Shown here piece by piece: positions 1 to 64,000 of a stretch of DNA of 64,000 bases (position 1 is the first letter of the stretch; every line of letters starts with the position of its first letter). The stretch is from Zygnema circumcarinatum SAG 698-1b. Its lineage: Eukaryota > Plantae > Zygnematophyceae. Location of the stretch: NCBI GenBank assembly GCA_037447605.1, contig CM074816.1, positions 1,131,873 to 1,195,872 on the forward strand. Reading direction: 5' to 3'. Below the pieces are notes generated by a model. The model worked only from the letters and a program-made list of their open reading frames with translations, had not been told where the DNA came from and did no database searches. The translations under genes were made by a program, and so were the position numbers.

Positions 1-666
1 AAACCGTTCGTTTGGATGCTCGCACGAAGATGCTCAACCCTAAGTGGTATGAAGGAATGCTTTCCAGCGGATATGAGGGAGTCCGTGAGATTGAGAAGAG
101 GCTGACCAACACCATGGGATGGAGCGCAACTTCCGGCACAGTACGGACCTAACCCTGAACTTCTTAAAGCTCTATAAACCCCAACCTAAAATTTTGATTG
201 GTTTTGAAATGCACATTGCGATGACTGCACTGAGGATGGCGGTTAGTCATGTTCTTTTGATAGCATAGATTATGGCCAGATGTAACTCGCCCTTTTCCGG
301 AAGATTTCTCCTTGGAAAAGAGTGTGAGGTGTATAGAGAGAGAGCGAGGGAGGTATATAGAGAGAGAGAGAGGGAGGTATATGTATAGAGAGAGAGGGGG
401 GATGCGAGCCCATGCTCATTCATTTACATTGGATGTGGCGGCAGGTGGACAACTGGGTGTATGAGGAAGCCAACGCCACATTCATAGAGGACGAGGCCAT
501 GCAGAAGAGGCTTCTGGAAACAAACCCCAACTCCTTCAGGAAGCTCGTTTCCACCTTCCTGGAAGCCAACGGGCGCGGCTACTGGGAGACCTCCGAGGAC
601 AATTTGGACAGGCTCAGGCAGTTGTACCAGGACGTGGAGGACCGCATTGAGGGCATTGAAAACTGA
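1..666 (+). CDS. CHLH: Magnesium chelatase subunit H, last two exons (5'-partial)
   Basis: Exons ~3-140 ([46 protein letters not shown]) and 445-666 ([19 protein letters not shown]...[18 protein letters not shown]) joined by a GT-AG intron; matches the recognised ChlH C-terminus. Confidence 0.96.
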
Positions 667-1677
667 TCTCTTTCTATTCTTCTCCCTCTCTCTTTCTCTC
701 CCTCTCTCTCTCTCTGTCCCCCACTCTCCATTCTTCCCATGCCGCGCGAGAGAGATTCATGACTCCATTGTTTGTCCCTCGGCGGAGATTATTTCTTCCT
801 TGCACCTGAGGTACGCTAAAGGGCAGTTTTGGTAGTACTAGATAAGTTAAGGAAGGTGTATTTAACAGGTAGGAGGTGCCTGTACAGAACTGAACTGGAA
901 CGGAACGGAACAGAGCTAAGAATCACTGGGGAGCCGAATCAGACGGCTGCCTGCCCCTGTGGCACAGGGGCATGTGGTGAATTGTTTCCTTGAGTATGAT
1001 TATAAATCCATTTGATGAATCATCTCATGGCCATGCGCATGGGTTGTGGGTGCTTCTTGGGATGGTATGCCGCTTGCCTCAACGGGTGGACGCATGTACT
1101 TTTGTTGGCTGTACAGCGTGTGTGCTGGGGGGCGATCGAAAAATTGTCCATAAATTCATCGATGAAGGACCAGTTTTTGACATGACCAGTTTTTTTCGGT
1201 CTTGCATTTCATTGTGATGTCGTGCAAGAGGGGAAAGGAGAGGGGATGGATATTTTGGGCCAATTGCTATGCATGTAAATACTGTTAGCTGTAAGGCTCT
1301 CTGATCAGACAGACTGCGAAATGTGTGCGTGGAACTCCTGAACGAAGAGCTGCACCGTTGCTCCTGAACTCTCACTGCTGCGTGAAAGTATACCCTTGAG
1401 ACAGTCGTTGAAACTATCCTCAGCTCTGTCAGCAGTGTTACATCTAACACCCAGTAGAGCGGAGGGCCTCTGCAAGCGTTTGCTTTTATCGTACAGGAAA
1501 AGAATGCTCCTTTTCGCTGCGCGTGATCACATAGGGCACCAACCTTTACTGTGTCAAGAAAATTCGTTTCGGGAAAAACTATCGTCAGTCAGGGTCTTCG
1601 CAAGCACTAACAAACATCCAGAAAGCTCTTTACCGAATGGACGAGGGATCCGTGCGGAAATGGCGCACTGTGGTTTG

Positions 1678-2230
1678 TGTTGAGATCCGTAAAATCAGAC
1701 ATATAGTCGTACGGAACTTTTGTACGGATATAATGTACGGAGACGCACGGACTGAGTCACGCGTGTTGTTTGCTTAACAAATGACGTGACCCTTTGAACG
1801 TATGGTTGATGTTGTTCATCGTGTTATGCTTTTGACGGCTAGGTTTTCGGAAGGACATATATAAGATTACTGTTTTCTGTGTCGTTGTAAACCAGAGCTT
1901 GGAGGGAAAGCATAGGATGCTTGTGCTCCCATTCAACTTTAGAATGAAGCTTTTGGGGATAAGTGTGTTGTGCACTGAACGATTGAGATTGCTAAAAATG
2001 CCTAAGAGAGGAAAATTTTCAAAGGATGAAATTGAAGAAGCTGAGAAAGAAATAGGGCCCAGTTCAACAAGTGGTATCAGAACAGGCGACGATGGCATGG
2101 AGAAACATTCCGTACCATTCTTTGATGGGACAGATTATTCTTTCCTAGAGTCGAAACATGGAGGCGGTGCTCGAAGCGAAAGAGCTGATGGAGTTCGTGG
2201 ATGGCACAGAAGCCACACCAGACAAAAGAC
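1678..2230 (+). mobile_element. Truncated Ty1/copia LTR retrotransposon: 5' LTR (1678-2069), tRNA-iMet PBS (2072-2083), frameshifted gag N-terminus (2097-~2225)
   Basis: The LTR has perfect 6-bp inverted termini TGTTGA...TCAACA and an internal TATATAA at ~1859. It is followed by AG-TGGTATCAGAAC (PBS consensus TGGTATCAGAGC), then MEKHSVPFFDGTDYSF / frameshift / MEAVLEAKELMEFVDGT, which resembles the copia gag start (FDGxNYxxWxxxMxxxL...W..VDG). No pol or 3' LTR was seen. Confidence 0.8.
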
Positions 2231-2608
2231 ACGTGGCAGCGTGTAGGCATGACGTCACGTCACGTCACTTCACGTCATGCAAGGAAGTTTGCAAGGCCCG
2301 CCGCCACATGAGGCGTGGTCACGTCAGCGATGACCTCGAGAGGAGGTGTGCGGCCAATGGGGGGGCAACCAACACACTGACTTGGAATTGATTTCATGCG
2401 CATGCAGCATTGTGCAGAGCCCATGCGAACAAGAAAGTAAATGGCATTGAACTCACGATGGCGAGGCCATCAAATGAACATGGACAGCATCAACATGGGG
2501 TAAAACAAGAACGTCCAAAAAATGAAAAAGCGAGTCGAGCCGACAGAAAGCAAGCGAAGCCAATTCTTAAGGAGAGACCTCGGGCCAATTATGATGAATG
2601 GGAGACGT

Positions 2609-2662
2609 CCAATGGCTACCCGCCACGTGTACAATTCTACCCACGTGGCGAGTAGCCATTGG
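2609..2662. promoter_or_regulatory. Inverted pair of CCAAT-N9-CCACG elements upstream of the SCCPDH-like gene
   Basis: CCAAT ggctacccg CCACG N16 CGTGG cgagtagcc ATTGG, ending ~120 bp before ATG 2781. Confidence 0.6.
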
Positions 2663-2780
2663 TGCTCCTGCCGACTGTTGCCAAACGCGGGAGGTGCCTC
2701 TCGGGGCGCCCGCCCAGCTTGGCCGAGGCCCCAGAGTTGCCACGTGGCGCACGGCGAGCGCGCCACGTGTCCTGACAGCC

Positions 2781-4679
2781 ATGGCGGCAGGGGGCACGGA
2801 CGCGGTGATATTCGGCGCCACGGGCTTCACGGGGCGGCGCGTGCTGCACGCGTGGCTGCAGGCGGGGGGGGCAGGTGGGGAAATTTTTGGAGTTCAGGCA
2901 ATCTCGGGGTGCCATGGAAGCACTGAAGCTTTTTTTTGGAACGTTTTATTGTTTTTTGCCTGTCGATAAACTACTGTATTGATCATAGTGAGCCTTCTCC
3001 TTTACATCTTTCAACCTTAAAAAGAACCGAACCTTAATCTAAAGCCGTATTTCGAGACCTCCCCGGAGCCCTCAGGTTCTGAAGATTAGGGTTTCCATGC
3101 GCGCGCAGAAGGGAGCTGGAGTGTGGCCATAGCGGGCCGCAGCCGCAGCCGGCTCGAGGACGTCCTCCAATGGGCGGGTGCCACGGAGGACGAGGTGCCC
3201 GTCATCATTGCAGACGTGGACAGCCGCCAATCGCTGGACGACATGTGTCGCCGCACCAAGGTGGTGCTCAACTGCGTGGGACCCTTCAGGTGGGAGCTGC
3301 TCTGGCCATTCAGGGATGGAGAAAAGGAGGGAGAGAAGGGAGGGAGAGAAGGGAGGGAGAGAGGGAGGAGGTAGGGAGGAGAGAGGGAGGAGGGAGGGAA
3401 GGGAGGGAGAGAAGGAGGAGGTAGGGAGGGAGAGAGGGAGGAGGTAGGGAGGGAGAGAGGTAGGAGGGAGGGAAGGGAGGGAGAGAGGGAGGAGGAGAGG
3501 GAGGAAGGGAGGGAGAGAGGAGGGAGGTAGGGAGGGAGAGAGGGAGGGAGGCAGAGTGAGGGCAAGAGAGGAGAGAGAGAGGGGAGGGAAGAAGGGGACG
3601 GAGAAAAGGAGGTTCTGGGGGAGGGAGGGGCAGGGAGGTGGATTGGGTAGGGAAAGGAAGATGGACAGGGTAGAGAGGATAGTGAGGGGGAGGAGTGAGA
3701 AGCACTGATAGTGAAAGAGACTAGGGAGGCAGTGAGTCTGTGAGAGAGGGAGAGCGAGAGAGATAGAGAGAGTGAGGGGGAGAAAGAGAGAGAAGCAATG
3801 GACATTATCATTTCTGCCAAACATGTATCTTATCGTTAACGGAATAATTTTTTCATGGATATAGGAAGTACGGCGAGCCTGTTGTTGCGGCGTGTGTGCA
3901 AGCGGGAGTGGACTATTTGGATGTGTGTGGAGAGCCGGAATTTATGGAGCGAATGGAATCGCTGTATTCCGACGCAGCGGAGCAAAATGGAGCTCTCATT
4001 TCGTCAGCTTGTGGCTTTGACTCAGTGCCGGCAGACCTCGGGGTTATCCATGCAGTGCGTGAAATTCCAACCCTAAACTGAAGGCATGGAAATGCAAACC
4101 TTGCAGTTCTGGTTATTCACTTTGAGAGCTATTCGAGGACAAAACTGTCCTCAGATAGCTTTGGGAGCAAGTTTGAATCATGGGCACAATTGGAAAGACT
4201 CCAGTTCAATTATTTTTGCCTGCAACCAAACATTCAGACGGGCTCAGTTTCATTCAACCATTCACTTGAAACTGCGAAAATCTGTACATGTTAGGAAACT
4301 CTAATCCTAAACTGTGACTAATGTAACTACTGTAACTAATGTAACTAATGTAACTAATGAAGGCATATGGAACCGTTGAAGGCAGTGAACCAGTTTTCAG
4401 CAATCGCTGATGATAGAAGATGTCTCCCTCCATGCCTCCCTTCTCCTCTTTTGAGTTAATTTATTATCTGTTTTTTTTACCTTCTATCAAATGAGCAGGC
4501 CAGTCAGTTCACGCCACCTGGCGCTCCGAGCACAGTGGAATCCTTCCTAACGATAAAGGCGGCCAATGGGATGAGAGCAAATTATGCCACGTGGGAGTCC
4601 CTAGTGGAAGGGCTGGGAAGCGCAGCCAACTTAAGGTAAGGACCACTCTCTCTCTTTCCCTCTCTCTTTCTTTCTCTCG

Positions 4680-4710
<31 letters not shown>

Positions 4711-6322
4711 CCCTGCCCTTTTCCCTCCGATCACTCTCTCCTTTGCGCTCTCTCGCTTCTCATGCCTTCTCACTTTTGCATTCTGTGCCCTCTCACGATC
4801 TCTCTCTCTCAATTATATTTGAGATATAAGAAACTTGAAATTGAGTGGGAGAGTGAGGACAGAGAGGAGAAGAGGGGGAAGAGGTTTGGCCCCATGAGAG
4901 TTACTTTCTGAATTCTGTTGCTTGCTTCATTCGTTATTTCGCACTTTGCATTGTAAAACCCCTAAGCGCCCTTAAACCCTAATTTATTCTGAATTCTAAC
5001 AGTATGAAAGCATCTAAGTTAAGCATCTTCAAACCCTAATTTTTGTCTTTGTCCAGGAAGGCGCGTGGAAGTCGCCCAAAACGACAACCTCTCCCAATTC
5101 CTGGGCAGCCCCTAAAAAGAAAAGAAGGGCCGTACTTTGAAAAAAGAACAAAAACTTTTTGTTTGCCCTTTCCCGGTGCCGATGCTTCCGTAGTTCGCAG
5201 AACAATGCAAAAACTGTCTGTTCAAGGGAGCTCCGGGCAGGAGGGAAATTTGTCCGCGGGCAGTTTTGGGGGAGAAGGAAAATTTCCAGTCCTGCCCGTG
5301 CACTATGCGGCGTACATGACTGTGCCGTCCCGTTGGAGTCTTTTTCTGCTCTCAATTTTCGGCGGAATTTTAAAGCTTTTAGCCCCTTTTAAATGGGGTC
5401 GTAGGCTACTGTTGAAATATCCCGAATTCTTCACGTATGGAATTTTCTCAAGAAAAGGTGACAGAAGCCCAGCTTGGGATTTTTCTGAATGACTTTTTGA
5501 AAGCACCTTCATAAAGTCAAATTCAACCTTAATGAAGTCAAAATCAACCTTAATAGAGTCGCATCTCTCCCCCAACCTCTTCCCTCACTCCCCCTTTCTC
5601 GAAAAAACAATGAACCGACTTTCTGTGTTCCATGTTACGACCATGGTTTGGGTTTTCCGTAAACTCACTTTCAGGTCCTACAAAGGAGCAGATGATGGGA
5701 ACCTCCTTTTCCTTCCTTTTCATTGCTCGTGGGTTTACTGACGTCAGCAATTCTGGCAGTAATCTGCCGGACCGCGAGGTTACCACACTTGTCACCGGTC
5801 CTGTAAGTTCCCCCCCTTCAATTTTTATTTTTTTTATGTTTAACAGTCCTGCCCTGTTTCAGTTTTTGCTGCCCAGTGCGATTGTCCGTTTCTTCCTTTT
5901 GTGGGGGAGGGAATGGTTGGAACCTCTCTCTATTCCCGAACTCACAACCCGATAACTGTTCTATGCTGTTTAGTTTCAGTATATCTTCAAAATGCGGGAG
6001 GCAATGACTTGGGTCATGATAAACGATGTATGATGTTTGTGATGATGTCATGATGTATGATGAATGCTGTGTGATGATGTCATGATGTATGATGTGTGGT
6101 GACATCGGTGACATACTTCCCCGGATGATGTCGCAGGAGCCCGGGTATGTCGCCACGCCCATCATCATCGTGCAGTGCGCCTTGGTGCTGTTGAGGGAGA
6201 GGGCGCGTCTCCCCAAGGGAGGGGTCTGCACGCCGGGGGCGCTGTTTGCTGCAACGGACCTGTGCGAACGGCTGCATAGAAACGGGATCTCATTTAACGT
6301 CGTCACTGAGACGGCGCTGTAA
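2781..6322 (+). CDS. Saccharopine dehydrogenase-like oxidoreductase (SCCPDH family), 7 exons
   Basis: Exons 2781-2874, 3109-3289, 3865-4054, 4499-4635, 5057-5457, 5675-5802 and 6137-6322 splice in frame. Motifs: VIFGATGFTG (Rossmann fold), AIAGRS, VVLNCVGPFR, YGEPVV, YLDVCGEPEFME, SACGFDSVPADLG, GPEPGYVATPIIIVQCA, GGVCTPG. Confidence 0.92.
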
Positions 6323-7235
6323 AGATGCGAGAGGAAGGGGGGGAGAACCTACTTCTGTATGTTGGGGGGGGCAAGTGATGCAGGCGATGTGTGATGTGCG
6401 GAATTCGATATGTGCAATAGCAGGCGGCAGACGAGGGTGGCGGAGCTTTCAGGTTTTGGGTCATTTTCGTTTTTTTTAATTCGCTTCCTTTTTTGAAGTA
6501 TTGGAACTTCTGAATTTTGGCGCTATGGAGGTTTGAAGCGTTTCAGGTCTTTGCTTTCCTGTTGCCGTCTGCGTGACGGAGTGTACAGGGGTGAACTTTT
6601 TAAAGAGGAGGGCAAATTCCAAAACTGCGGAGGCTTTTTTATGGATTTTTTTTCGGTGTTGAGCACTCTCCTTAATAGTTTGCTTGATCAACTTTTTATG
6701 TGAGAAGGAGAGCAATGTGCTGCGCTCTTTTTCTCACTGCACGGCCATCAGCCGTGACGAGTGTCACACGATGTGACGTCACCCACAACTCGACTGTTGG
6801 GTTTGCGTGTTTGAGTTTGATGACGAAAACTGCAAAGAAGGAACCATGCTAAAAAAGAAATGGGAATCCAACATGTTGATAAGTCGACACCATCACTTCG
6901 TCGAGAAAATGAAAACAAATTGTAAGGTCTAAAATAATAAAAGAAATGCACCAAATGTGCAATTTCAGTCGACTCAATTCGAAGTTGTTTAAAAATGAGC
7001 ACCGCTAACTCTAAACCTAAAACTGAGGAATATGAACTATACACTGTACAGCCTACGGTTACGGCGCACATGGAACACCGCTCTACAGAGTCCCTACAGG
7101 ACAACAGCATGTAGCCCTTCCGTACACGCCCCATTTGCACCACATAAAAACTTTAAGTCAAAATTGATGAAACCACGAGGATGCGAGCCCTACAACCCTA
7201 AAACCCTGAAGCCTTAAACCCCTAAACCCCAGGGC

Positions 7236-10526
<3,291 letters not shown>

Positions 10527-10944
10527 GCGGGTGGGGACTGTTGGACACTGTTCCGCCTTCAGTTGGGAAAATGAAACTGAGAGTGGAAAAAGTGTATTTC
10601 CATGGCATGGTGTGAACACAAGAAGCAATTGTAAGTTGAGGGAACCATGATTAAAATTAGTACGATTCACATTTTTAAGGCACGGCAACACCTCTTTCCT
10701 CTATTCAGGAAAAAAATTCAACCCAGCTCAAGAAAAAGAATCAAAATTAGCAAAGGGTTTCGAACTCAAGAAAAGAATTTTCATTGAAAAAGATGAAGGA
10801 TGAGGGAACATTCCAAACGGTCTAAAGCGGCTGGGTGGCACCCCAAACAAGGCCCAGAACAAGAAAAATCCGGCTGCAAGCCCTTCTCCAAAAAAAGAGC
10901 TGAAAAAGGACAAATGCAGCACTAAGCCCTGAAAGCTAATTCAC

Positions 10945-11350
10945 TTTCCCTCTCCCTCTTCCCCCTCCCCCTCCCCCTCCGCCCCTTCCCCCTCCCCCCT
11001 TCCCCCTTCCCCCTCCCCCTTCCCCCTCCCCTCCTCCCCCTCCCCCCTCCCCCCTTCCCCCTCCCCTCCTCCCCCCTTCCCCCTCCCCCTTCCCCCTTCC
11101 TCCCTCCCTCCTCCCTCCCTCCTCCCCCCCTCCCCCTCCCCCTCCCCCTTCCACCCTCCCCCCTCCCCCTTCCACCCTCCCCCCTCCCCCTCCCCCCTTC
11201 CCCCTCCCCCCCTCCCCCTCCGCCCCTTCCCCCTCCCCCTTCCCCCTTCCCCCTCCCCTCCTCCCCCTCCCCCACATCCCCTCCCCCTCCCTCTCCCGCT
11301 CCCTCTCCCTCTCCCACTCCCTCTCCCACACTTTCCTCCTCCCCTCTCCC
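10945..11350 (+). repeat. Near-pure pyrimidine (CCCCT)n-like tract upstream of the invertase gene
   Basis: Almost only C and T over ~400 bp. Confidence 0.9.
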
Positions 11351-12272
11351 TCTTTCCCACCCAATACACACCTGCTTTCCTCACACCGAGCCCGCCTCGT
11401 ATGCCTCCCCTCCGCGTTAACCCTTGCTCCCAGCGCAGCCCCGACCAGCGTCCGCTCACCTTCCCGCCCTCCCGCCCCTTGGACGGCCGCGCACAACAAA
11501 CAAACAGTTTGCCGTACGCTTCAGTCACCTTTGCCACCGATAATGTACAGCATGTCGGTGCCGTACACTGAATCCATACATACAGTATATCAGGCAGCGG
11601 AGGGTCCCGATCTCCATTATATGTACGGTTACAGTTGTTTTGTACAGTACGGTCATGTTAAAATCCCGCCAATGTCCGTCCGTACATTCAGATGTTCGGG
11701 ACTCGACATGGTCGAATGCGCGCGCGGAACGAGGGATGACGTGGCATGGGTCGCATGGGAGCATGGCCATGGCCACGCCGACACATGGGCATGGAACAAA
11801 CGCACCACGAGCAGTAGTTGGACCTAGCGGTCAGTTCACAGTGCAGTTCAGCTTCCCTTCGGCCTCACCTCCTTTGTGACGCGTTGGTTCCTCGTGGTTC
11901 CCCATGTCGCTCATGTCCATGCCCATGTGATGGCATCGCCATCCATGCGTGAGTTCCACGCCCGCCCATTCATGTCCCTCGCAAGCCCACGCCAGCCCGT
12001 CGAGGGCGAACGAGGTCCCCCTTTGGAGGGTCCGAGGGCGAGGGCGGCCGCGGTTGAGGCGTGCTATCAGGGCGCGTGGTGCCGACGTGGATGCCACGTT
12101 GCGTTCTCAGAAACGCGCCGAGGAGAGGATTTTTATTGAGCCACAAAAAAAAAAAAAACGCTATGTGATCCAATCGCGCGGTGCCACGTGGCAGTGCATA
12201 AGTGTCGGTGCCAGGCTTGACAGCCGATAATTAACAAATAAATAATTTAAAAAATTCCATTAAGTCATGTCT

Positions 12273-12343
12273 GTACCAGTGGTCTAGTGGTAGAATAGCA
12301 CCCTGCCACGGTGCAGACCCGGGTTCGATTCCCGGCTGGTACA
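12273..12343 (+). tRNA. tRNA-Gly (anticodon GCC)
   Basis: GTACCAG-TGGTCTAGTGGTAGAATAGCACCCTGCCACGGTGCAGACCCGGGTTCGATTCCCGG-CTGGTAC-A folds as a cloverleaf with A box and B box (GGTTCGATTCC). It has an AT-rich upstream flank and a T run ~35 nt downstream. Confidence 0.95.
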
Positions 12344-12843
12344 CAGGGGGGGTGGCAACGTCCCGCATAGACATTATTTTTTTTCTTCTGCAAAAATATT
12401 TTTTACTTTGTCATATACAGCCCTGCATGCTCGCCTGGGGTGTCCCCTCGTGCGTAAGGTCATGCCATTGCGAGACGTGAAGGCCAACGTATGATTTCTC
12501 TTCAGCACCTCGGGTTTACGGTCAATTCGGTTCGTTTCTGCTTTACTCTTTCCACTTGGGACTTTCTGAAATTTCTTTGGGGTTGTGCAGTCTGTCTGAA
12601 ATGTTAAGGTCCACGAGGTTCCCTTCAGGGTTTCAGATTCCCGAAATGGATTTTTTTTTGGGGGGTTATCAAAACCGAGACGGGTCCATCAAAACAACTA
12701 AGGCACAAATCCGGTTCAAAAAATTGCCCCAATGTTCCACCTTCACATAAAACCCTTCAACCGACTTTTTCCCAAACATTCATGGTGGCACAAAGAACGA
12801 GATGACGAAGATGAGTTCGAACAAAGTGATGAAGGTCGTAAGC

Positions 12844-14058
12844 TCATGTTTTTCCACCCAACGACTTAATAAACTGGATGGACTGACTAACGGGTGACCT
12901 AACCGCCATGGCTTGATACATGAGCCCCTCCAACTGCGCAGCGGACGGTCTCGCCGTTAACTTCGCAACACATAGAACCTCCTCACCGACATTCCTAAGC
13001 ACCAACCATGGCGTTTCGCTGGGACTCCCCTCCTTCACATATTTGAAAAGGGCACCTTCAAAATTAAAAACTAGCATCACTTTAATGGCGAGAGGGCAAA
13101 ACGAATAACACACTTCAAATGAATTTATAAAGACATTGGTTGCAGGCGACGTCGGAGGGTCCTCGGTCTCCGGAGTTCGCTGCAGTGAATGCCAGTCAGG
13201 GTTCAGCACCACCACAGGCCTTAAACCCGCCTTACTCACAAACTTCTCCATTTCTCCAACTTGAGATTTTTTCGGAGCCACCACAAAAAAGAGGCCAACT
13301 TTCTCCGAGACCTTCTTCACTCCCTCCAGAGTCCCTACAATGCAGTTCTGCAACTTCCCGGAAGCTTCCGAGGCCAGACCCTTATCGCTGCTGCTGCTGC
13401 TACATGCAAGCTCTGCCGCTGCGGAATCCGCAAAATAAACTCCAAAATTTGAAGAATTCATTCCAGAAAATTGCACATTGTGCAGTAAATCACTCACTAG
13501 CTGCACTGCTCCTGCGGGCGAGTCATCTGAAACGGAGAGCTCCAGCATTACTCTCCGAATTACCTTCCCTCTGCCCTTCTTTCCGATTCCTCCGATCACA
13601 TTTGACAAAGCGAACTGCGCCTGCTTTATAGCTTCCTCTCTGCTGCTCGGTAAAGGGTAATCGGAAACCTTAATTTCAGCATCACTGATGATAGAAGGCT
13701 CATCTTTACCTTCACCTGCGGCTTCAGCAAGCGCCCTGCATGACAGCTGTTTTCCATTATCTGCAACCCTAAAATACAGCTGCCGACGCTGCCGCTGCAA
13801 ACAAAAGATATTTCGTCCAACTAAAGACTGAATCTTTCTGTCAACGTCGAGGACCTCCTTTTGAAGATATCTCCCTCTGCACGAGACACCTTTAGCAGCA
13901 GGAGGTCGAAAGGCAGGCGAGATGGAAGAAGGCAGCCATGGATTAGGGTTAAGGTTACGGTGTGAGTTAAAGCGAAGAATATGATGACCTTTACTTGCCC
14001 TCCCGCAGTGCAGCCCGGCTCCCTCCATGGCGCCCTTTAGGGCAGGCACGGCAGCCAT
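12844..14058 (-). CDS. Intronless chloroplast-targeted DUF1995-like protein
   Basis: An uninterrupted ~404-aa ORF from ATG 14058 with a transit-peptide-like N-terminus. Segments YPLPSSREEAIKQA, RPVVVLNPDW, FINSFEVCYSF and RPSAAQLE resemble plant DUF1995 (LPA3-related) proteins. The family call is from memory, not from a search. Confidence 0.7.
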   Translation of the reverse strand: MAAVPALKGAMEGAGLHCGRASKGHHILRFNSHRNLNPNPWLPSSISPAFRPPAAKGVSCRGRYLQKEVLDVDRKIQSLVGRNIFCLQRQRRQLYFRVADNGKQLSCRALAEAAGEGKDEPSIISDAEIKVSDYPLPSSREEAIKQAQFALSNVIGGIGKKGRGKVIRRVMLELSVSDDSPAGAVQLVSDLLHNVQFSGMNSSNFGVYFADSAAAELACSSSSSDKGLASEASGKLQNCIVGTLEGVKKVSEKVGLFFVVAPKKSQVGEMEKFVSKAGLRPVVVLNPDWHSLQRTPETEDPPTSPATNVFINSFEVCYSFCPLAIKVMLVFNFEGALFKYVKEGSPSETPWLVLRNVGEEVLCVAKLTARPSAAQLEGLMYQAMAVRSPVSQSIQFIKSLGGKT

Positions 14059-14251
14059 GGATAGAACAAGCAATTGAAAGGACGCTGTTGCCCCCCTGTT
14101 CCATGAGACAGTTCCGCGTCCATATCCGTATGGTGTACGACTGCCAGCGCCGTACACTGTTGCCGGCCGTCAGCCTGCCGGCCGGTTGACCGTCGGGAGT
14201 TCTGCCTGCCGGCCGCCCTCCCGCCGGCCATCCATTTCAGAAACCCTAAAA

Positions 14252-17200
14252 ATGGCTGCTGCCACGTGGCCCGTAGGCAGCCTTCACACGTGCGGAAAGC
14301 CCTCCACCCAGCAGCAGAGCCGGCCTCTCATCCATGGCTGCCGGGAGAGAGGAAGGCCCCTCCTTCCCCTCTCTCCCTTTGTAAGGAGAGAGAGCCTCCG
14401 TGCGGCTCCGTATGGCGAGAAAGCTTTGGAGGGGCATTCCGTACAGTCGCCATGGCTTCCTGGGAGAAGGAGAAGGTGTCTCTCTGTGAGCGGCAGCGCA
14501 GTGCGAGAGAAGGAGGCGGTGAAGGATGTGACACTGGGCACTTTTTTATTGGAGGCGGAAAATTTGCCCAACAAAATTTTGAAGGGTCCAGAACTGGTGA
14601 AGGTTGTCGAGGGGGTGGAGGAGGCGGTGCGGGAGATTGCTCTAAGGATCGCGAGAGCCGCCATTGATAAGGCAATGGGGGCGATGGAGGGAGGGGGAGA
14701 GGGAGCGGGGGGACGGGACAAGCAGAAGAAGCTCGACGTGGTGGCGGTGAGGCCTCGGAATCCCTACTTCGGGGAGGGAGAGCCGAAAAGGGAAAAGTAA
14801 AATATGGGGAGAGGGAGGGGAGGGGGGGGGTAGGAAGGGGGAGAGGAGAGGGAGGGGAGAGGGCGAGGCGGAGGAGGGAGAGAGGGGAAGAGGGGAAGGG
14901 AGGGGAGAGGACGAGGCAGAGAACGAGGGAGAGAGAGGGGGAAGAGGGGAAGGGAGGGGAGAGGACAAGGCGGAGAAGGAGAGAGAGAGAGGGGAAGAGG
15001 GGAAGGGAGGGGAGAGGACGAGGCGGAGGAGAGAGGGGAGAGGACGAGGCGGAGAAGGAGAGAGAGAGAGGGGAAGAGGGGAAGGGAGGGGAGAGGACGA
15101 GGCGGAGAAGGAGGGAGAGAGAGGGGAAGAAGGGAAGGGAGGGGAGAGGACGAGGCGGAGAAGGAGGGAGAGAGAGGGGAAGTGGGGAAGTGAGGAGAGG
15201 GAGGGGAGAGGAGAGAGAGGGGAAGAGGGGAAGGGAGGAGAGGGAGGGGAGTGGAGAGAGATGGGAAGAGGGGAGGGGAGGAGAGGGAGGGGAGAGGAGA
15301 GAGAGGGGCAGAGGGGAAGGGTATAGAGGGAGGAGAGGGGAGAGGATGAGAAGGAGGGAGAGAGGGGAAGAGGGGAGGGAGGAGAGGGAGGGGAAGGAGA
15401 GAGAGGGGAAGAGGGGAAGGGAGGGAGGAGAGGGGGAGGTGAAGGGAGGGAGGAGAGAGGGGTGGACGGAGGGAGGAGAGAAGGGTGGAAGGGAGGGAGG
15501 AGAGGACGAGGCGAGAGAGGGGAAGTGGGGAAGTGAGGAGAGGGAGGGGAGGACGAGGCGGAGAAGGAGGGAGAGAGAGGGGAAGTGGGGAAGTGAGGAG
15601 AGGGAGGGGAGAGGAGAGAGAGGGGAAGAGGGGAAGGGAGGAGAGGGAGGGGAAGGAGAGAGAGGGGAAGAGGGGAAGGGAGGGGAGGGAGGGGACAAGA
15701 CGATACGGAGGAGGGAGAGAGTAGGGAAGAGGGAAAGGAAGGAGAAGGAGGGGAGGGAGAGGGGAGAGGATGAGAAGGAGGGAGAGAGAGGGGAAGGGAG
15801 AAGAGGGAGGGGAAGGAGGGAGCGGGAGGGAGATGAAACCGTACTTTTTGAAAGAGAAATCTGGATATTCGGGAAAGGAAGAGGCTGATAGGTGGGAAAG
15901 GAGCTTTTAATTTCTAGAACAGGACCCTTGCAAAAAATTCTGGAAACAAACTCATCGATTTTTGGAGACAGAAACTCTTATTCTTCTAAGAGGGTTTAAA
16001 AATGTCTCCGAATAAAATTTTCGAAAGGTTCCCGTAAAGTTTTTATTTTTTTTATTCTTTAATGTTTTGATTTCCTTAACAGTCCTTTGATTCCTTCCTT
16101 TCCTGCATCTAATAAAACTCGTGGTTTGCAGAACGAAATATTTACAAACGCGCTTATCCAATCGCGCCACGTGGCAGTGCTGGCTTCCGAAGAAGACGAC
16201 AACCCCATCTGGATTTCCAACGACGGTCCGTACGTTGTCGTATTCGATCCTTTGGACGGCTCCCGGAACATAGAAGCCTCCATTCCCACGGGGACCATTT
16301 TCGGAATCTATGAGAGAAATTTGGACGCGGACCGTTTAACTGCAACGGAGCGTTCCATGGCGAACGTTTTACGGCCCGGACTGCAGCAGGTGGCGGCGGG
16401 CTACGCCCTCTACTCCTCCGCCGTCATGCTCGTTCTCACCTTTGGAAAGGGAAGCCATGGCTTCACCTTGGACCCCTTGTCGCGGGAGTTTGTTTTGACT
16501 CATCCTGACATTCGCATCCCGCAACGAGGTGAGTGAGACTGTTGCAGACAATTCGCGCCACGATTTAAAAAAAAAGTCGTTTGCATATCCTCATTTTAGC
16601 CCTACCGTTAGGGCTCGCTCTCGCCCTATCTATCTATATACATATGCAAATTTTATGTGTAGGGGTTTTTAGGGCGTGCAATCACCACCCCCGAGGGTAT
16701 TCCTACCCCATCCCCTCCTTCCTAACCGCAACTGAGTTCTTACCAATCAAAATTCTAAATAAAACTAAAATGATTGATCCCTTAATGTCCGATCCTTGAT
16801 TCGTTGACGATCACTTGGGGAAAGGTGGAAGAATAACCCCCGGGGAATAACTCCTTTTTCCCTTTTTTCTTATTGGGTGCCCTTTGAAATATATTTGCTT
16901 ATAGTGTATTTTTGCTGTTTCTGACTGTGTAATTTACAAGTTTCTTGTATTTTTGTTTGGGGGGCGGTAGGGCAAATTTATTCTGTGAATGACGCCCGGT
17001 ATTTCGATTGGCCCGAGGGCCTCCGATCCTATATCGATACTGTGCGGCAAGGCAAGGGCCAATATCCGAAACAGTACTCCGCAAGGTACATCTGCTCCCT
17101 CGTGGCCGACTTCCACCGGACCCTCCTTTACGGCGGAATTGCCATGAATCCGAGGGACCATTTGCGGCTGCTCTATGAGGCGAATCCGCTCAGTTTTGTT

Positions 17201-17371
17201 GCGGAACAGGCCGGCGGGAAAGGGACGGACGGAATCCGTAGAATTTTGGGCATAGAACCCACCGCTGTTCACCAACGGTTGCCGCTCTTTTTGGGGAGTC
17301 CGGAGGATATCGATGAGCTTGTGAGCTATGGCGACGTGCAGCAAATAAAGAATCCTGGCTACGAAGTTTGA
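14252..17371 (+). CDS. Chloroplastic fructose-1,6-bisphosphatase, cpFBPaseII type, 3 exons
   Basis: Exons 14252-14746, 16132-16528 and 16971-17371. Motifs: RDKQKKLDVVANE, ASEEDD, FDPLDGSRNIEASIPTGTIFGIY, GQIYSVNDARYFDWPEGLR, YSARYICSLVADFHRTLLYGG, and C-terminal NPGYEV as in Arabidopsis At5g64380-type proteins. Confidence 0.95.
14801..15835 (+). repeat. About 1-kb polypurine (GA-rich) tract with internal repeated units in cpFBPaseII intron 1
   Basis: The unit AGAGAGGGGAAGAGGGGAAGGGAGGGGAGAGGACGAGGCGGAGAAGGAG recurs several times. Confidence 0.9.
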
Positions 17372-18208
17372 GTCTGTGGACTGAAAAATCCTCAAAACGA
17401 TGGTAGTGGGAGAAAACAGGAGGAGGAGGTGGCTTGTGAATAGAGCCGCAGCAGTGTTCCGCTTTTTTAGGGTTTGTGCCCTTTCTTGAAACACGCTTAG
17501 GCTTTAGGGGTTAGGGTTCAGCTGCTGCAACTTTCAGGGTTTGTACAAGGCTGGGAGGTGCCGCAGATTTTGTAATGTATCATAAGCTTGAAATTATTCG
17601 AGACAGTGTTCATCGAATGGAATTCCGACCGAGCTCACTGATTAGCCTTAAACAATTGACAGGAGCTCAAATCGTTCACATAACTTTCTGAACCCCTCGG
17701 AATCAAAAGAACGCCGTTAGGGTTTGGACCTTCATCGTATTCACGTCGTAAGTCCAATGACATGTATGAGAGTATCATTACGGAGTGGTGATTTGGACCA
17801 TTTTTCAAGGGTCGTGCCAAGAATCGAACCGCGCACCACGTCAAAATATAGTCGACCTGCGGGTTGACGGCTGCCGACCGGCCAACCGGAAGCCGGTTTC
17901 CAGCCGGCTACCGTACAAGACCTTGGCGTTTTTCTACTGCCGCCACGTGTTGGATAGACCTAACAGCCAATCAGGAGCCACCGACAAGCCGTACCAGCGC
18001 CAAAGACGCCTTTCCATGCCGACCGCCAGTTGCATCCATGTCACAACCTCCCGCTCAAATCCCGTTCAACGAATTTCGACACAGGAAGCCGTCACGTCAA
18101 CCGCTCATGGAAACTCAAAACGGGAAACATAACAACATGGAACACGAAACCCGCGGCGAGCACGGAACGGAGCGTGAAACAGAGACATGGAACATGGAGG
18201 GAGAGGCC

Positions 18209-18672
18209 TCAGTCGTCCCCCTCCTCTAGGGGCGCGGCCCGGTAGGCCTTGTAGCGGTGGTTGAGGCCCGGCAGGAGGTGCAGCTTGAAGGCCCCCCCCA
18301 GGGCGCCGCTCTCTGTGTTGGGCACTCCGTAAATCACTCTCTGCACTCGCTCGTGGACCAACGCCATCGCGCACCTGAGAGAGGACAAATTATAACAATG
18401 ATAAAGATCACAATTATGATGATGTATTCAAACGGCATGGACAATGGTCATTTAAGCAAGTGAGATATTACGATTGTTGTCAAGTACTTTATATTTCTTT
18501 GTGTTGGGAGCTAAGCAATGGTTTTCCGAGTTTTTGCATTTGACAGGTGCTATTATTGATGTACATTAAAAAAATTAGGATTTGGATGACACCAAAACCG
18601 AAAGAAAGGGAGCCCTTCCCCTCCCCTCAACCCCCCTCCCCCGGTCCCTCTCTCTCTCTCTCTCCCTCTCTC

Positions 18673-18708
<36 letters not shown>

Positions 18709-21700
18709 TCACTCACTCTCTCTCACTCTCTCTCTCTCTCTCTCCCTCTCTCTCTGCGGCTCTTCGTTTCTTTCCTTCACCATGTTGGCGCAGGTAGAGG
18801 ACGACTCACATGGTGCATGGCTCGTGCGTCAGATAGGCATCGAATCCGGTACAAAGGTACGGTCTGGGCAGCCACTCAGCGTCCGACACCTGGCAAGCTG
18901 CCACGTGTCCTCCTCCCTCCTGCAGACCCTTCACTTGCAACCACGATCACCTTCACAGCTGCTTCACCATACATACCTTATACTACTTATACACATTACT
19001 GCCGGCGTAGGAGCAAAACATAAGTAGTAAAAGACCCTATACATAACCTCACCAATGTTAAGAATAAAAAAAAATTCAAAACTGAAAAAGGTTCTTACAA
19101 CGTGAAAGCCCTCTCTATGTTTGGGTTTGGAGGAGTACCGTTTCCTCCTCCAGCCTCGCTCTCTTTAGCTCCTGCTTCTCACAGCTGCTCGTATCTTCTC
19201 CTCCTTCAAGATGATTCTTATTTTCCGGGCAGCTATATGATGCAGGGCCTTCAGGATTTTCAAGGTCTTTAGAACTTTTAGGGTTTTCAGTATCTACGGA
19301 TTTCCTGAAATTTTTAGGGTTTGCAATCTCTTGTGGGGCAGAAACTGCTCCACTCCGTACTCTGACTCTCTCTATGGGCCACAGTTTCCGATCCCGTTCC
19401 GCTGCCCGTTCTATGGCCACCATTACGGCATGCCGTAAAGGATGCCACCCTTCCCTTTCTATGTGTTGACACGTGGCGCTCCCTCCGTTCTCCTCCGCCG
19501 AATCTTTGCGAACAGATTGCAGCTGATGTGGCACATTGCGATTGGACGACCTTCCCTCAACTGTTTCAGAGTTCGGATCTTCGGTTCCATGCATTAGGTT
19601 CGAGCTCAACGGAACTGAAGGAGCATGGAAGCTCCCTAAACACTCGGTCTGTCCAATCACGTGAGGACAGCTGGCGCTGCAGGACGAGCACGTCAGCCCT
19701 GCATCCGCCAGGTGGCGCTTCTCCATTGGTCCAAACGGATCAGCTAGATTCGTCTTGTCGTTTCTCACCTCGTCCGAGGACCTGCCAGGTGTCGCTCTCC
19801 TATTGGTCCCACATCCCAAAGTGGTCCCCCCCCAGCAGCCTGTCTCATCATGGCCCTTTGCAATCACCTCGCCGATGGATGGGTCAACAAGAACAGCTCC
19901 ACTTAAACCCTGCATTCTCCCCCTCCCCCTGTTTACTTCATAAAGTTTCTTCCTTTTACTTTTATGAATTGGGATTTAGGGAGAGAGGTTCTTGGGAACA
20001 TTTGCTAACCTATGAATCTGTGTCGCCTATGTATTAGAAAATAGCAAAAAGGGACGGAAAAGCCTTGAAGAATCCGGCAATGCCTTGTAAATAGGGAGAG
20101 ATGACCTTCTGGTTTGCGGCCTGACTTCCCATTTTTCTGAAGTTAATCCCGCTCTCCCACTCTATCTCTTCCTCTCCCTCCCTTCCTCCCTCTCTCTCTC
20201 CCCCTCTCCCTCCCTCTCTCCCCCTCTCTCTCACCTCTCCCTTCCGCCAGCCCGAGCGCGCCTCCTGAAGAGCCATGGCCATAAATTTCTTCATTGTGAG
20301 GAGCTCTTCTTCGCTGAGCTCAGCAGCTGACAGCTGTCCCCTGTCCATTCACAGGATGCCACGTGGCAAGAATCAATTAGCCCACAAGCAAAGATGTGGA
20401 CTTTTCAAAAGCACGGAACATTCCAAGACCTGTCTCAACCTCTGCCCTCCTGCCCCAGTCTGCCTTCTCCTCCATCTCTCCTTCCCACTCTCCCTATCTC
20501 TCTCTCTCTCGCTCTCCCTCTCCCTCGCTTCCCTCACATCTCTTCCTTATCCTGCCATCTAACCCTTTTGTTCATCATCCTTTCTCTAACATCTCCCTCT
20601 CCTTCCCCGCTTCCCGCTCATCCCCTCTGCCCCTCTCTCTCCCCTCCCTTCCCAGTCCTCTCCCTCCCTGCCTCCCTCACCTCAAAATCTTTCACCAGAA
20701 AATAAAAAAAAACAACAGTAGGGATGCCTGCGATAGTATCTACAAGCAAATGAAACATAGTTACAGTTTCCGTTAAACAGCCGTCCGTACACATCATTTG
20801 CATGGAACGAGGTCGGCCACAGTTGGCACTGCTGCTGCCACTCTTCTCGGCTTTTTGCCGCCCGGGCGGGCACCTGCAGACCAAAACCCTAAACCCTAAT
20901 CGTTAAACTCTAAACCCTAAAAATCTAAAATCCACTTCACGTTCTACTTGAAAAATCTTCATCGATGTGCAAAAGTGAGTTACTTGGCTACTTTTTGAAG
21001 CTTAAAAGCTAAGCTTCAAAGAAAATAAGCTATTGAAATAGGCATGGACCCCATGACTTAAGTGCATATTAAATATTCAAAACATAGGTTATAGGTCATA
21101 GGTTCATCTCACAGATGAATAGATCACCCACTATGCTTTTTCGTTTCACGATTTTTTTGAAGAAAGTAAACACTAAGAGAAACATCAAACTAAGGAAATG
21201 TAAAGAATGCTGCTGAAGGTTCAAGATCTAGGGTTGCCAGGGTTTAGGGTTCAGGGTTCATACTTTAGGGCTTAGCGTTTACGGTTTAACTTTTAGGGTT
21301 CAGGGTTTAAGGTTGAGGTTGCTTAGGTTTCAGGGTTTAGAATTCGGGGTTTAAGGTTTAGGTTCAGGGTTCAGGATTTAAGCTTCAGGGTCAGAATTTC
21401 GGGTTTAATGTTTAGTGTTTAGGGTTTAGTGTTTAGAGTTTAGGGTTTAAGGTTTAAGGTTTAGTGTTTAGGGATTAGAGTTTAGAGTTTAGGGTTCGCA
21501 AAGCAACGAATGCAAGGTGGAGGGTTCAGGATCAGTACCCACAGGAACAATGTACGGATCCAACATGTGCGCTTGAGCTAATTTTCTCAACTCGCTAGGG
21601 AGGCCCAATTGTGAATTTTTTTCCCCTTCACTGAGCTGCGGTACAATAGAAATAATAATCTCCAATTCATTTCTCCCTGCAAGTAAAATGTAAATTCGGA

Positions 21701-22558
21701 AGCAAAAATGAGTAAAGTAAGGAAGCATTGCCGGCATAAGATTGAATAGGACTAAATAAGACTAAACTGAAGCTAAGTTGAATGTTTTTTAATGTTTCCT
21801 GCCGTACCTTCCGTGCCTGAAATTCTCCGAATACGCTTGATGTGATGCATCCCGACTAGAGGGGCCACAGAACCTAACTCCCTGCAAAACCCTAAAGTTT
21901 TTGAATTCAAAAATTCCACTAGTCTCAAGGATTCACCTTCATTTCCGGTCCAATACGTTATGCAATTTGAAACCTATTCATCAACAAAGCATTGCTCTCC
22001 TGAAAACCCTCGCCAGTTTCACGATTTTCGACTTTTCGATATCCGCGATTCAGCGTGTTCAGGAATGGTGAAAGGCTAAATATAAGTAGAAAAAAATGCT
22101 GTAGGATCGAGCAATTTAGGAAGTACGTGATAGTAAATGATGAAAAATTTGACAAATATCTGTTGAAGCAAAGCGAAGTAACCCTCACTTGATCAGAGCG
22201 CTTGCTGCTTTGGGCTCCACTTTGGCGACATACGCCTCCACTGCATCCCCGCATGCCGCCATTATAGCTTTCATCAAAACCTCACATCTTCAAAACCCGG
22301 AACATCACACAAATAAATCTTCAAAACCTTTGTAAAATATCTAAGAAGTCTCTTGAAGTTTTCCGAAGGTCTGGATACCCGCGCAGGCGACACTGGAGCA
22401 TGAAATCCCTACAACCCTAAAGCCCTGCCCTGCAGGCAGCTGCACCCCGGCGACCCCTCCTGACAAAAATAACGACCCTTGAGTCCTCCAAACCCTGAAC
22501 AAGGGACCATGCGAATGCTGCATTATGGGGGGACATTAATGCCATGGCTTGGACATGG

Positions 22559-22592
<34 letters not shown>

Positions 22593-22683
22593 GCGCACCC
22601 GTGGCATGGCTGCCATCAGCGCCCTCGTCCGCGGTGACCTCCTCCACGCGCCACGTGGCGCCTCCCGCCATGGCCATGGCCAT
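18209..22683 (-). CDS. TAD3: tRNA-specific adenosine-34 deaminase non-catalytic subunit, 9 exons
   Basis: Exons 22683-22599, 22267-22189, 21881-21808, 21676-21543, 20873-20791, 20340-20235, 19909-19139, 18889-18810 and 18374-18209 splice in frame. Motifs: VAPLVGMHHIKRIR, SREEWQQQCQLWPTSFH, AVLVDP, HPLRHAVMVAI (Glu-less HAV), [32 protein letters not shown], LNHRY. The first two exons are less certain. Confidence 0.92.
21238..21497 (+). repeat. Degenerate (TTTAGGG)n interstitial telomere-like array in TAD3 intron 4
   Basis: Tandem GGGTTTA/GGGTTCA/AGGTTTA heptamer variants. Confidence 0.85.
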
Positions 22684-23609
22684 CTCGTGGCCTGCTTGCT
22701 GCAGGGCCTGAAAAACTTAGGGTTTATTTACACACCTTTTTTGGCTAGATACACACTTTCCTTCCCGGTCAGTTTTTTTAGGGATTTTAGGTTAGCGAGT
22801 TTTTTGAAAAGGTGTGTATCTATCCAAAAAGGTGTATAAAATACAAATTTCCTGAAAAGGGGTGCTCGTAGTCCGCACACCTTACCGTATGGTACGAAAC
22901 ATGTACGGACACCGACACCCTGCTGTCAGTTTGTGACATACTTTTGTTGTGTTCGAAACTAGAACGCGTTTCGCACAAATACTTCACGACATAGCGTGCA
23001 TGATGTGCTTCTTCTGGAAATCATCCTATCGTCCCTCTTGGGAGGGCGGCCTTGCGATCAGCCTTGTACCTTGTAATGTACGGCCGGCCGGCCCTAGCCC
23101 TTGTTGGGGCGGCGCCAACGCCATGGTCGCATGCATGCATGCATGCATGTTGTGGGACCAGCTGGATGCATATGTGAGCATCCAATAGGTTGGCCTGGAA
23201 GCTGAAGACGAGCTCCCCTAGAAGGATGGCGGATTAGGGAGCGAACACTCAGTGGAGCAGAGCCACGGGACCCTTGCTAACTACCCCCTATTCTCTACTT
23301 CTTTGTTATTTTCTTGAAATTGTTTCGGTCACTGTCAACGCCTGCACTCCGCTGCTTCCGTGTCTTTTCTCGCCTGGAATTGCCCAGTTTTCTAAACAGA
23401 TTTATATGCCCAAACGCTCTCAGACAAGTGTCAAGCTTTCTTTCAAGCAGAGGCCATACCTTTGCTGTGCTCTCACCTCCTGAGAGCCCTGTCCTGCACG
23501 ACGTTGACTTAAGCTTCCACTGAAATCCCGGATCCATGTCTTTATGGAATGTTCCCGATAAAGTCACCCTGACTTTATGCAGTCTCCAACTGAAGTGTCC
23601 ATAGTACTG

Positions 23610-23952
23610 CCAATGGGCAACTGCCACGTGGCCATGGGCAGATTCGAGAATCGCGCCGTTCCGAAGTCTCCGAGAAGTCGGTTCCGCTGAACCCGTCGAA
23701 AGGCGAGACATTTCGCCAATCAGAAGGCGCCACGTCTGATTACTAAAACCGCTCAATAAGGCACCACGTCAGACTCTATGATCAATCGAAAGGCACCATG
23801 TCATATAAACAACCAATCAGAAGGCGCCATGTAGGTTCAAATGACCAACCAGAAGGCGCCATGTCAAACTTGCGACCGATTTCCACGGCCAGCTTGGCGT
23901 TTGGTGATTGGCCGCCAGCTGCCAGCTGTGACACGTGGCGCTCACACATTGG
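23610..23952. promoter_or_regulatory. Cluster of perfect and degenerate CCAAT-N9-CCA(C/T)G modules between the divergent TAD3 and NHL genes
   Basis: Perfect copies at 23610(+), 23716(+) and 23934(-). Degenerate CCAATCAGAAGGCGCCATG-type copies lie between 23780 and 23865. Confidence 0.55.
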
Positions 23953-24983
23953 TTCGTTGATCCTACGGTGACACCAAAATTTGTACCACCGCTGTACGAA
24001 ACTATACGAGTAGAAACTGTCCCCCATCCCTACCCTCCCTCTCCTCCCTCTTCTCCCTGCCTCCCTCCCTCCCTTATCTTCTTCCTCTCCCTACGTCTCT
24101 CCCTCCCTCCTCTCGCTGCCTCTCCCACCAGCCAGCCTGAAAGCCTAGCATTCATTGTAGAACCCTATTATTTCTCGTTGATGAAATCAGCGGAGGTGGC
24201 CCTTCCTCCCACCGACACTCCATGACAGGCCTTGCTGGACGGACCTTTGAGTGCGGGACTCGGCAGGCTTTGCTTCTCCTTCGCACTCATGGATTCTTTA
24301 GGTCTTCAGCAGGTACGCCATGTTTTTTTAAGACAAGGGGCCCCGCATTTCAAAATTGAAAGGCGTGCCCCGTAAACTTGCAGAGTATTGAAAATCTCTC
24401 GGGAAGTTCTTGAATCCCTTGATTATTAAGAAACATAAAAAAACCATTTCAGTAACCCTATAAACAGTAAAAACGCCTAGGGTTTAGGTGAATGCGAAGA
24501 AATCCGAAAGTACTACGTTTGAAACACCTTCAAATGGTGTAGTTGTGTGTGCAAATATTGGATATCTTGAAACCCTAATTCTTGCTTACATTCAGCTGGC
24601 AGATGAGGTCGAGAGGGCGGATGAGAGGGCTGGTTTAGCTCAGACTAGTTCTTTTAGTCGTTGATTAGGGTTAGGGTTTCTATGCTTCAGTTTCTGCTTT
24701 ACTTAAAATATCCTGAAAACGCGTATAAAATAAACGGACTCATGTTGTCGAAGAAAACCAATGTCTTAACTCTAAATATTCTTACAAACGTTACTCTTTT
24801 TGTAAGCGCAGTGAAAGGAGGTCGATGATTACTTCAACGGAATGCTTCCGACATAGATCGCCTGCATTTTCTTTCGCACTGATTAGTGCCTGTTCATCAT
24901 CATCTTCACTTTAAGACCATTCATTATTTTTGAAATGAAGAAAGAATAAAGTCTGCCACTCGATTGTTACTTCCTTTCGAACA

Positions 24984-25961
24984 ATGTCGATTTGGGAGAG
25001 CCGTCTACAGAATGCAGACAAATCAACGAGTGCTGATGTCATAACCACAGAAAGAGACAGCATGATGATGTCAGCTGGAACCCCAGCTGTCATTACCCCC
25101 ATCATGAACTCCCCGATCTATGAAGCCCCTCCGTTGGCAGCAACGGAAGCCCGTGAAACAGATCCCATCCTTCACACACACGGCCTCCGTCGTAGGCGAC
25201 GGAACACAGAAACCCTTGTCCGCTATTACCTCTACAATTTCTTCCTCATTTTCTTTGCGGTTTTCGGAATAGTGATTCTCGTGTATCTTGGATGGCCTCA
25301 GTCTCCAAAAATCCGCATAGGATCGACGACTTTGAAGGGAGTTTCCGTCAATACGGAGGAAATAGAAGGGAAGCTGCTGCCGCGTGTGCAACTGGATATC
25401 CGCTTAGTTTTGCTGTTCTATGTGCAAAATCCAAACTGGGCCGGATTTTGGTACAAGGAAATCACGGCGGACGTGGAGTACAGGAACAAACTGATAGGCG
25501 AAGTCCGCACGCTGAAGGCGGGGAGGGTCGCTCCATGGAGCGAAAGAAGCGTTGAAGCGGAACTGGACCTGAAGGGCATGGAACTGCTCGGAGATGGGCC
25601 TGCCCTTCTTGCTGACGTGGCGGAAGGGAAGGTGGATCTGAGAGTGACTACTTTGGTGGTTGGGGCGGTAGATATCGCCTTGTGGAGTGTCGATGCTAAG
25701 GTGGGTCCCACTCTCTCTCCCTCTCTCCCTCTCAGCGCTCCTGCCCGCTCTCGCTCAATTCTCGCTCTCTTTCTTTCCCTCTCCATCGCTCTCCCCTCGT
25801 CTCTCTCCCCCACTCTCTCTCTCTCTCCCTCTCTCTCTCTCCCTCTCTCCCTCTCTCCCTCTCTCCCTCTCTCCCTCTCTCCCTCCAGCGCTCCTGCCCG
25901 CTCTCGCTCAATTCTCGCTCTCTTTCTTTCCCTCTCCATCGCTCTCCCCTCGTCTCTCTCC

Positions 25962-25996
<35 letters not shown>

Positions 25997-26331
25997 CCTC
26001 CTTCCTCCCTCTTCTCTCGCCCACGGTCTCTCTCTCTTGCCCTGTACTTCATCCCCTTGCCCTCCCTCTCCAGTCTCCCTCACCCCCTCATTTTTCTCTT
26101 TCTACCTTCTCTCCGTCACCGTCACATCATGTTTCTAAGCCTCTTGTGCTTATCGGATTTGTGGACCTTTCGGCAGATTTAAGTTTTTTTTTTTTTGTTT
26201 ACTTATTGAGTCTAAGTTTGGTTTTGTGTTTCTTTTGCAATGCGCAGCTCCAAGTGGTCTGCGACTTGGGGGTGGACCCCCTCGAAAATGTCCTTCTTCA
26301 AAAAAGCTGCAATTCTAGCCTCCTCAATTAG
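24984..26331 (+). CDS. NDR1/HIN1-like (LEA_2 domain) membrane protein, 2 coding exons
   Basis: Exons 24984-25700 and 26248-26331. A hydrophobic anchor (YYLYNFFLIFFAVFGIVILVYLGWPQSP) is followed by LEA_2-type VQNPNWAGFWY..ITADVEYRNKLIG and a terminal VVCDLGVDP...QKSC. The exact start codon is uncertain. Confidence 0.82.
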
Positions 26332-27315
26332 GAGGCACTTCTAAAGTGCCATTTACTTAATTTGCATATTTAAAGTTTGAACCTGGGAACTCAACCCGGT
26401 GGACTTCAAGCAATAGGCCTTGAACCCGAATGTTCCTAAACCTTCAATTTTGGGTCTTTTTTTTTCTAAGTAGTTACCAGGCGCATAGGCTTATTGATGT
26501 GTATTATTGGATTTAGGGGTTTCGGGACTGGTAATTTTCTCTGTATGATGAGGTCTGAACGATTTGGGCACTTTCATATGTGCAATTTTTGGGAAGTCGT
26601 TGTGTACAGTGTAACGGTATCCTGTTCAACTATATCTCCCCATTCGTAAAACTGGAAGTAGACTTACTGCATGTGGCCAAGCCTTGATTTGGCAGTTCCT
26701 ATAATATAGTACATTCACCTTATGACCTTCTTTGTTTCTTCTAAGACGTATTCGCCATCAAATACTCAGTGAAATGGAAAGAACAGGCAAAGCAAAAATG
26801 AAGCAAGATGACGAAATCAGAAGCCAGAAACCAGAAGATGTGATTTTGATACGCTTTCAAACCCTTGTACTTTTTAAGCAAAGTCAAGCCGCCGGATTTT
26901 TCGAATTTCTTCCCGCCGAGAAAACTCGCGGGCGTTGCATGCCGCCGGCGCTTCCAAAAGCATGCACGGATAAGTTTTTTACAGCTGCCCGCACCAATGC
27001 CGAGGCCCGAAAACTGTACGGTCATTCACGGTCTGCGAATATTTTTTTAGCGCAGACCTTCCATCGGGTTCTAAAGCACTCGCCTTGAACCCGACATTCC
27101 CATTTTAGACCCCCAATCTCATTGAACCTTTGCATGCCCTGAACCCTTCTCACAGCGACCAGAACGAATATCTGAATTGAGATGTTCTGAAATTCTTGTG
27201 GATCACGAATCCTCCAACACTGAATTCTGTGTCCCTGCACCCTAATTTCGCAACTTTTGAATCTCAGCCCTAAAATCCGAATTCTAATGTCCAACTTTTG
27301 AAAAAATCAACTCTT

Positions 27316-27660
27316 AAACCCCAAACTCTGATCCCGGAAACTGGTTATGGACCCATGAATCCTGAGCACTAAGCCCAGAGCCCTCACCCGAAACCCTCAA
27401 CCTTGAAACCTGAGCACGAAGTCTAAACCCTGAGCCCTCAACCCTAAACCCTGAATCCTGAACCCTCCCTAAACCCCGAACCCTAAACCCTGAGCACTGA
27501 AGCCTAAACCCTGAGTCCTGAACTCTCAACCCTGAACCCTAAATCCTTAACTCTGAACCCTAAACTCTGAACCCTTAACCTTAAACCCTGAACCCTAAAC
27601 CCTGAGCCCTGAATCCTGAACCCTGAACCCTAAACCCTGAATCCTGAACCCTACACCCTG
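27316..27660 (-). repeat. Degenerate (CCCTAAA/CCCTGAA)n telomere-like array directly upstream of the CapA-like gene
   Basis: Tandem AAACCCT/GAACCCT variants; a short further run lies at 27852-27887 in CapA intron 1. Confidence 0.85.
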
Positions 27661-27714
27661 AAGCCTGCAACGAAGTGGAGAGGCTTCCTGCGCTCCGCAC
27701 TGCCACGTGTGAGC

Positions 27715-30700
27715 ATGGAGGGAGAGAGCAGTGGCGAGAGGAAGCTTCCCTGGAAGCTTCTGCTGCTGGGGGACTGCATGCTGGGCCGGCTGGTGGATCA
27801 ACTCTTCCCTGACGGCAACCCTGAACCCTACGAGCGCAACCTGGTCCCGCCCTAAACCCTAAACCCTAAACGCTAAACCCTAAACCCTCCTCTCATTGAT
27901 TTTTAGTAGAGGAATAGAAAGCATTGGTTGCAGCTTTTTTTTCTCAACTCAATTTCCTAACGGCTACTCCTTTGCCCTCCTTTCTTGGCCCCGCCCGCTC
28001 CCTACTCTGTCCGTCTCCCTCTCTCCTCTCTTCTCTACCATCCTCCTCTCTTCCACTCTCTCGCTCCCTATTCTCTCCCCTCTCACTCCCTCCTCCCTTC
28101 TCCCTGCCTCCCTCTTCCTCTCTCTCCCTTGTCCCCTCTCTGTCCCTCTCCCTCTCTCTCCCCTTTCAACTTCCCACTTCCTCTCGTTCTTACCCTCTCT
28201 CCCCCCGTCCTTTTGTGCCCCCCCGAGATCTCGCGCACCCTCTTCCCCCCTCCTTCTTTCCCCCCTCCCACTTTCTCCCTCTCCTCTCCTCATCCGGCTT
28301 TCCTTCTTCCTCTCTCCGCACCCCACTCTGCCTTCCTCCCTCTCCCCATCCCTCCCACTCTTCCCCCCTCTCCCTCCTCCCCCATCTCTCTCGCCTTCCT
28401 CCCTCTCTCCCACCTCCCGTCGTCCCTCCCACTCTCCCCCATTCTCTCCCCCCTCCCAACCTCCCTGTCTCCTATCTCCCTCTCTCTCCCGTTCCCTTCT
28501 CCACCTCTCCCCCCTCCACCCCTCCCTCTCTCCCCCCTCCCCATCTCCCTCTCTCCCCTCCCTCCCCCCCTTTTTCTCTCCCCTCCCTCCCCCCCTCCCT
28601 CCCTCCCTCCCCCCCAGGCCCTCTCCCTCCTCTCCCGCGACCCCTCCTCCTCCCTCCGCCTCTCTTCGGTCGGTCCGGCGGCGTACATTTGGGGCGACGC
28701 TCTGCCGATCTTGCGCTCGGCTGACGTCCGCATGGCGAATCTGGAGACGAGCGTGACGTCACATTCCGTGAAGTGGCCCGGGCAGGCCTTCAACTTCCGC
28801 ATGCATCCCCGCCACGTGGCAGCGCTCAAGCTGGCGGAGTAGACCTCTCCTGCCCCTTCCTTTAACTTTTTGCTAATCTTGGAGTGATTTTACATGTTCA
28901 GTTAAATTAGTTTGGAAGGAAAAAGGGACTGTCTTTTTTGCTTTATGATGCTCCACACATGTAATTCCCTCTCTCTCTCTCCGCCTTCTCCTCCCACTTC
29001 TAATCTCTTATCACTTTCCACTCTCCCAACCCCCTACCCACCCCCAAATTTTTTTTTTTTTTTTTTTTTGGGTGGGGGGAGGGGTGGGGGGGGGGGGCTC
29101 AGAATTAATTTTTGTTCCCTTGCCAACAATCACATTCTCGATTTCCAGCACCAAGGCCTACGTGACACGTGTCACACTCTCGATAAGGCGGGCATCGCCC
29201 ACGCGGGATGCGGAGAAACACTCGAAGAAGCCGCGGCCCCCGCCTTTGTGGAGGTTCGAACCGGGGACCTGGGCGTTGCAAACCGAGGGTTTAGGGTTCT
29301 GAAATGCGATGAAATTATAAGGCTTTCTTCTCGCTTTGGGTTGTTTGATCAAAGAAAACCGCCTTCTTAAAAAGTAAAAGAATACCAAATAAAAAAAAAA
29401 AAGGACAAAAGACATAGTGATGGTGTGTTTAGACTTCAGTGTTCAGACAATCTGCTGACGTCATAGGCGATGACTATTACCCTATATGTCAGTTTTGCTG
29501 ACGTCACGGTACTGTCTTCGTGACAGAAAAACGGTCTCCGCATCGCGTGTTTTGCCGCGGCGGATCATTTCGAGTATTGGGCGATCCACCGGACCCGCCC
29601 GGGGATCCACTTCATTGATCCGGACAGGTGGATCCGCAAGGAATAGACCCTCCATGTTTTCAATGGACAGTTTTGCTTTTTTTTAATTTTCAAAGACTAT
29701 TTCATGAAGAGTAGTATCTGTATAGTTTTTCTAAAGCGCTGGCTTTTTAAATTTCTTGAGGGACTCACCTTTTTTCTTAAGATGGAAAATGAAGGTACAC
29801 GTCAGCTGATTTGGAGCGAATTTCTGCGAAAGTGAAGGCGGCCAAGGGAGAGGAAGGGGCCGATTTGGCAATTTTTTCCGTACATTGGGGCCCAAACTAT
29901 AGCTGGGAACCGAGGTACGTCTTTCTTAACAAAAAATAAAATAATGGATAATAGATATTGCCTAAGAGATTGAACTGTCTACTAAGACATGGAGCACGCA
30001 GCTCAGAAATCCTCAATTTTTTTTTTTCTTTTTTTTTTTTTTTTGTTGGATGCAGTGAGGGCATACAGCGGTTGGCAAGAGACCTCGTCGACCGCTGCGG
30101 GATCGACGCCGTGCATGGAACATCCTCTCACCACGTGCAAGGTCAAAACCCTAAAACCCTACAACCGAAACCTTAAACCCTAAATCCTGCACCCAGCGCT
30201 TCATAAGCTTAAATAAGAAATCCGAAAAGTCCTCGGAATCATGCCACCCCCAAAGCTCTTTGCTGTCACCTGACTTGGGTTGACTTGGGTTGACTTAGGT
30301 TGACTTATATTGACTTCTGTAGGCATTTTTGCTTTTGGACTTTTGTGATTGTTTAGGGATTGCGATTTACAGAGGTGCTCCCATCCTGTACGGATGCGGC
30401 GACTTCATCGACGACTACGCCGTGACGGCGGAGTACAGAAACGACCTCGGATTCGCGTACATGTTGAATTATGACAAAATCGCGAAAAGAATTACACATT
30501 TGGACCTCTATCCGACATGCATTCGGAGGCTCTCCGTGTCCACAAAACTGCTCGAAGAGGACCGAAGGTTCGTCCCCCTTCACATGTGCGGCCGTTCAAC
30601 GGAATCCGTGCTGAGCTGCTAAGAAGGTTATATGCTTGCACGGAGGGCATTCACATGCAAAACAAAACATAGATAGTAAATAAATAAATCAAAATATCAA

Positions 30701-30878
30701 TAAGGAATTGCGGCGAAAGTGGATGTTTGTTTGTTTGTTTGTTTGTTTTGTTTTTAATTTTCTGTGCAGGTGGCTTTATGAGAAGATGAAATGGCTCTTC
30801 GGTCGCTTCAAAACGAAGGTCGAAGAGGCCGAGAACGGGCAGACTTTACTGATCCCCGTGAGCCCACATGGAACCTGA
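27715..30878 (+). CDS. CapA / PGA_cap-family metallophosphoesterase-like protein, 8 exons
   Basis: Exons 27715-~27843 (weak donor), 28618-28838, 29103-29253, 29527-29627, 29795-29914, 30056-30141, 30357-30567 and 30770-30878 splice in frame. CapA motifs: LLLGDCMLGRLVDQLFP, IWGD, MANLETSVT, WPGQAFNFRMHP, SLANNHILDF, AGCGETLEEA, SVHWGPNYSW, HGTSSHHVQG, ILYGCGDFIDDY, YRNDLG. Confidence 0.88.
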
Positions 30879-31137
30879 AACGGCGGGAAGTTGCACTGAA
30901 CTGAACGGCGGTTCCATGCGCTACCGCTGGTTGGCGCACAGCGTAACAGTTCGAAGCCGGACCTTTTAGGGTTTGTTTGTAGAGTTGTGCACAAATCGAG
31001 TCAGGCGTGGAAGGAGAGGTAGGCGCACTACCTAGAGAAGTGGTGGGTGTAAATAGTTAGGGTTTAGGGTTTTGGATTTAGGGTTTAGGGTTCAGGGAAA
31101 GGGTTGAACTGGGGCTCCTTGCTGGCCAGTTCCGTCA

Positions 31138-31602
31138 TCACCACATGGAACCTGATGGGACATTCTCCATAAGGCCTTGCCAATCTTGAAATACTTCCAT
31201 ACTAGGAAGAGTTCGAAAATAGTACATGTTTTCCGGGAGAAACATGATAATAGCGAGAAGGAAAGTACTGCTTCCGAAACAAATCTCCCCACGATCTCTG
31301 CCAGTTTGCCGAGCCCTATCTATCAAGACGTTAAGCTGTTGGGCCCAACAGATTTTGAGCTTTTCGTTTCTCTGATTTTAGGGTTGGAAGTATTTTCTGG
31401 TCGGGGCCGACTCTGTTGAGGGGAGCCGCAGAAACGGTGACGCTCGCCACCCCGCAGCGAAAGATTGAAGATCAGATGAATAGAAAATTTGAATTATTAC
31501 TTTTATTGAAAATAGTCTGCAAGTCACGCACCTCGTTCCCTTGTGCATTGGCGGCGGCAAAAGAGGGAGGAAAACATGAGAAGGGAAAGGGAGGGCCGCC
31601 AT
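31138..31602 (-). CDS. Hypothetical two-exon orphan protein (111 aa), unsupported by homology
   Basis: Exons 31602-31501 and 31371-31138 splice in frame via a 129-nt GT-AG intron. No family recognised. Confidence 0.22.
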
Positions 31603-31697
31603 CCGAGTTCGACCGCCCCGCCCCGAGCACCGACGCAACCGACCGACCGGCCGACAGCGCCGTCAACCGCAACCGAAATGGGGCGAACATTTATACT

Positions 31698-32040
31698 AAA
31701 CCAAACCGAACGGAACGGAGCGAAACGGTACAGAACGGGACGGACCGGTCAGGAACGGGACTGGGGACATGTAGAGCGGAAACACCCTCGGGCTGGAAGG
31801 GTCAATACGATACGGTACCGAGCAGTACGATACAGTAATCGTGAGATACGATAGAATACTGAGAGATATGAGACAGTATCGAGCGATTTTATACAATACC
31901 AAGAGATACGCTTCAGTATCTATAGATACGATATAATATCGAAAAAACGGTATATTATTTGTCAATACGATACATTACGGAGCAATACGATGCAGTACCG
32001 AGCAATCCGCTAAATTTTCAAACGATACGATACAGTACCG
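31698..32040 (+). repeat. Two adjacent degenerate pentamer satellites: (GAACG)n at 31698-31765 and (ATACG/GATAC)n at 31803-32040
   Basis: Runs such as CCGAACGGAACGGAGCGAAACGG and GATACGATACAGTACCG are visible directly. Confidence 0.7.
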
Positions 32041-33080
32041 TGACCAGCCCGAACGGTCCCTCCGTGAAGCGCCGAGGAGGTCGATCTCACAGGCCACTCA
32101 CAGCTCGCCACGTGGCGATCTCAATCCGCACAATCCTTTCATGAAACCCTCGCGGATACCCTTCGACGCCGCCTCCAATCACAGCGTTGGGCAGGGAAGG
32201 AAAGCCTACGTGGCGCGCCGTGATTGGTTTTAAACTCTGCCGCCCGGGGATCTTCCAATAAGTGGCCGCCCACGAATGGGCAGCGTCGCGACACGTCACC
32301 GACACCGACATTGATGTCATAGGGGAAGGTCCTGGAAGCTCGAGTTTGTCGGCGCATGTCGGTCACTTGAAGGACAGCAAACTGTACGAATAGTTCCACA
32401 AGTCAGTCGCCACGTGTCCATGTGTCCGCACCACAGACGAGGCCCCGATTGTATGCTGAGCTGGCACCGTACGGTGACGGCCAGCGCGGACAGCGCCTGT
32501 CCGTTACTCCGCTTCGATTTTTTTTTCTGGTTCAATTTTTTATGTCGTTCTAAATCTGATCTGCCTAAACGGAAACAAATTAAGTACCGCGCATAGACAA
32601 TTTTATATATCGGACATGTTTGTCAACGGTATTTCTTCTAAAAAGAGTGGTTTCCTTTTCCCTCTGCCCTAAAATTACCGACAAATTCAGTTCTTGCTTG
32701 ATAACTACCAATTGAAGAAATTATTTAGTCTAGAAACTGTACTGTGCAAACCTTTTCTTCAATCTAATAAATCAATACATGAGTATTATTTTTTTAAATT
32801 CGTCTGTAAACAAGTTATTTGCATTATGTTCATTAAAATTTTGGATACGACGTTGTTAAAAAAATATATAAATAAAAATGTTTCGGAATTACGGAGAATG
32901 CTTGACAGTTATTGGCTGATTTTTATATGTGATATCAGTATATTCTCACTGCCAAGAATGGGGCAAGACGTATACTGATTCGGAACCCAGCCAACCCTCC
33001 CTTTTGTCGATTTTCCGCGGCTGTGGGACTGGGAGAAGTGAGCCCCTCCCCCCGCCCTCCAAACTGCACGCGACCATCAG

Positions 33081-33134
33081 CCAATGGCGATGTGCCACGT
33101 CGTCAATATTGTACACGTGGCGAACGTCTATTGG
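33081..33134. promoter_or_regulatory. Inverted pair of CCAAT-N9-CCACG elements upstream of glutamine synthetase
   Basis: CCAAT ggcgatgtg CCACG N16 CGTGG cgaacgtct ATTGG, ending ~155 bp before ATG 33290. Confidence 0.6.
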
Positions 33135-33289
33135 AATATGCTCAACCCTAGTTTCCGGGAAAACCCTGGAGCCCTTCCTGAGCGGCAGTAGTTTTGCCGG
33201 GACTACTCTTCCTCCAGCAGCGCCACCCTCCCTCTCTCTACCACTTTCTACCTCTCTCTCTCTCTCTCTCTCTCTCGCCCGCTGCAGCC

Positions 33290-36200
33290 ATGGCGGCCGC
33301 CAGCGCGCCCAGCGCTCTCAGATCTGCGATCGTCTCGGCGCGTTCCGAGCCCGCCTCTGTGGCCGGCTTCAGCGCGGGAAGGAGGGCGGAGGTGATGCCT
33401 GGCGCCTCCCTACATTGCTATCGCCCGCCCTTATTTCTGTTTACTTTTGATTGATTCAGGAGATGATGCGTTTGAAGTTTGGCAGGGATGTGTATTGCTC
33501 GCCTTCGGCTGAGGGCTTGACGGATCTGTTCGCTGCAGCCTGACACTGAGCTCCAGCTCTAGTTCCAGTTCCAGCTCCAGCTCCAGTTCCAGCTCTAGTT
33601 CCAGCTGCAGCTTCAATTCTTCAGGTTGATTTGATTTATAGGCTGATATTGGACAGTGTTCGGTTTGCAGGTTGCCGGCTCGAAGGTGTCGGGCTTTTTC
33701 GGCAGCAATGAGCTCAGGCTTTACTCTGTTTCTGCAGTCCGCACTCCTCAGCGCAAGGTAATCGGTCAGTCTCTCTTACAGGTCGCAATGTGCACTTGCT
33801 GCCTCTCTTTTATTTATCTTTTGAATGATTTGCAGTCATCACGTCGCGGCTTTTGCCGCCATTTTTGGAGAGGGATGATGCAGGATTGAGTGCTGATTTT
33901 TTTTTTGGTCCCTTTGCAATGCAGAAAGTGTGACGGAAGTCAGTCGCATGTGATTCCTCAACTTTTGGCGTGATGTCTATTTGCTCCCTCGCTGAAGTGC
34001 AGTGTTCTGAAGGGTGATAGAGATTAAGGTCCTATAATTCAGCTTAACTAATTCAGTGGATTGCGTGAGAGAGTGTGAAATCGTTGCTAAAAGGGCACGC
34101 ATTTGAATGTCATTCAGACTGAACTCTTACTTCAGAACGCGGTGCATTGCACTCGTTGGGCAATTTATACCTTTTCTTCATCTGAAATTGAGCATTGCAA
34201 ATGGTCCGAGTTCAGTACCATGGTCAGTATGGCATTGATTTGACTTTATTAAATCGGGCGTCATTTGAGCGGAGTTCAGAATCGTGTCATGCAGTTATGG
34301 CAGGCATGCCACGATCTCTTGGAATACTACAGTCTTTACTTGTGGCTAATTTTGTAGGCAGTGTTTGGATTTCCTTTGGAGTTGTCAGTCAAGACTGTGT
34401 CTGTTTAAAAATGACGTTTTTAATGTTCGATTGCTGAAACTACTTCTGCGGTACAACAGAAAGCAAAATTTGAGCTTCCTGAGTGGGCATGGGTTTTCTG
34501 CTTCAACTTATATATGTTGTGTTTTACGACAAGTTTTGGCATTAGTATGACTTATTGGACCGCGTACTGGGAGTCCGTTATACTTTTTTGTGCTTGGTGC
34601 TTGTTGATCTCTGACCTCTCGTATCAATATCTGAAGCAGTAGCTGATTCATGGTGGGCTGAAAATGGAAATCTGAAGCTTATCAGTTAATGGGAGTACTT
34701 CCGGTGGTTTCCTTCTCTGCATGTGATGATGGGCATACTTTGCCTTTTGCTCCTTGTTTGCACCTGAGGATTAATCAATATATTTGAGTCGGGCTATATT
34801 CCAACTCCAACGTTTCGACGATTCAAGTCTGTAGTGTTGGCTTCTGCTGTGATAGTAGTCTCGCTCTCTTGTTCTTCTTATGGAGCAAAAATCATTTTTT
34901 TGCTTGATTTTTAGGAAGAACGGTACAGGCAGAATTCGATCTGATCTTAACGAGAAACACTTAAAGAGAGACAGATTTCCAGCAGTTATTTTGAATTCTT
35001 TAATTAGATTTTTTTGCTTTATCAATTGTCTGGCAGCATGCCCTTCCATGAGTCATATCAGTTTCATTCGATTACAGCTTTCAATATTATTTCGTTCCTT
35101 TCGCATTAATGACATTGCAAGTTCAGAAAAGCTAGAGAGCAACTGTCTTTCAGTGAGCAAATTTGTGGGTCAACTCTCTGTTAAGCTGCTGTAGTTGATC
35201 TTGAAATATCCCACCTGTAATTCACGGTGTATTCACTGAGGTATTCATGGAACCAGAATGCTGAAATTTAGCTTGGCTTGTACCTTTACTGAACTTTCGG
35301 AATCCATGTTTCTACTGATTTCACCACCCAAAAGCCCTGATTTGATTGGCAGCCGTTTCAAGATTTTCTAGACCAGCTGTATGAAAGTGAAATTGGGTAT
35401 TAACCATGTGATTATAGAGTATTTTTTAATACTTAAAATGATTATGTGCTGACGTATGTTGACCTGGATTTTTACCTGCTATACCAGTTTCTTGTTTACT
35501 GGATTCGGCCGCAGTCTGTGTAGACGCGTGTTTCCTGTAGTGAAATGATCGATATTTCCTGACTAATTTCAACTTGAACTGACCCTGCCTTCGATTTAGT
35601 CAATTCTAGTCAATGATTCATGCACGTATCGGCTGCCACTCTGTGCGGATGCACCACACAGTTCCTAATGTGTCTGACGAATTTACATTTCCATATCTAA
35701 CTCATCTCTGTTACTTCAAACCTCGACTCTGTATATACTGATTCTACCCTGCATCGTGTTTCCTTTTGTTTGAATGCACCACAGGCTGGGGCCTACGTGG
35801 CAAAGGCGGAGCTGCAGCAGAGGGCGGAGTACATTTGGGCGGACGGCCTGGAGGGGCAGAAGGGCATCCGCTTCAACGAGATGCGCTCAAAGACCAAAGT
35901 CATCCCCAAGCCCATCGATGTGGGGGGGAAATTCCCTCAGTGGAGTTTCGACGGCTCAAGGTGCGGTAGTGCAGAGTTTTTTGAAACTCCTCGCTCCCTC
36001 CCATCCCTCTCCCCTTCCTATCTCCCTTCCCTCTCCCCTTCCTATCTCCCTTCCCTCACTCCTTCCTCCTCCTCCCTCCATCCTCCATCCTCCCTACTTT
36101 CTCCCCCCTCCCTCCTACACCTTTGTTTAGGGAAGACGGGCTGCTAACGGGTTGATTGCTCAGAAGTACTGTTTTCTCGTCCAGCACATGCTTTCTCAAC

Positions 36201-39200
36201 ATTAAATCCTTACTTCTACTGTTGTTGCGGAAGCATGGGGAATGATCATGGTGCGGGAAAGCACATTTTGAAGAACCCTAGAATCCCTCATAGCCAAATT
36301 GACACCAGTATACACAAAGTCAAGCAATTAGAACATGTGCCCTTATTTCCGTTACAGTCTATATGATGCTTAGATTGTTCCAGCAGTGCGTGTCCGTTTC
36401 TCCCTTCCTCTTCCACTTCCTCCTTATAGCTCTGCCTTTTCCTGTTTCAGCGTCACCTTCCAACCCGCATGCACTGCTTATATTCTTTTTACAAGTAGCC
36501 CTTCCTCACCATCCCCCTTGCGCTCCCACTTTTCTAAATTTACATCATACTACTCCCCGTACTCCTCTCACTCCCACTCTCTCTCACACTCTCTCTCTCT
36601 CTATGTCTCCCTCTCTCTCACTCCCTCTCTATGTCTCCCTCTCTCTCCCTCCCTCCCCCTCCCCTCCCCTCTCGGCCGCCTCTTTCTGGACTTCCCTCCC
36701 TTCCTATCTTCCTTCCTACCTTCCCACCTCTTCCTCCTGACCTCCTCCCACTGTCCGTCGCCACCCTGTCTCCTTCCTTCCTCCCTGCCGTCTCCCTACT
36801 GTCTCCGCCCCGTCTCACTCCCATCCCCCCCTCTCATCCCCTCCCGTCTCCCTCCCTCCCTCTCTCCCGCCCTCCCTCCCTCCCTGCAGCACTGGACAGG
36901 CCGAGGGCCGGTTCTCCGACTGCATCCTGAACCCCGTGTTCACCTGCCCCGACCCCATCCGCGGCGGCAACAACGTCCTTGTTCTCTGCGAGGTCCTGAA
37001 CCCTGACTCGACCCCCCACGAGACCAACACTCGCCGGCTCATTGCGGACCTTCTCTCGCCGGAAGTGCTCGCGGAGGAGACTCTCTTCGGGTTCGAGCAG
37101 GAGTACACAATGTTCAGCAAGAAGGGGCAGGTGTACGGATGGCCCGAGGCGGGATACCCGCACCCACAGGTAAAAAGGTTGGGGGATAGTGGTTGGTTGG
37201 GCTTGGGTGGGAGATGGGGATGGGGTTTTAATGAATGGGTTGGTTTTCTGTTTAAGGATTTGGATATGGTTTTTTTGATGGTGGTGTCTGTGGCTTTTTT
37301 TTCTGATTGGCAGGGGCCCTTCTACTGCGGGGTTGGTTTGGAGTCTGTGTATGGACGCCCTTTGGTTGAAGCACACATGGATGCCTGCATTAAGGTACTG
37401 TGGCTGCGCTCTCTTTCTCCCTCTCCCTCCCTCCCTCGCGCTCTCTCTCTCTCTCTCCCTCTCTCTGAGTCTCCCCCTCACTACCCCCAACTTTCCCCCT
37501 CCCTCCCCTTTTTCATGTCCCTTCCACGCAGGAATGTGAGTCCGACTTTGTAGACATTCGTCACTGGTTCATGATCTTCTTCTTACGTAAAACACCTCTG
37601 AAAATTTGACGTTGTTCTCTTGTGAATAAGATAATTTGTATAGTTTTGCCAGGTCATGTCAGACAGCACAGTTCTTTTTTTAGGTGAAAGGACATGGGAC
37701 TCTCAGTCTTTGTTAGGAAGACGAATGTTGGTTAGGAAAGGTGAAGATTTTGCAATGTATTACCCAGTTTTTTAAGGCACTAGAACAAAAAAGATTTCCT
37801 GCAGAAAATATTTCTGCGAGGTGAATTTCATAGCTTTAGCACACCTCGTTCCAGCCACAAATTGATATATTTGTCGTCGTTATGTGATACTTAGTAGTTC
37901 ATTTTATGTCACCTCAATATATGTCGAACTATTCTCATACAAGTTATGAGCCACATTAGTTATCCGGAAGGACAATATCGCGTGCACTCTCCTTTCTACC
38001 TTATCAATTTTTCGGGATAGGATGCAAGTCATACCCGCATCTGATGTCAGAAGGGAGCATTTGAGTGGTGCAGGCGAACCTGAAGATCAGTGGAGTGAAC
38101 GCGGAGGTGATGCCCGGCCAATGGGAGTTCCAAATTGGCCCGGCCGGCCCCCTCGAAGTGGGCGACCATGTCATGATTGCGCGATGGCTGCTGCACAGGT
38201 TAGCCTCCCTCTCTCTCTCTCTCTCCCACTCTCTCCCTCTCTCTCGCTTTCTCGCTCTCTCTCTCTCTATCTCTCTCTTTCCCTCTCTCCCACTCCACAA
38301 GTTTTGACTGTTGAAAGTTGCAATCAAGCTGAGATCGTCTCTTGGAATGCAGGTTGGGTGAGGATTTCGGCATCATTTCCACTTTCGAGCCTAAGCCGAT
38401 GGAGGGCGACTGGAACGGAACTGGAGCACACACTAACTACTCCACCAAGTCCATGAGGGAAGACGGCGGAATTAAGGTGCACACCAACCCTCTCTTCTCC
38501 TCTTCCTCTCCCCCCTACCCCTCTACCTGAACCCCCGTTTCTCCCTCCTTCGCCATCACCTCTCCCTCCTTTCCCTCTCTTCTCTGCCTCCCTCTCCTAC
38601 GCCCTTCCCGTTTCCTTTCCCTCCCTCGTGCCTATCGCCAGGGGTTGATGACCATTAGTGCTAACTGAAAGACATGGAAAGGAAGTGATTCTGAAAACGG
38701 TTGACTGGCGTAGTTGGGTTGTTCATCGTTTCCTAGTCTAGTCTAGTCGTAAGCCTGCCAGCTTGAGTACTGGCATGGGTTGACCTTCTCATCAGTCTGA
38801 TTTGTCATATTATGGATTCTTCGTGCTGGACAGGCCATTGAAGCTGCCATTGAGAAGTTGTCCAAGAAGCACCAGGAGCACATTTCAGTGTACGGAATTG
38901 GAAATGAGAAGAGACTGACGGGCAAGCACGAGACTGCCAGCATCGACACCTTCAAGTGAGTAGAGAACTTCTCCCTCTCTCTCTACAACTTCCTTCCTCT
39001 TCAGTTGTCTTGCAGTATGCATGCCTGCATTTTTTCTTCTTAGAAGCGGCGAGCATTCAACATAAACTTCAAGTGAGTAATTGTAATTGGCCTATCCCAT
39101 CTGCTCTCACATTCTGTAGATCGTGAATGTGTGCTTTTTAAAGCCTTAGCAGAGGTGCTGCCCTTCACTAAACCATTGAACCCCTGTCACAAAGAGTGAA

Positions 39201-39470
39201 TTCCTGAATGGCAGATGTCACAAACCACCACATCTCCTGAGGCTTCCATGTGCCCTTTGAAAATGAAATCCCAAAATTGTCCTTACTCTTCTGACACATT
39301 GTTCACTACCCTTCTTTTGCAGGTCGGGCGTGGCTGACCGTGGTGCCTCTATCCGCATCCCTCTCCCTGTGAGTCTGGCCGGGAAGGGCTACTTGGAGGA
39401 CCGCCGGCCTGCAGCCAATGTGGACCCCTACGTGGTGACCCGTATGCTCATTAAGACCACCCTCTGCTAA
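33290..39470 (+). CDS. Glutamine synthetase, GSIIB type, with transit peptide, 9 exons
   Basis: Exons 33290-33391, 33671-33757, 35785-35960, 36890-37169, 37314-37394, 38074-38198, 38353-38476, 38834-38955 and 39323-39470. Motifs: [114 protein letters not shown]. Confidence 0.97.
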
Positions 39471-40544
39471 CTGCATGCATGTGGGCTTCACTGAATGAAG
39501 GAACGAATGAGAGAAGGAATAAAAGAGGACAAATTGAAGCACTGTCAAACCGAACTTAAGGAATGAGCTAGAGTTAGGTTGAAGGGTACCGGTTGGACCC
39601 TAAATGAGAGTAGGAGAAAGCAACGAGCAGGGGAGAGAGGGGGTAAGAGAGACGGGGATGTACGGGTTGAGGGCTCAGAGGTAGAATTTGGGCCCGCTTG
39701 AAGGCGGATATCCGGTTGTTAGAGGAAGGAAACTTATTGTCTAATGTTAGTCCTCAGGCAGAAAAGAAAACGTCGGAACCCTTTTCTTCTGCTTTTTTGG
39801 TTGACAGAAGATGGAAATGAGAAGAAGTGTTTGAGGAATTGCTGGCTGTTCGGATTGCTTTTGAGTGGGTGGGAAGGGCTAGGACGAGGGAAGGGAAGCA
39901 GCAAGAGGAAGATGACGAGGAAAGTGAGGGGAAGAGGGAGAGAGAGGGGGAAGGGCATGGAGAATGGGAGAAAGGGAGAGGGAGATGTAGAGGTTAAAGA
40001 GACCTACTCTCTCCCGTAGAACTTTTTAAACTTTTTCTTTTCCTGCCACATGTTCTACATCGACGTGTTGGAAGTACTACCGTGTCCACTTGCCGCATCC
40101 ATACGTTATAATTCCAATAGGAACGCAGGATGGAGGGAGAGAGGGATTTCCTTCTCAAGTTTTCTTGCAGGCGTGGCGAGCCAACATTGACAAAATGCTT
40201 CAAATTAAACCAAACTAAACCAGATCACAGGCTGAGTTCAGTTACAGTCAGGTATTTGTTTACAAAAAAGGATACGATATACCGCAACACAGACATTGTA
40301 AGGTCGCAAAACTTCCTCCAGCGATATCGAAACGATACACCTCGACTCTATTCATGCGCCCCTTCAGCCCTCCTCTTTCCCTCCTATTTTCTGCTCAAGA
40401 ACAAAGCTACAACCAAAAAAGGGAGCGAGGAACTATTACCATCAGCTGTAGACTTCCTGTACTCCGACTAGCTAACAACACGAGCATGTGATCTATGTTT
40501 CCCGTTCAACCTACGGAGAACTGCTTCCATGTCTCGTCTCCATG

Positions 40545-43500
40545 TCAACAAACGTGTTCTTTGTGCCAGTTCCATGCGTGACGGAGCGCATCACGGAGGT
40601 CGGTAAATTGCGGTTCCCATTTCAGCTCCCTCTTGATTTTGCTCGGGTCGCACCAAATTGCAGCGGCATCTCCCGGCCTTGCCTCGCTCACTTCTTCCAC
40701 CTTCAAAAAGAAAAAAAAAACAGCCGAATGGGAGAAATGGACCAATCTTAAAAAAAATAACATTCATACCTCCATAAATTGCTTAATTTTTAAAAGTGGT
40801 GCTGATTTTTTCCACGAGCCATTACCTCGACGGGCTGCTCGCAGACCTCCTTGAAGGCGTTCACAAATTCGCGCACCGAGGACCCTGCGCCGATTCCAAA
40901 GCACCACTTCTTAAAACCCTAAAAAACCTAAAAACCCTAAAACCCTGACACATCTTGCGCACTTTCCAGTGTACATCGTTCCTCAATAAAGCCCAATTAA
41001 ACTACCAAATGCTTGCAAGAAAGAAGCACGCATGCAAGTAAAGGATCAACTTGAATGTAAAGAAAATGTCATTGAACTCACGATGGCGAGGCCATCAAAT
41101 GTACATAGACAAAAGCAGCATCATGGGAAACCACGAGGAATTGGTCGCAAAGGACCCAAGCACAAACTTGAAGCCTTTGTACCTTTCCCCGTGCCGACAT
41201 TGTACACGCGGAAGTCCCCCTCCTTGAGGGCCTCCATGGCGGCGAGATGCGCGTTGACCAGGTCAACCACGTGGATGTAATCGCGCACGCACGTGCCATC
41301 TGGCGTCGCGTGATTGGTCCCCAAAATCTGCTTCACCAAAAGTTGACTAGAAGCTGACTAAAAATTGACTAATCTCTTAAGATGCACCATAAGCTTCCCA
41401 AAAATCTTGAAAAAAGAAATCGTTCTTACGAAATGGAGGGGGAGACACGAGGGAAGGGAGGGACTTTGCAGGGAAGGAGGATCGAACCCTCGATCTCTCA
41501 TTTGTTTAGGGGTTAAAACGAATTAATTACTTTTATGGACGGCAATTTTCCTGTGGCTGCTTCAAAGCAGGCGGTGCTGATCCGGCCGAAACTTCCGCGA
41601 AGTTCTTTCGGCGGAGACTCTCCGATTCGGCCCTCGGGGTCCGCACCAATCACATTGAAGTACCTGAAAATATATTTTATAAATATAAATTTTTAGTCCA
41701 AGCAAATGGAAAAGAAAGTGGGAGGAACTGAGAACCATGGATTTTACAGAAAAGGAAAAAAAACAATGAGGGCGGGGGGAGAGATTAATATGGGCTAAAT
41801 TTGCAAACTTTATGGGAGGAGTAAAAATTTCACCTTAAAACGACCGCTGAAAATTTAGGGTTTGCGCGCACCACATCGTGAATTATTTCTTCAGCCATGA
41901 GCTTCGACCTTCCGTAAGGATTTATTGGGGCCTGAAAAATGACGGGTGCAAATGGGGTAGAAGAGAAGGGCCGATCAGAAAGGGGAACAAAATAGCATTT
42001 CCTTGCTATATTTTTGTTGAGGACGGGGCGAGGAAAAAGTGAAGTGGGAAGGGTGGAAGGTGCGGGGAAAGGGAGACAAGAAAGAGGGAGCGAATGGGAG
42101 AGGGGGAGAGGGCAAGAGGGAGAGGGAAAGAGACGGAAGGAAGTTAATGAAGAGGGGCACAGCGTGGGAGAATGTGGGAGAGAGTTGAGTCAAGAGGCAT
42201 GCTGAGAGCAGGAAACGAATGGAGAGAGTGAGAGAGGGAAAGAGGGAAAGCGGGAGAAGTAGAGACAGAACGCGAGAGGAAACTGTGTAGTAGCATTCAC
42301 AAACTCGACTTTTCAATCCTTTTCAAGAAAAAGATGGAACCTCCCCCCTCCCCCCTCCCCCCTCCCTCCTCCCACCGCCGGCATCTCCTCCTTGACGGGC
42401 ACTTCCCGCGGGTCGCCGTAGACCGCGCACGTGCTGCTGAACACGAGCCTTGTCACGTCACGCCTCAACATCGCCTCCATCAGCTGAACCGTGTTCAGCA
42501 CGTTCTCTTTATAATACCTGCGTCCCCGCACGTGCGGGTAAGTCCCCTCCCTCTCTCCCCTTTCTTCCTTACCCCCTCCCTCCCTTCGACTTTTCAACCT
42601 CTCCTACCTCACGGTCTCCCCCTCCCTCCCGCCTCCATCTCTCCCTCTCCTCTCCATCCCCACCGTCTCTCCTCCTCCTTCCCTTCCCTTTCCTCCCCCC
42701 CCCCTTTGAGAGAAATAAATATCAACGGTGGGGAAGGCTCTTTCAAGCCAGTGTGAAAGATTTCTAAATTCTCCCTCCCTCTCCCTACTCCCTCCTATCC
42801 CTTACTCCCTACCTCCCCTCCCTTCCCCTCTCTGTGCCCACACTTCCGTCCTCCCTCTCCCTCCCTCCCTCTCCCTCCCTCCCTCCCTTTTTTTTTCTCA
42901 CTTGAGAGGATGCTTCACGCTCTCACTGACGGAGGCGAGCGCCGCAAAATGCATTACGGCGTCAAATTTGTTCTCCTTAAAAAGTTTTTCAACCTGCCCG
43001 AAGTAGCTAAGGTTCACTCCTTTAAGATTAAAAGGAAAAAAAGCCAAAAAATACTTTTTCTGTAACCTAAAACGAAAAAGTCTTTAACTCTGCTCCCTTT
43101 GACAACTTCAGATTAAAGGGTTTATGTACTTTTGCGGAAATTTCGGTTTCCTATTTTGGCATTTTTTTTTTTAAATTGGGAATTCAAAATATGCGGAAGG
43201 ATACTGCCTCTTTATTTCCTAAATCCGCGAAAACAAATTCGAAATCTTCGACCCTCGCCGCCGCCTGCAGGGCCTCGACGGCTCTCAGGCTGCCACGTGT
43301 CAGGTTGTCCTACGAAGATGCCACGTGGCGCACATGCAGACAAAAAGAAGTACGGAGAATCATGTTTTACTATTGTGCATATCAGAGCTCGTTTATTTTT
43401 TGAACATTGCGGGAGGAAAAATGGAGAGAGAACGAAAGAAGAGAGGTATAGAGAGGGAGAGGGAGAGGGTCGGAGAGAAGAGAGAGTGAAAGGGAGAAAG

Positions 43501-43734
43501 TTAGAGAGGGAAAAAGAACGAGATAGAAAGATACAAGGGGAGAGAGAGGGGAGTCTACAGGGAGAGAAGGAAAAAGAGATAGTCGTAGAGAGGAGAGGGA
43601 GAGAGAGAGAAAGAGAGAGAGAGAGAGGGAGAGAGAGAGAGGGGGGAGAGAGAGGGGTCTGGGGGACGAGCGAGAGAGAGAGAGGGAGAGAGAGAGAGTG
43701 GGGGAGAGAGGGAGAGAGAGGGGTCTGGGGGACG

Positions 43735-43781
<47 letters not shown>

Positions 43782-44901
43782 TACCACAACGGTAACTTGA
43801 TGGCCCGATTGGAGGAGCCGCAGAGCGGCGTGAGAACCAATGTAGCCTGCGCCGCCCTGCGCACAAAACGACAAAACGGAAACCAAACTGAGGCTCGCAC
43901 TGAAGGGAGGGAGGGAGGGAGGCTAAGACACTGACTCGAATAAAACGGGAAAGAGAGTGAGAGAGAGGGAGAGACCCAGAGGGAGAGACAGAGAGAGAGA
44001 GGGAGCGAGAGAGAGAGGGAGAGAACCAGATGGAGAGACAGAGAGAGAGAGACAGAGGGGGAGAGAGAGGGAGAGGCCCAGAGGGAGAGAGAGAGAGAGG
44101 GAGAGAGAGAGAGGGAGAGACCCAGATGGAGAAACAGAGAGAGAGACAGAGGGAGAGGGAGTGGGAGAGCCCCAGAGGGAGAGACAGAGAGAGAGACAGA
44201 CGGAGAGAGGGAGGGAGAGACCCAGAGGGAGAGACAGAAAGAGAGAGACAGAGGGAGAGAGAATGGAAGAGAGAAAGTATTGCAGGCTTAAAGGGAGAAA
44301 GAATTCTAGCTATTTCACTCTTTTTTTTAAATAATCAACCTTGCGCCTTTTATTTTGCTGCGCTTTCACTTGAGGCGGAGGGTGAACCAATTCAAAAAAA
44401 TAACTATTCAAAAAACTAGCGACCAGAGAAATCAGGTTCGTGAAATGTGCGAAGAAAAAGAGGCGGATGAAAATAATGCAGCGGTGGGGCCCACCGTGAC
44501 AAGAACATGCAGTTTCTGGAGGGCGCCAATGGGGTCCTGCCAAGTGTCACATATGTAGTGCTGTCAAAAAAATTGTGACCGTCACCTCAAAAAAAAAAAC
44601 CACAGGAAGTAAATTTTGTGCAATGATTCCCTTAAAAACAAAATATGAGAAATGTGAAATATTAATGCTGGGTTTTGGTCAGGCTAAACAAATTGAAGGA
44701 TGAAATGAAACTTTTCGAACAATTTTAACTTTATGTGAAGAGGAAATCCTTTTCTAGAAAATATTTCAAGGGGCATGTTCGAAATATTTTATGGTGGAAA
44801 CGATTAGAATCTAAATTAATCATGGTTCAAAATTTTTTATTTGTTGGAGTTGGTGCGGGCGGACAGTTCACCGCGGAAGGGGGGGCCGGCGCAGCGGCCA
44901 T
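40545..44901 (-). CDS. MUR4-like UDP-arabinose/UDP-xylose 4-epimerase (extended SDR), ~11 exons, no N-terminal membrane anchor in the model
   Basis: Exons include 44901-44872, 44515-44495, 43856-43785, 43309-43205 and 42993-42902, plus six more between ~42520 and 40545. Motifs: [97 protein letters not shown]. The 3' end (KEHVC*) is tentative. Confidence 0.9.
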
Positions 44902-45074
44902 GGGAGGGAGGCAGGGAGAGAGAGAGAGAGAGAGAAAAAAGATAGGGAAAAATAGGAAACGAGGGAGAGACAGAAGCGAGAGAGAGGGAGAGGGAGCGGA
45001 GGGAGAAGAAGCGAGCGAGTCGGAGAGGGAAGATGTGAGAGAGAGAGACGAATAAGGGGACGAATAAGAACCGC

Positions 45075-45112
<38 letters not shown>

Positions 45113-45151
45113 GGAAAGAGAGGGAGAGAGAGTTGGGGAGTGAGAGACACG

Positions 45152-45187
<36 letters not shown>

Positions 45188-45695
45188 GGGAGAGAGAGGG
45201 AGAGAGAGTTGGGGAGTGAGCGACACGGGGGGGGGAGAGAGCGAGAGAGAGAGAGAGAGAGGGGTAGGGGCGGGAGTCGTCGGAGGCCGAGAGAGAGACG
45301 GGCTTTGTCGGTTCGTGGCGTGTGTCCAAAAGCAGCGAATGGTATGGCACCACGCGACTGCCACGTGGATGACACGTCGGCATCACATTGGACCAGTCGG
45401 CCGGCCGGCGAGAATCGAGGTCGGCCGGTACTCGTACGTGAACCGTACGAACGACTGTACGGCAACGGTACATTTGTACGTTCTTGTTTTGTCGTTTTGT
45501 GGGCCTGTCGTCCTAGACGCTCCATGTTGACATAGGCATGGACATGTGAAGGGCAATCACAATGATTCGTACGGATTTTTAAGTTGACGTTTCAGCACAT
45601 ACAATGAACATCAAGGACATAGAAACCAGGTCACTATAAAGAATGTTTTTTTTATTTTCATTTTTACTTTTGGGGGGGGGGGGGGGGGGGGTAAA

Positions 45696-45705
45696 NNNNN
45701 NNNNN
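45696..45705. other. Assembly gap (10 N)
   Basis: A run of N flanked by poly-G. Confidence 1.
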
Positions 45706-45996
45706 GGGTAAAGAGACTTGAAGGTTAATCCAAAAGTTTCTAAGAAACATCGCAAATCGCCAAGTCCAAAGATACCTTCAATCTGCCAACAAAGGAGGCA
45801 AATTTTTTTTTTTGTTGGCCAACATTGTCCAGGGGCTGAAAATGACCGCACACGGCCTAAGCGAGGACCGGATACATGCAAATTTTGAGCTAGAAAACAG
45901 GCGCATCCCGTACGGACAGCCTCCACGGACATTGTTATGCACCGGCTTCACAATTAAGGGGTATGGCCGAAAGGTCCAAATAAGGAGGAATCTAGG

Positions 45997-46149
45997 AGAA
46001 TGATACTGCACCCCCTATTTTGGGCATTGCCCTCCCATTTTGGTTATCCCGCCCCCCTGTTTTGGATATTTCAACCCTATTTTGGATATTCCACCCAAAG
46101 GGGGTTGGGATATCCAAAATGGGGGGGGGGGGGGTTGCAGTGTCATTCT
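45997..46149. mobile_element. Candidate MITE-like element, ~150 bp, imperfect terminal inverted repeats
   Basis: The left end AGAATGATACTGCACCCCCTATTTTGG matches the reverse complement of the right end CCAAAATG(G)nTTGCAGTGTCATTCT. The interior has several CCC..TTTTGG(A/T)TAT subterminal repeats. No clear TSD. Confidence 0.45.
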
Positions 46150-47248
46150 ACGGAATCTAAGGGGATTCAACGCACATGGTTGTCGCGTGCTTGAAAGCGC
46201 CAATCATGTAGCGACGTCGCATTATGGCCGATATGCTCGGTACGCCGATACTGAGAGGCCATCTCACAATGTTCACCCCCCTTCCCCTCCAGCGTTGGTG
46301 GCGGGCAGAGGTAGGGAGCTCCAGTGCTGCAGTAGTGGTAGTAGTAGTAGCAGCTGCAGTAGTTTTTTTTTTTGTAGTTTATCTCTCTTTACTACAGTCC
46401 GAGTTTTATGAAGAGGGGTTGAGCCAGAACAAGGGCTCTTATTTTTTTCGTTTTTTGGGTCGGCGACATTCGAAAAACTTCTTCTCAGATACTCTCAAAA
46501 GCATGCCAATCAATCGCGCAGAACAACCATGATAAGAAGGGAAACAAAAGCCCATCCTCCCCCCTCCCCCTCCCCTTTCCCACTCCCCTGCCACTGCCAC
46601 TTTCAAATCGACATGCCCACTCTCTCCCCACTTAAAGGTAACTCGAGTGTGTATTTCTCCTTCCTCTCAAGTACAGAGTACGTCACAAGAAGCCAAGAAT
46701 CCCTTCGCTGCTTTAACTTAGCCCCACCCCCCCCTCCCTCAAGCGTGTGAGCATCACATGCTTCCCTTCAAAGTCAACGAATCCACAGTGGGAGAAAAAG
46801 CTCCCTTAAATCCAGATTCCCCAGTACACCTTAATTCCCTGAACCCTAATTCCATGTTCAATACCTGCTACACTTTTCACTTGGCCGGTCACTTTTCGAA
46901 CTACAAAATGGCATCCTCTAGGATTCCTCCTAGTCAAAGAATTATGCACTCTGCTCTACCACCCTCCACGCCTCTCTCTTCCTTTCCAACTCTCCGTCCA
47001 TCCTTCCAAAACAAACCCAAAAAAAAAGGGCTGTCCCCACACCCTCCAAATGGGCTCTCCCTCTCCCACCCCCTCTCCCTCCACATCTCTCTGCATCCCC
47101 ACCCATTCTCTGCTTTCTCTCTCTCTATCGCACGCAGCCTCGAACACTTCCACTCTCCATCCGAAGGTCCAGAATTCAAAGTACGCGTCTTCCTCTCTCT
47201 CTCTCTCTCTGTCTCTCTCTCCCGCAGCCTCCAACGCTCTCCCACTTT

Positions 47249-49757
47249 TCATCCAAAGATCGAGATTCCAAAGTATGCACTGCATAATATCCCCACTCCC
47301 ACTGTGATAGCGATGAGAGAGGCGAAGAGAGAGAGGCGGTGAGTGAGCCACGGAACCCTCTTGTGGAGGGCGGAGCTGCAAGACCCTATGAAGGCCGTGT
47401 ACGTGCCCATAGCCAGCACAGTCCCCAGCAAAAACATAACCAAAAATGCCCCTCCTGCAACTTTCGACGGAAAAGCAAGCGCGGGAAGAATGACAAGGAG
47501 TGCGTCCGGCTGCAATCCATGCACGATTCCTGTTGCAAATGTCGCTAAACTGAAAGCTTGTTGATCGGACGCAAAGACAACTGCTCCCGGCTGTGCGAGA
47601 CACTCTGCATCATCCGGACTGCAGGTGATGTGCTGATGCTGAGACTCATAAAACCCCATCGCTCCAATAGTGATGAGGGTAAGCCCCACCACTCGCGAAC
47701 CCCATGTTCGGATTAAGTCCAAGTGAAGTCTGTCGCGAAAAATAACAAAAATAGCCCCAAATAGGACCTGACCCACGTCGTGTCCGCACCCCCAAAGAGC
47801 CCCAATCGCCGCTGATTGGAGGCGGGTTCTCCCAATAGAGAGAGGGGCGAGAGCTGCGAGGTGGTCGGGACCCGAAAGGGTGTGAACGAGACCCGCTAGG
47901 AGGCCCGCCCAGGCGGAGGCGAAGAGGGAGGAGTCGGAGAGGCTGTGGGAGGCTCCCTCTCCCACAGAGAGAGCCACTTTGTGATGGCCCACATGGGCTT
48001 GCGCTATGGCGGGACGCAGGCAGGCGGCCACAACCAGGGCTATGGCGACCAGGCGGAGGGCGCGGAAAATCTGCAGAGGGAGGGAGGGAGGGAGGGAGGT
48101 GAGGTGAGGGAGAAAGAGTGGGGGGAGGGAGAGGGAGAGGTGTTGGGGGGGGCGGGGGGGTTCAGGGAAGAAGGGGGAGAAGGGGGTTGAGATGGTGGGA
48201 AGAGACGGGGGGTAGAGGGAGGGAAGGGGAAGGGTGAGGTGGGAGGGAGGGAAAGGGGGAGAGACAGGAGGTGATAGACGGAGGACAGATCAGGGGAGAG
48301 CGGATGGGGGAGAGGGGGAAGGGGAAATGGGAGGGAGAATGGGCGGGAAGTGGTGGGATGAGGGAAGAGAAGCAAAGGGAAAGGAGGAAAGGAAGGGTGG
48401 GAGGGTGGGGATAATGCAGGGATTCGAGAAGGGGGGGTAATTTAGAGAGGAATGAGCAAAACGAGGAAGCGCTTAAATTGGGGCGAGAGTGCTTAAACGA
48501 GGGAAAAAATAGAAATAAGAGTGAAAGAGAAGGAACCAGGTGGGAGAAGAGAGGGAAAAAGTAGGGGACAGAGGGTTGGGTGGGAGAGGAAAGCGAAAGA
48601 GAGGGAGAGAGAGAGGTAAGGGGAGCTAGAAGAAGGAGCAGCAGAAGGGTGAAAGGGAGGAAAGAGACCGGGAGTTGGAGGGACAAGGAGAAGGGGCCAA
48701 AGGAAAGAATTGTGACGAAGGAAGCAGGAGAGAGTGAACGAGAGGAAGACGGAGAGAGAGACATGAGAAGACGAGAAAAAAGCATAACAGAAAGGCGGAA
48801 AGAGTCACGCACAGAGAAAGAGATGGAGCAAGGAAAAGGCTCCAAAAAAAGGAAAAATGGCGGAAAAGGTGCTAGGTGCCTAGGAAATGAAAAGGATTGG
48901 GAGTCGGAGCAGAGTGGAAAAAACGAGATGGAGAGAGAGAGAGAGGAGAGAGAGAGAGCGAGAGAGAGAGAGAAAGACAAAAGAAAGAGAGAGCGAGAGA
49001 GCGGTGGGGGAGAGGAGGGATGACTTGTGTGCAAGGGACATTGCCATTAGAGGAAAGTAAGCCTCATCCCCAATGCAGGAAAGAATAACTCAAAAGGAGG
49101 AGACCTAGAACATCTCAAATCCTCGGGCGTTCAAATTTGACGACAACGAAATAGTAGACCACTGTGAACGCCTGCACTATCAAAAGGTCCCTCTCTGGGG
49201 GGAAAAAGGGGGAGGAAGAGAAAAAAAAATATAAAATTAAAACTTTCAAGCGAACTCACCCAGGCTCTCCCTGAGTCTGCGCCCGCGCCCTCTCCCACAG
49301 CCGCGCTCTCCTGCGGCTGCACGAATCTGAAGAACCTCTCCCACCCTCTCTCTCCTGTTCGCTCTCCCTCCTCTCTCTCTCTCTCCCCCCCTCTACCTTC
49401 TCCCACACTCTCTCCAAAACCCTCTCCTGCACCCTCTCCCGCTCCTGCACCCGCAACGCAAGCCATGGCTGCCACCACCCTCTCTCTCCTCCACAACACC
49501 GCCTTCCTGGCCCTTAACCCTAAACCTGCAGTCGTACTTTCCGGAGGAGCCGGCACGTGGCACCACTCCCTCCGCCCCCCACCAGTCCCGCACTCTCCGC
49601 TGGCAGACATCTTCACCGACTGCAGCAGCCATGGCGCCGCCTCCTTCCTCCCTAAACCCCTAGAAACCCTAGAAATCCTAAGTTTAAGGGCCACGTCAGC
49701 ACCTGCATACAGCCCCCCGCACTGCCCCAGCGCATGCGCGCTGAGCTGGCCTGACAT
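47249..49757 (-). CDS. Chloroplast NiCoT/UreH-like multi-pass membrane protein (CGF1/CGF2, At4g35080-like), 2 exons
   Basis: Exons 49757-49260 (transit-like) and 48070-47249. Motifs: SAWAGLLAGLVHTLSGPDHLAALAPLSIGR, GALWGCGHD.GQ, WGSRVVGLTL, TFATGIVHGLQPDAL, FL.GTVLAMG.YT.FIG. The start codon is uncertain. Confidence 0.9.
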
Positions 49758-50913
49758 GGGGGCGCCACGTGGCACCGCACGAGGGCTTAGGGTTTAAGGA
49801 TGGGCTTTGGGAGGAGGCCAATGAGAGCCTGCCAGGTGGCACTCCCTCAGCGCCTCCGGCCGGGCGGGAGCTTCGCTGGAAAAAGGGTTCAAGGAAGGGC
49901 GCGGAGGGGCTTTGGAGGGGGGTTTGGATCAGGGTTCAGGGACGAGGCCAGGGCGTAGGAGTCTAGGATCGATGACATGGCGTAAGAGGATTGGCCGAGG
50001 GAGATTTGATATCATAAAATGATGATGTGGCACAGCCGGCAGAGGGTTTGCCGCCCGGTGGCCAGCCGGCCGGTAACTGACGTGGATGTCGGTGGCTCTG
50101 CGTCAACGAATTAGAGGCTGGCGTCACACGTGCAAAAATGTGGAGGACACATTTTTGGCGCGTGCCTCTGCTGAGGTGGATGTGCTAACGTGGCAGAAAG
50201 GACAGGGCTGGCGAACGGAACTGGTGTTCTATGATCAATTTCGTCGAGAAAGCTGTTTGTGGTTCCGTTGTTCGCATGTGTGACGTGACATGTAACGGAG
50301 CCATGTTCCAAATCAACGGATAACCGTCACATGTGAAACCTGGGATGCGAAATTGTTCTCATGGCTATCTATGTTCCTAAGGAGAATTATTTTGACGAAG
50401 ACCGGCTCAAATGAACAAGCCAGTAATATATATATATATATATAGGAATGAAGATTCATAACATTGATATTATAGCTTGTAAAGTTACATTCACAGTAAA
50501 AAATTGTAAATTGTAAATTGTATTGCCTAGATCTCAACATCACAAAAATAATTCATTTTTTCATTTAAAGAATTAAAAATCAACGGATTTCAGCACTGGA
50601 CGGACATGGAACCCCTCCTAGAACCATGAACATCACCCTCATCCCAAGTTATACCCTATTTGGACCCTTTCCCAGTAAGACCAATAATATCCCAGCACTG
50701 AAGGAGGCCCTACTCCTCCATCCTTCCTTCATCTCCGAATTCGATCCTCATTTTATTTTTTTCTTCTCTCCTCTCCCCTTTCAGAAATGGAGTCACCACA
50801 AAAATTTCGATCTCCTGCATCCTAAAAAGAAAAATGAAAAAGTAGTAACGGAAAAAAAAAGGGGAAAATCAATCTGGCAAGCAAACTGTTCAATACTTAT
50901 CCTACACCCGCCT

Positions 50914-50965
<52 letters not shown>

Positions 50966-51192
50966 TCCTCCCTCACTCTTTCCTCCCCCTCTCTCACTCT
51001 CACACTCCCTCTCTCGCTCCCTCTCTCCCTCCCTCTCCCCCTCTCTCTTCCCCCCTCTCTTTCACTCTCTCCTCTCTCTCTCCCTCTCTCTCCCCCACCC
51101 TCCCCCTCCCTCCCTCTTCTCTCTCACCCTCTCTTCCCCCCCCCACCCTCCCCCTCCCACCCTCCCTCCCTCCCTCCCTCCCGCCCGCCCTC

Positions 51193-55263
<4,071 letters not shown>

Positions 55264-57263
55264 GCGTCCCTCCGTTGTGGAAATCCAGTTCCAAATTTTT
55301 AACTTTGACGGGTTCTATGTGTAGTTTGAGGGGTCAGCGTGGCGGCGGCATCGCACCAGAACCGCAGGTTTTATTTCTGACGTCTGTTGGCGGGCGCTGG
55401 TCTCGCTCCCGCTCTCTCTCTCTCTCGCTCTCGCCCCCCTGCGCTCTCTTTCAGACAGTCTCTTAGATTTTCCTTTATCTCTTTGCGCTGTTTGCCCCTT
55501 CCACTCTCTCCCTCTCTGTCTCAAATCCTCCCTCACCTCCTCTAGCTCTCTCCCCCTCCTACTCTCACTCACCCTACCTCTCCCCCTCTCCCTCTCCCTC
55601 TCCCTCTCTCCCTCTCCCTCTCCCTCTCCCTCTTCCTCCTCTCTGCCTGTCTTTCCCTCTCTCCCCGTCCTACTTGGCGTCACCCCCCTCCCCCCTTCCT
55701 CCCCCCGCGGGCAGCAGAAAGTAAACTAAATTAAGCCTCTAGTCAAATCTGCAGCACAAAGGGCGTGGAGGCGGACTACAATGGTAATATATTTCGCCTG
55801 TTTCAATTTTTATAATGTAACTTTATTGAGGGTAACTCCATCAAACTTGGAAGGGCGGTCACGTCACGCGCCGACGAAGTGCTACGTGTCGGCTGGACGC
55901 TGGTACATCCACCACGTGGCAGACGGCCAGCCCTCTCACCGACACAAACAGCCGATAGAAAAATACGCACTTTGTCGGTTGTGCGCCGCGTGGCAGGTGG
56001 ATCCTTCAGAATCGTTTGGATCCACGCCATTCGCTGCTGCGCAGATCGCGTCGGCGGTTGACTTTTGCGACCAGGGCCAACGGGGGTCTCCATGATCATC
56101 TCTCCGTTCAAATGTGGAGCCAATAAGTCGACCACGTCATCACTACGACGGGCTCTGATTGGGCGTGATGTGGCCTGCTCGGACTTGATGCAACGTGTCG
56201 AGTGTCTTGTTTGTGTACGATTAGTTGCAAAATTTTCAGTATGTTATACGACAAAACATAGATTCTGCTGGTGCAGCGTGGGCGGCAGCCAGCCACAGGC
56301 AGGCGCACGCGATCGTGGAAATATCTTTGGAAGTGGAGTATCGGCTGTCACGTGGACCAATCAGAGGCGCAATAACTGGGCGGCACTTGATCTTGCGGAG
56401 CTCTAGAAAGTTCTTATTTGCTACAAAACCGACATGTACGAACACAAGAAGTGGACGGAAACGTACGGACAGCACAACATTGAACGGCTCGTATGCACTA
56501 ATGAGGTGAAATCGACGGCTGTTGCTTGACACGTGCTAGCGGACAAGGCCGTGCTGCCTCAACCGTTTGCTGTCGTGTCGGAATCGCGACAGCATAGGGC
56601 GTCACTCTCAGGTCATAGGGACACTTGGCAGTTGTAGACCGTCGACACGTATCGTGATATGATTACATGGTCGGCGGCACGTGAGCGTGTCCGAACTTCG
56701 TTGGAATTGTACGGCGGACATGGGGCTATGGCATAGCATGTATGAGACATAGCTGCAGTGCCGCATGGGGTCATGCCATGCCGACAGCGTCACATCATCC
56801 CGCATGGAATGGGGCCATGCGGACATGGTCCTCACACTTTTACACGGGGGCGTGGGAGTCTTGAGCCACCATCTTTTCGTTTTTTTAGAAAGTTAGGAAT
56901 TCTCAAATGGAGACTCGCCACGTAGACAAGATTGAACTCTTGCCAGATCCTCATTTGAAGACAGTCGGCAATAGTTCGAAGTGGAGAAAGGCCTGATGGC
57001 CTGAGGCTTGACCATGGGCGCATGGCGGCTCTGGAGCATGGCACGGCATGGGGTCATGGGGGATGGCATGGCATGGCATGGCACGACATGGCATGGTAGA
57101 ACACAGCCGCATGCGGCATCACTCGCATGGTCTCATGCCCATCAAACACCATCATGATACAACCCCACAAAAAAACTCCATTTTTTTTCCTCGTCTTTCC
57201 CTCTCAAAAAGCCCCCCACCCCCCCCCCCCTCCATACTGAAACCCTGCCCGTCCCTCCCTCCC

Positions 57264-58484
57264 TCACGAGCGCGGCCTTTTGCCCCTCTGCCCGTCGGAG
57301 CCCCCTTCGCTTCCGCGCTTCCGTTTTCCGTCAAAACTTTTCCCCCCCCTCGCCCCCTTTCCGCCCCGCCCTCCGCTTTCCGTATTTTGGCGCCCGAACC
57401 TTCCCGGGTCCGCGCCCCGCTCTCCTCCGGAACTCGCCCTTTTGCCCTCCGAATTTTGACCTGATTTTCTTTCCTGCCCCCTTCCCCCCCTCCCCCTCCC
57501 CCTTCCAAAGCCTCTCGTTTTGGCTCCTCCCCGCCCTCCTCTAGGGCCCGACGATGAGAGGAAGCCTGAAAATAATAGCAATATATACATCAAAGGAAAG
57601 TAAATAACATGGGATTTTTCAAAGCAACGTTGCTCTAATAGCATATAAACCCCAAAAATCTCCAATTAAAATTCCGTTTTCGGAGGTTTGGGTTTCTGGG
57701 GCTTTCAATGTACGGTGTTCCTTTTGAAATTTTGATTCACACCCAAATACTCTCCACTTTAATTAATCAAAAATAAAAAAAACAATAGCGCTCAAATTAG
57801 AATTTCAACGTACCTGGGTCCGGCTCTTCGCCAACTTCTTGTCGGTAATATTCTGCATCATCGTCTGCTTCCCATTCCTTTTCCTCTCCCACTCCCTCTC
57901 CCTCTCCTTCATCATCACTATCGTCATCGTCGTCTTCGGTAGTCCCTCTTTTCTCCCTGCACCATACCATCTTCCAAGACTTAGAAACCCTCCGATCCCT
58001 ACAACATCTTAAACATAGAAACCGCCATTGCTGTAAACCTAACTTTGGTTTTTCACCTTAGAAGCCTAAAGACCCTAAACCCTAACTCTCTTCAAGGGGC
58101 TGAATTCAACCTCAATTTCGCAAAAAAATCTACGTTGGGATCAACTTCTATTCATGAACCCATCAAACTAAGGCGCACTCTCATTTCCAAACAACATAAA
58201 GCAACAAAAGGAAACAAAGTCCTCTAAGGCAATACCTGCTTCTAGGGTTTAGTTAGTCAGTCAGTCAGTTAGTTAGTCAGCTCCCCCCTTACTTCTTTTT
58301 CCGCCGTACATTCGCCTCCTGTTCAGCGCGCCGCTGCGTCTTTAGAGCCGTCCTTGCCGCAATTTTGGCTTTTAGCTCCGCCACCTCTTCAGGAGTCTTC
58401 TTCACTGAAACGCAAAGGAACGAGAGAGGAAGGGAGAGAGTCAAAGGGGGGAGAGAGAGGCGGAGAGGAGGAGAGAGTGCGTTA

Positions 58485-58567
<83 letters not shown>

Positions 58568-61500
58568 CAGAGGCAGAGGCAGCTTACCGTGTTGATGGTA
58601 CATGACGGCGCCCCCGCAGAGGCCCTCCTCCACCTTGAGGAGGGAGAGGGAGCCGCGGGCCACCTGTGCAGCGTGCAGCCCACCTCCTCCTCCCTGCGCC
58701 CGGGGCCAACTTGCCCGCCGACACCTGCAGCGACGCGGCGGAAGACATACTCGCTGACTGGGGACCCGGCACCGCCTGTGGGGGGGAGGGAGGGAGGGAG
58801 GGAGGGAGGGAGGGAGGGAGGGAGGGAGGGAGGGAGGGAGGGAGGGAGGGAGGGAGGGAGAGAGGGAGAGAGGGAGAGAGGGAAGGCAAAGAGGGAGGGA
58901 GAGAGGGAGGGAGGGAAGGAAGGCAAAGAGGGATGGAGAGAGGGAAGGCGAAGAGGGAGGGAGACAGGGAGGGCAAAGAGGAAGGAAGGGAAGGCAAAGA
59001 AGGAAGAGGGAGGGAGACAGTTCAGACGCTATAAGGGGGAGGGCAGGGAGCAGGGGAGGAGAGGGGGATGGGAAGGAGACTGCCGTCTCTCTCACCTGGT
59101 TACAAACTCGCTGACGTCAGTGAGCGCGCTGAGGTCCGGCAGTTTCCTTCTCTGCACGAGGCGGCGGATGCTGCGAGACACTCCCACGGGCTGCGCGCTG
59201 ACGCTGTAGTGACGTAAGTCTAAGAGGCCGGTCTCCGGGCGGTAGTTGAGGAGGAGAACGCGCTGACAGGTGGCGAGTTTCACCTGTTACAGCATTCCTC
59301 CCGGTTACTCTCTCTCTCTCTCCTTCTCCGTCGCTCTCTCTCTCTCCCTCTCCTCTGTCCTCTGTCCCTCTCCTCTGTCCTCTCTCCCTCTCCTCTGTCC
59401 TCTGTTCCTCTCCTCTGTCCTCTCTCCATCTCCTCTGTCCTCTCTCCCTCTCCTCTGTCCTCTCTCCCTCTCCTTCTCTGTCTCGCTCTTTCGCTTCTGT
59501 TTCCCCCCTCTTCCTCTCCGTCTCTCTACTCTGAGTCCTGTTCCTCTCCTTCTCTGTCTAGCTCACTCTGTCATCTCTCCCTCTCCTACTCTGCCCCCCT
59601 ACCTATCCCCACCTGTTTGCCTCTCCCTCAGCCGTGCCAGCCTGCTCCATTCATCCGTCTCGCCCTTCTACTAACTCTCTCCGCCTTCTGTTTTTCTCAC
59701 TACCTGCCACTCGTTCTCCTCCACCCTCCTGCTTCCCTCCCCTCCTCTCCCGCTCCCTCTCCTCCTCCCCTCCCCCTCTCCTCCCCCCCCCAGCATACCG
59801 TGTTGACATTGATGGCAGGGAACATGTTTTGGAACATGATAGTGATGAGCTTCAGATGCTCCTCCGCTCCGGAAAGGCCGTTCATCACTACCTGCATTCC
59901 ATCTTCCACCCGTTCCCTCCCACACATCTCCATCACAAACTACCCTCAAAACCCTAAATATCGAAAAACCCACAATTTCACAAGCGCCCCATATCCTTTC
60001 TCCTTTCATTAACCTCCCTTAACCCCCCCCCCCCCCCTCCCCCCCCGGATGCAATTTCTTCCATTATTTCCTCTAACAAACCCTAAAACCTGTCAATGTA
60101 ACCCAATATCCGCTCACAAGGGGCGGGCTGTCGAACATGCTTGTGGGCGCTCTTGGTCGAATCTGCGCCTTTAAAATGTCGGCTGCGAGGGAGTATTCCA
60201 AAACTTTGAATGTGAGAGTCGGCCCCCGCGGCGTCCTTGCAATTCTCAAGTAGGGAGCTTCGCGCGTGGCGGTGAGGATAAGGAAGTGGGTAACGCCCAG
60301 AGGGCCCGACACATGCAGGAAATCTTTCACGCTGTTCCGTCGCGATTCCTGAAACCGGAGGAGAACGGAACGGAAGCGCACATGGAACGGCAAGGGGGGA
60401 GGGCAGGGGAGGGGAGGGGAGGAGAGGAGAGGAGGGGAGAGGAGAGGAGGGTGGACGGGAAAGTTGAGTAAAGGGAAGGGTTGGAGGGAGGAGTGGGAAG
60501 TAGAAGTGAGAGTTTGGGATTTTTTGGTTTGCCTAAGCGGATTTTAGGGAGTGAGAAGTGACGATAGTTACACTTTTTGCCCACTTGATCTTATCGATAG
60601 GAAAAGAATATGCAACTGAAGACCTATCGACAAATCCATTAAGAAAACCAAGAAAAGGAACGAGAAACTTAAAAAAATACATCAAATTTATATCCATTAA
60701 AATTCAAACAAGGAATAAAATACAGGGCGACGAAGGAATTACTTTGAGTCGTTTGGCGGTATTTGGCATCATGACATTCCGCAAATCTCTCTCCAAAAGG
60801 CGCAAATTCAGTTCCAGATTTCCGCGCGAAAAAACAAAACTTTTCGGCACTTTGTCCTCTCGACGCACCGCCACCTCCCCCGCTGCCTCGGGCCTCTTCT
60901 TCTTCTGCAGGGCTCTCCATAGTAAGGATTTAGGGTTCAGGGTTTAGGGTTTAGGATTAAGGATTTAGATATTTGGGATCAGGGTTTAGGGTTTAGGATT
61001 AAGGGTTTAGGAATTTGGGTTCAGGGTTTAGGGTTTCGCGTTCAGGGTTTAGGGTTGAGAGGTTTAGGGTTTAGAATTTAGAAATTAGGGTTCAGGGTTT
61101 AGAGTTCAGGGTTAAGGATTTAAGGTTTCGGCTTTAGGGGGTTAAGGGAGTAGGGGTCAAAGGTTAGGGTTTGGGATTGGAAGGTTAGGAGTTATGGGTT
61201 TAAGTTTATGGTTTAACGTATAGGGCTAGGGTTTGGGGATCAGGGTTTCGAGTTTAGGGCTTAGAGTTAAGTTTAGAGGTTAAGGTGTGGCTTTAGGTGT
61301 TAAAATTTAAAGTTAAGGACCGGGTTAAGGGTCTAGGCTTTATGGTGTGCGTCTAGGGCTTGCGTTGAGGGTTTAGGGTTTGGGATTATGGCTTAAGATG
61401 AAGGTTCAGGGTTCAGAGCGGGTTTGGGGTTTGAGATTGAGTGCAGGATTTAGGGTTTAACCTAAGGATTTAAGGTAGACTCTTCCACTTTATGCACCTA

Positions 61501-61833
61501 TGTGCTTCAGTATTAATATGGTCACTTATTGATTCATAGCCAGATTATGCACTGAGCTTGCATGTACATATGCCATATGTAAGTATGCATTTGGGGCTCC
61601 AAAACCGTAGCATTGTAACTCTTCACATGCTCAGTTTTTCCGCTCAGTTCACTCCCGGTTTGCTTCCCTTCACGGAACCGGCAAGCGGCACATCGCATGG
61701 ACCATCCGACGCATGCATGAGTGCCATAGGGCCGCACATGCGGGTTCAGAACCCTTCTAGGGTTCAAGGATTTTAGGGTTTTCAGGGTTTAGAAGTGCTC
61801 GCTTGGCCGCATTACCCTGCGCGTCTTCGCCAT
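57264..61833 (-). CDS. PPAN: PETER PAN-like (Ssf1/2, Brix domain) ribosome biogenesis protein, 9 exons; exon 6 aberrant
   Basis: Exons 61833-61816, 60904-60743, 60348-60118, 59891-59799, 59283-59096, 58775-58588, 58404-58293, 57956-57814 and 57565-57264. Motifs: KVPKSFVFSRG, DLRNVMMPNTA, KDFLHVSGPLGVTHFL, ARTPRGPTLTF, MFQNMFPAINV, CQRVLLLNY, RHYSV...PVGVSR, LLKVEEGLCGG, DDAEYYRQEVGEEPD. Confidence 0.92.
60926..61460 (+). repeat. Degenerate (TTTAGGG)n array filling much of PPAN intron 1
   Basis: About 0.5 kb of GGGTTTA/GGGTTCA/GGATTAA variants. Confidence 0.85.
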
Positions 61834-62744
61834 CGCCGGCCTTCACCCTATCCTCCGCCGCCGCTCTTTCTGCACGCTGCCGCCATCTCCCCCATGCCCC
61901 AATGCCATCAGGCCCATCATACCATGCCATGTCATGCCACCCATACTGTGCCATGCATGCGCATGCCATGCCGACCCATTCCCATCCCCGGAGAGCCTAC
62001 CTCAGCAGCACACGTGGCGGCGCCTGCGCGATCAGCGACCTCTCTCTCGCTGGCGAATGTCTGACTGTTGCGGAGAGGGAAGGAGGGAGGAAGGGGAGGG
62101 GTTACGGGTCGCTTGGCCGTTGGATGTGCCACGTGTGCACGCGTCGACAGGAAGAGATTCGCGTATGGCCGTTGGATGTGCCACGTTCCCAAGCGAGGAA
62201 AACTTAAACAAAGGCGACCTTTGGGGCCGCTTCGAGAGTGGCCTGCGTTGTTGAGCCGAGGGGTAGCATTCAGCTCCTCGCTTTATTCTTTTGTTCTTAG
62301 GTCTTTTGCGACCAGTTCCACGTGGTTCCCCACGATGCTTTTGTTCGTGTACATTCGATGGCATCATCGCCATAGTGAGGTCAGTGCCACATCTTTTGCA
62401 TTTGCCTTCGTGTCTGTGCTTATCTTTAGGGCGTTTCAAACTTAACAAGTTGTTAGTAAGTTTGACACCAAAATAGGTACTCGGTGACATCGCAATACGC
62501 TTGTAGAGGAGTCATTCAATTCCTTTTCTTTTTGTAAGATATCGTGAAGTCTGACAATCCCTAATATAGATAGAAAAACAAAAAAAAGGACCAATTGGGG
62601 TGACCGCAAGTATGTAACATTGGCGCAACCCACGCAGAAACGTCACAAGGGGAGCGACAGCAAGAAAGATATTCTTTTATTGATGATTAATCACGGTGGG
62701 TGCAAAGCACCAACACTCTCTGAATGGTGGGAAATTAGTGGCCC

Positions 62745-63361
62745 TTATGAGCCACTTGCAGCTTGAATCCTCTCCCCTTCCCTCACCCTCACCCCCTCTC
62801 CCTCCCCCTCTCTCCCCCTCTCCATATCCCCCTCCCCATCCCCTTCTACCACCTCCATCCCCCCTCCCCCCTCCGCCTCCCTCTCCCCCTCCCCCTCCCC
62901 CTCCTCCCCCTCCCACTCCCCTTCCCTTTCCCCTCCCTCTCCCTCCCCCTCCCCCTCCCCACCCTTCCCCTCACACTCCCCCTCCCTTTCATCTCCCTCA
63001 CTCCTCCCCTCCTCCCCTCCCACCGCCCTCTCCTCCGCCCCCTCTCCCCCCTTTGCCGCCCTCCCTCCTCCCTCCCTCCTAGCGGAGGGCAATGGTCTCA
63101 GAATGGACCACGACCGCTGCGCCTCGTTTCTCGCCGCCACGTCCACTTTGGCAACTTTTTCAAGCTGCCCGAGAATTGACCGAAAAAAGAAATAAACAAT
63201 CAAAACGAGGAAATTCCGTGCCAGGAGAGGAGGGCTAATTTGCAAAACAAAGGATAAAAGAAATAAAGGCTTTAAATTTTCTTTACCTGCGCGACCATGC
63301 GCTGCAGGAGGTCTGTTCCAACGTCTTTCTCTTTGTCGCCTGTTCGAAAAGTAACTGAGCA
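62745..63361 (-). CDS. Possible 3' exons of an unidentified gene entering from the right edge
   Basis: A 75-nt AG/GT-bounded exon at 63361-63287 ([25 protein letters not shown]) splices in frame to an exon starting at 63164 ([18 protein letters not shown]...). The family is not recognised and the true stop is unknown. Confidence 0.35.
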
Positions 63362-63540
63362 CTGGAGATCATTCAAAACCCAAAAAAAAAAAAAAAAAAA
63401 AAAACCCAGCTGCCCATAAAACCCGTTAGAAAAATCAAAACGAAAATAGGGCATCTGGTTTACAGGAAGGAAAAAATAACGAAATGAAAAAAAAATCAGC
63501 CAAACCAAGAAAGGCAGCGATCCTTTCCGGACGTAGAATC

Positions 63541-64000
63541 AGTCCTTCAGTCCCCTCTCCCCCTGCCCCCCTCTCTCTCCCCCCTCCCCCTTCCCCCCAA
63601 ACCCCCTCCCCTCTCCCCCCAAACCCCCTCCCCCCTCCTCCCCCTCTTCCCCTGCCCCCCTCTCTCTCCCCCCTCCCCCTCCCCCTCCCCTCTCTCCCTC
63701 TTCCCATCTCCCCTCTCCCCCTGCCTCCCTCTCTCTCCCCCCCTCCCCCTCCCCCCTCCCCCTCCCCCCTCACCCCTCCCCCTCCCCCTTCCCCCTCCCC
63801 CTCTCTCCCTCTTCCCATCTCCCCTCTCCCCCTGCCTCCCTCTCTCTCCCCCCCTCCCCCTCCCCCTCCCCCTCCCTCTCCCTCTCCCTCCCTCTCCCCC
63901 CTCCCCCTCCCCCCTCCCCCTCCTCCCCCTCCCCCTCCCCCTCCCCCCTCCCCCCTCCCCCCTCCCCCTCCCCCTGCCCCCTCCCTCCTCCGCCCTCCCC
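63541..64000 (+). repeat. C/T-rich low-complexity tract with a ~50-bp internal duplication
   Basis: CTCTCTCCCTCTTCCCATCTCCCCTCTCCCCCTGCCTCCCTCTCTCTCCCCCC occurs at ~63691 and ~63801; probably intronic. Confidence 0.85.

Follow-up and report, generated by a model that had tools for sequence, protein, structure and literature searches.

A CapA-like gene with seven introns in Zygnema circumcarinatum was most likely inherited within the green lineage and possibly encodes a one-metal epimerase

Only two relatives of the protein described here have been studied, MslH and PgsA, and both control D/L stereochemistry (PMC6029982, PMC10406935). MslH is the Streptomyces epimerase that acts on the C-terminal Trp of a lasso peptide (PDB 8GQ9, 8GQB, 8ITG), and it is Ca-dependent and binds one metal (PMC10406935). 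PgsA (CapA) is part of the Bacillus PgsBCA (CapBCA) system, it is membrane-anchored, and its gene shares an operon with those of PgsB and PgsC. It also bears on the D/L content of the polymer: B. subtilis without pgsA produces an L-rich poly-gamma-glutamate (PGA), with a D/L ratio of 5/95 versus 75/25 (PMC6029982). A PgsA-family gene is at work also in a eukaryote, namely cnidarian PgsAA, which is bacterially acquired and used to make the nematocyst PGA according to PMC5375639, which cites Denker et al. 2008. Finally, YmdB-type and other two-metal metallophosphoesterases share the core alpha-beta-beta-alpha fold with the protein described here.

The gene is located on the forward strand of a 64,000 nucleotide stretch of contig CM074816.1 of Z. 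circumcarinatum SAG 698-1b, in the following called the window, and extends from the ATG at 27715 to the TGA at 30876-30878. It consists of eight exons and seven introns. Exon 1 (27715-27843) starts with the ATG, encodes the GD..MLGRLVDQ motif, and is devoid of a signal or anchor segment. It is followed by intron 1 (27844-28617, phase 0, 774 nt), which starts with a telomere-like repeat and continues for about 600 nt as a CT-rich tract. Exon 2 (28618-28838) encodes NLET and WP..FNFRMHP and ends in phase 2 at intron 2 (28839-29102, phase 2, 264 nt). Exon 3 (29103-29253) with ANNHILD and exon 4 (29527-29627) with the clade-invariant ADH..W motif are separated by intron 3 (29254-29526, phase 0, 273 nt), and intron 4 (29628-29794, phase 2, 167 nt) precedes exon 5 (29795-29914) with HWGPNYSWEP. 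The remaining exons are exon 6 (30056-30141) with GTSSHHVQ, exon 7 (30357-30567) with YGCGDFIDDY..YRND and the C-terminal sheet, and exon 8 (30770-30878) with the C-terminal helix (W..L) and the stop codon. The introns 5, 6, and 7 have lengths of 141, 215, and 202 nt and the phases 2, 1, and 2, respectively.

All seven introns begin with GT and end with AG, and the exons, which were read by hand, add up to 1128 nt in frame, i.e., 375 codons and the stop. In an alignment with ten relatives the eight exon pieces adjoin one another along the whole length of the homologues, with one free column per split codon. The variable linker between the parts encoded by exons 1 and 2 has 34 residues and is of equal length in Chara. 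The splice junctions of the eight-exon model are predicted ones, with support from homology. Five sequencing runs, which may or may not be RNA, contain the stretch with a share of 0.49-0.60.

The exon pieces were matched separately against the Pfam PGA_cap profile (PF09587), which has a gathering score of 27 bits. The pieces of exon 2 (profile positions 24-74, 45.5 bits), exon 3 (78-127, 58.8 bits), and exon 5 (173-206, 31.1 bits) were each above this score, and exon 6 (211-234, 23.3 bits) and exon 7 (236-255, 17.4 bits) continued the colinear match. The motif order of the family, GD / NLE / ANNH / H-W-G / S-x-HH / G-x-F, is kept across exons 1 to 7. The product has about 375 residues and is a stand-alone member of the PGA_cap family; within the calcineurin-like fold, this family represents the CapA/PgsA/MslH branch. 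The initial annotation had proposed a fully intronised PGA_cap gene with eight in-frame exons from the letters alone, and the exon map and the Pfam matches bore this out. It had also named the motifs GD, NLET, ANNH, HWG, SSHH, and GDF, every one of which was found in this order, and the subtype signatures GRLVDQ, WP..FNFRMHP, HWGPNY, and YGCGDFIDDY, all of which are present in the exon translations.

The conservation of single residues was compared with 39 proteins of the eukaryote clade. The window protein matches 62 of the 65 columns that are conserved to at least 90%, or 62 of the 64 scorable ones; one further conserved column is a split-codon Gly. Two conserved positions are changed, i.e., Asn to His in MHPxN and, in exon 7, Glu to Ala in G-V-E. 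These changes bear on the question whether the gene could be a decaying or silent relic. The Glu of G-V-E is invariant in 39 of 39 relatives, the first donor (CTG/GTCCCG at 27844) is weak, although it is the sole GT between the conserved LVDQLF and an in-frame TAA, and no identical protein turned up in the protein collections that were searched. On the other hand, all eight exons are open, 14 of 14 splice sites are canonical, the scorable conserved positions are kept at the level given above together with every catalytic residue, and the composition contrast between exons and introns is still present: the GC3 of the exons is 0.71 versus an intron GC of 0.30-0.45, with the CT-rich intron 1 as the exception. 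A relic is, therefore, very improbable.

The best full-length matches were Chara braunii GBG61181.1 and Closterium CAI5470791.1, with about 54-57% identity over the aligned exon parts, and the best identity of the exon 3 piece in the protein collections was 68%. Apart from Closterium itself, none of the matches listed was about 57% identical to Closterium. Together with a fungal 'polyglutamate biosynthesis protein' and a protein of Balamuthia mandrillaris, these are eukaryotic CapA-domain proteins that carry the same subtype motifs, are alike in length (about 340-420 residues), have no anchor, and group together among the eukaryote sequences. The Chara model differs in that 440 unrelated N-terminal residues are fused to the domain and that the domain is intronless. 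Chara is 43-48% identical to other eukaryote-clade proteins, the window protein is about 40-45% identical to the fungal and amoebozoan members, and the identity of the best bacterial matches is 33-41%. The subtype motifs are carried by 303 bacterial or archaeal species, and the earlier view of a stand-alone subtype that is common to prokaryotes and fungi was confirmed.

Chlorophyte orthologues were found in Picocystis and in the form of six unnamed proteins. The contigs of the unnamed sister proteins encode LHC-like proteins, TPS, and PrmA. The unnamed proteins were assigned to chlorophytes because of these contig genes, chiefly the TPS, which shares 75-78% identity with Micractinium and Chlorella. 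The LHC-like ORFs were rejected as a taxon marker; only a 20-residue chlorophyll-binding motif was matched in PDB entries. Two word searches retrieved no land-plant member among their 120 best hits, in agreement with the remark in the initial annotation that the subtype is not known from angiosperms, and no rhodophyte member was found among the matches listed.

For the phylogenetic analysis the window protein was placed exon by exon, and the Chara and Closterium orthologues served as full-length proxies. Placed singly, the pieces of exons 2, 3, and 5 were each sister to Closterium within the streptophyte clade, and the support for streptophytes plus window piece was 99, 95, and 98, respectively. 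The exon 7 piece alone grouped with the unnamed proteins P0162 and P0163 and not with the streptophytes, which was treated as fragment noise. Chara and Closterium formed a clade with Picocystis and the six unnamed proteins (SH-aLRT 87.8, UFBoot 94; LG+F+G4, 1000 UFBoot replicates), and a tree constrained to contain this green clade was better than the free tree by 13.95 log-likelihood units (p-AU 0.72, LG+C20 PMSF). The green clade lies among sequences from fungi, Balamuthia, and a rotifer, and the nearest outgroup of the eukaryote sequences consists of eight bacterial and archaeal alignment rows. The eukaryote grouping had an SH-aLRT of 94 in a quick PMSF tree, and the monophyly of all eukaryotes was weak under LG+F+G4 (47.6/49); it is, therefore, supported only model-dependently.

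These results bear directly on the horizontal transfer into the lineage that had been suggested by the initial annotation. In this view, a bacterial CapA gene would have been transferred into streptophytes after the split from chlorophytes, introns would have been gained afterwards, and the gene would have been kept. The family is indeed mainly prokaryotic, as the many bacterial and archaeal species with the subtype motifs illustrate, land plants are missing among the matches listed, the Chara domain has no introns, and prokaryotic sequences are the nearest outgroup of the eukaryotes. However, the streptophytes group with the chlorophytes in both tree analyses, the next sequences beyond the chlorophytes are from other eukaryotes and not from bacteria, the bacterial identities stay below those between Chara and other eukaryote-clade proteins, and the codon composition is host-like. 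Such a transfer is, therefore, very unlikely. The gene is not a recent bacterial import, because its nearest relatives are from Chara and Closterium, followed by chlorophytes, and bacteria reach only the low identities given above. Most likely it has descended vertically from the common ancestor of streptophyte algae and chlorophytes, if not from an earlier one. The eukaryote group as a whole, which comprises fungi, an amoebozoan, and green algae, may date back to early eukaryotes, or it may stem from one very ancient transfer from bacteria.

The introns in common with Closterium and the genomic context are in accordance with vertical inheritance. The introns 2, 3, and 4 match the introns 2, 3, and 4 of two Closterium genes in alignment column and phase. 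The introns 5 to 7 are extra in the window gene. On the other side of the balance, the domain is intronless in Chara and in the chlorophyte copies. It had been assumed that seven introns were gained after a transfer; the number was right, but three of them are common to Closterium, and thus not all seven were gained privately. The GC3 of the window gene lies within the range of the neighbouring genes (0.50-0.86), and the neighbours are plant-type (LEA_2, DUF1995, plastid-type GS). A recent transfer from bacteria would show bacterial nearest relatives, a lack of the gene in relatives of the host, a foreign composition, and no introns; the window gene has algal nearest relatives, a GC3 in the neighbour range, and seven introns. 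The proposal of a horizontal transfer into the lineage was thus mostly unsupported, based on the green clade with its UFBoot and p-AU values, the Closterium introns, and the weak bacterial identity. Orthologues across chlorophytes, rhodophytes, and land plants in a vertical clade had been named in advance as evidence against it, and this clade was largely recovered, with Chara, Closterium, and chlorophytes, but not with rhodophytes and land plants. A tempting but wrong case of bacterial transfer into the plant lineage is thereby removed, and the telltales were the common intron positions and the chlorophyte sister clade.

Next to ancestry, the comparison with MslH gives hints to the chemistry. 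A profile match to MslH had an E value of 9e-21, and MslH was the nearest structure to an AlphaFold model of the Chara orthologue (TM 0.65-0.69). Asn87, His88, and Asp91 of MslH align to ANNHILD in exon 3 and are kept, His259 aligns to the His of HWG in exon 5, and His295 to the first His of SSHH in exon 6. By motif order only, Asp11 corresponds to the Asp of GD in exon 1 and Glu44 to the Glu of NLET in exon 2. His261 has no counterpart; it is situated in an insert of MslH that is absent from the clade. In total, seven of the eight catalytic or metal residues of MslH are kept (Asp11 and Glu44 by motif order), including both dyads, His88/Asp91 and His295/Asp11, all four residues of which are invariant in the 39 relatives (Asp11 by motif order). 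There are also clear differences: the identity to MslH is only about 18%, and MslH is encoded in a lasso-peptide cluster, whereas no such (RiPP) cluster was found beside the window gene or in the loci of relatives examined.

Based on these correspondences, the protein is a putative soluble one-metal acid/base enzyme, and possibly an epimerase. The single metal would be bound by the Glu of NLET together with the Asn of ANNH and the His of HWG. A first acid/base pair would consist of the His and the Asp of ANNHILD, and a second one of the first His of SSHH and the Asp of GD. The substrate may be a carboxylate-bearing peptide or a gamma-glutamyl compound, and the most likely reaction would be an epimerisation like that of MslH. 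The enzyme is predicted to be soluble and probably cytosolic, because it has no hydrophobic segment (maximal Kyte-Doolittle mean over 19 residues 0.92). The joint explanation, i.e., an intact nuclear gene for a vertically inherited green-lineage PGA_cap protein that is a soluble, one-metal, probable epimerase, is held with moderate confidence.

With the same ancestry, the protein could instead be a hydrolase that cleaves phosphoesters or, as an amidase, gamma-glutamyl or peptide bonds. Most enzymes with the calcineurin fold are hydrolases, and after MslH the next structural neighbours were YmdB-type phosphatases, 5'-nucleotidases, and purple acid phosphatases. In addition, His261 of MslH is lost, and the clade has invariants of its own, ADH, GDFIDDY, and YRND, which are absent in MslH, so that the substrate certainly differs from that of MslH. 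In contrast, the two-metal phosphoesterase motifs (D-x-H, G-D-x-x-D, G-N-H-[DE], H, G-H-x-H) are replaced by G-D-x-M in motif I, where the His is absent clade-wide, by N-L-E instead of GD in motif II, as in the one-metal MslH (PMC10406935), and by G-T-S-S-H-H in motif V. As the motif I His and the motif II GD are missing in the algal protein, the second metal site is not formed. Moreover, the two family members that have been studied both bear on stereochemistry. A hydrolase is, therefore, regarded as less likely than an epimerase, though as more likely than the other rival explanations.

The family name and the homology to PgsA/CapA, with which the algal protein shares the Pfam family and the motif order, also raise the question whether it is a PgsA-like part of a PGA synthetase, with PgsB and PgsC encoded elsewhere in the genome and gamma-PGA made by the alga. 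Cnidarian PgsAA would be a precedent; its function is tied to PGA, and no cnidarian was present among the relatives listed. However, the N-terminal membrane anchor of the PgsA/CapA type is absent from the window protein, in which only 17 residues precede the GD motif. Furthermore, no PgsB/PgsC-type Pfam family was present among the called neighbours of orthologues at six eukaryote loci, which were from Closterium (two species), chlorophyte contigs, Balamuthia, and a chytrid. In bacteria the centre gene was recognised in 42 of 80 loci with crude ORF calling, and no recurrent partner was found beside these 42 subtype members. The initial annotation had stated that a pgsB/pgsC partner is lacking in the window, and none was noticed there in an untargeted inspection. 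Participation in a PGA synthetase is thus extremely unlikely. The extracellular-polymer role that had been considered is likewise unlikely, judged from the predicted lack of a signal or anchor segment and from the lack of partner genes beside the relatives examined. The favoured epimerase would work without PgsB and PgsC, and hence would not synthesise PGA.

Taken together with its relatives, the window gene belongs to a conserved family of putative enzymes that occurs in streptophyte algae and chlorophytes as well as in fungi and an amoebozoan, but was not found in land plants among the matches listed. No paper on a eukaryotic member of the clade was found in the literature searched. As a rather speculative idea, which we regard as improbable in its full extent, the eukaryotic stand-alone CapA-like proteins may be an undescribed family of cytosolic one-metal epimerases that introduce D-residues at the carboxyl termini of small peptides or of gamma-glutamyl compounds; such a family would date far back in eukaryotes, and its loss would coincide with the rise of land plants. 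If the algal and fungal proteins truly were epimerases, one would expect these organisms to contain hitherto unknown metabolites with D-amino acids. The distribution in eukaryotes is patchy (green algae, fungi, Balamuthia, and a rotifer), and a Chrysoparadoxa sequence falls outside the eukaryote clade. In addition, an entry labelled Pavlova is contained in a 90%-identity cluster whose representative lies closest to the Picocystis protein, indicating a eukaryote-to-eukaryote transfer or a contamination somewhere in the family.

The CapA-like gene of the window (27715-30878, plus strand) was confirmed as a real gene that had been read well in the first stage, and its splicing is supported by homology. 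It consists of eight exons (E1, 27715-27843; E2, 28618-28838; E3, 29103-29253; E4, 29527-29627; E5, 29795-29914; E6, 30056-30141; E7, 30357-30567; E8, 30770-30878), which sum to 1128 coding bases, and seven GT-AG introns (I1-I7), and it ends with a TGA stop codon. The exon pieces were scanned one by one against Pfam, and the matches to the PGA_cap profile were colinear (24-74, 78-127, 173-206, 211-234, and 236-255); three pieces taken singly already passed the gathering score. In an alignment with 10 relatives the pieces covered the homologues over their full length, leaving one free column per split codon. Both results bear out the in-frame PGA_cap gene of eight exons described in the initial annotation, and all motifs listed there (GRLVDQ, WP..FNFRMHP, HWGPNY and YGCGDFIDDY among them) were found in the exons. 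Among 39 related eukaryote proteins, 65 columns are conserved to at least 90%; the window protein agrees in 62 of these, and one more is the Gly of a split codon. Two conserved columns are changed: one Asn is replaced by His, and, just past intron 6, Ala stands in place of a Glu that is otherwise invariant.

The gene is embedded in normal nuclear DNA of its host. The exon GC3 of 0.71 falls within the range of the neighbouring genes, and introns 2-7 are AT-richer (GC 0.30-0.45). Plant-type neighbours are an LEA_2 ORF (24984-26138) and a DUF1995 ORF (12844-14157) on the minus strand, and a glutamine synthetase gene about 2.4 kb downstream on the plus strand (about 33290-38530, start at about 33.2 kb), which has the Ala/Ser-rich N-terminal extension of the plastid type. 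Glutamine synthetase is thus adjacent to a glutamate-related enzyme family; this adjacency is absent in Closterium, where adaptin and endonuclease V are the neighbours. Degenerate telomere-like heptamers (CCCTAAA/CCCTGAA and complement) flank the gene and were also seen, in both orientations, within introns 1, 3, and 6 and just beyond the 3' end (27314-27690, 27850-27888, 29283-29297, 30143-30185, 31055-31100). A CT-rich low-complexity tract of about 600 nt (27990-28615) occupies most of intron 1 and yields long spurious ORFs on both strands, and intron 2 contains a run of about 22 T directly followed by a G-rich run (29050-29098).

Single exon pieces or orthologues served as proxies for the window protein in the searches, the structure model and the trees. 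An exhaustive HMMER search with exon 3 revealed 1685 matches, which were re-ranked with the individual exons. Among full-length matches, the best were GBG61181.1 of Chara braunii (an 819-residue model with PGA_cap at residues 451-726) and CAI5470791.1 of Closterium, with 54-57% identity over the aligned parts. These orthologues are already public as unnamed CapA-domain proteins, and the window gene is a further member of a known family; no paper on the eukaryotic members of this clade was found in the literature searched. Two word searches, with the Closterium protein and one unnamed close relative as queries (top 120 matches each), added five Closterium strains, Picocystis salinarum, Balamuthia mandrillaris, the rotifer Didymodactylos and many Ascomycota, and again retrieved the chytrid relative of the exon-based search. 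Many short contigs without introns, from metagenomes and Logan assemblies, carry relatives as well and look like transcripts. In agreement with the initial annotation, in which the subtype is not known from angiosperms, no land plant was among the top 120 of either word search. A land-plant orthologue as close as that of Chara would rank near the top. The subtype motifs were present in 303 bacterial and archaeal species of many phyla (one genome per species), and these members reach at most 33-41% identity.

The annotated proteins of relatives were mapped back onto their own genomic loci to place the introns. Two Closterium genes have four introns each, three of which match I2 (phase 2), I3 (phase 0), and I4 (phase 2) of the window gene in alignment column and phase. 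The fourth, of phase 0, is located in a variable linker, a few columns at most from I1, and I5-I7 are private to the window gene among the mapped loci. [quoted passage not shown] In Chara the entire domain is within a single 1398-nt exon that adjoins a Ty3 element 2 kb downstream, and this intronless copy is possibly a processed one. The Chara locus (BFEA01000017.1, 8001-17283; L004) has two upstream exons, then a 6.5 kb intron and then the intronless ORF. The first 440 residues of the model look like a fused upstream ORF, because a Met is located just before the domain. The genes of Balamuthia (L088) and the chytrid Quaeritorhiza (L089) have seven and six introns, respectively, and have one position in common, phase 0, right after HH[IV]Q, which may reflect an ancient intron or more than one insertion into a proto-splice site. 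It is one nucleotide away from I6 (phase 1), and this near-match was given no weight, because the site is a typical proto-splice site.

A FastTree analysis of 254 rows united all named eukaryotes except Chrysoparadoxa in one clade, with Chara and Closterium together, adjoining a group that contains Picocystis. In a quick IQ-TREE run (LG+C20 PMSF, 77 rows) the eukaryote clade had an SH-aLRT of 94, and the subclades had values of 95 (streptophytes), 100 (Picocystis group), 90 (fungi, chytrid basal), and 89 (Balamuthia/rotifer); the branching order among them was not resolved. A PMSF tree uniting the 11 green-lineage rows was better than the free quick tree by 13.95 log-likelihood units (p-AU 0.72). 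With LG+F+G4 and 1000 ultrafast bootstraps, support was 87.8/94 for streptophytes plus the Picocystis group and 97.9/99 for fungi. Monophyly of all eukaryotes was weak (only 47.6/49), and eukaryotes plus a group of eight rows (Chloroflexota, a Burkholderiales MAG, Bdellovibrionota, and a nanoarchaeal MAG) had 93.6/85. When added singly, the E2, E3, and E5 pieces were each sister to Closterium within the streptophyte clade (support for streptophytes plus the piece 99, 95, and 98, respectively), and E7 grouped with two unnamed proteins. The contigs of two unnamed Picocystis-group members share the order of their LHC-like, TPS and PrmA genes, and one of these contigs has a TPS with 75-78% identity to those of Micractinium, Chlorella and Auxenochlorella, which identifies this clade as chlorophyte. 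Two metagenome contigs of Chlorellales-like algae (L086, L087) agree with each other in the order of HAD hydrolase, LHC-like, intronless CapA-like and PrmA-type methyltransferase genes.

The horizontal transfer of a bacterial gene proposed initially is therefore unsupported for this lineage, since the gene groups with Chara and Closterium, and that clade with chlorophytes. A vertical clade of chlorophytes, rhodophytes and land plants had been named as evidence against transfer; chlorophyte and streptophyte-alga orthologues were found, rhodophyte and land-plant ones were not. The findings are explained most simply by vertical descent from the green-algal ancestor or earlier, with losses in land plants and many chlorophytes. 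The entire eukaryote group may be ancestral, or it may derive from a single very old transfer. The family is patchily distributed, Chrysoparadoxa is an outlier and a Pavlova-labelled entry is next to Picocystis; later transfers or contamination may therefore have occurred in other parts of the family. The protein of the ochrophyte Chrysoparadoxa australica (P0137) is on a long branch outside the eukaryote clade, adjoining the large bacterial group, and may have been acquired separately or be a contaminant. The Pavlova-labelled entry, from EukProt and under the name Diacronema (Pavlova) lutheri, belongs to the 90%-identity cluster of P0197, which is the closest neighbour of the MMETSP protein of Picocystis salinarum. 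This implies contamination of one culture data set or a move of the gene between a haptophyte and a green alga.

Poly-gamma-glutamate synthesis, the role of PgsA in Bacillus, is unlikely for the window protein. Its first strand is preceded by 17 residues, and none of its segments is hydrophobic, whereas PgsA is membrane-anchored; no PgsB- or PgsC-type families were listed beside the orthologues at six eukaryote loci, and no neighbour gene recurs beside 42 bacterial subtype members. The sole match of the clade profile among solved structures was MslH, a lasso-peptide epimerase of Streptomyces (E 9e-21). An AlphaFold model of the Chara orthologue (pLDDT 78.8, pTM 0.84) also had MslH as its nearest structural neighbour (TM 0.65-0.69). 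YmdB-type phosphatases and 5'-nucleotidases came next, as would suit a hydrolase, the main rival reading; however, the clade as a whole lacks the motif-I His of phosphoesterases, which speaks against a two-metal site. MslH, an epimerase that depends on Ca, binds the metal through Glu44, Asn87, His259 and His261 and uses two dyads, His88/Asp91 and His295/Asp11 (PMC10406935). Asn87, His88, Asp91, His259 and His295 align to residues kept in the window protein, counterparts of Asp11 and Glu44 were assigned by motif order, and His261 is in an insert found only in MslH. In B. subtilis, pgsBC yielded PGA with a D/L ratio of 5/95 without pgsA and 75/25 with it (PMC6029982), and thus both studied family members bear on stereochemistry. 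Our best guess from these comparisons is that the CapA-like protein is soluble and performs acid/base chemistry with one metal, most likely as an epimerase. It would epimerise the carboxyl-terminal residue of a small peptide or a gamma-glutamyl compound. The clade has invariant motifs of its own in comparison to MslH (ADH, GDFIDDY, YRND), which shows that its substrate differs from that of MslH.
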